A stretch of DNA of 64,000 nt. Origin: Cercozoa sp. M6MM. Its lineage: Eukaryota > Protista > Endomyxa: Ascetosporea. This document shows positions 1-64,000 of the stretch, in pieces. Every line of letters starts with the position of its first letter. Positions within the stretch are counted from its first letter, which is position 1. The DNA lies in assembly GCA_040357565.1 (NCBI GenBank), contig JBDODJ010000042.1; one strand, 5' to 3'. The notes under the pieces are model-generated. The model was not told where the DNA came from, ran no database searches, and saw only the letters and a list, made by a program, of their open reading frames with translations. The translations under genes were made by a program, and so were the position numbers.

Positions 1-3000
1 AAAGCTACTCATGTGCGTCCTCAAGTGCAGCTTCGATAATCGGCGTCGCGATCGTTGTGCTGGCATTGATGATCTCCTGCACTCCGAGGGGGTAAAGGGG
101 GGTAAAGGGGGTAAAGGGGGTGGAGTGGGGGGCAAACCCACCTTGATACGCGGCACACCGAGCGTGATGTTCATCGACGACACACCGGCAAAGTGGAACG
201 TCTTCAGCGTCATCTGCGTTCCTGGCTCGCCGATCGACTGGCCCGCCACGGCGCCCTGGGGGGGGGGGGGGGTAAGAGGGGGTAAAATAGGGAAAGAGGA
301 GGTAAAGATGGAGGTGAAGGGGTAAAGGGGGGTAAAGGGGGGTAAAGAGGGGGTATAAATGCGCGCAGGAGCCCACCACAGCAGTGCCGGCGTCGACCTG
401 CGCGCGATGATGCGCCATCGGCAGCAGCTGCCACAGTCGCTGCCACGCCGCCTCAGTCACCTGCCCACGTGCCAAGTCAGACCACGTGCCAACTCAGAAA
501 AGGATCAGTCAGTTTATTTACAAAAGTGTTGCGTCGCAGAATTTCGCTTTGACTGCACTTTTTCACTTCGTCGGCCAGGGCCGTGCACCTGCCCGGGGGG
601 TAAAGTGGAGGGTGAATGGGGTAAAGAGGGGGTAAAGAGGGGGTAAAGAATGGGTAAGAAGGGGGTAAAGTAAACAGGGGGGGGGGTAAGGTAAACAGGG
701 GGGGGGGGGGTAGGGGGAATGTATAATAGAAGGTAAAGAGTAACAGAGGGAAAAGGGGGGGGGGGGGGGGGTAAACAGGGGGTAAAAACGCAACCCACCA
801 CGCCAAGGTCTGATCTTTGAAATTCTCGCTCCACGAACGCTGCGATTCAATCTGCCAAAAGAAAAAAGTACCACTGTTCCACAAACAACCTAGTTGGTAC
901 TACGCACTGTTCAGAATGTACCAAGTCATCAATGGACGAATCGATCTGTTCGGCCGTCATCAATGCACTGTCACTGCAGCCGACAATCTTGTTCATCTCC
1001 GAGAAAATACCAAAATAGTCAGGGGGGGGGGTACATCTGCTGCGTTTCGCGTTGCGCGCGTCGCAGCAGCTGGCCAAAGTTGACCGGAAGCTCGTCAATG
1101 TCCGTCGCCTGTGTCAAGGGGGGGTGGGGGTCAGGGGTAAGGGAGTAAGGGGGGGGGGAAACACCATGGGATCGACGCCGTCCTCGCCGAAGCAGAACTG
1201 CAGCAGCGTGTTCTCCGAGTTGCGCACCGTGTCGTCGTAGTGCACGCACAAATCCTCGAGCGCCTTCATCAGACGCCGTTGCATGTAGCCTGTCTCGGCG
1301 GTTTTTACGGCCGTATCGACCAGACCCTCGCGACCGGCCTGTACCGTACATATGTACCGTACATATGTACCGTCCATATTGGACTGTTTAATAATACACA
1401 GACCCGATCCATACCATGGTATGGAAGAAGAACTCTGTCGCCGACAGACCCGTGAAGAAACTGTTCTGCACGAAACCCCTGCACAGCAACCAAACACACT
1501 CGGACATTTCGACACTTCTCTGCACACACTTCAGGACGAGCACAATAACGCACTTGGAGTCCGGCTCGCGCGACAGCGGCAGGAAGTGCGGCTACAGAGA
1601 CACAGCAAGGTTTTGTTTTGATTTTATTTGCATTTTACGCTCATGTCCGCGCGGACAGTACCAGGGTGCGGTCAACGAAACCGTCGGCGATACGCGAACC
1701 GCTCACTGAACAGAAAATACAGAAACTCAGTGATCGGACCGACGCAACTCAAAGTAAGCGCTACCGGCCTGCTGACCGACACATGCGACCATTTGGGCAA
1801 TGTTGATGCCACTGCACACATCAAAATTCGTGTTTAGTTCACACACAAAGAAAACAAGAGATTTATTTTCTGGTTTCAGCAAATACAAAGAGCGACCAAG
1901 AAACGGCCAGGAGCGCTCTAAACTCGAGTTTACCTGCCCTTGGCGCCGGACTGAGCCATAATGAGACCGGCATTGTGCAGCGGCGACATTTCGTCCAAGC
2001 ACTGCGAAACAAAGCAATTCACTCAACTTTGTTTCTCAACTTGTGCGACAACAATGGGTGCAGCTAGTTTGTACCTTGTCGAACGCCTGTTCACGAACCT
2101 TACTCAGTTCCGACAGCATCTTGCTGCAAAGTTTCACGTATTAAACACAACTGACAGAATGCACAAGTAAAGGGTACTACCTCTCAAGCGTCTGTTCCAT
2201 GTCGCAGCCAGGCAGCGGTTTCAGCGTGCCCTCGCGGTAGTCGCTGTTGCCAAAACAGGTGAAGTTTACCGTGAACGAACATCGAAATGTGTTGTTTACC
2301 GAAGTGCGACGTTGCAGCGCTCGTAGCCGCCCTGTTCAGTCAAGTCAAGTCAGTTCAGTCAAGTCTAAAAATAAAAAGCCTTTACCTCAAGCACTTCGTC
2401 GATTTTCTTTCGCAGTGCGATCGAGGGCGAGACATCATCGATACCTGCGAATAAACGAAAAAAATGTCTGGTGTTGGCAAAGCATGCCTATAACAGCCAG
2501 CAGTCACTCAGTACCGATCGAAAAGCCGCGTTCGCCGAGCCAGCGAGCGCAGACCTTGCTGAGTCGGCCCATGATGGATGCAGCACATTGAGCCGAAACA
2601 TCACGAATCACGCGGAAGAAGAGACCCCTTTAAACACAGTTTTCAATTCAAAAACCGCAAAAAATAAACAAATGAAAAAAGAAACTACTTCTTGGAACCG
2701 CCGAGCGTTGCCTTGCAGATGTTGCCGCACCTGCATTAAAGCAGTAAGTATATACCGTACCGCGCAATATCAGGAACAATGAGTACATGAGTTCTGAGTC
2801 AGAGAAGACGACGTAGCCATCGTGAGGACACATAATCGGGTGCAGTTTGTCCTTCGGTCCCTTGTAGTTCTTGGCCTGTCCAAACCAATCGCAGTCGAAT
2901 CAAGTATCTTTAAACAGCCAAATAATCGTTACCTTCAGTTCAAAGTCAAGGTGCAGCGGAAAATCCGCCTCATCTTGTACTCGATCGCCTAAAAGACCGT

Positions 3001-6000
3001 CCGCGCGGATGAAGAAAACCAAATTCACACAAAATTTAACATTTAATACCAAAGGCACGGTGCTTGCGGCCGCAGCGCGGGTCCAGCAGAATGTTCCAGA
3101 CCTGCTTGCCCGTCCAGAGTGGTACCGGGTGCCAGATGGCCGGTGGTGGCATGTCGATCTGCAATTAGCCAATTTTCTCAAGTTTTTCGCTAATTGGAGA
3201 AAATTTCGGCAAAATTCGCAAATTTCGCGAGGTTTGCAAACCCAGCCGAAATGGAAAACACGAAAGCCAATGTTACGTGTTCTGCGGCGTCGGCAAAATA
3301 GGCGCAGATCTGCATGAACTCGGCACGCGTCAAGAAGACATCCTTGCCTGTGCTCAATCATAAAAATATAGGTATGATCAATATAGGACGGTCAAGGAAT
3401 GATCAATATAGGACGAAGGATAGAATATGAGTACACGTGAGCAGATAGGACGCCGTGATGAAATCCTGCAGCGGCGCCACGATGGGCGCGCCGTTCTTTG
3501 GAGTGATGAAGTTGCGATCCACTCGCATCAGCGTCTTGGCCTCGGCCACGGCTTCGAGCGTTTGCGGCACGTGCAGGTTCATCTGGACACGCACATATTT
3601 GAACGGACGGTTAAAGGTAAGAGTTAAAGGTGAGGGTTAAAGGTGAAAGTTACCTCGTCACCGTCGAAATCGGCGTTGTACGGGTTGCACACGCAGACCT
3701 GCGCAAAGCAGCAAACTGAAGAGCGTCACGCGAAAACAAACCCAAATTCGCTACGTTGAAGCGGAAAGTGCGCCACGGCATCACGCGCACGCGATGTGAC
3801 ATGATACTGATACTGCAAAGCAAAACCGGTATAACTGACACAGACAAATACAATAACTAGACGTGCTCAGTGATCGTACCGATGCAAAGAGGGCTGACGA
3901 TTGAACAGCACCATGTCACCATCGCTGAGGTGCCGTTCCACGATGTCACCCACCTGTGGGGAGGGTAAGAGTATAGGTCAAGGGTGAGGGATGAAGGGTA
4001 AAGCAAAGGCGAAAGGGGTACACGAAGTCCTTCAGCACGCTTCATGCGGTCGCCGTACCTGCAAAGCAAACAAGTGTTTCCACAAGGTACTAGGTACGAG
4101 GTAGAGAGAAGGGTACTTAAGGTATTGCTTCGTGCCGGCGTTGGCATCGTTGCCGCCTCGTCTGTGTTGGTGATAAACAAGCCGGTTAACCCTTTAAGAT
4201 AATGAAAGAAGTAACGTACTGCAGAAAGTTGGCGCCTGGATGCACTTCGGGTCCGTTCTGCACGGCTCGGCGCAGTCGTGCGAGATTGTGTGGCTACAGA
4301 GAGGTACAAATAGTTGCATTGGGACAAATGGACAAATAACTGGTACAGTCACGCGCTCGGGCACAGTGAGTTTCTGCGCGACCTGCAGCGGCACGCCGAC
4401 CTACGAGGTTTTAACACAGAGAATAAATACAGCACAATTGAGATACAGGGAGAAAAAAACTACAACATAATATAAAAAATACAATAAACACAAGCATAAC
4501 TATAAAGAGAAAAAGAAATACAAAAGACAACAAAAAAGCCGACCTCAGTGACGTGCAAGTTCGGGTCGGGTGAGATCACAGCACGCGCAGAGAAGTCGAC
4601 ACGCTTACCCTGTCCATTTGTAAGGTACATTTGGGCCCAAAACATCATACGATTGAACACTGGACAGCTGTACCGACAGATTCCAACGGAAGCGACCAGT
4701 CTTGCCTTTGAGACGTTGCGCCAGTGAGCGGATTCTCTGTCACATGAGGTGTAAGGGGGGGTAAAGTAAGGGGTAAAGGGGAAGTAAGCAATATGGGGTA
4801 TCTGGGAGGCAACTGAAGGAACCTTGGTAGGCTTGACAGCAGGTGGGAAGCCCGGCATGTCGGCATTGAGCAACATGGCCACCTGCTGCTGCAGGAAGTT
4901 CCAGTTCTCCAATAGCGCAGCCGGCGAGGCGCCCTTGCTCTTGAGCTGCTTGAGGTGATTGTTGATGTACACAATGTCCGAGATCTTGATGGTCAGGTCG
5001 TCCTCGTTGCTGCCCGTCGCCGACATCGGCACCGACGGACGAATGCACACCGGTGGTACCACCTGCCAAACCAACTCGACATTTCATCATTCTTTCGAAC
5101 TCATCATTCTTTCGAACTCATCATTCTTTCGAACTCATCATTCTTTCGAACTCATCATTCCAAAAGCGTCAACTTTCTCAATGCAAAAAGCAAAAGCTGC
5201 TACCAGAGTCGAAATGATCAGATCGGCCGGATTGCTCGTCGGCATGCCCTAACGCAGACACTCGCCAGTAAATTCAACTCCAGTCAAGTCAAGTCAAGTC
5301 AACTCCAGTCAACTAAACTGAACAGAACTTAACAAAGTCAAAACAAACCAGAACAGCAGCATCAAGGCGCAGCATGCGACGGAACAAGCGCAGACAGCTG
5401 CATTCAATTTTGTTAGAGCACACCTCTTGATACAATATGAGAAGAGAGCCTACACATCCGGCGTCAAATCGTGCAGACCGCGAGTCTTGAACTTATCCAC
5501 ATCCGGGTTGCTCCGCGCGGCCTAAACCAAACGCATGGTTCAATCATCCCAAGCAGAGTAACGAAACTTAAAGTGATGTACCTCATCGAACTCGGCGAGC
5601 CACTGGGCGCGTTCTTCGCTTTTTTGCAGCGCCTAAATAAAAATTACAAACAAGGTTGTTCAAACAAGTTGGATTGCTCGTTTAAAGCTAATAAACACAC
5701 CTTGCCCGCAAACGGCTCGTGCACGTAGCGGAAGCACGTGCGCAGTTTCTTCACGTTGCTGCAAAAGAAGGTTAGAGAATTTAAAGAAGCGAAAACTGGT
5801 AACTTCTGAAATAAAATGAGAGAAAAGAGGGAAAAGAGCACCCGTTGGTGGCGGCGCAGTGCGGACATTTGCGCACCTTTTTCGACTCTTTCGTGATCGT
5901 AGCCTGACAGGAGAGTTGGAGTGAACTCTCAACTTGAACCCACAGCTATCGCACTGAAACAGTACCAGAATATCGCGACGCCGATCGCGAGTTAAAACCG

Positions 6001-6742
6001 GCGACTGAAGCTGCTTGAGGAACTTGTCGCGCACCGGGTCCTCCAGCAGCAGGCGCGCACATGACTTGCAAATGCACTGCAGGATGCGCAGAATCTCGCG
6101 GTAGTAGCCGACTGTGCCACACAAGTTTAGTGTAGAGAAAGAGCATAGATATGTGATTAAAAGCTACCGTGAAACACGGGAAACTCGAGTCGCACGTGGC
6201 CAAAGTGGCCTAAAGAAATGTGGCATAACCTGTATACACCTTGCATAAAAATAGTCGTACCAACACAGTCCTGGAGGTCCTTGTGACAGGTAGCACATTC
6301 GCCCTTGTTGGTCGAGACGCCCAGACGCGGATCCAGACAACCGTACGGCACCGGGTTGAACGTGCCTATGTACGAACAAAGTGAATTGGAACATTAATGC
6401 GCCGCTGACTTTAGAAAACCTACCCGTCTCGTACATGTCCTTGTTCAGCACCTGCATCTGCGACAGACGACACGCGTCCTCCGACGACATCAGTTTCAGC
6501 GACACGCTCTCGATCTGTCAGACAGACACCGACACAGATGCATACCAACAAACACAGTCTCATCGCTGCAGTACCTGCATAGATGGCATCTCCTCCTTCA
6601 CAAACGGTTTCAACACCGGGTTCTGCTCAAGCACATGCACAAATTAAGCACAGCCATAAGTATGTGGCTTTTGCAACAAGCGTACCTGACGAGCGCGCAT
6701 GGTGGCGCGCTCCTGCTGGCGACGCTCCTCGAATTCGTCCAT
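1..6742 (-). CDS. RPC1: DNA-directed RNA polymerase III largest subunit (RPC1), multi-exon, 3' part runs off the window start
   Basis: Spliced exons give [42 protein letters not shown], catalytic [14 protein letters not shown] (~3570-3705), [62 protein letters not shown] and the absence of Pol I-type insertions fit Pol III. Start ATG at 6742 is inferred. Confidence 0.93.
88..1160 (-). repeat. Intronic TTTAC(C)n arrays (GGGGTAAA-like on + strand) in RPC1
   Basis: Clusters at ~88-131, 258-355, 595-785, 1117-1158; further clusters at ~4750-4800 and 42360-43255. Confidence 0.9.
5085..5160. repeat. 17-bp tandem repeat (catcattctttcgaact) x ~4.5 in an RPC1 intron
   Basis: Exact tandem copies are visible. 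Confidence 0.95.
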
Positions 6743-7257
6743 CCTCGCGGGAAGCTCTTTAGATTAACAAATAATGATAAACACACGCGCACTGGCGCGA
6801 GAATCATCGATCGTCCCGAACACACACAACACCGCACACAGCACTGGGACTCAAACACAAAATAAGAATACTAACTTGATGAACGAGACGACTCACGTCG
6901 ATAAACGCAACGTGCACCTGCCCGTGGATACACCTGCGGCTTACCGTGCCAAGGGAATCTCTGTGCGGACTAACTTTCCCAAGAAATATAAAATTAATTC
7001 GCGTTTCCCCTTGATTTTCGCCCGATTTCCGTAGTTTTGACGAGTCTAGTTGTAATAAGTAACAACATAATTATCAATTGCATGTCGTCACCGCAACGTG
7101 CTCAAAGAACAGTCCTATTTTCCCCTGATCCGCGCGGTGAAACAAGCGAGGTTGCAAACCGGCGCTCCGGCAACACAGATTGTTTTTGCACGCTGTAGTG
7201 CGTTAGCCTGGCGAGAACACTGCCAGATTGGTACTATTGTTTGGTATCTATCATCCG

Positions 7258-8378
7258 ATGGCGTCCGAAGGCGCAACAGTGACGCCGAGTGATGGCAAGG
7301 GATCGCCTGAGGCGAAAAAGTGGCGACAAGAAGCCACACGCCGCGCGATGCGTCTGCCGCTTCTGGCGTTGCGATTGCGTCAGGCACGTGAAGAACACGC
7401 GTTGTTGATGCGCCAGGCGTCTTCGTTGCTGCGAACGGTGTTCAGCGACCGAAAGCGACGGCGTGCGATGATTCGCGATCTTCGCGAGCGGTATTTTTGA
7501 GTCGACTTGCCGCGCGTTGCTTAGCACTGTTGCCTGTGTCGAGCAGACTGGGAGACGAAGGCGACGAGTTGGACGGCGAGATCGACGAAGATCTGCTGAT
7601 GAGCGACGCGCCCACCGACACAGTCACCGATAGCACCGAGCGGCCGCTTCCAGCGCCAGCCTCCAAGCAGAAGCCGAATGAGGATAAGCCGAATGGGCAG
7701 AAACCAAAGGAGAAGTCGAAGACACCGGTGTGTCGACCGCCACCGCCGCAGGCACCGCCTTCGCAATCGCGCAGCTCTCGCTCTTCGGACACGAAGCGCG
7801 GCTCGACTTGGCACGAGAAGCGCAAGTCGTCCTCGCGACCAGCTGTTTTGTCTTCCTTTTCGTCCTCGTCTTCATCAAGGGTGCCGACTGGTGTCACGAA
7901 GCGTGCGACTCACTCGATGTCACATCCGCAGCGTCGCAGTAGCAGTCGCAAACGCAGTCGCAGTCGCGGTCGCAAGCTGCGGCGCAGTCGCAGTGGCAGC
8001 AAGCGCCGGATGAGCGACTCGTCGCGTCGCAAGAGTGAAAGCATCACGCGACGCAGCTTTGTACCGACTAAAAAGGACGAAAGTTCCCGACGGGAACGCG
8101 ACGAAGCTTCGCGAACTCGCCGCGACTCGACGCGCAGTGACTCGAAGCACAGCGCTGACCCAAAGCGCAGCAGTCCCGCTTCCACTCGCCGAGACCGCCG
8201 AGACCCGCCACCGGACAGACGAAACGCTCCGACGACGCGTCGATCTGCGAGTGATCGGTACGCCCGCGACAGCACGCGAAGTAACGACGCTGCAACGTCG
8301 CGCCGCCGCCAACGCTCACGCGACCGCAGTCGCCAGCGCGAGCGACCGCGCTCTCGCAACCGCACGCGACGCCGGTAA
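7258..8378 (+). CDS. Arg/Ser-rich low-complexity protein (2 exons; intron ~7491-7546)
   Basis: ORF 7258-7490 joins ORF 7547-8378 in frame across a GT..AG intron; C-terminal half is RS/RD-rich (RKRSRSRGRKLRRSRS, RSRDRSRQRERPRSR). Confidence 0.7.
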
Positions 8379-8826
8379 GCGAAGTCGAGTTTTTATTTTG
8401 CGTTCGTTCACGTCGTTTAAAATTCAAAATTATATCATGGTGTGGCGCTCGGGCTTCATTTCTCGTCTCGGGGTATGCCCGGATTGGCGGGGCGTTTTGA
8501 CGAGAGGGATTTTCCCCAAACAAGACCAAGGAAAAAAGGGCATACCCTCGTCTCGCTCGTCTCCATGGAACCAAGCGGAGTTGCGTCAGAAACACGCCTA
8601 CCTACTAACCGAACGTAAACAGATCCGATCGAAAGGAAACGAAAAACCAAGCATCCCGCTTGGTTGGCAGCCTAACCATAACACTGTCATGCCATAGTCG
8701 CAACGAGCAGTCGCGAAAGTCCGAGCGAGCTCTTCCGATTCCTCGGCCGCACGCTTTGTCTTCCGCTGGTTGGAAGAACTGCTAGGCTGGGCCATTTTGG
8801 TTAAGTCAGTTTCACCGTCCATTAGT

Positions 8827-9877
8827 ATGGTCGGGCTGTGCCACCGGGAAAACAAGCGCAAGTGGCTGTTGCTTGTCTCGGTGCTGGCTTTCGTGGCAGG
8901 CATTCTGTGTTGTGCTTTCTTCCTAGCGCCCAAGTCGTCGTTTACCTCCGCCAATAGCACTGGCTACGAGTTGGGTACTGCATTCTTTGACAAAGCTCAC
9001 TTCACAGAACAAGAGAGGGGATAGGTTTGACGTTGACCCAGGTGCGATTGAAAACAATGGCAGCTCGTGCTGGTTCAGCACAATGACGCAGCTGGCGCAT
9101 GCCGTTCCGACCTGGCGAGCAGCACTGCAACAGTTGCAGAACAAAGCGACAGAAACGGATGCGTCCAACAGCGACATTGTGCACATGCTGCTCGAGTGGT
9201 CGCGTATGATGAAAGGTCTCGACAGTGGCAGCGTCGTTTCGGCGAAGGAGACGTTGGAGACTGCGCTCATGCAGCGACTGCAAGGCTTGGCAGGTACCTT
9301 GGGCAGTTTGAGGTCGCTTAGGTATGTTCGAGTTCAATAAATTAACTGGTCGTAGGTGGTGCCGGAGAGGCACATGACGCCGGCGAGATGTGGCAGAACG
9401 TGCTCACTGCCGTGGAAGAAGTTGACTCGTCTGGCATGAGTACAGTCACTCAAGAGACTTTACGGGAGCTGTCACGCAATCCATTGGAACTCATCGTGAC
9501 CACGCGGAAACCGACGGACCATCAGCCGTGCGTTTCTTTGGAGTGACAGTCACTCAAGAGACTTTACGGGAGCTGTCACGCAATCCATTGGAACTCATCG
9601 TGACCACGCGGAAAATGACGGAATTCAATGGATTCCAAGTCGGAGTAACCGGCGACTTCGCAAACCAAGCCATCACGGAGTACAATCCTACAGGCGCCGC
9701 CATAGACGCCGAGGTCACTAGTGCAGGCTGGCAGTTCACCCAAGGCACCTTTATGCTGCCGACCTGGGCGACAGAGGCAGCAACTTCGTGGGCTGACACT
9801 ACCGGGCTCACTTGTCCATAAAGTCGCACGGTGCATTGAAAGGCAGAGTATATCAGTTTAAGTTCGTTGGCAATTAA
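8827..9877 (+). pseudogene. USP/C19-like cysteine protease with N-terminal transmembrane segment, apparently disrupted
   Basis: TM segment KRKWLLLVSVLAFVAGILCCAFFLA; Cys box GAIENNGSSCWFSTMTQL (~9042-9095); AHDAGEMW (QxDA-like, ~9369); His-box-like LYAADLGDRGSNFVG*HYRAHL in a shifted frame with TGA at 9794-9796; internal 69-bp duplication. Confidence 0.6.
9442..9614 (+). repeat. Perfect 69-bp direct repeat (9442-9510 and 9546-9614)
   Basis: acagtcactcaagagactttacgggagctgtcacgcaatccattggaactcatcgtgaccacgcggaaa occurs twice with a 35-bp spacer. Confidence 0.95.
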
Positions 9878-10446
9878 AAACAACGAACTGAAACTTGAAA
9901 GCCAAACTGAATGATCGAAGTAATGCACACACGAGACGGAACCGACGGATTAAACACAAGAACTGGACTTGGAAAATAACTGAAGTGGCGGGGGGGGGCG
10001 GTCAGGAAAAGGGAGTAACCGACCCTAACAAAAAAGGGGGAAAGGGGGAAGAGTGGAAGGGCTGCGCTGCAGGCGCGCGCGCGCGTGAGCGTGTGCGTGT
10101 GTGACTCCAGATTTCCCGTGCACCAATGTCTTATGTGCGTGCGTATAGTACAAGCCGGGTTGGTCCAGTTCGTTGCGACGCGAGGGAGCGTGTCCGGCCC
10201 GCGCGTGCGGTTATGCCGGCGTGGTACCATACGCGTAGGTATTTCGTATTTATCGAGCTAGCAGCCATGCGATGCAAGCATGCATGGGATGGATAGCATT
10301 TGATGCCGATGTATATCGGTTCGAAAGTAGCAAGCGAAGGACACGATTAGCAAGAGTGCGCGTGGGCGGGCGTGGCATGGACAGGTGTCGCAGAGGCAAT
10401 CAAGTACATGTAGATGACTAGGAAGGCCGCACACACCACACACCGT

Positions 10447-12515
10447 CTAATCGTCGCTCATGATGGTCGTGGAGCGAACAGAACTCTCGGGCGTCAGACT
10501 GAAAGGCACAAAGCAGAACACAGGTGAATCCATAGACACAAGGACACTCCTCCCATACCGCAGAGAGAGCTCGGTCTGCGAGAGGCAGTAGACGCCGCCG
10601 TGGATAGGAGTGCTGTCGGACTTGAACACCTGCGAAAAGGTGCCGTCGTCCTTGATCCAACGCGAGGCACTGCAAGCACACAGGGCGACAATACAATCAT
10701 GACGCAAGCAAGCAGAGTGACTGAGATACTGGTGCAGAGGCGCCGGCATCTTGATGCCACCTGTCGCAAGGGCAAAGGGGGTACAAAACTCAATTTCTAG
10801 AGACAAAGGAACTGAGCTACCGCGGTTGGCGACATACATGTGCATGGCAGCCATCGCAACCTGCATGACTTCGTCCTTGCGCACGTCCATCTGCACATGA
10901 GATATATCAACAGACACCCACCAAAACAGAAAGAAAACAGAAAGGCAGGCAAAGAGCATACGTTGTACTGTTCGAACTGGAAGCGAGCAGGGTTGGTGTT
11001 CGGCAGGACCGTGTAGAACTCCTCGCGCACTGTGCACATACATACGATATGCACACCCTGTCTGGACCAAGATAGCGGAGACAAAGAGTACGCGGTGCGA
11101 GGTCAGGATCACTCTCGCAGTCCACAAAGTACTGACCCGCCGAGCTGCACACATGACACACACACATCGGAGGGGGGGGGGGGGGTGATTTACTCGCGCC
11201 CTAGCGAGAGACCGAGACAGAAACGCACCCTCGGCCAGCACGCGGACCCTTGCACAGCAGCGGCGGACTACGCTGTGACTGTTGCCACATGCACCACCAA
11301 TATTGCAAGAACGCACAGTCAGACAGAGGAAGGCCAGAGAAGGTTACGTTGATCCACAGGTAGCCGTCCACGAGTTCCTTCAGCTCCTCCTTCTGTGCAA
11401 CACATACATACCCACAGGCAAACCGCTATGAGCCCACAATCAACAAACACGCCATACCTCACGGTCATGGGCACCAGTGTCGCTGGCCTTGGTGGAACTA
11501 CCACGGAAGACCACGATGGCCTTGCGCGTGCCCTACACTCACTGCACCGCAGCACAATACATGCTATGTGTGTGCGGCCAGTACCTCGTTGCAGAAGGCA
11601 GCGCACTTGGCGAGCACCTGCACCACCCCTACGAACAAAGGCAAGTTACATGCTATTCGGTCCAGACATGTTTGTGCAGTGGGTGACTGGTACAGTGCGA
11701 CTCGTCCTCTTCGCTCAGCTCGGTGGCAAAGCCGAGACGACGCACGTGGTGCCGGCCGAACATCACGGCAACGCAGACACGGCGACGGCCTTTGCACAAC
11801 ATAAGTTGACATGCATGACCTGTGTACAACAACAGAGGTGGTGCCGAGATACCGTCCTTCAGCGCGACCGAGTCAACGCCTGCAAGCGGCAACGACGTCA
11901 CCGACTGTGTCAAAAGTGTCAGGTCACGGTACTATAATCCGGTGGATGCAGAGCAACAAGGCTACGCGAGGCAGGCGAACATCAGAAGTCGCCACGCCAG
12001 TTTTACCAATGGCCTGCAGGTAAATTTACAGATGCGGCATGCTGTACTAGTTCTCTTCTTTAGTCAGAGAAACCACTGACACACCTGGTCACAAACCGCC
12101 TTGGCAATGGTCGAGACGTTTGCACTGCTGCGACCAACCAGCGACTGCGACATGCATGCACATATACACGCATAGAAACAACTGGAGTGAAACATCACAC
12201 CTTCTTCATGATGAACTGCACGTGAACGGACTTGCGTATGGCCTCTGCGCGAGTAAGTGCGATGAAACTATGTCCATAAGCCACAAAGCGAGCGCACCAT
12301 TGATGGCGTCGGCCGTGAGATCGTCCACGTTGTCGACAACATCGCGCACCGCCAATTTCGACAGCTAGAACGACGCTTTATTCGCCAACGCACCCACAGG
12401 TCGAACTGTAGTTGATGTACCACTTCGCCTCTATCACGCGCAGTGGACTCGTCCGGTCGGTTGCTACGACAGGGGTGGGGGTACACACACGCACACACAC
12501 ACGCACGCACACACG

Positions 12516-12558
<43 letters not shown>

Positions 12559-12609
12559 ACACACACATACACACACATACACACACACACAAACACACAC
12601 AAACACACA

Positions 12610-12659
<50 letters not shown>

Positions 12660-12669
12660 NNNNNNNNNN

Positions 12670-12723
<54 letters not shown>

Positions 12724-15700
12724 CGGGTCAAAACAAGGCAATCAAACGCACCGATCCAAGACGCATAGAGCCACGTGATGCTCCTCTTGGCGTCGTGAGG
12801 CGTCTTTGAGCAGCGCAGGCACCTCCGAGGCACGGCACTCGGCCATGCGCTGGTGGAGAAAATTAAACAAGACATGAGGAGAAAGAAGAACTAGAAATGG
12901 TTTTAAAGAATCCAGTACATCAATTTCCAGTTTGATGCCTTGGTTCCAGTCGCGCGCCTGTCTCTTCAACACGTCTGCCACAAAGCACAGAAGACCGTCA
13001 AGATTAATATCTATAACTACTCACACAGAACGTTACCTTCAACTTCGCGACCGCCACGACCCAGAAAAAAGAGCGACAAGCGGACTTGCAAACGCTGACC
13101 GTCGACGTCGCTCTTGAATCGGAAACTGCAGGGAGGGGCACTCAAGAATTTCCCACAAAAACCACAAGCACATCAATCTTGTTACCTCTTACGAGACTCG
13201 GAACTGTAGATAACACCACGCGGATATAATTATACCGACAGGCATATTAGAACTGACACGAGAACACTTACGGAAGGAACTCCTCGCCGTCAGTGCGCAA
13301 CTTAACCGGCTCGCGCAACTGGCGAGTGGAGACAGTAAGTGCGTTTCGGTCCACCTGGTCGATACAAGATGAAAATAGACGAAACATAGGTGCATGTAGA
13401 ATTGAAAGTACCTCAAGACCAAAGGCTCGGCCAAGCGGCGTCTGCACCTTACCCGTACGTGTGATGACGTCGCACATCGCATTCCAGACTTTTGAAACAA
13501 GCTATCTTTTACCTTCACTCAGTGTGTCAAAAAGAAAGTACCAATGGCGACACGCTTCAGCTTTGGCATGATCTGACGCTCTGCCTTCATGGCGTCAAAC
13601 CGGCTCTGGTCCGCTACAAAGTCATCAATACAAACATATGTACACACATTGGAGGGTCAAATCACCAGCGCTGAAGAGCTGAGACGACAGCGGATGCTGT
13701 AATGCACACAAATGAGTTTGTTGGAACGCCGAAACAGACATGTGCACATACCAGGCAACAGAGCGGGTGGTAAGAACGGCTTTCATCGCGACGCTCCTCG
13801 TAAGCCATCGCCTGCGGACAGTGTGCGTACACAACTACAAGCATACGTAAGAGACAAAAGGTACCGAGCAAGACTTGATCGGACGACCGTAGGTCTCGCT
13901 GAAATACCGTTCATGCGAGATCTCAGTGCCGCGCTTGTCGAACGTCACGTCCTGAACGAGAAGATATTTCAGAAAGAAACACCATGAAAGAGAGCTCAGT
14001 CGATATCAACGACCTACCGTGCCATGCTTTCCATCGATCCCGTTGACGAACACTTGCTTGAAGCGGTGTGCGGCGATGGCCTGAACCCAAAACACATATA
14101 CTCCACCTTTTCAGAAAGCTATCCACAAGAAGGCTGAGGGTACCGTGATCTTGCGATCGCGAAGCTTCTCTTCGAGTGCACGCCCACACTTCTTGCGGAT
14201 TTCGTACAGTGTCTCCTAAAAACGCATGCAAAACACACTTCAACAAAAAACTGAACAGAAATAAGAGATGAGAGGTACATTCGTAACTGTGCGTAGGTTC
14301 AGCCGCAGCGACAGAGCGACGGACCCTTCGCTCACGTTGGCGCCGAGGAACTTAATCTCGACACCAGCTACAGCAATCAATATCAAACTTGACTTAAGCA
14401 AGGAAGCAAAATCACAGAATAACGAATGTACTCCACACGTTTGCCTTCAGACGCTCACCGCCGAACTCGAAATCAAAGGTCGGTGCGTCTTGGTTCACCT
14501 GTACAAGCAGAAATCAAACTTGTCACACAAACAAATACACAACTTAAGAAAAACAAAAAATACCTTCTCGGAGAACCATGTATCACGTAGCTTCACGAGA
14601 GAGTTGTGGTTGCCTTCCTTGATCGTCGAAAGCGAAGCTTCGCGCAGTTCCGAGCTCAGCACAGCCTCGGCCATGACTGTGTGCATACATATTATCTGCA
14701 TAGAAGAGAAAAGAGGTGCGTAAAGTACCGATAAACTCCTGAGGCGCAAGCGCTCCAAGTAGGGCCGACTCAAGGTGCTCGATCGTCGCTTGGTACTCGA
14801 CGCCCTTCATCTCAAACGTTTTCGAGATCGTGTCCTGCAAGCAAAAAACAAATGAATACGAAAAGTGTTTAGTAACAACGATAGCAGAAACGCCACCTCG
14901 AGAGCGTCGCCAATGTAGAGAACCTTGGCCGGAGACGCCAGACGGAAGTTAGAGCGCACCTCGCGCGGAAGCAGGCGGTTTCTGCGAGAAAACATTCACA
15001 ATCACACAAAAAAGCGCGGAGTTTATGAGTGCAGAAATCCTACAGCGAGCGAGCGCAAATGCGGAAGTCCTGCACGGCCGAGTGAGCGCCACCCGACACA
15101 CGCTTGACGGCGAGCGACGCCGTGTTGACCCTGGCTCGCGGATTCAGCTTGATCTTAAAGCAGTTTGTGCCGTTGTCAGGAATGCGGATGCCATAATCCG
15201 AGGCCAGTCGCTCGATCCCCCCGAAGTTGAGACCACCACCGCGTCCAAAGCCTCCGCCTTGTCCACCACGGAAGCCTCCGCGACCACCGTAACGACCACC
15301 ACCATAGCCCCCGCGCGGTCCTTCACGTTCTCTGCGCGGTGGCGGGCTACGGCATACACTGAATTTGAACGCTGGTCGCTCGAGAATCAATACAGCTACC
15401 GGTCGCGAGCGGAATCATTGCGCCGTCCGCGATCGTCTCGACGACTGTCGCGGCTGTCAGAGCTGTAACTGCTTGATGAAGAGAGTAAACAATTTTGCAA
15501 AGTTACTGTTTTTGAAGGATAAACAGCGAAATCAAAGTACTAATCGCGCTCATGACGCGAGTCACGGCGGCTTCCACGGCGATCTTCGCGGCGATCACCA
15601 CGGCGATCCTCGCGGCGATCACCACGGCGATCCTCGCGCACAGAGCGGGTGCGGCTTCGACTGCGACTGCGTCGCCTGAGATTTCAAAACACACAAGCAC

Positions 15701-15765
15701 AAATTCGACGACGGAGAAAGCTCCAGCTGCAAACAGAGGAATCCGACTCACGGGTAGCGGTTCAT
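10447..15765 (-). CDS. Highly divergent Argonaute/Piwi-family protein, >25 exons, predicted non-slicing
   Basis: Motifs occur in the expected order: RS/RD and RGG N-tail; TNCFKIK (N domain); PAZ-like YLLVQDVTFD..ERYFSETYG..YHPLCC; L2 ALTVSTRQLREPVKL; MID VALCVLD..SVHVQFI..QAIGKTG; PIWI LAGVD, RKAIVVFRG, GQYFVD, EEFYTV, DEVMQVAMAAMHMY, GIKMPAPL, GVYCL. Confidence 0.82.
12484..12722. repeat. (CA)n microsatellite with assembly gap, in an Argonaute intron
   Basis: Direct observation. Confidence 0.98.
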
Positions 15766-16310
15766 GGCTGTCAGAGATGGCTATGTATGAGCAAACTTCA
15801 AATTGGGCAAATGTCTGACGAACACGACTGGCCGATTGCACAAATACGAAAAATCAAATCTCGGAGTTTTGGCAAAACACCAAACCCTCGAAAAAGCTCG
15901 GATTCGGGGGGGGGGGGCACCTTTTTGGAGGACCGAAGCTCGTCGTTTGCGTTTTTCCGCTCCAACGATCCTGGCGATTCCCCACTGGCAGCTGGTGCCA
16001 GCGGAGGGCTGCAGACTGTACAATCGTACTACAACAACTCGAAATTCGGCGCTCCGACCAACACCAGCACCAGACCCTCTAGTTTCAACCTGAGCCGTGC
16101 CAGTGGGTGTCAGTTAGCAGTAATACGCACACATAGCGCTTAGATCGGCGTGTTAACTGGGTTTACACTTTCCTACACCGCTTCCGGTGTCCAAATATCC
16201 ACGTGAGTAGGCGTGAGGCGTGTGGTTGGGAGAATAGCGTTCACTCAAGTGACTGGCGAGGTGGGCTGAAGGCACAGTCCTCATCACGGCAAACCGAAAA
16301 CGAGCGTAAA

Positions 16311-17326
16311 ATGACGACGCGCGACCTCACGGAGCAGTTTCGCGAGTTGCGCGAGCGCATGGCACGACCCGGGTTTGTTTCTGTCTTTGCTTGATTCGCA
16401 GTGTTTGGGCATTCGTTTCCATTGTGGTCTCGACAGGCGACGAAGTGCCGTCGACGATGACGGAGTGAACGCGTCACTCATTGGTATTTTGGGGATCTGG
16501 GGACAATCGGTGTGCAACAACAGTGTGTGATGCTCTTTTTTGAAGGTTCAGCACTGAGCGATGGTGCTCCGCGTGCTGCTTTGCCGGTATATCGAGTCAA
16601 CTGACACATTCATTACATCTAATAATCAGTGCCGTTTTAGCCGGTGTGGGTCGATCTTGTCGACTCTATTGAGCGGTAGCAAGATCTTCAACATATATTT
16701 TTTAACGAGATCTCTTTTTTGCAGTGACATCAAGGGCCTAACCGACGATATGGATGAACTGAAACGGTAAAACACCGCTGCTGTGAACGGCATTCATTGA
16801 TACAGAATGGCATTGACAGTCTGCACATGCAACGTGCAAAAGTCACCTTTGACTCGGCACAAGAGTACGGCACTTCTTCTGCTGTTGTTGGTATCCTTTC
16901 AAGCACAAACAACACAGGGAGGCACAAGACGCAGCAATCGATGCAATGAGACACAAGATTTCGGGTATTCCTTCCTCATGTGTCTTGAGCGAACCCATTC
17001 AATGACTAAAACAACGGCACAGGTACCTTCCGGAGGGCGGAAGGTCGTTTGAAACGCATTGCTTTCATCGGCAATGACTCGTACTTCTTCCTTTGCACTT
17101 CAAATACCAGTAGGTATATATGTTCACACAATGTAAACAGTGCCCACGGAAGTGATCTGTCCAATGACGAGCGGCAGGTATTTTTATTTGTCACTTTGTC
17201 TTTACCTTCATGCGTGTTTTGTTACCTCTCTGTCCTCAGGTCAGACTGAACGTGATGCGATCACTTGGTGCGCGTCTGCAGGACTTGTCGCGGCAATACC
17301 GGCAGGTATGTACCTAGACATGTATA

Positions 17327-17360
<34 letters not shown>

Positions 17361-18116
17361 TATACAAGTTTATAACTGTTTTTTTTTTGCAGGAGCAACA
17401 ACGACACATGCGTTCCTTGCAGAGTCAAGAGGGTACTTTTTCGTTTGTTTGTTCTGCTGTTGCTCTGAGGGGTGTTTGCAGACGAGCAAAATGCACTGTT
17501 TGGCGACACGGAATTGGACGATGACGTGCGACGAATCTTGTCGCTCGAAAATGTCGATCGTGGTCTCACGGAGGAGCAGATGGTAACCCCCTCCCAGGAG
17601 TCTCTCCTTATCCCTTTAATCCTTAACCTCATCACTCTAGAACGAACTCGACATGGCCGAGGAAAGAGCGAGTCGTTTCGAACGCGAGGTCATTCACGTC
17701 GCACGCTCAGTTTCCGAACTTGCCGTGGTAAGCTGGTGTCTGGCCTTGTTTCCATCCGCCTTTTGCACCTTTGAGCTTTCAGGTATTCCGCGAGCTTTCG
17801 GTGCTCGTGTTGGAACAAGGCACCATTCTTGATCGCATCGATTATCACGTCGAACAGTACATTTGCCTTTTTGTCGTTCTTTTTTCACTCAGTTGCTTCG
17901 TTTGCAGAGCACGAAGCAACTTAGAGCGAGGCAACGAAGAACTCGTATCACTCTGCTTGTGCTCTTAACAAATACCGCACCAAGGTCATTTCTCGGTTTG
18001 ATTTGCAGGACCAGGCAGAGAAGTACTCTCGCAGTGCACGCACGACGCAGTGCATCGTCGTGCTGCTCATCATGATCATTCTCATGACGGGTATCATGAT
18101 CCTCAAGGACCGCTAA
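16311..18116 (+). CDS. STX16: Syntaxin-16/Tlg2/SYP4-type Qa-SNARE
   Basis: N-peptide MTTRDLTEQF; PVWVD; SNARE motif VARSVSELAVVFRELSVLVLEQGTILDRIDYHVE; C-terminal TM CIVVLLIMIILMTGIMIL. Confidence 0.92.
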
Positions 18117-18222
18117 ATTCCGTCCGAACGCGTCTGGTCGTTCGGGTTTCGTTCCTGTCGTTCGCTACTTTCGCGTTTTGCGGGTTGATATATGTTACCG
18201 CAGCCCTTCAGAAATTGAGGCT

Positions 18223-18356
18223 TTGGCAGTGCAAAAGAGTACTATGCCAGGAAAAAGACTAAAGAAACAAATGGAATCGATGTGAAGAAGAATTGAGTCA
18301 GTAGACGTAGTCAGTTCAGAGGTAGTTACCCCAAGATAGGGTCGGCAAAGTACAGG
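18223..18356. repeat. Dispersed ~130-bp repeat, copy 1 (possible mobile-element end)
   Basis: Shares blocks ttggcagtgcaaaa, tgccaggaaaa, aacaaatggaatcga, attgagtcagtagacgtagtcagttca, ggtagttac, ccaagatag, gtcggcaaagtaca with 22948-23073. Confidence 0.85.
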
Positions 18357-19007
18357 AAGTAGACTGGTCGGGAAGGATGAGAGGCCCGGTAGTCAGAAGA
18401 AGGAAGGAAGGAGAAGGAGGGACGTAAAGGAGAAAAAGAAAGGCTCTCTGTGCTGGGAAGACAGCAACAGGGATTACGTGAGAGTGCAAGGACTGGAGCC
18501 TGGAGAGGTGCTTTACCTGGTGAGTAGAGAGCCTTTTCAGGAAAGGAGCAAAATCTTGCTCTTTCGAGGTCAGTCTACCAAACACAGGGTAAGGAGGTTA
18601 GCAACACTCTCGGAGAGGTCAGGATACCAGACAAACACAATACACCACTTCTCAAAGTGCTCAATGAATAGCTTTCTTCCACGCGGAGCACCAGAGATCT
18701 GACTGGCCGGATGGAAAATGCCGTTTCGTAACATATATACTATACATTCGATTATCGGTACAGGACTCGAGTTGTAATAAATCAAAACGAAACAAATAAA
18801 AAGGACGAGGGGCGGCGAAAGCGCGTTCGGACGGGCGGAGCGCACAGTAAAGGACGAGAGGTGTGTGTTGGTTGTGTCGGGTTGGGTCGGGTCGGGTCGG
18901 TTGGGAACAGTGAGGATGTACTGTGTCACACCCGTGCGTGTGCGTATGCGGCTATAGTACACATGTCACTGTGGTCGAGGGTTCTTGAGAAAAGGGTCCG
19001 AGCCAGT

Positions 19008-21068
19008 CTAGTTGCTCGGCTGCTCGAACTTGGTTGAAATCAGTGCCTATAATCGCAAAGCATGAGAGCGGCATATTTTAGATAGAAAAGGGGGCAGTCT
19101 GCTCTACCTGGCAGTAGCGACTCTGACGGAAGCCTTCGAGAAGGTTGTCGCGCACATGCATGCGCACGGCATGGGCCACGTCATCAAACACCTCATCAGC
19201 GATCTCGTCCAGCGTGACCGACACACGCAGTGCCGCCAGCAACGGCTCTTCCAGCTACAAACCAAACACATCCATTTGACTGAAACATGCACACAGCAAG
19301 CAAAAGGTACCACAGTGATGCGATCGGCAGCTTGGTCGGCAAAGAACGTGTTGAACACCTCACCGGCAAGTGTTTGACGGTCCGACTTCTTCCTGTGCAT
19401 GACACGCACACGTCACGATTTTGTTTTGTTTTTCGTTTTCTGATCAAATAAATGATTAAACACGCCCCAAGTCAGCTTACATGGTAGAGCAAGCCTTCTG
19501 CCACTTCGTGACCTGGTCCAGGAAGAGAGTGAAGTTGCGCTTGCCCTCACTGTACACAAAACATACACTCAGATTCACACATTTTGTTGTTTCCGACGAA
19601 ACAAGCAAAAGCACCGAGCCAGGTGCAGCTCGAGGTAGCTCATGCAATCCGCATCAGCCAGGAACTGCGTAAACTTGCGCGGCTGCAGCAGCGGGTATTC
19701 TGTCAGATACCACAAGTTATCACGAATTCTGGAGAGGAGGCAAGGCAGGTCAGGGTACTCTCGGGATTGTAGAACGTCAAGTTGGTGCGCTCTGGCTGAT
19801 CACCGATCTCTTCGATCATGATCGCCGTGCACATGTTGAGCATCTCGATGAACGCGTAACGCACAGAGTGCGTAAAGTCAGCGCCAAACACGTCCTGCAT
19901 GCCTGCAACCACGGCTTCCGTCCTTTGCAAAAACACAAAACCATACACTCTCTCGAGCAACCTAACTTGAGATCAAACGGCAGAAACGCTACATATGCGA
20001 AAAGGCGCCACGAGGCACGTTGTAGCTGATGTGGCGCCTACACATGCACGCGTTTGACACATTAGCGGCCTCTAACTGTTCAAGTCAGAGAAATGTACTG
20101 GCCCAGCTCGCGCACCTTGCGATCGAGCGTCTTGAGATCACTCATGCCCTGCCACGTCACATGCACGCCGAGTGAGTGTGCACATTTAGTGTGTTATACA
20201 ATACAAGCCTACCTGAATCAGCGAGGACAGCATGTGCATCAGCGTGGCGGCATGCCGCTTCAGCGGCAGCTTGTTGAACACGCGGCGGTACTCGGGGTGC
20301 TCCACAAAGAAGCGCAGGTAGATCACCTCGCCAACCTTCTGGCGCTGGGGTTCCACTGTGTGCGCACACCGATAATACACCAGACGCAGTAACTTTGGGT
20401 CCACAAGAGTCAAGTTACCAAAGTCCCACCAGAACGTCTCAATGGTGTCAGTCACACTGCATCGCGTGCGACCCGACTCGTCCGAGACCTGATTGATTTT
20501 CACGCACATACTGTCACAGCACAAGAAGCGGAAAAATAGGGAGGCGGTACAGTCTGCCCCTGGAGCGACATGAGCGAAGCGGCCGAGCGCTTGGTTTTGG
20601 AGTTCTTTTGGCCCATTCTTAGCTCTGACAACAGCAAATGAGAACAAAAAACACAAAAGGCATTCGACACGGCTCTTTTTTTGTTTGATACTTTCCGCAT
20701 ACCTCGGCAAGGGCGTCAATAATACGACACGAGCTCTGGAGCTTCTGCGGCATACATAAACAGTAATACTTGTAACAGACAGATGATGTCCGTTCATTGA
20801 CTGTTGATCAAGCGACCCACGATGCACAACAGACAACATCAAAAAAAAAAACAAACACAAAAAACAAGCCGGCGAACGCAAAACACAGCAACACTCACAC
20901 GCACGGCTAAAGCAGCCCAGAGAACGTACCGTAGGCCAGAGTCTGTGGGAAAAAAGAAAGCAAACGTTGTTGTGGCTGGGCAAGGGGACCCGTTCCGGTG
21001 GGCTGACTACCCATCCGTTTCAATTGGTAGCCACTGCCCACTGGCATCGAGTGCGTTGTAGAACACAT
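19008..21068 (-). CDS. Globin plus RGS-homology domain fusion protein (start approximate)
   Basis: Globin (~19815-20400): VGEVIYLRFFVEHPEYRRVF..LKRHAATLMHML..VRELGQRHISYNVPRGAFSHMTEAVVAGMQDVFGADFTHSVRYAF. RGS-like (~19107-19700): FTQFLADADCMSYLELHL..FTLFLDQVTKWQK..LAGEVFNTFFADQAADRIT..VFDDVAHAVRMHVRDNLLEGFRQSRY. Confidence 0.85.
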
Positions 21069-21576
21069 TGTTATCTCGTATGACGCGTGCCAGCGGCAGG
21101 TATCGGGCGGACCATGCGCTAAAACCTGTTAAAACTGGCTGGTCGAGTTGGTTGGCTTGATCGATCGCTCGCTAGTGCTGTGGATTTTGTTTCATTCTTT
21201 GCTATGCCGTCGGGTGGTCTGCGGGCACAGGCGAGATCGCAAACCGTCCTGACTGGGACTCCGGGACTGGTGCACAATCACACTCATGGTATAAGAATGC
21301 ACTACTGAGCTGAGCCATGCACCGCCATGCGTTTTACGCAACGGTGGTACTCTTGCGTCACTAGGACCTGTTTGCTTAGACATCGAGATACACGTGCAAC
21401 TGAACGAGCAGCTGGGGCACCAGTCAGAGCGACTGTCAGATTATTTGTCCGACGAAAACGACTCAAGTATCCCCACCCCACCTTGTGTTGTACTGTATTG
21501 ACAGAGACGGGCATTGCATCAGTGCCTGGTAACTTAGAAAGGGCGACACGCCAGAGGCCAGCACGCTCGCACTTCT

Positions 21577-22900
21577 ATGCAGCGGTGCGTGAGTGCTGCA
21601 TGCGGTGCGCCTCGTGTGCTTTGGTCTGCAATTCACACTCGCTCGTGTCGAATGATGCCACGTTCGCGCACTTTGCGCTCTGCGTGCACTCTGTACCTTC
21701 AGTTAAAAGTCTCTAAACGTGTCTCTGCCCAACTAGAGCGACCCTTAAACTTACAGTTGAGAAAGGAGTCCGAGTTGGGTGCACTTCGATACCGCAGTGC
21801 AACAAGCGACAATGACGACGACAACGACCGCGACGAAGTGGATGAATTGTTGCTGATGCAAATCGACTGCCCGCGCCATCCGGATGATGTTGTGTTGGCC
21901 GATGAAAGTGACTCCTTCTTTCGAGATGCTTCTCCGGTCACGCGTGCTTGCAGTAAAATTTAGTGTTTTTCTCCGTCACTTGGACTGGCTCGGGTTTTAA
22001 GGTGGAGTTTTTGTGTGCAGTCACGTCATTTGACCAGTTAGTTGCGTCAAGGAACACGTTGCGTCGCCTGGTGGTAGCATCAGACTGACACTGACAACGA
22101 TCATGTCCATTTTTATGTGCACTGGGGGGAGGGCAGAAAACAGCAGATGCGTTCGCGCGCGTGCATCACGCCTTCGTGAACAAAGTGCAGCACGGTGTTC
22201 TCTTCTTCATGCAGTCGGTCGAGCGCGATCTTGATGCAACGGCCGCTGCTTTGACGCAGCTGAGTCACGCGTGCGTGCGACACAACCGACTTCTCCAGAA
22301 GGCACTACAGGACATTGTGCAAGCACGCACCTACGTCGACACCGTGACACACTTTGAACGCAGCATGCTCGGTCATGTCCTGAGTGGTAGAGTGCTGCAT
22401 GTTTGCGTCCCGTCTTGAAGTTTGTAAGTTTACGTATGACTGTGTTAGAAGTGATACACAACGTTCAAAAGCCGCTGCTGGGCGAGCCGGTGGAAGGAGT
22501 TGTCACCACACCAACCAGTTTCCATGCCGGCCTCGTTCCTCCGCCGGTATGCAGAAAATCCAAAGTCGTTATTACTGAGTTTACCATCACTTGCTGACAA
22601 GTTTAGCCACCTCGCATCCCGCAAAGCAGCAGCAGCGACAGCACTTTCGCGCCGCCGCCTGTCGTGCACGCCTATGCGAACCTTGGGCCCAACGCGATGA
22701 CCGACACGAGTATCCAAGAACTCAACGCTCCGACTCAGAGCGAGACCACGAGGAATGCAACTCCGCTGTTTCCGCACATTGTGCGTCTCAATCCTTACGA
22801 CCGCGTCCACAATCGGCATATGTTTTGACCACGAATCGGTGATCTTCCCAAGCGAAAAGATTCGCGCAACTGAGGTTACTATAACTGAAGCTTCTCAGGC
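21577..22900 (+). CDS. Hypothetical multi-exon protein (boundaries uncertain)
   Basis: Coding-like segments (acidic DNDDDNDRDEVDELL; helical VERDLDATAAALTQLSHACVRHNRLLQKALQDIV) separated by GT..AG introns; no family recognised. Confidence 0.45.
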
Positions 22901-22947
22901 CCGTCGTCGATCGATCAGCTTGTTGCGGCCTTTTGGTAATTCCGGTT

Positions 22948-23073
22948 TTGGCAGTGCAAAAAGAGTACCATGCCAGGAAAATAACAAATGGAATCGACAT
23001 TAAGTATTGAGTCAGTAGACGTAGTCAGTTCAAATGTACGGTAGTTACACCAAGATAGAGTCGGCAAAGTACA
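22948..23073. repeat. Dispersed ~130-bp repeat, copy 2
   Basis: Diverged copy of 18223-18356 in the same orientation, with indels. Confidence 0.85.
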
Positions 23074-23217
23074 AGACCAAGGAAAAAATCGCCCCGCCAA
23101 TCCGGGACATACCGTACCCCGTAAGCGAAGCTGGCAGCGGATGCTGGCAGCTAAGGACGGACTGTTGAAAGTACTGTAGTTCTAGCCGACAACGAAAACT
23201 GAAACGCGAAATTTCAC

Positions 23218-25977
<2,760 letters not shown>

Positions 25978-26300
25978 GGCTGCACACTACTACGACGGAC
26001 GAACGTATCCTTGTTGACATACCCACACACTTTCTGGTGTCCTGGCAGCATGGTATTCTGCACACATCCGCGCGCACACATCGTTTTCAAGCAAAACAAA
26101 AACAATAATTGAGAAGTACCTAGTCTTAGTCCAAATCTAAAGCAGCTAAATACCGCAACAGAGCGTATGCACTCGTATACACTGTGCTGTAACACTTGTC
26201 ACTGCAAGCTGATCCTTGCGGAACGCCCGGCTCGACAAAGTTGGGCAAAAAATACAAAAAATCACAAATTTACGTTTGAGCTTTCACGGCACTTATCAAA

Positions 26301-27180
26301 ATGGTGCGTCCTGCTCAATCTATCCGTGGCGTGCTAGTGCTCGCCATGCGTGATTTGCGACCCTGCGCGTTTTTTCGCGCACGAGCGCCGGGAGTGTCCC
26401 AGCCGGCCACAGCAGTATCGCAACCGCAGTGCGTCTGGCGAGCCGTGGGCAACTGACGTTGTTCGTGTGATTCGCCGTCGCTATCGCTGTGCTGCTGGCT
26501 GGGACGCAACTCGAAAGACGCTTGTGCGCTGTGTTGTGTCTGCTGCAGTGTTTTTGTGCTGCAAGGTGTGACTTGTCGTTTTCCCGTGATGTGTATGTTG
26601 TGGTTGTGTGCAGGTGTTGTCTGAGTACCTCGTGGTCGGCCAGGCCAAGGGCAGCACGACGGCCATGCAGCTGTCGATCTTCGCCAAGACGGAGGTGCAC
26701 GCGCGCAAGAAGTTCTGGTACTTTGCCAAGAAGGTCGCCAAGTGCAAGTCGTCGTCGGGCGATATCCTCAAGTGCTCGAAGGTCTTCGAGAAGAAGCCGA
26801 CGACGCTGAAGAACTTCGGCATCTTCCTGCGCTACGACTCGCGCACGGCCACGCACAACATGTTCAAGGGTATCCCTTGTCTATCCCCGTGTTCATTGTT
26901 TTGTATGTCCCTGTGTGTGTGTGTAGAGTACCGCGCCATGTCGCGTACCGAGGCTGTTGAGCAGATGTACTCGGAGATGGCCGGCCGCCACCGCGCCCGC
27001 GCTCCGTCTGTGCAGATCATCAAGGTCGTCGAGATCGCCTCGAAGGACCTCAAGCGCCCGGCCAAGGTTGCCTTCCGCGACAGCAAGGTCTCGTTCCCGA
27101 ACATGTTCAACGTGCCGCGCCAGCCCAAGAAGTTCCAGACGACCTTCAAGGCCAGTCGTGCCCAGACTCTCCGCAACTAA
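26301..27180 (+). CDS. RPL18A: 60S ribosomal protein eL20 (L18a)
   Basis: [52 protein letters not shown]; ATG-only first exon then introns 26304-26613 and ~26870-26926; strong codon bias. Confidence 0.96.
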
Positions 27181-27589
27181 GTCTGCGTTGTGTACGTTCG
27201 TTTTGTGGATGCTCAAACTCACACAGTACCCCTTACAATCCAGCGGTCAGTCAGTATAGAGGGTATGATGGGTTTTTCGAGGCAAAATTAGAATAAAAAC
27301 GATCCCCTTTGCTCTTTCCACCGTACACCGTACATATAATAAAAGCAGTTTGAGTGTGGTGTTTTGAGTTTGAGGTTCGGAGTTATTCTCGAAACCCCCC
27401 TCCATACCCGTTTAGTGACCTCCAGATAAGTGGCGGAGTTGCGACCCACTCCAGGGGAACTACTTAGTTGCCTTCGTAAAAGACTCAACTAACTAAAATT
27501 TAACTCAGTGGCGGAGTTGGGAAAATACCATAATGAGTACAACGGCTCGGTTGGCGAAGCAAATCGGTGAGTGCAGAACGTCATATCCC

Positions 27590-28553
27590 ATGTCCGGTCA
27601 AAGTGACGATGATCTGCCTCCTCTGGAGCACGTCGATGCTGCTTTCAGCGAGTTGCAGCTTGGTAAATTTACAGAAAGGCACAAGCCACCTGTCAAAGCG
27701 CAAAAACAACCTCAAGCCGCCGTGATCGATTCGAAGAAGCGAGGTGAACTAGGCTTTATCGCGAACGTAACGCATGAGGTGCGGAATCGCCAAGAATCTG
27801 AGTCGGAGGTCGCTTCTTCGTTTACAAAAGCATTGCAAGAGCGCATTTTGGCGGGTAAAGGGAGCACAGACGGCTTTGATCTCATTGGTGCTTTGGAAAA
27901 CCCTCGTGTCCAAGCAGCCTTGCAAATGTTTCAAGTAACCTCGACTCCATCCCGCGGTAATGCATGCTGATGCTTCAGTTTTTCAGAGTAACCCAGCTCA
28001 AGCGAAGCGCGAGTTTGGAGCGGATCCTCTCGTAGCAAAGGTACTACGTGCTTAGCAAAATTGCTGGGGGGATTGTACTTTGGTCCTTCCTTCCACAAGG
28101 TCTTTGCTTCGTTCCTTCAAACCGTCCATACCGTCCGAAAAGAGGCAGAGGAAAACAAGCCAAGCAAACCAGAATTAAGAAAAGTCGATACTAGAAGAAA
28201 CAAGCGCGATGATGTCTTGATCTCTCGTACTAATGGAGAGGGTACAATGCGTCTTCCGTCCTTATGTTTGATATCCGGATACCTTTCTGTTCGTGGTCTA
28301 CACAGTGCGGCGCATCTCTCGCGAACAACTGCAGCGCTGGCACTCAGACCCTCGCGTCCAGGTAACCGCGGCCTGTTTAATTTAGTGACAAAAGGCCAGT
28401 TCACTTGCGTAGCAAGTGCTTCAGCACCCACAAACGCAGTCGATGCTGCGAGCACTACAAAGCAACGCGCTCACACGAGCGCAGAAGGCGAAGCTTCTCG
28501 CGACGCCACCGATGCAGTTCCTCCAACGTGTGGGGATCCTTAGTTGCTACTAG
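27590..28553 (+). CDS. STI1/DP-repeat-containing protein
   Basis: MSGQSDDDLPPLE start; ALENPRVQAALQMFQSNPAQAKREFGADPLV, and a second SDPRV..QVLQHPQTQSMLRALQSN motif. Confidence 0.6.
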
Positions 28554-29850
28554 TGGGTACTCCGTGAAGCTAATTTGTTTCTGTTTCGTAAATTTAACAT
28601 CTGCCAGCAGATTCAAACCTGATAACTTAAGTTTAAATTAAAAGTGACCCCCAATATAAACTTACAGGCAAAGTGTCCGAACCTTTTCGGGCCAACCATT
28701 TCTGAACAGGTATCCTCAGGCTGAAACATTGCAGTGAACTGAACTGGCTCTTACGACAGCGGGAGGAAGAGTCGGCCGAGCAAACCGGAAAGTGCCGAAG
28801 AATGCAAAGGCTCGGACAGGTTCATGACGAGGTTCATGTTTTTTTGACTGCGGCTCACTGGCTTCAACGAAGCGAGGTACCAAAGCTTCGACTTCATTCA
28901 TTAAATTGAAGGAATTGAAGTAACATTTTCGCTACTCGACAATGCGAAACTTGGGCTCACTGTTTTCGGTGCACACAATGCCGAGTCGGCCGAACGACGC
29001 CGACGCTTCAGTAGCAACGCGACGTGCCGGTTGAACTGTGCGAACAACACCCACCTGTTCCTGAGTGACACGAACAAGAGGCAAATGTTCTATCCTTCCA
29101 GTCCAGACGACGTGTCGCTGTTTGTGCCTCCTAAGAACTTGTGCCGGAAAAAGTCCACTACGAAGGATATCACTTCACAGATTTGATCGTCTCGTTGCTG
29201 GCAGAAGGGTTTCGAAACACCATGGAAGCGGAAATTCGCCACATTCTACGACAGCGGTATTGCTCTCACCGAACCAAGTGAACGTCAATGTTGGGGCCTG
29301 TGTGACATTTCCTTCGGATCCGAAAGGTTCGATTCGATTCATTGAGTTTTAGTGCGAACCCATTTGGGCCCTCAACGTCGCCTTCGCTTAAATTGAGTTA
29401 GTACCTGCACAGAAGGCAGCACTAGATTTACGTCATCCGGTCAAGGCATCCGGCAAAACCGGAAATGCCGAGAGCAAAAACGGAAAAGCTAAATTTACAG
29501 GCATCTGTCTCGTCATCAAAACGCTCAAAGAAGCACTTCAACGCAATTTAATTTAGCCAGGAATGGCTGAAATAGCCCCCATTTGGCCATGCGAGGAGAT
29601 TCGAAATAGCTCGGACGAGGTGTTGTTCGGTACTTCGCCGTTTTTGGTTCAAACTGCGATTTCGTCGATTTCGTCGATGTTTCGGCAAGAGCGCAGGATC
29701 GTTGCTGACGGTTGAGAAGTTCTCCGACTCGCACAAGCGTTGCTTGCTTGGCGTCGTATGTTCATTGCTGTAAGAGTCACCTTCATACTGGCTGGTTTGG
29801 TACCTAACTTACATTTTTGAAAACATAGTGACGCGTCGCGACTGCTGGTG

Positions 29851-32800
29851 GATGAAGAAGACAGCGAGGATCCGTAATTTACTCGCATCTAACTGTGTGC
29901 TTATCGTTAACTTGCATGAACGCATAAACTGCAGATACCCGGCGTTGTTCGCACGCAAGTTTTCCGAGTTTCTGCATGCCAAAGAGAAGAAAGAAAAGCA
30001 CGAAGAAAATGCAAATTTCTGCGAGTGCGTTGCACTTCCTTTGGTCAGTCGGGAATCTAGTCTATTGAATGTAACACAACGCTTCATTGAACTGAACGCT
30101 CGTAGATTTCAAGCGAAACAACGCCTGTGATGCCGTGGTTTGCTGCACTCTGCGATGAGTTTCCCTGCGGTCAGTTTAATGCTCATTCTCCCGCTATTTC
30201 TTTAGTTTTAATTTTTTGACAGGCCGAGAAGGCAAATACCGACTGGAGTCTCATTTTCTGCTACTGCTGATGCATTTCACAATCACGCAAATGCCAGTGT
30301 CGGACTTTTCTGCCACTGTACCTACTGACATTCTTTGGTGTTTGGCTTCTCAAACTGTCGAGTGTGTTGGTGCACAGCGATACGACGCGAGGATCCGCGC
30401 GGCATTGTCGAAATTCTGCGCGATTCGCGAACTGCCGCTCAAGTTTCTGCGTCAGCATGAGCGTTTTTACGCCGTGCGACTCAAGCACGCTGCGTTGAAA
30501 GATGGTCAGTTTTAAGCAGCTCCAATCAGCTTTAAGCTTCTTAATTTAACTGGTTTGAGTTTAGAGCGCCGCACAAATGCAACGGACGACGAAGAGCGCG
30601 AGCGACGATTGAAAGAGCAACAGAAACGCAAATATTTGAAATGGCTCAAAATCGGCGGTGCCGCTGCTGTTGGTAATTTGAGCTTTTTTCAGGTTTGCAG
30701 TTAAACCAAACCATGTTTTTTTTTAAACAGGTGGAACTCTCATGGCTGTGACTGGAGGATTAGCTATTCCTGCACTACTGGCTGGTACGACTTGTGCCCA
30801 AGTGTACAAGCTCAGTTGTACTTTGTTAATTGGATTCTTGATGACAGGACTCGGTGCTTTGGGTGTTGGAACAACCTTCCTTGCCGGCACAGTGGGCGTT
30901 GCTCTGTTGCACTCACTGTTTGCAACTGCTGGAATCGGACTGGCTGGTGGGTTGACTGTCTAGTAGTACTTTACAAACTGATATGGAACCTTTGCAGGCT
31001 GGCGAATGAAGCGTCGAGTCGGCGATTTAGAAGAGTTCCGATTCGAGCCGATCGAGTCGGACGAGGACGAGTGCAAAGTGGCTGTTACAATCACCGTCAG
31101 TGGCTTTTGCGATGCCGAAAGTATCGTTTGCTTCTTTTTTCTGTTCATTTTCAAGGTGTAAAACTGGGTGAAATAGGCGTGGATTTCGATGTGCTGGTCG
31201 ACAACGAAGTGCGACGACTCAACGGCGAAAACAACGCCGATGACACCGAAATTGCGCGCACTGTCGATGGTGGTACGTTTGAACGGTTTCACCTGTCAAT
31301 TTGTACCGGTACATTATGTACTTACAGACCAAGAAGCGGCGAAACTACGAAGACGCGCGGTTGCCTCGCAGTGGCGTTTCTTGTTGGCTCACATTCCTGG
31401 TACTTTAGCTTTTCATTGTAGTTTATTGAGTCAATCTGCAATCACTTTGCAGAACCAGAAGAAGAGTCTGACGATGAAGAAGAGAACAATGACGAAAGCA
31501 GCGACGAAAAAGCGAAAGCTGCTGCCATTTCGACCGAAGTTCGCAAGATCTTCATGCCTGCTGGTAGACCACTTTCAGCGTTTTTCCTTTGCTTTCATCT
31601 GTCGAGTTTCTTTCTTTAGCGGAAAGCAGCGAAACTCATTTCGCTTTGTGTTTCGACACACACCACCTCAGCAGCATGGGTACGGCAGAGTGTTGATTTC
31701 CTCGGTTAAACAACCGGTGTGTTTAGGTGCCGTAATCCAATCGTTCGCTGCGCAACAAGCCAAAAATTTCGTCGTCACTGGTGAATTTAACAAGTTTCAC
31801 TTCTTGAATTGAGTGATGATGCCTTCCATTGAACAGAAACACTGAAACAAACGGCACTGAAGGGCGTTCTGGCAGCTGTAATTTACATGTTGCTTTGTGG
31901 ATCTTAAGTCCTTATGGATAGTTGAAACTTACAGTTGGCATGGCCTTCGATGCTCGTGTCAGCTTCGGGAATGATTGACAACTCATGGTCGGTGGTACTG
32001 AAGACACGACTCATTTCTTTTCACCTGTGTGGTCTTTTATGTTTTTCTTGCTAACCTTGTGTCGCCAGGTGTGCAACCGTGCCGATTTGGCAGCTTTCGC
32101 ACTAGCTGATGTGTTGGAAGACATGTGCACCCTCAAAGTTACTGACAGCAACAACAACGACAAGAGCAACAGTTCAGACAAAAGCAGGAGTAAAAGCGAG
32201 AATGAAAGCGAGAAAAACAAAGACTTTGGCGAACATCGTGCTGTGACACTTTTTGCCTTTTCTGTCGGCGCACGTGTCGTCGTTCGCGCTGTATTTTCTC
32301 TCTGATTTTTCACCAGTCGAAACCGGGATTTACCTGTGCCTTTGCAGCTGTTGGAACTTGTGCGACGATGCGAAGCACTGCCGCGAGCGCGAGCGCTTCG
32401 TCGACTTGCCGTAAGTTGATTTGATTCGACTTTTCTGCTTGAATCAACTGTCAGTATTTGTGTGGCTGCCAGTGCATCCGAGGCATTGTGCAAAACGTCG
32501 TTTTGGTGGGTGCGGCTGTTCACCTGTCGCCAGAGGAGTGGCGTCAGTGCCGTTCGCTTGTTAGTGGTGCTTTCATCAATGCACACAGGTAAACATACTT
32601 TTTCTGAGTGATTATTGTTCTGTAAAGTTTGCTTTACAACTTGTCTTCTAGCAACGTGAAAACCGACTGGCTTCTCGCCTTTCTGTATCGTGTGACGGCG
32701 GCTGCTTTGACCGAACCGGTCGCTGGCCTTGCCCCGGTGTGCTCCATTTTCTTTCTGTCTGGAACGGAAAGCTCAACGAAACTGTGGATTTGCATATATA

Positions 32801-32942
32801 GGTTGGAGAAGAAGCCGGTATTCTCAACGTCTTCATCGGCGATATCGCCAAGGGTCATCACAGACTACCACAAGCACTGCCTGCGATCAGCTTGCGTTGC
32901 TTGCAGGCTCAGCGAGCCAATTTGCAGCGACTCGAGGGTTGA
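29851..32942 (+). CDS. TMCO4: TMCO4 / DUF726 alpha-beta-hydrolase-like protein
   Basis: WLKIGGAAAVGGTLMAVTGGLAIP, MKRRVGDLEEFRF, AWPSMLVSASGMIDNSWSV, RAVTLFAFSVGARVV, DWLLAFLYR, VAGLAPV. Confidence 0.9.
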
Positions 32943-33103
32943 TTGATTGTTCATTCTATTTAAACAGCTAAGCGTCGGATGCCTAAATTTAGTCGTTAGG
33001 GTCGGAGATTTTACGCCGGCAAGCGAGCTGTCGGATCGTTCTAAAACGGTTCGAACGAAGTGGCACGCGTGACAGACGTGGCAGACGGGCTCCGTAGCTA
33101 GAC

Positions 33104-34809
<1,706 letters not shown>

Positions 34810-35171
34810 TTTTGAATCCGACTTCACTTAGCACCTCTTCTCTGGTGTTAACTCCTCAATTTAAGAATTTACAGATTGAAGAAGTGTCTCCGAAACTTGG
34901 CATTTCGGCATTCAATTGGACCTGTGCAACCTTACAAAAGACGGAGGGATGAAGCCAAAGTATGGTTAAAAATTTTGTACAGTATAGCATCGAGTAATAT
35001 CTCTTATCTTCGGTCTCACCGTCGCTTGGGATGGGCATGTGCAGCTGCACGCGGACTCGGACTTTCGCCACATGAGGTTATGCAACTTTAGTGAACTGGA
35101 ATAACGCTGCCAGGAGTAAATTTACAAGACGATCAGAGTCACAGGCTTGAGTTAACCGCGACTGAGCAGGA

Positions 35172-37475
35172 ATGCGGCTAGTGCTCGCTTCGGCACTCGC
35201 CGTCGAAGGTTTGCTCCGTTCAGTTTCTATCCTATCCAGCGATTCAAGATGCTATGTTTTGATACTGGTACAGCCATTCGAGCAAAAGCGAGCTGCGAAG
35301 AAAGCTGTGGACTTCTCTCTCAGCAGGACATTTTGCATGCGCACGTAGCTGCGCTACCCCCGAGTGACGAATTGTTGCACGACAATAACTGGCATCCGCT
35401 CCAGTTCGATTCCTTTCTGCGACTGCTCACCGAGCGTGGAGTTGCTTCACGCGCTTACTCACTGGTCGGGCTCGCACCATACGCCTATGTTTCCGAGATG
35501 CACTTGCCACCACGTAGGAACATCACAATGATAAGCTATACCTGTCATGGGAATTCCCACTTGTTTGTTTGGTAGACAAGAGGATACAAGAACTACGGGT
35601 GACCACAGTGTTCCCCGAAACCAATGAAGAAATTCCCGTCGAGGAAGAAAAGAGTACACTCACTGTATGCACACATTGCACCCTTTATTTAAGAGGGTGT
35701 CTTCACAGTAAACGAGGAAACATTTACAAGTGGCCCAAAAGCATACGTACACGCTTTCTTGCAGCCAGTGAACAAGCAAGCGCATGGCGAGGCTTGGAAC
35801 CTCCTTACTCGCATCTCGGAGGTGCAGGTACCAACGGTCATCAGGCGGATGCTACAAAGCATGATACTTCTTGTCTCTGTCAGGTACCAATCGTGCCGAA
35901 AGAAGGTCTCAAACCGGGTTCCACCGCAGACGATATCGTTTTCGAAAGGCAGCATCGTCACTGTACTTGGTTCCTTAGTTGCCCGGGCTTGTAACTTTAG
36001 ATATCTTTGTTTGGGTAGCCGCACTCTGGATTCAACTACAACAACTGCCATACGCACCTCCCAACAGTAACCTTATGCTCTTGGTTGTCTTAAGTTTATG
36101 CCGGTGTGGTCATAAGTTTCACCTGATGATGCTGATTCACAGCCTTCCTCGCCGTGTGGTTCGGGAATCTCATGCCTATTTTCCGGGGAGGTAAAGCTAC
36201 CTCTATCAATGCAGACCACTTATCTGTCTTCCTGAATAAATAGTTATAGGAAAATTGACATTTTTGTGGTGCCCTCAGGAAAATGGACAGTGCACGAGGA
36301 CCCATGTTTACGATGCGCGCGAAAGCAAGGGCACGCAGCGACTACCGAGGGGAAGAGTCCTCCCAAAGCAGCTGAAGAGCACACCGACAGAGAAAAAGAA
36401 GGCACTGAGAAAACAGAGGAAGTCACTGAGAAAACCGAAGAAGGCACTGAAAAAACCGAAGAAGACTCTGAGAAAACAGAAGAACGTCCACTGCGCAGAC
36501 CGCAAGGCGTACCGTTTCAGCCGCCTTCGTTTATGCAGATGATTCCCGTCTGTGGTCGTGGCTCGATTCACGCCAGTGAGAATGTAAACCTTCCTCCTTA
36601 AGGCAGCTTACGGAACGCTTAATCTACCTCCACCTCTCTGTTGTAGGAGAAAGGCAAGAAATTGAATCCCGAAAGTGCCCTGCACTACTGCTTTTGTATG
36701 ACACCAGCTCAAACTGCCGATCTGATCGATTTCCTACTGCAGCATCACGCATCTCTTAAAGGGTACCAACAAACACTTCGTCGGGTAGTAACTCAGGGGA
36801 TTTATCGCTTGCAAATGGGCAGAAGCACAATTTCACGTGCCTCGTTACACGTGCCTCTTCTTAAGACACCATTCAAAGTGCCTCTCACTGGTACCTGAAC
36901 TTACTATCTTGAAGTGAGTTGATATGACTGCAAAATAAATGTGACAAAGGTTTCGACAACGTGCTCGCGGAGGAGTTCCTCGCTAGACATGTTCTCTCCC
37001 TTTTCAACAAATCCGTTGGACTTCCATGGTTTCGTTCGGTGCTATAGGGCGACCACAAGGTGCTGGTGGCACACCCGACACGTGCAGTGTTGCCGCAAAA
37101 TCCCTTCACTGACGCCGACGTTGATCTCGAGTCGGCTTCACAAGTTTTGACTCTGTTCAAAGAAACTTCGATGGACATTCCGTTGGAAGGTGCGGTTCGA
37201 CCGCGTCTGGCAACAATGCCGCTCTACAAGTAAGCTTCTCTCTCGGTAAACTGTTGCTAAACCATCAGCCGTACAATCACTCAACAGGTCGATCGACTTT
37301 CACCGAGCTTGGTTGGCCGAAAAGCCGGATCCAGCTCTCACGCCGCGTGCTCTGCAGCAACGATACATCCTCTACGAGCAGCAACAACAGTACGCATTCG
37401 TTGCTTTCTTCGTTGCTTTCATCTTCAGTTGCCATCAAATATGAATCTTCCTTTCAGAGAGATCAAGGGAGCTGA
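35172..37475 (+). CDS. Hypothetical, possibly secreted protein with TEKTEE repeats
   Basis: MRLVLASALAV start; several coding exons; EGTEKTEEVTEKTEEGTEKTEEDSEKTEE at ~36398-36485. Confidence 0.5.
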
Positions 37476-38077
37476 ACAAAAAGCCAGGCGCGAGCAGAGG
37501 TATCTTTGTCGATATTAGTAGACCTTAGGATACATACGAGCCTATTGTGACTCGACTGAGTGCAGAAGAAGACGAAAGCGCCGTCGCAAGTCACGGTCTT
37601 CCGATACTTCAAAAACAAGCAGTGCCAAACCCGAACAGCCGACACCAGAGGTAGTCAGTTTTGACTTTTTCGAATGTACACTAAGAAAATCGAACACGTG
37701 CAGACTGAGGAGCTCAACCTCCCGATGTTTGGACACGAAGCACAGTAAAACTACTTTTTTCAGTTTTTTGGCAGTTTGCAAAATACCCATTGGCACATCA
37801 GGTACATCGAGGAGGCACGAGGCCAACAACGGTTCCATGCAACACGCCATGAGTATGAGAACCGAGGCTCGTGCCTTATAATGTGATTTACTGTGCCGAA
37901 AAAGCGAAATAGACTATAGGTTAATATTTTGAAACACACCGGCGCTCCGTTAAAAATCCGCTGCAGTGAGCCGTAGAGCTACCAAGAGGCGTGTGCTAGC
38001 TGTGAAAAATATTGCAGACGCGCTTTTGCACGTTGTTTGCCAATAAACCTTTCTCGTTTCGACATTGAGAGAAAGCA

Positions 38078-38783
38078 ATGTCAGTGGACCCGCGATTTGG
38101 CGAGCGCCACCTCCAGCAGCTGATGCGCCAGGAGCAGCAGAAATTCGAGGAGCTCAAGTTGCAGTTGCAGAAGCTGGTGCCGATTTCTTCTGCCTCGGGG
38201 AGTGGTTCCTTCATTGTCTGAGATGCGTGCGCTTGTTTGCATGTGCAGCTCGGTCCGGCGGAGCAACTAAAGGCGCAACATGCCGAGAACGAAATGGTGC
38301 TCAAGGAGCTTGAGAACACCGACTCACTCGAAGGCCGTGTCTATAAGCTTGTCGGGTACGTGGAGTTTCTTCAGTATCTCGTGTTAATTGTTTGAGTTCT
38401 TTGTGTGCGTTTTCCCTCAGTCCGGCGCTCATCAGACAAGACGTCGACGATGCTGTCATGCAGGTTCAGCGACGCATTGAGTTCAGTGCGTTTATTCTGC
38501 TTGAGCTCTGACTGTTAAGTGTGGGTTGTATTGTGTATGTGTCTCTTGGTTGAGCAGTCCATGGCCAGATTCAGGACGCAAACGCCGGCATCGAGAAGGT
38601 GCAGAAGGAGATTGGCGAGTGTCAGGTACCTGTGCTAGTGTTTCATTCAACTAGCTTCTTATTTCTTTCGTTTTATGCGGGCATGTGCTTCTGCAGGGTC
38701 GCATGATGAGGTGGCAGCAACTGTTCCAGGCTCACATGCAGCGACAAGCGCAGCGGCAGCAGCAAGCTTCGGGCAAGAACTAA
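38078..38783 (+). CDS. PFDN6: Prefoldin subunit 6
   Basis: QLKAQHAENEMVLKELE, RVYKLVGPALIRQDVDDAVMQVQRRIEFI. Confidence 0.92.
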
Positions 38784-39024
38784 CTCTGCTCACTCTGCTC
38801 AACTCGACCCGTACAGTAGTACTGCGCTCCGTCGGGTCAAACGTCCAGTTTAAAAATCCATTAACGTAAGCAAAATTTGTTTCATTAGTTTGCGTAGTTA
38901 GAGTTCACGTCAGTCTACTAATAACCGAACCAACACCCATGTATTTTCCCTGAAGAGCTCTCCTTTTCTGTGCGGCTCTAAGTACTATCCAAAGTGTGCT
39001 AGAAGCGTTGGTGGACAACTGCGT

Positions 39025-40560
39025 TTAGTAAAAGTTGCGGGCTGTATAAGTATCGTCACGGCGAATGGGAATCTGCGTGAAGAGCCACGTCATGAGCGCC
39101 ACCGCCAGGTGCCTGAAACGACCACAAACGACTGAAGTATGAAACGCGTGCAAGACAAAGTAAACTGCGACGTACGACAGAGGCAGGGCTCGCGCTATCT
39201 GTGGCCAGTGTGCCACGAGCTTTTTCAGTGTCAACACGCGTCGTGTTCCCTTCAAAACACCTCCAGTCAACATACAAGAAGCACAACTAAAGGAGGAACC
39301 ACGAAGTACAGTAGGTCGTGTGAGACGACTGTGTCGCACGCGATGCAACACCGGGAGTACGCGTGCCGCAAGAGGTGCAAACAGCAGTCGTAAGAACACG
39401 TCAGCACTCATCATACCCGGCACAGGCCGCTGCTTCTTTCTCTGCAACACACTTTTCGTTTCAGAAACCTCAAAAACTGAATATTTAGTGTACAGAGCGA
39501 ACGAAGGCGTAAACAGCCTCGGCAAGCTTGCGGTCGAAGTGACTGATTGTGTCATTGTTTCTTACGCGGCCTTGCATTAGCAGGTGCAGTTGGTCCTTGA
39601 GAACAAAAGCATACCGTCAAAGCATCCTGTATCAACAAAGCAGTTGAAAAAGACACCTTTTCCTGCGAGCTAAGTCGCTGCATGTAGCGACGTCGTCGCT
39701 CACGTCGTCGCAGTCGAGTTGGCTTGTGATCGGTGCTGTGAACCTGCGCCGGCACCTGTGTTTTCCACGGCTGGTGTCGATGCAAACGACGTGTGGACAT
39801 GTCCACTGTACTCACACGCACACAGGATAATGATCTTTCTACGTATGCTTCATAAGTAAAAACGATACTATCGTTGACAGCAATCGTGTTGTGCTGCATC
39901 TCCTGAAAGCGGAGATCTCTCGACTGTTCTTTCGCGAGTTTCTGAGAATGGAAGATACCAAAACAATAACAAATACATGTGTTATACGAGCGATTGATAG
40001 AAGAAAAAGAACCTGGAGTCGCTGTAAGTTCTCTCGCTGTCGCTGAGCCATGAGTCGCGTCTGCTCGTTGAACCGCATTCGCACTTGAGGCTTCGCCTGA
40101 GGCCTGACACTTTGAGTTGCCGAGGCAACCCGTGGTTCCAGTGTATGAAAACTCGCAGCCTTTTTCTGAGCACTTTTTTGCGTCGTGTTTTTGTTGATTT
40201 GGTGTAATTTGACACTTTGCGTCGGTGGGCTGTGCGCAAGGTCGAAACTCACGTGCTTCTTCCTGTCAGAAGCTGGAGGGACGGGTTCCTATCAACATGG
40301 CTTTATTTTTGTGTGCTAGAGTCAAAGAAAATTGAAGTGAAAGGGAAACCTGATATCCAACGGCTTCTTTGAGAAGCTGTCTGGCCAACACAAGCTTTCG
40401 TCGCATCCGCAAGAGCACCGTGTCTTGACTCGAGTGCTCCATCCTCAGACTGGCCATTTCCTGACTTGAGTCGATGTCACGAGCTTCTTTCTTTGACGGC
40501 TGCGCCGTGTTTCAACCTTTTAGAGTATGGGACAAGCGAATAATACAGTTTCTGACGTGT
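39025..40560 (-). CDS. Hypothetical basic protein (5' end uncertain)
   Basis: Several minus-strand coding-like exons, including RKKHVSF (RVxF-like) and VRMRFNEQTRLMAQRQRE; no family recognised. Confidence 0.4.
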
Positions 40561-41033
40561 CTAAACCCCAGAGGCAAAACTCACAAATTCACGCACTTCG
40601 CCAAGCACGGTTTCCCGCAAGAAACGCCTCTGGCATCAAACATCACTTGCGGCTAAAAAATAAACTGGCATAACATATTTCTTGTCAATTTAGTGGTCCA
40701 TATATTAGTTCATTGTGTACTACGCGTTTTAGCGTCGGATGTTGCTGTCATTGAATTGTAGCCACTTCGATATATCTTCTTACCTCGTTTTCCCGGAATA
40801 GAGTGCAAGGACGGAGTGTTTCCAGGCAAGGCACCCCGACTTACAACGTCAGGTAGCCTGTAGCACCAGGAATCACGAAAAGGCGCTCGGACGAATATTT
40901 CGTGATGTCGAAAAAGTCGTCATCTTCGCGAAGTGACCGAAGGCGGCGTGCAGATGTGCCTCGTTGCTTCTATTGATCGACGGCACACAATCTAACTTGT
41001 TTTGGTGGACAGAGTCGCGTGGTTGTGTCCGAA

Positions 41034-42857
41034 ATGAGCGTTTCTCATCCTCCACTCCCGGCGGACGAAACCGAAGTCAAGACGGAGTTTCTCGAGGTAG
41101 TTTCCTTTGAGTGTGAGTGTAACAACAAGTTGAAAACAGCAGGAGTCATGTATATGTGTTTCCTTAGAACACTGGACCGCGTGAGTTGCGACGATACACA
41201 CCGAAGCGGCTGCGACGAGTGCGATCACATCGACATTGCAAAAAACTGTCGGCAAAGACGCGACGGGCGGTGCGAGCACTGAAAGCCTGTCATAGCAACA
41301 AGCACGACAAAAAAGAGCCAAGTAGCGCTGCTTTCTTTTTGTTTTGAGGTTTTCTTTAAATTATATGTGTGGTGTGTGTTTGCTTTGCAGCCACTCCAGG
41401 CTGGAGGCGTGCGAAGCAAGAGTCGCGTCAAGTCGATCTGCAGGACGTCTTCAGCACTGACCAGCCGTATGTTTTTTCTGTGTTAGTTGACTTGTCGCTT
41501 TGCTTGAAGTTGAGTTGAGTTGCTCGGAGTTGAGTTGCTTTAAGTTAGTTGCTTGAGTTAAGTTGCTTTGCTTTGACTTGCTTTGCTTTGACTTGCTTTG
41601 ATTTGACTTTGCTTTGAGCTGAGTTGTTTTACTTCGAATTGAGTGTTGCTTCTACCAGCTGGCGCTCGTACCAGAGCGGCAAGGAAGAAGAGGAGGACGA
41701 GGCGGTCGAGTGGCTCGATGACGACGCAGCAGCCGACGATTTCTCGTTCGATTTCGGCGCCGCGCGACTCGAGCGCGACATGCCGTCACAGCCGCTAGAG
41801 CGAGCGACTCACGAAATCGCGGACGAAGCTAGTGCGAAATCGACGCCATCGACGCCGTCGAAGTCGCAATCGGCGCAATCGGCGAAATCGACTTCACACT
41901 CGGCGCAATCGGCGAAAGCGACGTCGCAAACACCGAAAGCGACGAATTTCGCGCCGCCGCAGCCGCGGAATCTCCTGTCGTACAGCGCTATTCGACGCGA
42001 CGTTTCGAGCACATCTGCACACGTCGATATCGACGCTTTCTTCGCCGATCTACCGGGCTCTGCACCGGCTCAGGCCACTCCGACTCAAGCCACTCCGACT
42101 CAAGCCACTCTGACTCAAACTAGGACCCAAACTCTGAGTCAAGCTGCGACTCAAGCTGCTCCGACTTCGGCTCCGACTCCAGCTGCTCCGACTCCGACTC
42201 AGACTGCAACTCGGACTGCAACTCAGACTGCAACTCAGGCTGCCACTCAGACTGCGCCGGAAGCGAAGCGCGAAACGCCGACGCAGCCGCAAGTCGCTCC
42301 GCCTGGCATGCATCCCCCGGTGCATGCGCACACTGGGCCCTACATGCACGCACCTCATGTAGTTTTATCCTCCTTTCACCCCCCGTCATTTTACCCCCCT
42401 CCCCGATGCAGTTGACGCCGCAGCAGCACGCGATGTGGGTGCAGCAGCAGCACATGATGGCCATGCAGATGCAGCACATGGCTCCGCGCGGACATCCGCA
42501 TATGCACCCGGTCGATGCACGGGTATACCTCACCCCTTTTTACTCCACCCCCCTATTCCTTTACCTCCCATGTTATTCCCACAGCACCACGTGGCACAAG
42601 CGGCGCAGGCGGCACAAGCAGCACGTGTGCCGCACAGTGTTCCGACGAGTGACGCATCACTGACGCAGCCGGTTCCACACGCTGTGGCACGTCGTGTCAT
42701 GCACGCTCGGTGTGTCCCATTTGTGTCCAGTTTTACCCCCCCCCACTTTATACCCACTCCACGCAGTTACCACCAATATGCGTCGCGTGCGTCGCCACAG
42801 CGAGCGAGTCGGCCGCAGCAGCCTGCCGAGTACAAGCCGCCTGTGCGTCGCAACTAA
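41034..42857 (+). CDS. Intrinsically disordered protein with YxxxxL, acidic-W and FDF motifs; T/Q/A repeats; Q/M/H-rich tail
   Basis: First four exons splice in frame: RRYTPKRLRRVR ... EEEEDEAVEWLDDDAAADDFSFDF ... (ATPTQ)n/(TATQ)n ... QQQHMMAMQMQHM. Confidence 0.7.
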
Positions 42858-42987
42858 ATTTCTGGCCTTTCCCTTACATTGTTAGTTTTGAAGTTCCCCA
42901 GGACATCTTCTTCAAGGTCGGTACACTTTTTAATTGTTACAGGTACACAACAAGAAAGGACGATGATGGCTCGGATGAAGTTGAGTT

Positions 42988-43745
42988 TTAACGCGCCTTG
43001 CCGACCATGAAATCCTTGAGGAACTCGGAGGCCACGTCCGTGTGCGTAATATCGCCGGACATGGTCTGTGAAGGGGTAAGGGTAAAGGAGCAAATGGCGG
43101 GTATGAAGGGGTAAAGGGGCAAACACACCGGAAGAACGCGCTCCTCCTCCTTGATTTGAACGGCACGCCATTGGTCCAACAGCTTGTACACATGCGATTC
43201 CGTCTTCAGCAGGGTCACGGCCTGCCCGAGGGGTAAAGGGGATGAGGAGGGGAGTACAGAAAGTGACTGACCTCGTGTAGCTCGGCGTCGCCCTTGTGAC
43301 GCAGCATGTCGACAGCGTCGAGGTTGTGGATGCCGCGGAACTTGTCGAACTTGGCGCGAATCACGCGTCGCAAGTCCTGCTTTGAGTAGCCTGCCGCCAC
43401 AAGCGACACACACAACATGCACTGGACTAACTAGGCAGGGAAGAGCCTGGACTACCCTCGATCTCGTAGGCCGACATGATGAAGTCCAGGTGTCGCATCC
43501 ACGAGCGGTACTGTGCCGCCACCAGCAGGTTGCTGTGCTCCAGCGATCGCGCCTGTTCACAGCACATACACAAGGTCACAGGGCACAACAAGCCACACAA
43601 ACCGACACAACAGTACAGTCAGCGTGACGTCGAGTTTATTTGAGCGGAACTTCTTCCCGACGCCCACCATGGCATCATTCGTCATCGCCAGTTGCCGAGT
43701 CTGCGCTGCCTGTTGGCACACACGTCGAAGCACTCGCGCCTGCAT
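42988..43745 (-). CDS. NDUFA6: Complex I LYR-family subunit B14/NDUFA6
   Basis: QYRSWMRHLDFIMSAYEI, LRRVIRAKFDKFRGIHNLDAVDMLRHKGDAELHE, KTESHV, SEFLKDFMVG; Arg-rich presequence. Confidence 0.88.
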
Positions 43746-43985
43746 GCCTCGTCCGACACAAGATACTCTGCACCGGGTGGAAAACACAAAAATAATTCAG
43801 CTTTGTCAGGGCTACAGAAATGATAGAACACACTAACTTACCACGAGCACACCACAGGTTATGCGTATCGTAATCCGTGCTGCTCAGCCGTGTCCTGGTG
43901 GCTATAGTTCGATGCAAAAACGATCGTTTGCTTTTTCTCGTTAGACAAAGAGTATTGAGCAGTGTTGTATAGCACACTCAGTACG

Positions 43986-45745
43986 ATGGAATGTCCTTCC
44001 TACTCAGTGCGCCATGGGGTGAGATTTGATCTCGCGGGGATGTTGTTTTTTCAAATGTGATTTGTTGGTTTTCTCAGGCACGCGCGATCACAGCACTCGC
44101 ATGTCAGCCCGATGAAGTAGGTGTGCTTGAACTAGATATCTGCACGACGTTAATTAACAGGTCGTGTGTGTGCAGCTAGCTTCCTGATCGGCACGTACTC
44201 GTTCGACACGGACCGCGCGAACGAGTTGCATTTGCTGAAGCTCTCAGAGAGTGAGCTCACGCGCGAGCAGGTCTGGAAATTAGCGTTGCCGTTTAAAGTT
44301 TTGGCGGCACATCCGCGTCCTGTCAGTAGGTACCCAGCTTTCTGCTTTTGGTTGTTTTGCTTTGTTCCGAAGTTTCTGCATCTTGTTTTCTCGCTTTGAT
44401 TTTTCGAGATAAAAAGCGATTTTTGAGAAGGGTTTTCGCCGGGATCGATTCGCAGGGCGTTGCAAAGTTGTTCGATGCCAGTGAAAATGAATTACTTACG
44501 ATTTGCGAGCTTTCACCGCATGCGCGGTGTTGCCGATGGCTTGCTTTCGACGGCGATGATGCATTCCTCCTCGTGAGTTGCGACACCGATATTCGCGTGT
44601 TTCGAGTGCTTCACGACGAAACAAGCGTTGCAAAGGCCGAGTTGTGTGCCACTGTGCCAGCGAGGGCACAAGTTACGGCGCTTGCGGTGCACTACAATGC
44701 TGGCAAGCAGCAATTGCGCGTTGTGGCAGCTTTGGACAACAAGACAATCCAAATCACTGATCTCTCTGTGAAAAGCGATCCAATCTCGCAGCAAGTTGAG
44801 TTGACTGTCGAAACAACGCGCACGATCTCAACTGGACGTGTCGTATGCGTGGAAGTCTCGCTGCGTGGTCTCTTGCTCACAGGCGATGTGCATGGGCGGG
44901 TCAGAATCTGGCGTGAAAATACGAAGAATTCTGCCTTCGACTGTGTGAATGAGTTGACGCACGACGGAATGGTTCTTTGTATTCGCTGTCACACGCAGCA
45001 TGGTGCACAGGTGTAAGCTTCTCTTTATGTTGTTTATTGAGTTTTTGACGAACAAGTTTGTTTGCAAAGTTTCAATGCAGAGTTATCATTTTTTATAAGA
45101 ACATGTCTGTTTGCAAGTTTAACCCAGTTTGTACGTAGAGTTGCTGTTTCGACGAGTGCAGACGAAGCAGTGCATATGTGGACGCTCCCACGACTGGATT
45201 TGGAACATCAAGAGTCGAAAAGTACGATACGATTTATTTCTTTAGAACAAGCTATTGTAGCCGTCCTAAGTTTGAGCGATTGCAGATGTTGACAATGTCT
45301 TGCGCAAGCATGGCGTTTCGCTTGACGATGAGCCGCATGGTAACCATTCGTGTTTTGTTTCGATCGATATTGCACTTTGAAACATGCAGACGACAGCGGG
45401 CATGTTTTGACCCAAAAACGCGTTCTTACGCTGCAGAAGGAGCATGCGGTACTGCTTTTGTTGTATTTTGTTGTTGCCGTTCAGGCTAAACTGTACACTT
45501 GTGCGATATATTAATTCATCACTTACAAATGCTCTCTGTGTTATGTATATATATTTATATATATGTCCATCACATTACCGATCTCCATTATATCTGTACA
45601 TTCTCGGCAGGACGCCGTGAGGTACATTGACTGGGCGTGCGGTGACAGCGCTTCACCGTGGTCGCTCGCCTCACTCAGCATCGACGGTCGGCTTGTCATC
45701 AGCACGGTGCCTCCCGACGTCAAGTACGACGTTCTGCTGCAATAG
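43986..45745 (+). CDS. EIPR1: EIPR1/TSSC1-like WD40 protein
   Basis: N-terminal ARAI..FLIGTYSF..NELHLL; C-terminal DAVRYIDW..PWSLASLSIDGRLVISTVPPDVKYDVLL. Confidence 0.82.
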
Positions 45746-45980
45746 ACCGTTATTTAAGTAAAGTTACAGTCCCGGTGCAGCGCTGTACGAGATAACTTTT
45801 CTTTGGCCTCTCTCAATTCATGAAAAACTGGCCCGGATCGGACAGCCGAAATCGCCACATGAGCCGTTTAGGCGTCTTAACCACTTTTTCGCTTACAATT
45901 CACAAGGGCGCGTCGGCTGCCGGGCTCTATCTCTTGCCTGAATCGAGTCAAGCCTGTCTTTTTTGCCTTTTTTCTCGCTG

Positions 45981-46533
45981 ATGTCGCGACCAGAGCGACT
46001 CGAAGGTGGCGCTCAGCATAATCCGTTCCTCCTCGCGAAAGAAGAGGCGCCGCGAAAGCCAAAACGAGAAGAGGAAGACGTGCCTGATCCCGACGATGGT
46101 ACCAGCGTTTCTCTGCGTTCCTGGCAGGCCGATTCATGTTGATAATTTCTGGCAGTGCTCGCAAAGCTCGCCGCCTTCCTGCCACGGATGAAACAGTCGA
46201 ACGAAGATCTCGAGCGACGAATGAAACAAGGCGAAGGTGCGCGCTTCTTTGCTAAAGTTTCATGTGGCGTCGTTTCACGTTTTCGGATGGACTGCAGATG
46301 TGTCGATGGAGGTGACAGGAGAGGAACCGCACGTGCGCATGGACTTTGCACTCAAACCACTCGAAAACGAGGCCGAGGAACGTGAGTTTGACGCAGTCTG
46401 CGAGGACGCCTCTCAGACGCGATCACGTGCTGACAAGCAAGGCCAAGCTGAGACCGCCGAGGCGCTGCAGCGTTTCTCTCGTGTGGCCGAGCGTTTCTGC
46501 ACACCGGAAGACTCTGCTGACGGCTCAAATTGA
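45981..46533 (+). CDS. NOPCHAP1/C12orf45 (DUF4598)-like protein, 3 exons
   Basis: In-frame splicing gives VLAKLAAFLPRMKQSNEDLERR..SMEVTGEEPHVRMDFAL, matching the FLPxMxxANExL..MDxAL pattern. Confidence 0.68.
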
Positions 46534-46881
46534 TTTCATCCGTGACTTGTGTCCACGACAACCAACTACTACTGGCAGAAGAAGAACACTGTACTCAAAG
46601 TAGAACGCGACGGAAAGAAGTGATCGTGCCATGTGCTGAGTGCCAAAGTGATCCTCAATTTTAGCAATCAGCCGATCAATGGCGATCAGTCCACTGTGGC
46701 ACGGCCACTTCGACTCGACCCGGGCCGATCTTTGAGCCACACTACCCGCTGGTGTTCTACACAACGACTCACGCCTTTAGTGGCGCCACTTAGCACACTG
46801 CGTGCATACCAACACTTGGGGCTCTGGGAGACGCGCGTCGTGAAACCTGGGATAATCCTTTTGTGGTGTCTTTTTTGAGTT

Positions 46882-47728
46882 ATGACTGACGAGCATGTAC
46901 CTTCCTTTTCTTGTGTTCTTGTTTCGCTTTGAATCTGACTCTGTCATGCAGGACGAGGTCGCGCTCGTGCGTCTCGATGCTCCCGGCAGTGCGCCTGCTC
47001 CAAACGCGCTCACGATCGACTTCGGCACTGCTGCTTGTAAATTCCGTTTATCTCAACTCAGCTCACTCGATTCAACTAAACTGGAATGACTTTTGATGCA
47101 ACTGCAGACCCGTCGGTGCTGGACCCTGCCGAGGCTGGACTCACAGTACGGCACTACGACAAGACGCTCGATCTGCGTCGGCCCTCGTTCCGCGATCTGC
47201 GACAGCACTTGACTGAAGTCTTTGACCAGGACGAAGAGCAAGGCGAAAATGCTGATGGGTGTGTGACCTTACTTCAACACTGGCATTGTTTTAACGTTGA
47301 AGTCATGGCTGAAACAATGTGTCTGCAGAAAAGATGAGCCGTTCATGTTGTCCCGTCAGGATACTCTGACTGAGGGCGATGTCCAAACAGCTGTGTGTTT
47401 GCGCGTTTGAAGTGTTCGTGAGGTCTCATTAATTTTGTATGCGTTAGGGCGGCAAGTTTGGCACCTGGGACGGCGTCTTTGCTTCCTGTATGCTTAATTT
47501 GTTCCTGAAACGGTACCCTTGAGAATGTTTGACAGGCCTGTTAAACATCTTTGGCGTCATCATGTTCCTTCGACTCGGCTGGGTGGTCGGCAAGGCCGGT
47601 TGGCTTTTGACGTTTGCGATCATTGCACTGGCTGTACTGGTGGTCACTCTGACCACCTTGTCGATGTCGGCGATTGCCACCAATGGCGGTGCGTTTCTGT
47701 GACTATATTATGCCCTATATATATATAT

Positions 47729-47781
<53 letters not shown>

Positions 47782-50700
47782 ATGTTTACAGAGGTGAAAG
47801 CCGGCGGTGCCTACTACCTGATCTCGCGCAGCGTTGGACCGCGTATTGGTACAGTTAAGTTTTAGCACGTGAAGTGAATAGTTAAAGGAGTATCATTGCA
47901 GGCGGTGCCATTGGTTTCCTCTTTGCGATCGGAAACTCCATCGCTGTGTCGATGTACGTGATTGGCTTCATGGAGACACTTACCGAACAGATGGGTACTC
48001 TTTGTTTTCGATGTTACTTCGAGTCAACTTGTGCTTACAATTCAACTTGCGATTGTGTTCTCTCACAGGCGATCCAGTGATCACCAACAGCACCATCAAT
48101 GAGATCCGTGTGCTGGGCATCTTGCTTGTGACGTTACTGCTCATCATGGCTCTCATCGGTGTCGGCTGGTACCTTGTCTCTTGTCTCGAGTTCACTTTTC
48201 GAAACTGACTTGTGTAGGGTCATTAAACTGCAACTCGTTTTGCTATTGCTACTGCTCGCATCAATCATGGCCTTCATGATCGGCAGCTTTATCGGCCCGG
48301 ACAAGGACAAGGGTTTCCTTGGCTGGGGTGATCTACAGCTCTCAAAGAATGCGGGTCCTTCCTGGTAAGTCTGAAAGTTTATTTCACCAAGTTTGGACTG
48401 AAAAACGCGTGGAGAAACGCTAAAGCCGGACAGTTATTATTGGAAAAGTAAGCTTGTTGTGGTCTCCAGGGATGCAGGCGACAAGAATGCGTCGAAGGAA
48501 ACCTTCTTCTCGGTGTTTGCCGTGTTCTTCCCGGCAGTAACGGGTATCATGGCGGGTGCCAACATTAGCGGTGACCTGCGTGACCCGGGCCAGGCGATTC
48601 CCAAGGGCACGCTGTCGGCCATCTCGTTCTCGGCCGTGGTGTACGCTACCATGGCCTTTTTCATCGGCGCCGTGTGTCGTCGCATTGACTTGATCGACAA
48701 CTACACCATCATGGCCAATGTGGCTGGCGGTACATCCTTGCTTTTTCTCTCCCCGACATGCTATCAACTTGCCTATCGCACTGACACATGCTCACAGATG
48801 GCTCCTTCTTGATCTACGCGGTACAACTTTTTTATCTGGGCTACAAAGCCCGCTTCCTCAAGATTATGTCCTCCTATGCACCAGGGCATCTATGCCGCCA
48901 CGTTCTCGTCGGCGCTCGGTGCGCTCGTTGGCGCCCCTCGAGTGCTTAACACGTGCCTTTTGCATTTTTAATATTTTTCTCAAGTTTTATGTAATCTGTT
49001 TGGTTACACCTGAAACTTGTTTTAATGTGTGTGTTGCAGTGTGGCGAAGGACAACATTGTGCCGTGGCTACGTTTCTTCGCGAAAACTCGTCGCAATGGC
49101 GATCCGTAGCTTTTCTCGTTTCGAAACTGCGAACTGAAAGCTACTTTTTGTTTTATGGACCGTATATGTGTGTAGTGTGCGAGGCTACTTCCTGGCCTAC
49201 TTTATTGCAGTTGCCTGCGTCGCGATTGGCGACCTGTACTGTTCTTTGTTGTTTTTTGTATTTGTGGTATCTTTTGTTTGTTGTGTAGAAACGCGGTTGC
49301 GCCGTTGATTTCAATGTTCTTCATGGGTACGTTTCTCAGTGCGAAAAAGATGGTAAACTGACCTTGTTACAGGCACATACGCCTTGGTGAACTTTTCGTG
49401 CTGGCAACTGAGTGTGTCCAAGTCGCCCGGCTGGTCAGTTTTTTTCAAATCACACACTTTCAAACTGCAATTGCTTGACTGGTTGACAACCGTTTTGTTA
49501 GGAGACCGAACTTCCGGTGGTTTAATCGATGGACAGCGTTGATCGGAATGCTCTTCTGCATTGTTATTATGTTCCTGCTGGACTGGGTCAGTTTTTCGCT
49601 TTTTCTGTTGAGTTTCTTTCAAGTCTGATCAGTTTTTTTTTTTTTTTTTTTTTTTTTGATTTAGTCATTTTTAATTTGCTTTGTTTGGTGCAGATCTACG
49701 CTATTATCGCCACCGCGATTGCCGTCGCTCTCTACGTACTTCCTCTTGCGTCCGCGGCTCGATCGCTTTCATCGGCTTACATCTATGTGTCAGTTCTACA
49801 TCGACTACGTGGACCCGCCAGTGAACTGGGGCAACTCGATCGAGTCGTACCGCGAACTGGAGGTACAGGCGAAAACTTGAAGCTGATCAACTGGCGGTAT
49901 GAGACAATCTGGACAGGTGACGCGCCACTTGATCGGAATGGAGAAGTTCAAGGCACACACGAAAAAGTTCCGACCGAACTTTTTGGTATTTTGTACGTTT
50001 CTTTCGGGTGATATTTGTTGACTCGTATGGTTCAGGTCATGTCGGGTGCGCCTTCCGACCGTCCGTCACTGCTGGGCTTTGTACTTTATCCGGTTTCGTT
50101 TTTACCTGATATGTAATTTTGATTTTTATTTCCAAAGGTGAGCGGAGCCTTGTACAAGGCGCACGGTTTGATCATGTTCGGACACGTTTACGGACGCGAT
50201 CAGCCAGGTATATTGTGATAAGACAGACGTGTTTGTTCGTGTTACTATGTGATTGTGCAGGCGAATTCGACTACCGAAAGCTCGTGCAGAGCACCGAGTT
50301 CCGCAGCAAGTGGGCTCAACGTCGGTAACTCTGCTGGAAGAAAGTACAGGTGAAACTGATGCTTTAATGTTTTGTTTGAGTTGTTCAGCTACCTGCGTCG
50401 CTGCACGGGCCGTGGCGAGGATGTGCTCGGCTTCTTGGACACCACGGTGGCCCCGACACTGCGTCAGGGTGCACAAGCGCTCTTCTCACTCTCGGGTCTG
50501 GGTTGCTTGCGTCCCAACACCTTTGTTCTGGTGAGGCAGCGAATTCTCTGAACAAGTATGTTCGTGTGTTGTCCTTTGATCAATCTCCTGTCTGCACTGC
50601 AGGGCTGGAAGAAGAACTGGCGCTCAGCGTCGCCCGAGGCTATCGATGTCAGTTTTGTCACAACAACTCGATTTTTTGTATATTCCACACAGAGACGAAA

Positions 50701-51061
50701 CTATCGCTGTAGGACTACGTAAACACGTTGCGCGATGCGTTTGCTCGTGGTTTTGGCTGCATGCTTACTCGTGGTTTGGAGCAAATCGATGTACTTATCT
50801 CTTTTTTTGTATTTTCGCGCGTTTTTTCTTGTTTTCTTGTGTTTGGTCTCTTCGATTTGTCTTCTTGGTTTGTAGTGGCAATCTCCGCCAATTGAGAACT
50901 CTGAGGCGCGTCTGGATTGCTGGTACAGCTGAATTTGATTTTTTCAGTTTTTCAGTTCATTGTTTTCGATCCAGTTTTTTAATTGTCTATTTGAAGCGTG
51001 TTTGTAGGTGGCTGTTCGATGACGGTGGTCTGTCGCTGTTGGTACGTTTCCAGTTTGCTCT

Positions 51062-51109
<48 letters not shown>

Positions 51110-51119
51110 NNNNNNNNNN

Positions 51120-51170
<51 letters not shown>

Positions 51171-52051
51171 GATTGTTGCAAACAGATTCCGTGGCTGGTG
51201 TCGCGCGCGCAATATTTCCGAGGCATTATTGGACGCCGTCAGATGCGAGTGCGACTGTTTGTGATTGCTCAGAGCAGTGCAGACGTGCGTCCGGATTTGG
51301 TACGGTCCTTTCGAATGGTCAGAGGTCGGGTAAATGGTGTGTTGTGTGGGGTACAGTTGACGATCGGTCCGTTGCTGAAGCGCTTCCGACTTGGCTTTGA
51401 CGAGCCCGAGATTGTCTTCCTCGATGATCACGAAGGCGAGAGCAGTAAGAAGCGACAGGGCGATGTGGAAATGCACACGCTGGACACGTACCATTCGCTG
51501 CGTGCCGATGTGACGCCGCTCAGCGAGGTATTCGACTTGCTTCTTTGTTTGTTTTTAGTATCAATTGGGTAGTTACCGCGCGGTGATGTGGCGCGCAATT
51601 TGCTTCGCGTGTCGGAACTCATGCGTCTGCACTCGCATGTACCCTTTTTATACGATATAAATTGTAGTTGATGTCTGGGTGTGCGGCAGGATGCAACGAT
51701 GTGCTTCGTGTCGATGCCGTTCCCGCGCATCGACGAGAGCGCCGTGGACTTCTTGGCGATCGCGCACACGCTGCTGCATGGCAGCGGGCACGCTGGACCA
51801 CTGCGCTACAAGACCGAGGACGAGATCGTCAACCAAGGACTCTCGATTCGCATAAACGATGGCGAGCACGATGACCATAGCGATGGCATCGGCAGCAACA
51901 ACGACGAGCTCAACGAGCACGACGAGCTGCCCTGCATGCCGCCCACCATGTAGCCTCCTCTCTAGCATACATATGTCGGTATGTGTTACCTGGTGTCTGC
52001 AGTCTCATGCGTGGCAACGGCAAGAACGTGCTCACTTTCTACAGCGAATAG
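46882..52051 (+). CDS. SLC12 cation-chloride cotransporter, NKCC/NCC-like, ~30 exons
   Basis: [112 protein letters not shown]. Confidence 0.95.
47715..47778. repeat. (TA)n microsatellite in an SLC12 intron (another at ~17329-17358 in STX16)
   Basis: Direct observation. Confidence 0.95.
51063..51166. repeat. (TG)n microsatellite with gap, in an SLC12 intron
   Basis: Direct observation. Confidence 0.98.
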
Positions 52052-52496
52052 TCTCAGGAGGTGCGCGCCCGTCTGCGCAAGGAACTGAATTCTGTCGTGT
52101 CGTCACAGGCGTAGTCCGTCTTGATTGACGTGATTGACTGCGCTGGTGTACGGTATGGTAGTTGAGTCAGTTGAGTCTTCTAGGAAACCAACTCAGCGCA
52201 GTAGTTCCCCGCCCCTGCACCAGTCCGGGGTCGGGTGTGGTGTACGGTAAATGTCACTTACGACGCGAATTACGTGCTGCCGTACACCCGATCTACGCTA
52301 GTTAGTTAGTTCAGTCTAGTCAATGATTACGTACGCACAGTCGAGTAAAAAGTATCTGACCATGAACGGAACTTGAAAACTAGTCCGATTGAGTTGAATG
52401 CAAAAGCTCCAGGCCTTTGAGCGTCTGCAGTACCAGAGAAGCATCCGCGTCAATGAAACATCATAGGAGAATCAATAAAAAGAAGTGAACTGCAAA

Positions 52497-55218
52497 CTAA
52501 GTTACCAAATCGAAAATAGGAGCTGTTTCTTTCTCAAGCAACGACAGCAGCGCTGCACGACGAAAGTGCGAAACGGCACGTGGGGCAACTTCCTGAGGGA
52601 AATTATTCCTTGGTGACCACCAAACAAAAAAATGAAAAAATACGGGTCGCGCTTTGGCCGCACGCAGCAGCGCAAGCGAAAGAACGAAGGAAACTGCGCT
52701 TTGCTGGCGCAGTTGGAGGTGCGACGCGATCTGTGCAAAAAAGCTCGGCCGCTTTGAGCCACCCATTAAGTTGAGCTGTGATTACCAAGTGCTGCGCAAC
52801 GTCAATTCGCGTGAGTGCGTTGTCAAAGTCGCCTTCTGCAAAGAAGGAAAGTGTATTGTATGAATTGCAAACTTGAAAGAGTGTGTACCAACAGCGCTTT
52901 GCTCGTCAACAACGTGCGCAAGCGTGTAGTTTTCCAAACGAATGCGAAACGCACCGAATGACCTTGCCATCAAAGTCTGCAAAAAACCAGTTATTTGAAT
53001 GAAAAGCGACTCCGGTGTGTCCACTAACTTTTACCTCAGCGCACAAAAGAAACAGTCATCGGACTTATCCGCGCGGAAAACGGTGCTCAAATATCTGGCT
53101 TTTTGCACCAGAGGAACCTGCAACCGTCCAATTTAAACTGTAAGTAACTAAAGTAAGTAAGAAATTCAGTTCATGATCAGTTTACCAAAGAGTCTTGGTC
53201 GCTTGCATCTGTGACATCGGTGACGAAAGTTTCGAAATCCGCGTCACTGCACTTATTTTCATCTTCGGTGTCCTCGTAGACGAAATGAAGTGTTTTGAGC
53301 GCATTTTCGCTAACGCATTCGTTCATTTCGCCCTCAACTTCGTGCTCATGCAAAGCTTCCGAACCACTGTGCGGGGCAGCTTCCTGGCACAGTTCGATCA
53401 GAACTGTTGATTTGTGCGGTGGCATGAACGCCGCCAAGAGCAGTTCGTTTTCTGCAAGTAAAGGTTTCACCCTGCAATTTTCAGTTTAGCTTATAGACAA
53501 ACACACCAATGTTACAGACACGCTCCTGCCATTTCTCTCCTGCTTGTTGACAAGGTATCAGGTCAAAGCTCCAAGAAATGACAAAGAGATTTAGGGTAGA
53601 TTTATTTAAATGACACTCGGCAGCGACAGAGAGAGCAACGAAACGATCGGCGACAGGAGAATCGAATTCGGCGCTTTTCTCGACAATCTCGTGCCAACTG
53701 AATTTCAGTATTTTTGACTCTTTCTCCTCCGTTTGCATTTGCAAGCTTTCATCCACGCCTTCTTGTTCCTCCTCTTGGTCTTCAGAAGCACTAGCTTTGG
53801 CGTGTGGCATGTTCAGTTCCTTGTTTTCGAAATCTTGCGCTTGAAAAGGTCGCATTGGCGACACTTCAGTGTGCTGACTTGCAGTTGGGGGAGCCTAAGT
53901 CACAGAAAGTAATATGCGTATATTCATTGCTCTGTGTGAAGGCTCATGTCACTGATGGTTCCGAGAATGATGTGTAAGCAGAATAGATAGAAACGACATC
54001 GTCTTCGTGACTGCTGCGAAAACTGTCGTGGCTGACAGCACCGGTCGGAATGCTCTGTGAGCTCGCATTGACGAAGCTTTGCAGTTGGAAGATGTGCCGC
54101 ATGAACTTGGCAATCTTTAGGCGCAGTTTAATTCCTGTATGGCCAACACAGAAGAGTTTAAAATGAAGTACTCTGGCCGTGTCATTCGGGTCTGTCAAAG
54201 GGAACTGGTCGGGTGTGTAAGCTGAAAAACTCGCAGTCAGGTACAGGTAGTGAGTCGCACTGGGACAAAAATCGTTGTACTTGCGAGCCAAGTTTGCCTT
54301 GCCGCGGCGTTCCCGTGTCGAAGCGCACCTTCCACGATACTGCGCAAATAGCGAAACTTAATATTTCCCCAATACAGAGAGACCAAAATTACGTTGCGTT
54401 GATGTTCTGCAGTGCGACCTGCGCCTCTTGCTTCGTACTGTTTGATTTGGTTGCAACTATGTTGTAGCACTCGTGGCCTATCTGAAGTTCAAAGCCGATG
54501 TCAAAAGGATGGAGCAGTGGGATGCGACGAGTTAAAGTAAAGCGTACCTGTCGGTGCAGTTGAGCGCATCGCTGGCAGCAGAAGAGCAGAAGCGATCGAT
54601 TTATCCATGTCGGTGTGCCGCACCTGTAGTTTCATCTTGAACATTGAAGTTAATTTTTCTCCAATGCAACCACGTACCGTCCACAGTCAAAGCAGTATGC
54701 GTTTGCGGGTTTCATAGCTACGCGAAGCAGACGTCGTTGCCACTAGGAAAAGGCACAACATATCTTTTTGAATCGAATTCTGAGAGTTGCTGTACTTTGT
54801 GTAACTTTTTGGGATCAAGCTGGACCTTTGGCAACCGCCAAAGAGGCGCCACTTGCTCGCGCGTCGGTGGCACAAACGTAGACATCCCGCTGACGCAAGT
54901 TTGAGCTCCGCTATTGTCATTCCCGGTCACAGTCGAGCACTTTTTGGGGGTTTTTATAGCCGGCCAGAGTACGAAAGTCCGAAAGCACTCGACCGATGTG
55001 TTTTTGACAAGCAATGCCGCAACAAAACCGAAACGGCGTGTCGTGATTTTTGGTGCTGCATGAGTTTTAGCGAGGTGTCTGCTCTTTTTGTGCCTCACAT
55101 CTGTTTGTTGGCAGTCAGTGGCGAACACCGGAAGGATCAGTGGCAAAATGCACGTGCTTGTTTCCAGTGTCTGTGCTCTCGGTGCGGTGGCAACGTCAAC
55201 TGAGGTACGACTGTTCAT
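52497..55218 (-). CDS. Hypothetical multi-exon protein
   Basis: Chain of minus-strand ORFs separated by short GT..AG introns, with acidic low-complexity middle; no family recognised. Confidence 0.5.
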
Positions 55219-55293
55219 CCTCTAAATGTTCAACAGACTCAAATTCCCAGTTGTTCCAACTCAGGACGCGTCTAATCTGCCACTGTGGCAGAA

Positions 55294-56311
55294 ATGGACA
55301 CTGAAGTGGCGCGTGCCGATGACAACTCCTCCCGTACCTCCAATCTCGCTCTCGAGTACTACGATGCCGCGACATACGGCAGCTACTTTCACAAAGCGAC
55401 CAAGTTGGCTTCCAGATTTCGAACCAACTTTACCTTGCACCCGTACCGTAGACCGGGTACCCTCAGATTTACTGACCACTGACTGTAGGCATGGTAGTAC
55501 TTTTATCGTAACTTGTGTTTTGAGCCAGGACACTGACACGGAGGCTTCAAGTTGCACTTGCGTGCTGCCAGAAACATCACAAAAGCTGACAGAGTGGACG
55601 GAGGAGCAAATGATGTTTTTTATGTCGCAGTGTCCCTGCCGTGTATTTGAGCGACTCTTGGTGCTTTTGACTTTAGTTTTTCAGTTTCGATATTTTAATG
55701 CGATGAGTTCCGACACAGGTCAAATTTATTTTTCGTTTCGCTATTAGAGACTCAACGACGTGGATTCGGTCGAATTTGAGTCGGATGAGTCAAACGCAGT
55801 GCCCGACGACTCTGCAGAGGTGGCAGACAAGGCAACTGATACTGCAGACTTAAACCAATTGGATGCCGAGCGTATTGAGAGTTTTGGTGTCGTGCCTTTG
55901 CATTTGGTCCACAAGATCGGCGCTACTCTCGAACCGGACAAGAGTGACGGTACACACGGTAGTCGCGCCAGCAGCAAGGATGATCTCGACTCGCAGTGTC
56001 ATCTCCTCGACTCTCCTCGGGCTCATTCCCTCAGCGAAGACTCCGACGATCAGCTTCCGGGGTCACCAACCGCCAGTGCAGAAAAGCAAAACCGCCAGGT
56101 CAACTGTTCACCATCTCAAGCTGAAGTCGAAGCCCAAGCTGTAATTTCGGCCACAGAGACAGCCAATGAGTCAGACGAAATTGTCGAACGCGACGAAAAC
56201 GATAAAAACACTACCACTGACAGCGCCAACCGTCGAAACGGAGTTACACAGATTGATCCGTCGCCTTGTCTGTCAGTTGCCGCGACGGTGTTTGCTTTCC
56301 TCTTATGCTAA
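55294..56311 (+). CDS. Hypothetical acidic protein
   Basis: Exons MDTEVARADD.., KLTEWTEEQMMFF.. and a 183-codon Asp/Ser/Glu-rich last exon. Confidence 0.5.
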
Positions 56312-56359
56312 ACATCGACTTCAGTTGGAACTGAACTGACGGAACTGGTGTGCAGCGAT

Positions 56360-57246
56360 TTAGTGGTATCGTGATTTGGTTCGTTTCTGGACCTTGTGCG
56401 TCTCCCTGTAGACTTTAGTGATAATCTGTTCAATATTCGAGTCTTCGAGCTCTAAACCGACAACTTCCTTTTCTTTGAACACACCCTGTTGCAGCGCCAA
56501 TAGAATCATGAGATTCTGGACACGGGGCACTATCGCTGTGATGGAGGAGAGATTACCGGAATCCTGAGCGTGCTCACCATGTGATGCATGCGGCCGGCAG
56601 CTTTGCAAAGTGTTTCAATTTTCTGTTTACGCTCCAGGTCGAGTTGCTCTTGCGAGTATGCTTTCAATTGCTCTCTTAGTCTGTGCGTGCTTTCTCCAAT
56701 TTCATTGAGATAACTCCGTCTCGACGAGAGGTTCCTGTCCGTTGTTATCGATATCTCTTCAAAAAGGGTCGAATAAAGCAACAGTACGTTGAACGTCTTG
56801 ACGTCAGTCCTCTCCAGTGCTTTTGTAGAAGTACAGCGGATCCTGCGATTGGCAGTTGCAGACATGATGTTCAGTTTTGTAACAATTAAAAATCAGCGAG
56901 TACGTTGAAATCGATTCTCGGCTTCTTCCAGTTCTTTCAGTCGCCGCTGTACAAGAGCTCTCCTTCTCCCTCGAAAGCCACGGAAGTGTGCCTGTATTTT
57001 CGTTGCTTCGGCGTTCATGTAGTGCAGCTGTTTGCGCGCCAAATATCCACGAGCTCTTCGCTGAAGCACAATTGCCGCAGCATTTTCTTCCTCGACGTGC
57101 TCTTTCGCTTCTTGCAGCGCAATCGCGATGTCATCCTCCAGCGAGTCCGTTTTCAGTCGTTCCTTCACGAGGTCAAAAACGCACTGCGCAGCATGTTGGT
57201 TGGATTTTGCGCTAGCACGCTTAGAGCTTTTCGTGGCTGCCGGCAT
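56360..57246 (-). CDS. SPATA17-like IQ-motif ciliary protein
   Basis: Tandem IQ motifs AAIVLQRRARGYLARK and ATKIQAHFRGFRGRR, then RRSYLNEIGE and AGRMHHMVSTLRIP. Confidence 0.7.
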
Positions 57247-57575
57247 ATCTGTGAAGAACAAAGAGGAACAGATCTATCGTTCTGTTTTCTCGCTAAAGCG
57301 TCTCAAAGTGCTTACGATGTTCCTGAAATTATCGTTTCTCGCACATCAAACCGCAAGAAACGATCGTTTCAGTTCAGTCCAAGATGCTTCATGTAGACAC
57401 TTGGAGAACGGTCTTACGGCCGCTCAACTATTATTACCAGCAGGCGGACCAACTGAGACGATGGAAGGAGACTCGGGTCGAACATGGCCTTCCTCTATGC
57501 TGTCGCCGGTAGCTCAAATTTTCACATTGTGATAAAGTGTGTTACAACAAAGTCGCTCGTTGCTTGGAGCAGGGC

Positions 57576-60500
57576 ATGCCTGAGGAGGACTTTAGCGACT
57601 CCGAGGGAGAGGTGCTGACCCCAATGCATTCAGCGTACATCAAGCCGAGTTATTCCGAGTCTCTCTCGGCAGAGTCCTTGTAAGACTACTGCAGTTCCTT
57701 GGCTAATAGTATTTATGACAGAACTGAATGCCAGAACTGCCTCCGTCTCGGTGATGCCAAACATCAAAGTGGACTCTCGGCCAGTCAGTCCAGAGCCGGC
57801 CTTGCCCAAGGCGGGAGAGTACGAGCACACCTCGTTCGCACAGCGTCTGCTATCAACGATGCAAGGAGGAGGCATTCACAGCCAAAGCGCTAACAACTCT
57901 CGCAGTTCGAGCCGCAAGCACTCGAAAAAGAAGAAGAAAAAGTCGAAACGTCGCCAACTGAAGGATTTGGACAGTTTTCGCACAGATTTCGCTGCTGTGA
58001 TGCCAGACGCGTCCATCGACAGACTCTTGCACGAGAACTCGGAGCAGTATGCCAGCGCAGCTGCTTTAATGGCGACACGTCGCCAGCGTAGCGCGCAGAC
58101 GCTAAAGGAGCTGGTTGCGGTGCTCAGTTTGTTTGTTTTTGATATCATCTGACTGGAACGTAAATTTATTTGACAGATCCTCCGTATCGCGAACAGCAAC
58201 GATGCAGCGCTGCGTGTTGAGCGACTGATAGATGCAGCAGAAGACTCAAAGTCGGATATCTCGGCTCAGATCGCACTGTGGCGCTCGCTGGCCGAGATGT
58301 CGAGTGTACCGCCCGAGATTCGCGATTTCGTGAGCAACCCGGAGGCAGCAGATACGGTTGATGAGTTTGAGCGACAACTGCAACAACATCGTCGCATTGA
58401 TGTCGCTGATCTCGATATGAGTGGTTCTGACGGTGCGGTTGCGCTGACACTGGCGACTCAACTCGCGCACGGACAGGTGGCAGCAGTGTGGATGCAAGTG
58501 CTCACGCAACCGCTAGCGGAACTGCACGATGCTGTCCTCGACAGTGTGCGCTTGTCGCTGGCCTTGTCTCTAGCACGCGGCGTCAGCGCGAGTGGCGAAG
58601 CTGATGCTTTGGGACGCGCAGCGCTTGCAGTGTCGCGCTTTGTGGCAGCATTGCAGGGGATCGACATCGACGATGACACGCGAAGCGAGATGCGTCGCAT
58701 TTCGACGCGAGTGAACAAACTCGTCAAGCAATGCGAAGAAGTAAAGTTCCACGATCAAAAACAAGCCATCGCAATGATCGAGGATGTAGATTTGCCTCGA
58801 AGCAAGAAGTCAAGCAACAACAACACTGTGGCTGTGAGTCATGCTTTGCGAGTGCGTGCGCAGCTGGTGGAGCAACTCATCGATGGTGTTGCTCGGATGC
58901 GCGACATTGACACGCGAAGCATCGACTTGAGCAACGCAGCGAAGCTCTTTTCGCTACGACGCGAATTCTTCGATGGCGAGAAGCACCAACGACTCGAGAT
59001 GGTGCGACAAATGGAGAAACTCGCTGTCGAGCGACGCGACTGTGAATCGCAGCTCAACGAACTCTTCGAAGCACTCGCGAACGCGCCGAAACTGACGAAA
59101 ACTGACGGCACGAGCAAAAGCACGTCACAACTCATCGCTCTGAACGACGAACTTCGCGAGTGCGTGTTCAAAGCTACGGCGTCTTTCTGCTCCGATGCCA
59201 ATCGCCGTTTCACCAAGATGATGCAGTCGCACGAACAAGGCCTCGGTGGTGTCTTTCTCGCGGACGAAGCTCGCGTAAAATTACCACAGCTCCAACTGAA
59301 AAGCTATCTTTCAACTCACGTCATGATTTCTCACAGCAAGGACAACTCGCACTCGTTTCGGTCCCTCAATTAGACAGCATCGCGACTGCCAACGAGCGCG
59401 TCGCGATTCGTCTGGGCGAAGAGCGAGCTGATTTGCGAAAGTGAGTTGCTGCATTTGGTGTTTCATAAAATTGATTTCGCCTTTGTTGCTTTCAGATACG
59501 CCGAACACGCGCAAAAAGCGAGCGCACGCGAGGAGCAACTCCAGAAGCGAATCGCCGAGATGCAACTCGAAGCCGCGCAAGGCGAACTCGAGCATCACGA
59601 AGCTTTGCACGAGCGCGAGAAGGAGCTTCGCGAGCGCGAGGAAGAACTGGAGCAAAAGAGCACGCAACTCGCCGAAATCGAAACAGACTCGCGACAGCTC
59701 GTGCGCCAAATCGAACAGGAGCGAGACGAACTGGAACAAGAGCGAGACGAACTGAGACACGAACGTGAGCGACTTCGACTCGACGAAGCGCGACTGCGCG
59801 ACGACATTGAAAAGCTCAAAGAGGACTTGAAGCACCTCGACAAGGACCGTGCCGCGATGAAAGCAGACCAAACAGAATTGACCGAAGCGAAAGCCGAAAT
59901 CACCGAAGCGAAAGCTGCGCTCGCACGCGATCAGTCAACTTTGGACCACGAAAAAGCCGAGCTCGAGCGCCAGAGAGCGAGCATGGCCGAGCACGAGGCG
60001 AAGCGACCAGTGCCGTCGGTCTCAGCAGTTGCTCCAATTCCGGCATCGCTTGAAAACGAGCGACGCCAGTTGCAAAAGGAGATCGCACAACTCCAAAGCG
60101 ACAAAGCACAGCTCCAAAACGACAAGGCGCAGTTTCACCGAGAGAAAGCGCAGTTCGAAGACACCAAGTCGCGGTTCGATCAGCAGCAAGCTGCACTTCA
60201 ACAACAGCAAGCTGCTTTGCAGCGAGATCGAGCGCAATTCGAGCGCGATCGAACTTCCCTGCGTCAGAATGAAGCTGCACTTGAACAAAAGCGGCGCGAA
60301 CAAGAGCGAGCACTGCTACAACGCGAAGATGCGTTGTTGCGACAGCAGGAGGAAACTTTGAAACGCGAACGCTCGCACGAACCGCGCGCTCGAACGAGTC
60401 GCGACGAAGCACTCGCCGAAGCGCAGCGACAGCTTCGCGAACAGTTCGAACGTGTTCGGCAACTTCAGTCGCAATTGTCGGAGCAGCAGGTACCTTTTCC

Positions 60501-61801
60501 TTTGCAAAAGCGGAACAAAGTAACTTTAAAGGTCGTTTCAGAACACGGTCGAAACGTATCGCAACGAAATTCGCGAGTTGCGCGACCGAGAGTCGAAAGT
60601 CGGCTTGGAACGTGACATTTCGGCGCAACGGAAGCTCGAAGAACAACAAACGCGCCTCCACGATCAACAGCGACGACTGCAAGCACTTGAAAGCGAACTC
60701 AAAAAAGGTGAAAGAACTTGGCACATGTCGAAATTGAATCCATCACTTTCGATGATTATACAGAGCGACAGCTTCGCCAGGAAGAACAAGAGGCAGCCCG
60801 AGCTGCGCTCGAAAACGAGCGAAATCGATTGGCCGATTCCGATGGCACAGCCAAAAACCTCAAGGAGCAAATCACAACCACGGAAGAGTCGCGTCTGTTG
60901 GCCGAACGAAAGATTCAGGAGCTGCAGCAAGAGGCCAAAAAGCGACGCAACCTCGAAGCTGCCCTCATGCGCAAAAACGAGGAACTGCGCGCTGCCAAAG
61001 CTTCGCAGCGAGAACGAGCGCGCAAACAGTCCGCGCTGGAGAAGCGACTTCAAGACGCACTGGAGCAACTCGCCGTGTTGCGTGAGATTCAGTCTGAGGG
61101 CACTCGCAGGTACTACACCTTTAGTTCAGTTTTCAGTCCCAACTTAAGATACAACACAGAGAGCAAGCCCTGGCGCAGCCGCCGGCCAAGGAAACAACGA
61201 CTGTGACGAAGCGTGTAGAAACTCGAACCACGAGAGAAGAGAACCAAGAGATGAGAGGCGGTTTGAACCTCCCAACCCAAGGTTCAAGTCCCCGTTTTGA
61301 GCTTTCACTCGAAAGCATCGAAGAAGAGAACGCAACTGAAGCCTTGGATGACGAAACTGAATATGACTATTTTAGCGTCACGAGCGGTAGCACTCGAAGC
61401 GAACCAGAGTTACTTTCGCGATCCGAGTCGCAGCAGCTTCAAGTCAGTGCAACACAGCCAACGGAAGGTGTGCAGCCGGAAACGGCACCGGCGGAGATGA
61501 GTTTCTCGTTGCAACGAGCAGATGCACTAAGCGCCCGAATATTTGTCGCGAGAGACGGACACCGAGCGGTACCTGACCATTGGATTACCGTTGTAAAATA
61601 TACTGTGTAGTTATAACGATGGGTATGGCTTGACAGGGACCCTTCACGTTCACGCAGTTGCTGACAAAGTTGCAGTCGAGGGAGTTTCGCACGTCGGATC
61701 TCATCTGGTACAAGGCGCTGGGAGAGTGGTGTCGAATCTCTTCCGTCCTCTGCGTGAGCACTCCTAGCATGAGTCAAAGCAGTCGCAGCGGTGGTCGTTA
61801 A
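57576..61801 (+). CDS. Large coiled-coil protein with C-terminal GYF_2 (DUF4339)-like domain
   Basis: Long E/Q/R/K heptad exons 59497-61110; after intron 61569-61636, IFVARDGHRAGPFTFTQLLTKLQSREFRTSDLIWYKALGEWCRISSV. Confidence 0.78.
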
Positions 61802-61827
61802 CTGAGGGGACTGCAGAACGTTCAATT

Positions 61828-64000
61828 TTAGATAACTGTTATGCTATATTTGTTGGCGAGGTAATAGGCGCGTTCAAGGAGTTTGTCCACTGAGATGCGC
61901 AGCAGTCGTGGCGACGAGACGAAGAAGTCAACCTCGGCTGAAGAAGAACAGAGCTGCAGCAGGCGTCGCGCTTGAAGCAGAGCTGCGATCGACACGTGCG
62001 ACAAGAATTCGGGTTGATTCAATGCATACTCGCAGAACAACGTATCGCATAGGCGTAGAAACTCCTCCTTCGTGGTGATTCGAGCACACAGTGTAGATTG
62101 GAGCTGAGAGAGCACGCGATCAGCACCGCCACAATATTTGAAATGTTCAAACAGCTTTTCGTCTTCGCATTTCAGCGCCTGCAGCGCTTGCTCGAGCACA
62201 GCTTCGTTCGAAACTGACTGTACCTTGTCAAGCACAAAAGCAGTCACTTCGCTCGCCGTGATGATGTCCAGGGTGTTGTTATTGCTGCACAACTTTCAGT
62301 ACATTCAGTTCTTCATTCCGCTTGCTTGCGAGAGTAAGGGAAGCGAACCAAACGTAAAATTTACCAATTGGATGGAACATACCTCGCGAAAGCGTTTGCG
62401 ACGAAGGCGATTGTCTTTAAGGCATGCGTTGACTCTGCTTTCAGTTTGCACTGCGATCGCAATTTCAAGACAATCATATGTGTGGCTTCATGGATTCGAC
62501 GCGCTTGGGAGAACGGACGCGTCTTGCGTTGCCGTCGTGTTTGCGCCTCAAGTTTCCTCCAACCACGAGTGTCACGCGGCAAATTGAGCAGACTGCGCCA
62601 AACCGCAAAGCGAACTTCGTTCGGAACAGTGTTTCCATTTCGCAGAAACTGATGCAGTTCTTTCGCGTTGAGTCGCAGGTCTGCAGTGTCTTTGCGTCTT
62701 CTTCTTCTTCTTCTTGCAGAATCCGCGATGTCTGTGCCGAGACTTGCCCGCGTTTTGATCGAGTCCTGTTCTTTGATGAAGGCGAGGTCATCATGTTCCT
62801 TCTTTGAGAAGCACAAAGCTCGCTCAGTCCATGAACTCAAAACCGACTCGGAGTTGCACTTGGATACACTGAATGCCAGCGTTGAGTCGACGGGAAGCCT
62901 CTTCCTTCGAAGCACGTGATGGTTGGAGGGTATGTCTTTGGGTCTAACTTCTTCCAGTCGTGAGATGCGTCCGATAGAAACAGCGCCTTGTTTGAGAAGA
63001 GCAAAGTACTTGTCGTTAACAGAGAAACCACCAGGCTGCGATTCTTCTCCTTTCGCTTCGTCGTCGAGGTGAAAGATTCTTGTGTTTTGCGCTCTTTTTC
63101 TTTTGTCAGAAATTGTCGCGAGTGGAAACATAACAAAACCACGAGTTTGTCGCACAATAACGTTGTTGCGATGCGTACTGAGCCCGAGTACTGAACCCAA
63201 CTTGCGGCAAAGTCGAACTCTGATAATCTTCTTTGCAAAAACACTTGGTTCGATGAAGATTGCATTTCCGTTGTTCGACCAACTGACGCAAGCTCGACCG
63301 TTGAGTAACACGTGGTTGACTTCCTTCGCTTGCTCAGGCAGCTGCTTGCTGTCCATCAAGACGTGCTCAACAAGGGGTTTGCTTTCTGGAAGTTCGATAT
63401 GCCATAGTTGAGTCTTTTTCGAAGTGCGAACAAGCAGCCGGCAGTGCTTTCCTTCTGTGCTGATGCAAGCACTCAACACTTGCGAGTCAGAGTGAAAGCT
63501 CGTTATAAAGCACATGGTCCTTGCGTTCCAAACCTGGCTTGTACAGCAAATTAAGTACTGCGCTGCTACAACCAGCCTGTGGGTAAATGAGCCAATTTTA
63601 CACACACACGGTCGTCAACGAGACTGAAGAACAAATCCACTGCTTTGCCCAGCTGCAAGATGGGCTTTGCTCCACTCTTTATCACCGGGCATTGTGCAAC
63701 TGCCTTCCACAAGACGACGGTGTGGGATGCACGACGTTGCAACTGCAGAATTTGCCCGTCTCTTGTTCCGACGAGAACACTGCCAGAAGCTGACATTTTG
63801 AGCTCGGACACAAGAAGGTTAGCAGTTATTTTGAGTTAAGTGTTAGTGGACTATACCAGCAGTCTTCTTCGCTCACAAGATGCGCTGACAACGGACTGCC
63901 AAGCTGGCACACAGTTTGCACGCATGCAAGTTTCTCTTTGAGCGACACAAATAAAACGGTGCCCCTTCGAGTGCTGACAAAGAGTGAGTCGCGATCAACG
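61828..64000 (-). CDS. TBC1D31/WDR67-like WD40 plus TBC-domain protein, 5' end beyond the window
   Basis: WD40-like strands, then LHQFLRNGNTVPNEVRFAVWRSLLNLP and EDEKLFEHF..KEEFLRLCDTLF. Confidence 0.68.

What the first reader, a model, noticed from the sequence alone, without database searches (positions are those of the whole stretch)
10447..15765. Extremely divergent, predicted slicer-dead Argonaute hidden in >25 small exons
Seen: ordered N-PAZ-L2-MID-PIWI motifs. In the DEDH tetrad the first Asp is kept (LAGVD, 11872-11874), RDG has become FRG (11500-11508), and PAPxxYAH reads PAPLHHAS after splicing, so the last His is Ser. The KR-x-x-x-R-F and GTxRP PIWI signatures were not found. The exons I traced are open with intact splice sites, so it looks maintained rather than decayed. 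Inference: a lineage-specific non-cleaving small-RNA effector outside the standard AGO and PIWI clades.
Basis: partly seen in the sequence, partly recalled or inferred. Interest (0 to 1): 0.82.

Follow-up and report, generated by a model that had tools for sequence, protein, structure and literature searches.

The report
Divergent, probably non-cutting Argonaute-like gene
A marine amoeba carries a real gene of 38 tiny exons, kept intact by selection, that most likely encodes a very divergent Argonaute (small-RNA-guided silencing protein) lacking two of its four cutting residues. Only its PAZ part, not its PIWI part, could be shown statistically here.

Summary
The gene is real and lies on the minus strand at 10447-15765. 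My model has 38 exons, 927 aa and GT-AG introns of 52-84 nt.

- **Assembly gap:** it lies inside a (TG)n intron, not in coding sequence.
- **Paralogue:** a second copy in the same assembly (contigs C1680 + C802) keeps all 32 exon borders that can be projected onto it. Exons 6-19 are 74% identical with only in-frame indels, against 44% for the introns. dN/dS is about 0.1, so the gene is maintained.
all are where stated: D in LAGVD, FRG, and PAPLHHAS after splicing.
- **Argonaute identity, partly shown:** exon 12 matches PAZ (Pfam E 0.02; hhalign P 0.0016 at the PAZ columns). N, L2, MID and PIWI motifs follow in canonical order and spacing.
- **PIWI not shown:** no PIWI match reaches significance exon by exon. 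A scan of 1.84 billion proteins found no relative.
- **Not done:** the joined protein has no reference, so it was not searched or folded.

In the best alignment the catalytic tetrad reads D, an acidic cluster, G, S, which predicts no slicing.

The scan had already noted a second divergent Argonaute-like gene beside an RdRP on contig C70. My tests support that one more strongly. This is a new member of a known kind, of moderate interest.

The parts
10447..15765 (-). Whole gene: 38 exons, 927 codons, ATG at 15765-15763, stop TAG at 10449-10447
   Evidence: Splice-aware dynamic-programming model. Exons 2, 4-11 and 13-37 are confirmed as conserved islands in the paralogue; exon 12 is scrambled there.
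15226..15765 (-). Low-complexity N-terminal tail: RS-rich and RD/RE-repeat exon 2 (15541-15675), Ser/Asp/Arg-rich exon 3 (15400-15468) and the RGG repeats at the start of exon 4. Exon 1 (15752-15765, 14 nt) is uncertain.
   Evidence: Translations. The paralogue on C1680 keeps exon 2 and a shorter RGG stretch, but exon 1 does not align.
15103..15183 (-). Start of the N-domain-like part (IPDNGTNCFKIKLN...), aligned to the RPxxGxxGxxixLxaN motif that opens eukaryotic Argonaute N domains
   Evidence: Banded profile alignment, 14.3 bits at profile columns 71-93. 75% identical in the paralogue.
13865..13951 (-). Exon 12: PAZ core (DKRGTEISHERYFSETYGRPIK)
   Evidence: Pfam PAZ E 0.023 and 0.051. hhalign P 0.0016 at columns 357-378 of 918. 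Best non-low-complexity match to the C70 gene's PAZ exon.
13272..13488 (-). Exons 16-17: L2-like linker
   Evidence: The hhalign best hits of these two adjacent exons are contiguous on the profile: 438-457, then 458-474.
11966..12849 (-). Exons 21-26: MID-like part (HHVALCVLD strand; ...VQF...ANVSTIAKAAIGKTG matching tQC...aNvaLKiNvKlgG)
   Evidence: Banded alignments at profile columns 560-575 and 611-625. These are weak scores individually.
12464..12751 (-). Intron 21 (288 nt), a (TG)n microsatellite that holds the assembly gap at 12660-12669
   Evidence: Donor cgGTGCGTTT, acceptor TGTCGTAG, 77% TG-type repeat or N. The paralogue has a 136-nt intron between the same exons.
10559..11904 (-). 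Exons 27-37: PIWI-like part
   Evidence: Collinear motif matches to profile columns 648-865. hhalign of P0001 lands at columns 835-863 with P 0.17. There is no significant family hit.
11872..11874 (-). D690 in LAGVD, aligned to the first catalytic Asp (GaDVtH)
11701..11733 (-). Acidic cluster GFATELSEEDE, the candidate position of the glutamate finger (exact residue uncertain by about 2-3 positions)
   Evidence: Counted back from the exon 29 match at profile columns 699-705. This is an inference.
11500..11508 (-). F752-R753-G754. In the best register FRGSS aligns with YRDGV, so Gly (11500-11502) sits in the second catalytic Asp column.
   Evidence: KAIVVFR aligned to eriifYR, 10.1 bits; coordinates.
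10663..10746 (-). PAPLHHAS across intron 36. Ser876 (10663-10665) sits in the catalytic His column of PAPxYYAH.
   Evidence: NCBI's model of the paralogue uses the same junction.
10499..10820 (-). Exons 36 and 37 with the three flanking introns 35, 36 and 37 (10761-10820, 10670-10729, 10499-10558). Each intron is exactly 60 nt, in frame and free of stops.
   Evidence: Their codon score (-0.38 to -0.39) and GC3 (0.35-0.55) are intron-like, against exons at +0.30 ± 0.12 and GC3 0.71. Read-through of intron 36 would give QYLSH, which resembles YYAH.
10447..10498 (-). Exon 38, the uncertain last exon. The same stop codon is reached whether intron 37 is spliced or retained.
   Evidence: Not conserved in the paralogue (42% identity). 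Codon score -0.15.

Best explanation
The locus is one expressed-type, selectively maintained gene of the rhizarian amoeba Lemnamoeba sinaloensis (strain M6MM). It most likely encodes a very divergent Argonaute-family protein.

**Inferred layout**
- A disordered Arg-rich tail (RS, RD/RE and RGG repeats).
- An N-like domain, a recognisable PAZ core and an L2 linker.
- A remodelled MID and a degenerate PIWI (RNase H-like) domain.

**Inferred mechanism**
- It binds a small guide RNA, with PAZ holding the 3' end.
- It acts without cutting the target. It would recruit partners or block translation or transcription, because two of the four catalytic positions (the second Asp and the His) hold Gly and Ser.
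- The Arg-rich tail would give RNA or chromatin contacts, or nuclear or granule localisation, as in other Argonautes.

**What is shown and what is inferred**
- Shown: gene structure, purifying selection, PAZ similarity, and the residues at the stated coordinates.
- Inferred: the PIWI fold, small-RNA binding and the non-slicing mode of action.
For: - **Gene model:** 38 open exons with GT-AG introns.
- **Paralogue on C802/C1680:** it keeps 32 of 32 projected borders. Exons are 74% identical against 44% for introns, and exon indels occur only in threes.
- **Selection:** dN/dS is 0.09-0.11.
- **PAZ:** Pfam E 0.023 and 0.051. That is a per-family P of about 1e-6 before correcting for roughly 40 pieces tested. 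hhalign gives P 0.0016 exactly at the PAZ columns.
- **Spacing:** the distance from the PAZ motif to the PAP motif equals the canonical one (1.02 profile columns per residue).
- **Collinearity:** Spearman rho 0.44, p 0.011. The six best-scoring exons in hhalign give rho 0.94. Exon-chain score z is 3-4.7 against shuffles.
- **C-terminal fragment:** spliced P0001 aligns to DE..Q.....H.YV......PAP at columns 835-863.
- **Not a Dicer:** there is no RNase III signal in this gene.
- **Second family member:** a gene on C70 beside the genome's only RdRP hit shows clearer Argonaute collinearity (rho 0.72, p 1.5e-4; Fisher p 0.005). Its best matches to this gene are the PAZ and PAP motifs.
- **Known feature of the family:** Arg-rich, RGG or DR-rich N-terminal regions are described for Argonautes (PMC6796981, PMC2877743, PMC8421154).
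Against: - No PIWI, ArgoN, L1, L2 or MID family hit on any stop-free piece. Pfam Piwi (PF02171) and my own profile of 26 eukaryotic Argonautes found nothing in the whole genome.
- phmmer against the PDB found nothing.
- A full scan of 1.84 billion proteins with the PIWI C-terminal piece found only the paralogue's fragment.
- hhalign best hits over all 32 exons are not collinear (rho 0.10). Their combined P is 0.21.
- The banded sum of exon scores is not above shuffles (z 1.1).
- No aromatic residue is visible where the MID 5'-end-stacking Tyr should be. I saw this by eye only.
- No transcript evidence was available.
Confidence: 0.75

Rival explanations
1. It is a PAZ-bearing RNA-binding protein whose C-terminal half is not a PIWI domain. 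On this view the PIWI-like motifs (GVD, FRG, PAP) are chance resemblances picked out by eye.
For: - No significant PIWI signal in any exon-wise test.
- Spurious Pfam hits of similar strength occur on other pieces, such as PSCyt2 at E 0.0057 and Kelch at E 0.1.
Against: - To my knowledge, PAZ is found in Argonaute/Piwi and Dicer proteins, and this gene has no RNase III signal.
- Motif order and spacing fit the canonical layout.
- The C-terminal fragment's best hhalign alignment falls exactly at the expected columns.
- The C70 relative has better PIWI support: exons 29 and 30 give P 0.008 and 0.01 and are contiguous at columns 822-863.
Confidence: 0.13
2. It is an Argonaute that still cuts, either through non-canonical residues or through an isoform that retains intron 36. 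Read-through of that intron gives PAPLHQYLSH, which puts a His in a YxxH context.
For: - hhalign aligns the unspliced piece to PaP--aYYAhLva~Rar with P 0.051.
- Introns 35-37 are all 60 nt, in frame and stop-free, a coincidence I estimate at about 0.002.
- Two His residues precede the Ser in the spliced form.
Against: - Codon score and GC3 of the three stretches are clearly intron-like.
- NCBI's gene predictor splices introns 35 and 36 the same way.
- The second Asp is missing in either isoform.
Confidence: 0.05
3. It is a decaying or non-functional duplicate.
For: - The paralogue on C802 has an in-frame stop and a scrambled sequence in its PAZ exon.
- The last exon is not conserved.
Against: - The window copy is open through all 38 exons with intact splice sites.
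- dN/dS is 0.09-0.11 over 311-339 codons.
- The defect is in the other copy, not in this one.
Confidence: 0.04

Closest known systems
Eukaryotic Argonaute family (AGO clade, e.g. human AGO2, Arabidopsis AGO1)
   Same: - Overall length and the order N, PAZ, L2, MID, PIWI.
- The PAZ YF..Y core and the first catalytic Asp in a G.D strand.
- The H.YV......PAP motif near the C-terminus.
- An Arg/Gly-rich N-terminal extension.
   Different: - Sequence similarity is below detection for every domain but PAZ.
- YRDGVSEGQF, KRHHTRLF and GTSRP are absent or degenerate.
- The MID pocket residues are not recognisable.
Catalytically inactive Argonautes (human AGO1/AGO4, many C. elegans WAGOs)
   Same: Loss of tetrad residues in a protein otherwise maintained by selection. 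Expected action is by recruiting partners rather than by slicing.
   Different: Those proteins are readily recognised by Pfam Piwi. This one is not. Whether it groups with any of their clades is unknown.
Protist Argonautes with repetitive charged N-terminal regions (Entamoeba EhAgo2-2 DR-rich region, PMC6796981; Toxoplasma Tg-AGO RGG, PMC2877743)
   Same: Repeated DR/RD or RGG stretches ahead of the Argonaute core. In Entamoeba the DR-rich region controls nuclear localisation.
   Different: Here three kinds of repeat (RS, RD/RE, RGG) follow one another. Their function is untested.
Plasmodiophora brassicae PbAGO1 and PbAGO2 (the Rhizaria Argonautes studied so far, PMC13547706)
   Same: Same supergroup. 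That species also lacks a recognisable Dicer, and RNase III content is likewise sparse (a Drosha-like protein there; one weak hit here).
   Different: The Pb proteins are canonical four-domain AGO-clade members with the DDH residues. The Lemnamoeba genes are not detectable by the same models and lack two of the residues.
The Argonaute-like gene on contig C70 of the same genome, beside an RdRP
   Same: - The same PAZ and PAP motifs.
- The same loss of the second Asp (LRG) and of the His (Leu).
- An Arg-rich N-terminus.
   Different: - Otherwise almost no sequence similarity.
- It has larger exons and different intron positions.
- It has better statistical support as an Argonaute.

Membership tests
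Argonaute/Piwi superfamily | PAZ domain in the first half of the protein | tested here: met
   - Pfam PF02170 E 0.023 and 0.051, at 14-15 bits. This is below the 28.8-bit gathering score, as expected for a 29-residue exon.
- hhalign P 0.0016 at columns 357-378 of the 26-Argonaute profile.
Argonaute/Piwi superfamily | PIWI (RNase H-like) domain in the C-terminal third | tested here: inconclusive
   - No PF02171 hit exon by exon or in the genome scan.
- hhalign of spliced P0001 lands at the right columns, but with P 0.17.
- Motif matches are collinear but individually weak.
- The joined model could not be searched or folded.
Argonaute/Piwi superfamily | MID domain with a 5'-phosphate pocket (Y-K-Q-K) | tested here: inconclusive
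   - Only short matches: VALCVLD, VQF, ANV...KTG.
- No aromatic residue is seen where the Tyr should be (by eye).
- A structure is needed.
Argonaute/Piwi superfamily | Canonical domain order and spacing along one polypeptide | tested here: met
   - PAZ-to-PAP spacing ratio 1.02.
- Spearman rho 0.44, p 0.011.
- The hhalign version over all exons is not significant.
Slicer-competent Argonaute | DEDH (or DEDD) tetrad complete | tested here: not met
   - Column 650 holds D.
- Column 690 falls near the acidic cluster ELSEEDE.
- Column 860 holds S.
- This rests on weak alignments, but no register restores the second Asp.
Dicer | RNase III domains next to PAZ | tested here: not met
   PF00636 scan of the genome: the only hit is on contig C320, none in this window.
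AGO, PIWI, WAGO or trypanosomatid clades | Placement in a tree of PIWI domains | not testable with these tools
   A tree needs the joined protein and an alignable PIWI domain. Not attempted.

The most novel reading that the evidence does not exclude
Lemnamoeba has no canonical Argonaute at all. Its only Argonautes would be a deep, lineage-specific set of tetrad-deficient proteins: this gene, its partly converted paralogue and the C70 gene. They would work with the genome's single RdRP-helicase in a silencing pathway that needs neither slicing nor a canonical Dicer. That would make a third style of RNAi in Rhizaria beside the canonical-AGO/Drosha-like one of Plasmodiophora.
Probability: 0.3. 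Interest if true: 0.7.

Novelty: new member of a known kind. Interest (0 to 1): 0.5.

Why it matters
RNA silencing in Rhizaria is almost unstudied. The one characterised case, Plasmodiophora (PMC13547706), uses canonical, slicer-competent AGOs.

In this free-living relative the only detectable candidates are so divergent that standard domain models miss them, and they lack catalytic residues. That would show how far the Argonaute scaffold can drift while staying under selection.

It also warns that reports of 'no Argonaute found' in intron-rich protist genomes may be false negatives. The Lemnamoeba genome paper does not mention Argonaute, Dicer or RNAi. NCBI annotates only a 102-aa 'hypothetical protein' fragment of the paralogue.

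Tried and rejected
**Gene modelling**
- A model that simply maximises open length read through introns and was discarded.
I used coordinates only from then on.

**Searches that found nothing useful**
- tblastx of this gene against the C70 gene gave only microsatellite noise.
- Pfam on 20 stop-free pieces found PAZ only.
- PDB phmmer found nothing.
- The ESM Atlas, tried twice, found nothing.
- The big phmmer search found only P0001 and two repeat proteins.
- A degenerate RDGVSEGQ pattern in the genome gave only low-complexity hits, checked on C2087 and C82.

**Attempts to reach a long annotated protein**
- A word search with a scaffold-plus-fragments alignment (A2) scored nothing. That was a wasted search.
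- A word search with the Argonaute alignment A1 returned only plant AGO1/AGO10 in the rows listed and added no diversity.

**Weak or null statistics**
- The banded exon-score sum was not above shuffles.

**Readings considered and rejected**
- Exon 28 (GRHHVRRLGF) as the KRHHTRLF strand. Its position, 10 residues after GVD and before FRG, fits the second strand (SIAAVVAS) instead.
- Introns 35-37 as coding sequence.

**Left out**
- Search, profile comparison, folding and phylogeny of the joined 927-aa model were left out, because the model has no reference. Only exon-by-exon tests and tests of exon order were run.

**Human sequence**
- I took none of the metagenome contigs for human.
- As a precaution I left unused and uninspected the ORFs whose length and layout resemble animal AGOs: L041, L059, L064, L109, L112 and L121.
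Full report
**Organism**

Earlier notes of this scan name the genome as the marine amoeba Lemnamoeba sinaloensis M6MM. I checked this two ways.
- A protein fragment encoded by a paralogue in this assembly is NCBI MES1915131.1, 'Cercozoa sp. M6MM'.
- The genome paper equates M6MM with L. sinaloensis (Rhizaria, Apofilosa). It reports about 13 introns per gene, averaging 82 bp, with 99.5% GT/AG (PMC13746701).
- That paper does not mention Argonaute, Dicer or RNAi.

**Gene model**

The coding strand is minus. I wrote a splice-aware dynamic programme. It uses a codon log-odds score and donor and acceptor weight matrices, trained iteratively on this locus, and allows only GT-AG introns. One stretch was revised by hand. 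The revised model scores 395.1 against 398.1 for the automatic one, but it has normal intron lengths.

The result is 38 exons and 927 codons. Exons in window coordinates (high-low):

| Exon | Coordinates | Exon | Coordinates | Exon | Coordinates |
|---|---|---|---|---|---|
| 1 | 15765-15752 | 14 | 13696-13666 | 27 | 11904-11853 |
| 2 | 15675-15541 | 15 | 13613-13542 | 28 | 11789-11694 |
| 3 | 15468-15400 | 16 | 13488-13412 | 29 | 11628-11585 |
| 4 | 15346-15044 | 17 | 13354-13272 | 30 | 11532-11458 |
| 5 | 14981-14897 | 18 | 13203-13186 | 31 | 11392-11348 |
| 6 | 14834-14729 | 19 | 13125-13037 | 32 | 11278-11229 |
| 7 | 14676-14564 | 20 | 12974-12919 | 33 | 11144-11092 |
| 8 | 14498-14432 | 21 | 12849-12752 | 34 | 11029-10962 |
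| 9 | 14367-14279 | 22 | 12463-12421 | 35 | 10890-10821 |
| 10 | 14215-14144 | 23 | 12364-12298 | 36 | 10760-10730 |
| 11 | 14080-14018 | 24 | 12244-12201 | 37 | 10669-10559 |
| 12 | 13951-13865 | 25 | 12144-12097 | 38 | 10498-10447 |
| 13 | 13811-13752 | 26 | 12013-11966 | | |

**The assembly gap**

- The gap at 12660-12669 lies inside intron 21 (12751-12464, 288 nt as assembled). The intron is 77% TG-type repeat or N, with donor cgGTGCGTTT and acceptor TGTCGTAG.
- Exon 21 ends in phase 2 and exon 22 completes the codon, so the frame does not depend on the gap's length.
- In the paralogue the two exons have the same borders and are separated by 136 nt, with no extra exon.

**Independent check from a paralogue**

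- A full phmmer scan of 1.84 billion representative proteins with the stop-free piece 10450-10893 found one true hit, P0001. That piece holds exons 35-38 and three in-frame introns.
- P0001 is 102 aa and 88% identical. It is NCBI's prediction on contig C802 of this same assembly.
- C802 (6019 bp) is collinear with exons 6-37. Contig C1680 carries the paralogue's exons 2, 4 and 5.
- Projecting my exons onto C802, all 32 have AG before and GT after.
- In exons 6-19, identity is 74% with 12 gapped bases, all in runs of three. The introns between them are at 44%, which is alignment noise, with 140 gapped bases.
- The tiny exons 14 (31 nt) and 18 (18 nt) stand out as conserved islands, so they are real.
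- Nei-Gojobori estimates for exons 6-19: dN 0.18, dS 1.64, ratio 0.11. Without exon 12 the ratio is 0.09. Both copies have therefore been under purifying selection.
- From exon 20 to exon 37 the copies are 95-100% identical, including most introns (dS 0.07). Similarity stops abruptly at intron 37. This looks like a gene-conversion tract over the MID-PIWI half.
- The C802 copy has a scrambled PAZ exon with an in-frame stop. The defective copy, if there is one, is that one and not the window's.

All are where stated.
- LAGVD has D690 at 11872-11874.
- FRG is at 11500-11508.
- PAPLHHAS is created by the exon 36-37 junction. NCBI's model uses the same junction.

**Is it an Argonaute?**

Each stop-free piece and each exon was searched by reference.
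- Pfam finds only PAZ, on exon 12: E 0.023 for the 56-aa piece and 0.051 for the 29-aa exon.
- No Piwi, ArgoN, L1, L2 or MID hit appears. The genome-wide Piwi scan is empty. PDB phmmer is empty.

To obtain an independent profile I collected metagenome contigs that carry the back-translated YRDGVSEGQF motif. I took 26 long intronless ORFs of at least 890 aa, with median pairwise identity 34%, and aligned them as A1. A word search with A1 returns plant AGO1/AGO10 proteins carrying the full Pfam Argonaute domain set, so A1 is a genuine Argonaute profile.

Exon by exon against A1 with hhalign:
- Exon 12 scores P 0.0016 at columns 357-378, the PAZ core.
- Exons 16 and 17 land contiguously at 438-457 and 458-474.
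- Exons 34 and 35 land at 820-831 and 836-850.
- Exon 30 lands at 721-727.
- Most other exons hit elsewhere. Over all 32 exons the rank correlation is 0.10 and the Fisher P is 0.21. Among the six exons with P < 0.3 the correlation is 0.94.

With my own profile scoring:
- Best-hit position correlates with exon order (rho 0.44, p 0.011; shuffled null 0.03 ± 0.18).
- A collinear exon-chain score exceeds shuffles by z 3.0-4.7 in four of five settings and by 1.6 in the strictest. It is not robust.
- A banded sum of scores is not significant (z 1.1).
- The spacing from the PAZ motif to the PAP motif equals the canonical spacing (1.02 columns per residue).
- The spliced fragment P0001 aligns KDEVMQVAMAAMHMYVANRGGIKMPAPLH to AD.LQ.LT..Lch.Y.RcTRSVSipaPaY at columns 835-863, with P 0.17.

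My reading is this.
- PAZ is supported at roughly 1e-4 to 1e-3 after allowing for the pieces tested.
- As far as I know, PAZ occurs in Argonaute/Piwi and Dicer proteins only, and this gene has no RNase III signal.
- Layout and spacing fit an Argonaute. The PIWI domain is suggested but not demonstrated.
- Exons of about 24 residues give these tests little power.

Searching, folding or treeing the joined 927-aa model was left out, because the model has no reference.

**A second family member**

- Contig C70 carries the genome's only RdRP hit.
- On the other strand of C70 is a 31-exon gene of about 913 codons in my model.
- Its exons are larger and its Argonaute signal is clearer: rank correlation 0.72 (p 1.5e-4) and Fisher P 0.005.
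- PAZ exon 16 gives P 0.002. PIWI exons 29 and 30 give P 0.008 and 0.01 and are contiguous at columns 822-863.
- The best non-low-complexity matches between the two genes are the PAZ core and the PAP motif.
- It reads LRG and PAPLFTAL at the second-Asp and His positions.

**No canonical Argonaute found**

No canonical Argonaute exon was found in the assembly with the A1 profile, with Pfam Piwi or with a degenerate RDGVSEGQ pattern. The sensitivity of these scans in a genome of tiny exons is unknown.

**Catalytic tetrad (banded alignments)**

| Profile column | Canonical residue | This gene | Basis |
|---|---|---|---|
| 650 | first Asp | D690 | GVD aligned to GaD |
| 690 | Glu finger | within ELSEEDE | counted back from the exon 29 match; inference, ±2-3 residues |
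| 860 | His | S876 | PAPLHHAS aligned to PaPayYAh |

Two of the four positions are lost in any register. If the fold is PIWI, slicing is not expected.

One caveat concerns introns 35, 36 and 37.
- Each is exactly 60 nt, in frame and stop-free.
- The read-through of intron 36 gives QYLSH, which hhalign aligns to YYAH (P 0.051).
- A codon model trained only on exons 4-34 scores these stretches as introns: -0.38 to -0.39 with GC3 0.35-0.55. Exons score +0.30 ± 0.12, and exons 35-37 have GC3 0.83-0.89.

**Context**

- Downstream on the same strand lies an Rpb1-type RNA polymerase large-subunit gene.
- No silencing gene was recognised next to this locus.
- One weak RNase III hit exists elsewhere, at C320.

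**Comparison and novelty**

- Tetrad-deficient Argonautes and Arg-rich or DR-rich N-terminal extensions are well known (PMC6796981, PMC2877743, PMC8421154).
- The rhizarian Plasmodiophora has two canonical DDH Argonautes (PMC13547706).
- What is unusual here is the degree of divergence combined with strong purifying selection, and the apparent absence of a canonical Argonaute.
- I file it as a new member of a known kind, with a 0.3 chance that it belongs to a deep rhizarian-specific set that is this amoeba's whole Argonaute complement.

**Limits**

- No transcript data were available.
- The 5' end (exon 1) and the last exon are uncertain.

Noticed in passing
G000 contigs C802 (L008:58-4182) and C1680 (L130), against window 10559-15675: A paralogue of the gene is split over two small contigs. 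Its identity to the window copy is mosaic: 74% in exons 6-19 with noise-level introns, then 95-100% from exon 20 to exon 37 including introns, ending sharply at intron 37. This looks like a gene-conversion tract over the MID-PIWI half.
   Followed up: partly
L008:926-1015 (C802), the counterpart of window 13865-13951: The paralogue's PAZ-core exon is scrambled and carries an in-frame stop. Every other projected exon is intact. It may be a PAZ-less variant or a dying copy.
   Followed up: partly
window 10499-10558, 10670-10729, 10761-10820: Three consecutive introns are each exactly 60 nt, in frame and free of stops. The read-through of the middle one would restore a His in a YxxH context. By codon score they are introns, but regulated intron retention cannot be excluded.
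   Followed up: partly
L003:1678-6604 (G000 C70:42678-47604, + strand): A second, very different Argonaute-like gene (31 exons in my model) lies beside the genome's only RdRP hit (C70:39128-39211, - strand). Its exon-wise collinearity with an Argonaute profile is significant (rho 0.72, p 1.5e-4).
   Followed up: partly
window 5663-6124 (-): An open stretch matches RNA polymerase Rpb1 domain 1 (Pfam E 1.9e-4). A large-subunit RNA polymerase gene therefore lies just downstream of the Argonaute-like gene on the same strand. Which polymerase it is was not determined.
   Followed up: no
G000 C320:10124-10189 (-): This is the only RNase III (PF00636) hit in the assembly: 15.9 bits, or 29.2 with neighbouring pieces in the frame. 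It is a candidate Dicer- or Drosha-like gene.
   Followed up: no
window 12224-12777 (-), model residues about 588-650: Between the VALCVLD strand and the VQF/ANV...KTG motifs there is an insertion of about 20 residues. No aromatic residue is seen where the MID Tyr that stacks on the guide's 5' base should be. The 5'-end pocket may be remodelled (judged by eye only).
   Followed up: no
window 15541-15675 (-): Exon 2 encodes RSRSRSR followed by three tandem EDRRGDRR units. The paralogue keeps the type of repeat but not the exact units. It resembles the DR-rich region that controls nuclear localisation of an Entamoeba Argonaute (PMC6796981).
   Followed up: no

Follow-up and report, generated by a model that had tools for sequence, protein, structure and literature searches.

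Can a globin haem sensor be wired directly, within one polypeptide chain, to a module that acts on heterotrimeric G proteins? This question is raised by a gene of the marine amoeba Lemnamoeba sinaloensis strain M6MM (deposited as Cercozoa sp. M6MM), which lies in a stretch of 64,000 nucleotides from contig JBDODJ010000042.1, the window of our analysis. Prokaryotic globin-coupled sensors are well studied and feed chemotaxis, c-di-GMP and kinase pathways, while lipids, phosphorylation and partner domains are known regulators of RGS proteins. To our knowledge, eukaryotic chimeric globins are few and none of them feeds heterotrimeric G-protein signalling; likewise, we know of no RGS protein that is regulated by a haem domain within the same chain. 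A preliminary description of the locus, made from the letters of the DNA, had proposed a gene whose exons splice in frame into a complete 3/3 globin followed by a complete RGS fold.

This reading was confirmed. The exon model that we built independently is identical, letter for letter, to the deposited protein MHM6MM_002187 (P0001), and both the Pfam search and the AlphaFold model recovered the two domains in this order. The gene is encoded on the minus strand (window 20616-19008) and consists of 11 exons, separated by introns of 56-88 nt with GT-AG borders in every case, with a product of 319 amino acids. The globin-RGS architecture is present in one gene, which is composed of the following features:

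20617..20999, minus strand: non-coding upstream stretch in common with the paralog on contig C942 (blastn), with splice-like sites kept and indels whose lengths are not divisible by three
20551..20616, minus strand: exon 1, start codon 20616-20614, residues 1-22 with a myristoylation-type N-terminus (exon model)
20419..20488, minus strand: exon 2, residues 23-46 (of codon 46 only the first base), a short hairpin plus the beginning of globin helix A with Trp42 (exon model)
20213..20355, minus strand: exon 3, globin helices B, C and E (exon model, Pfam, match to solved globins)
20320-20318, minus strand: codon of Tyr58 (B10), in exon 3
20278-20276, minus strand: codon of Phe72 (CD1), in exon 3
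20254-20252, minus strand: codon of His80 (E7), in exon 3, which also encodes Leu84 (E11)
20099..20148, minus strand: exon 4, end of helix E, EF turn and start of helix F, with the Gln110 codon split by intron 4 (exon model)
19993..20037, minus strand: exon 5, helix F with the proximal His112 (F8), codon 20033-20031 (exon model, match to solved globins)
19759..19922, minus strand: exon 6, globin helices G and H plus the beginning of the linker (residues 126-179 and the first base of codon 180; exon model, Pfam)
19615..19699, minus strand: exon 7, last part of the linker, then RGS helices 1-2 (exon model, Pfam)
19481..19549, minus strand: exon 8, RGS helices 3-4, with Asn213 and Phe214 at the canonical Glu-Asn positions (alignment with RGS domains)
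19311..19392, minus strand: exon 9, RGS helix 5 and the 5-6 loop, with Thr257 (19316-19314) at the RGS4 Asn128 position (alignment with RGS domains)
19108..19254, minus strand: exon 10, RGS helices 6-8, with Asn295, Leu296 and Gly299 at the RGS4 Asp163, Ser164 and Arg167 positions (alignment)
19008..19046, minus strand: exon 11, end of the last RGS helix, C-terminus and stop codon (exon model; the C-terminal helix aligns with the paralog on contig C4)

As described before, the motif around the proximal histidine is interrupted by an intron, with His112 encoded by the second complete codon of exon 5. The proposed 5' limit, an ATG at 21068, had to be given up: the stretch behind it does not align with the C942 paralog, the part that does align contains the frame-breaking indels listed above, and no in-frame solution for a start at this position was found with the splice sites conserved between the two copies. 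The upstream stretch probably represents the promoter and the 5' UTR; the latter would contain two introns with conserved GT and AG sites. Read-through at the exon 8 donor leads to a deposited isoform of 231 aa (P0003). The deposited intron-retaining isoforms of both close paralogs (P0003 and P0005) cross the globin-RGS junction and suggest transcript support for the fusion. The annotation pipeline of the M6MM genome drew on transcript reads, and an RNA-seq set of the strain itself (SRX22918777) is named in PMC13746701.

At the level of single exons, the Pfam signals were weak (E 0.12 for Globin on exon 3, no hit for the RGS exons), so that both domains become visible only in the spliced product. 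Six-frame searches of the genome with PF00615 and PF00042 gave no signal at this locus, which reflects the short exons rather than absent domains. In the complete protein, both profiles scored above their cut-offs: Globin (PF00042) covered residues 57-154 with an E-value of 1e-11 (45.8 bits, cut-off 22), and RGS (PF00615) covered residues 189-306 with an E-value of 1.1e-8 (35.9 bits, cut-off 23.9; model positions 2-114 of 117). The AlphaFold model of P0001 reached a mean pLDDT of 85.5, with each half near 90, based on a 14-row alignment including canonical RGS domains, which steers the RGS half to that fold; the relative placement of the two domains is uncertain in the model (pTM 0.54). The last globin helix ends at about residue 164 and the first RGS helix begins at residue 186, in agreement with the linker of about 20 residues that had been proposed. 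A single-sequence AlphaFold model was dropped (pLDDT 41.9).

The globin half carries the haem-pocket residues that had been picked out in the preliminary description, namely Tyr58 (B10), Phe72 (CD1), His80 (E7) and the proximal His112 (F8). A sequence search among solved globins resulted in matches down to an E-value of 6e-12, with flavohaemoglobin-type and neuroglobin-type globins as the closest solved relatives, and no match to the Pfam Protoglobin profile, which would have marked the sensor/protoglobin lineage, was found in P0001. The best matches in both sequence and structure were Hell's Gate globin I and neuroglobin. Using Foldseek, the globin half of the predicted model superposed on Hell's Gate globin I (PDB 3s1i) with a target-normalised TM-score of 0.89 and an rmsd of 1.4, and on neuroglobins with target-normalised TM-scores of 0.75-0.85. 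In the alignment with Hell's Gate globin I, Tyr58 pairs with Tyr29(B10) and His80 with Gln50(E7) (residue numbering taken from PMC4476040). Tyr B10, the missing D helix and a tendency to hexacoordination are common to these globins and P0001, whereas both relatives are single-domain proteins and Hell's Gate globin I differs by its Gln at E7. Judged by these comparisons, the globin of P0001 is of the 3-on-3, bacterial flavohaemoglobin-like, D-helix-less type with an intact haem-pocket signature, and we infer that it binds haem.

The RGS half adopts the nine-helix RGS fold in the predicted model, with target-normalised TM-scores of 0.88 to RGS4 (1agr_E) and 0.85 to RGS8 (2ode) in Foldseek, values that have to be read together with the canonical RGS domains in the folding alignment. 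By single sequence, the best match among solved RGS folds was sorting nexin 13 with an E-value of only 0.2. For residues 181-319, the Protein Atlas gave RGS-named clusters with scores of 0.82-0.84; we treat these as a lead only, and the whole-length protein gave no usable match there. In the structure of RGS4 with Gi-alpha-1, we take Glu87, Asn88, Asn128, Asp163, Ser164 and Arg167 of RGS4 to be the contacts to G-alpha. P0001 has Asn213, Phe214, Thr257, Asn295, Leu296 and Gly299 at these positions; all six are replaced, which makes a classical GAP activity of this protein doubtful. The earlier proposal that a bound gas could control binding to G-alpha or GAP activity is weakened for P0001 by these replacements.

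P0001 is not the only gene of its kind in the genome, as four genes on four contigs encode the two domains in the same order. A dispersed paralog on contig C942 is 93 % identical and keeps every exon: all 11 exons are equal in length, the splice sites are intact, and indels occur in introns only. Among the 51 changes between the two copies, 23 are non-synonymous (77 % expected, p 5e-7), corresponding to a dN/dS of 0.22. Codons 1-35 contain six synonymous and no non-synonymous changes, and the dN/dS of 0.30 for the RGS half indicates purifying selection there as well. Hence, the gene is under purifying selection. We considered the C942 copy as a possible haplotig and rejected this, because the blastn homology is limited to 18786-20999 plus a 72-base piece at 21324-21395, the flanks are unrelated, and most genomes of the source paper are reported there to have a haploid k-mer profile, with only two other species named as diploid (PMC11069148).

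Two more distant genes on contigs C4 and C23 also carry Globin and RGS (P0006 and P0007), forming a second subfamily that is about 30 % identical to the first and keeps the fusion as well. The paralogs reach Pfam Globin scores of 42-45 bits, and the Pfam RGS score of paralog P0004 is 47.2 bits. Trp42, Tyr58, Phe72 and His112 are invariant in all four proteins, while the E7 residue is His in P0001 and Gln in the C4 and C23 paralogs. A bis-His hexacoordinated haem would be expected in P0001, and O2 stabilised by Tyr/Gln in the C4 paralog. RGS helices 1-3 are strongly conserved and may be turned towards the globin. The G-alpha contact positions differ within the family. The C942 paralog has Ser at the position of RGS4 Asn128, a residue that is found there in some active RGS proteins. 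In the C4 paralog, the Glu-Asn pair and the equivalents of Asn128 and Asp163 are kept and Leu replaces Ser164, and the matching exons of the C23 gene keep the canonical contact residues. The genome is rich in RGS loci and in G-alpha loci (at least 16 of the latter). At two further loci of the genome, the receiver-globin loci L017 and L018, an RGS part was sought and none was detected.

A feature that the preliminary description had missed is a putative lipid anchor at the N-terminus. The N-myristoylation consensus combines a Met-Gly start with a small residue in position 6, while certain residues are forbidden in position 3. The N-terminus of P0001 fits this pattern (Gly2, Gln3, Ser6, Lys7) and contains the basic residues Lys4, Lys7, Lys9 and Arg10; a similar motif is found in P0006 and P0007. 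Contigs C705 and C644 of the genome carry exons for the C-terminal domain of an N-myristoyltransferase. We therefore predict an N-myristoyl-glycine together with a basic patch as membrane anchor of P0001.

Outside the M6MM genome, no relative was found by a search with full-length P0001, by a search with exon 10 against 1.84 billion representatives or by a family profile search, and no globin-RGS relative was found among JGI metagenome contigs; the word-based searches are insensitive for globins, and missing outside matches do not make the architecture unique. The one candidate of the exon 10 search, P0002, was a false positive, a bacterial cadherin-repeat protein of 3047 aa in which many weak repeats add up. 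In the literature, a search for a characterised globin-RGS protein found none, in line with the preliminary description, which was aware of none. The architecture itself is real, and it is without a studied example in the literature that we found.

Taken together, the best explanation for P0001, to which we assign a probability of roughly one half, is a membrane-anchored globin-RGS sensor in which the state of the haem alters the engagement of G-alpha by the RGS-homology domain. P0001 would most likely be located on the inner membrane face, next to lipid-anchored G-alpha subunits, and the way in which its RGS-homology domain engages a G-alpha would depend on the ligand or redox state of the haem (O2, NO, CO, ferric versus ferrous). 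It would thereby represent a eukaryotic globin-coupled sensor with heterotrimeric G-protein signalling as output. Such a sensor mechanism is plausible, and we infer both the coupling between the two domains and any action on G-alpha. Since the classical contact residues are replaced, P0001 and its close paralog would be expected to bind or sequester a particular G-alpha or another partner and not to act as efficient GAPs. The C4 paralog, together with the matching exons of C23, would be the better candidate for a haem-regulated GAP, because the canonical residues are kept. More tentatively, the four genes may form a lineage-specific family of lipid-anchored haem sensors for gas or redox state that act directly on G-alpha and independently of a receptor, with the C4 and C23 proteins as haem-gated GAPs and P0001 and the C942 protein as haem-gated binders.

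Several known systems resemble parts of this design. Globin-coupled sensors of the HemAT, diguanylate-cyclase and kinase types likewise combine an N-terminal haem globin with a C-terminal signalling domain, and by analogy P0001 would be expected to follow the same logic, with an output governed by the ligand or redox state of its haem (PMC7475203). In contrast to P0001, these sensors are prokaryotic and use protoglobin-like globins with MCP, GGDEF, kinase or cyclase outputs, whereas P0001 has a flavohaemoglobin-like globin, an RGS fold as output, a predicted lipid anchor and a eukaryotic host. A close relative of the P0001 globin (E 2.4e-7) is HGbRL of Methylacidiphilum infernorum (PDB 3wfw), which is fused to a Roadblock/LC7 domain from a family including the GTPase-activating protein MglB (PMC4476040) and thus also joins a globin to a module of the GTPase-regulator type. 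However, HGbRL is bacterial, its Roadblock fold is unrelated to RGS, and it would be directed at a small Ras-like GTPase.

The only documented link from a globin to G proteins that we found in the literature is neuroglobin, whose oxidised, ferric form binds GDP-bound G-alpha-i/o at the membrane (PMC4842972). The proposal for P0001 shares this link to heterotrimeric G-alpha, but neuroglobin binds through its globin surface and has no RGS domain, whereas P0001 has a separate, fused RGS fold. Globin X of animals is anchored in the membrane by an N-terminal myristate (PMC7475203), as predicted for P0001; it has no signalling domain and additionally uses a palmitoyl-cysteine, in place of which P0001 has the basic patch after the glycine. 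Both R4-type RGS proteins (RGS4, RGS8, RGS16) and non-canonical ones (SNX13, GRK2, axin) have the nine-helix fold; P0001, without the RGS4-type contacts, is similar to the non-canonical group, whereas the C4 paralog and the corresponding exons of C23 resemble the R4 type at these positions.

The alternative that survives best, a somewhat unlikely one in our view, is that the globin is an enzyme or protector (NO dioxygenase, nitrite reductase or scavenger of reactive oxygen species) which the RGS domain and the anchor merely position. This would be in agreement with the nearest solved relatives, which are of the flavohaemoglobin type with Tyr B10, a pocket that is typical of NO dioxygenation and very tight O2 binding (PMC4476040), with the protection against reactive oxygen species that is discussed for membrane-anchored globin X (PMC7475203) and with the loss of the canonical GAP residues in P0001. 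However, P0001 contains neither a reductase domain nor a reductase partner, the RGS fusion is kept across two subfamilies of about 30 % identity, and the RGS half is under more constraint than would seem necessary for a mere tether.

It is unlikely that the haem domain senses while the RGS-homology domain of P0001 no longer acts on G-alpha and serves as a scaffold for another partner, as in axin, the sorting nexins and AKAP10. The Ser of the close paralog at the Asn128 position and the canonical residues of the sister subfamily argue against this idea, and some of the many G-alpha subunits may fit the altered surface; the change of all six contact positions and the faint similarity to sorting nexin 13 speak for it. 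An annotation artefact, in which neighbouring globin and RGS genes were wrongly fused, would explain the weak exon-level Pfam signals but is very improbable, as the halves are separated by a single in-phase GT-AG intron of 59 nt (intron 6) without room for a terminator and a promoter, the first ATG of the RGS half is Met199 and leaves it without an own start codon upstream of RGS helix 1, the domain order recurs in all four genes, and the deposited isoforms cross the junction.

If the globin-RGS sensor exists as proposed, it would provide a receptor-independent input into G-protein signalling and a simple, testable example of how oxygen, NO or redox state can enter such a pathway downstream of a receptor or without one. 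The family offers a natural comparison of canonical and altered G-alpha contact surfaces, and it gives some support to the link of neuroglobin to G-alpha, which is debated. M6MM is an amphizoic amoeba that was isolated from fish gills (PMC11069148), a site at which oxygen is expected to be steeply variable. The strain is in culture, and a chromosome-level assembly is available (PMC13746701).

The globin-RGS gene on contig C42 was modelled from three-frame translation as 11 exons on the minus strand, running from an ATG at 20616 to a stop at 19008 and encoding 319 residues. Its introns are short (56-88 nt) with canonical GT-AG borders, and a Pfam scan of the single exons gave a sole match (Globin, E 0.12, exon 3). 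Using the stop-free mechanical ORF 20189-20983, which spans exons 2 and 3, as a query for a deposited protein, we retrieved one entry, P0001 (NCBI 'hypothetical protein MHM6MM_002187', Cercozoa sp. M6MM), which is identical to the independent 11-exon model.

P0001 scored over the curated Pfam cut-offs for both Globin (residues 57-154, 45.8 bits) and RGS (residues 189-306, 35.9 bits, model positions 2-114 of 117). The globin half matched solved structures of Hell's Gate globin I (HGbI, 3s1i, 6e-12), of the globin of the Roadblock/LC7 fusion HGbRL (3wfw, 2.4e-7) and of neuroglobins. In the alignment to HGbI, Tyr58 falls on Tyr29(B10) and His80 on Gln50(E7) (HGbI numbering according to PMC4476040), His112 aligns with the proximal histidine, and Phe72 and Leu84 represent CD1 and E11. 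AlphaFold performed poorly on the single sequence; with an alignment of 14 rows, consisting of the four family members and RGS domains from the same genome, pLDDT reached 85.5, with each half near 90 and a low-confidence linker (168-174). Foldseek matched the globin half of this model to 3s1i (TM 0.89, rmsd 1.4 Å) and the RGS half to RGS4 in 1agr (TM 0.88) and to RGS8 (TM 0.85, rmsd 1.5 Å). Based on these Pfam, structure-alignment and AlphaFold/Foldseek matches, the preliminary description was correct in proposing a globin followed by an RGS domain, with all four pocket residues (B10 Tyr58, CD1 Phe72, E7 His80, F8 His112) present.

Further members of the globin family in this genome are located as follows.

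Globin genes related to P0001 (coordinates on the fetched loci)
Contig C942, L005:2092-3682, plus strand: P0004 (MHM6MM_007496), whole-gene copy, 93% protein identity to P0001
Contig C4, L016:2601-4779, plus strand: P0006 gene, Globin + RGS
Contig C23, L015:3500-1349, minus strand: P0007 gene, Globin + RGS
Contig C385, L018:4198-2597, minus strand: globin gene with the E-helix motif common to the globin-RGS family
Contig C2, L017:4182-3080, minus strand: globin gene with the same E-helix motif

Four lines of evidence agree that the globin and RGS halves form one gene. Only one intron separates them, 59 nt long and in phase, and no ATG precedes Met199 in exon 7. The intron-retaining deposited isoforms of the C42 and C942 copies, P0003 and P0005 (the latter retaining intron 3), each span this junction. 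The authors of the genome annotated it with funannotate train, predict and update, including transcript reads; additional isoforms in funannotate derive from assembled transcripts, and we infer that P0003 and P0005 reflect such transcripts. Globin and RGS also occur together, over the Pfam cut-offs, in P0006 (471 aa) and P0007 (386 aa), and an annotation artefact behind the joining is very unlikely.

The fourth line is the C942 gene, which has eleven exons of the same lengths as the C42 copy and intact splice sites. Exons are 82-98% identical (exons 1-10: 91-98%) with zero indels, whereas introns are 51-92% identical and hold all of them. Homology stops at 18786 and 20999, beyond which the flanking DNA is unrelated, and the C942 copy is therefore a dispersed duplicate. 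Only 23 of 51 changes are non-synonymous, compared to 77% expected (p 5e-7), and dN/dS is 0.22 overall, 0.22 for the globin and 0.30 for linker plus RGS. A gene start at the ATG at 21068, as initially assigned, is not supported: homology begins only at 20999, and the shared stretch 20999-20617 has indels of lengths not divisible by three. This non-coding stretch is ~85% identical between the paralogs, and its two conserved GT...AG pairs look like 5' UTR introns, which suggests a common promoter for both copies.

With the coding start at 20616, the first ten residues include Gly2, Ser6 and four that are basic. This fits the consensus of myristoyl-plus-basic membrane anchors, and a lipid anchor is predicted. 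Codons 1-35 differ between the two copies by six synonymous and zero non-synonymous changes, and N-myristoyltransferase exons were found in the genome. P0006 and P0007 carry a similar Met-Gly...Ser motif slightly inside their annotated N-termini, where translation may truly start.

Both proteins share ~30% identity with P0001 and have a Ser/Arg-rich linker of ~100 residues with Arg-Arg-x-Ser sites. All four globin-RGS proteins share Tyr58, Phe72, His112, Trp42 and Pro66 without exception. At E7, the C42/C942 pair has His and the C4/C23 pair Gln. Of the RGS domains sampled, those of P0006 and P0007 gave the highest scores against the RGS half of P0001, a result compatible with a single origin of the fusion but no proof of it. 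The deposited P0007 model seems to run into an intron, dropping the last RGS exons, which exist in the DNA (L015:1729-1782 and 1349-1477). At the C385 and C2 loci, no RGS exons were detected within the 6 kb examined; upstream same-strand exons resemble a CheY-type receiver domain (sole Pfam support: Response_reg, E 0.016, one exon).

For the G-alpha surface, the family and nine canonical RGS domains from this genome were aligned, and the resulting profile was matched to solved R4-type RGS proteins to set the register; the positions compared are the contact residues of the RGS4-Gi-alpha-1 structure.

Contact positions
RGS4 Glu87-Asn88: Glu-Asn in the genome's canonical domains, Asn213-Phe214 in P0001
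RGS4 Asn128: Asn in the canonical domains, Thr257 in P0001 (Ser in P0004)
RGS4 Asp163-Ser164: Asp-Ser in the canonical domains, Asn295-Leu296 in P0001
RGS4 Arg167: Gly299 in P0001

The GAP residues are lost in P0001. P0006 has Glu-Asn, Asn and Asp-Leu, and is thus canonical except for Ser164; six-frame translation of the matching C23 exons gave the same residues. Conservation between the two subfamilies is strongest in RGS helices 1-3.

The best reading of these sequences is that P0001 would be a membrane-anchored haem sensor acting on G-alpha via its RGS-homology domain. The state of the haem would be relayed across the short linker, and the RGS-homology domain would in turn bind a G-alpha. 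For P0001, state-dependent binding is more likely than GAP catalysis. Alternatively, the globin could be catalytic or protective, with the RGS domain merely positioning it, or the RGS-homology domain could be a scaffold no longer in contact with G-alpha. Such a protein would count as a globin-coupled sensor whose output is novel; it could just as well be described as an RGS protein whose input is novel. No publication on a globin-RGS protein was found, and a broad 2020 globin review does not mention RGS (PMC7475203). Searches with full-length P0001, exon 10 and the family profile, and of JGI metagenome contigs, all weak for diverged globins, found no relatives beyond this genome. The nearest ideas are neuroglobin as a dissociation inhibitor of G-alpha-i/o (PMC4842972), HGbRL, in which a related globin from a bacterium is joined to a Roadblock/LC7 domain belonging to the MglB GAP family (PMC4476040), and globin X, which is myristoylated (PMC7475203).

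The organism, Lemnamoeba sinaloensis (Apofilosa, Rhizaria), is an amphizoic marine amoeba from triggerfish gills with a draft genome of 23.6 Mb. G-alpha exons over the Pfam cut-off occur at at least 16 loci, an unusually large family for a 24-Mb genome, and RGS exons at more than a dozen. The amoeba is therefore richly equipped for heterotrimeric G-protein signalling, and a diverged RGS surface could suit one of its many G-alpha paralogs. At 23560-24330 of the window, a run of N (scaffold gap) lies between long AC/GT dinucleotide repeats, in agreement with the published remark that the short-read assembly of strain M6MM is broken by simple-sequence repeats (PMC13746701).
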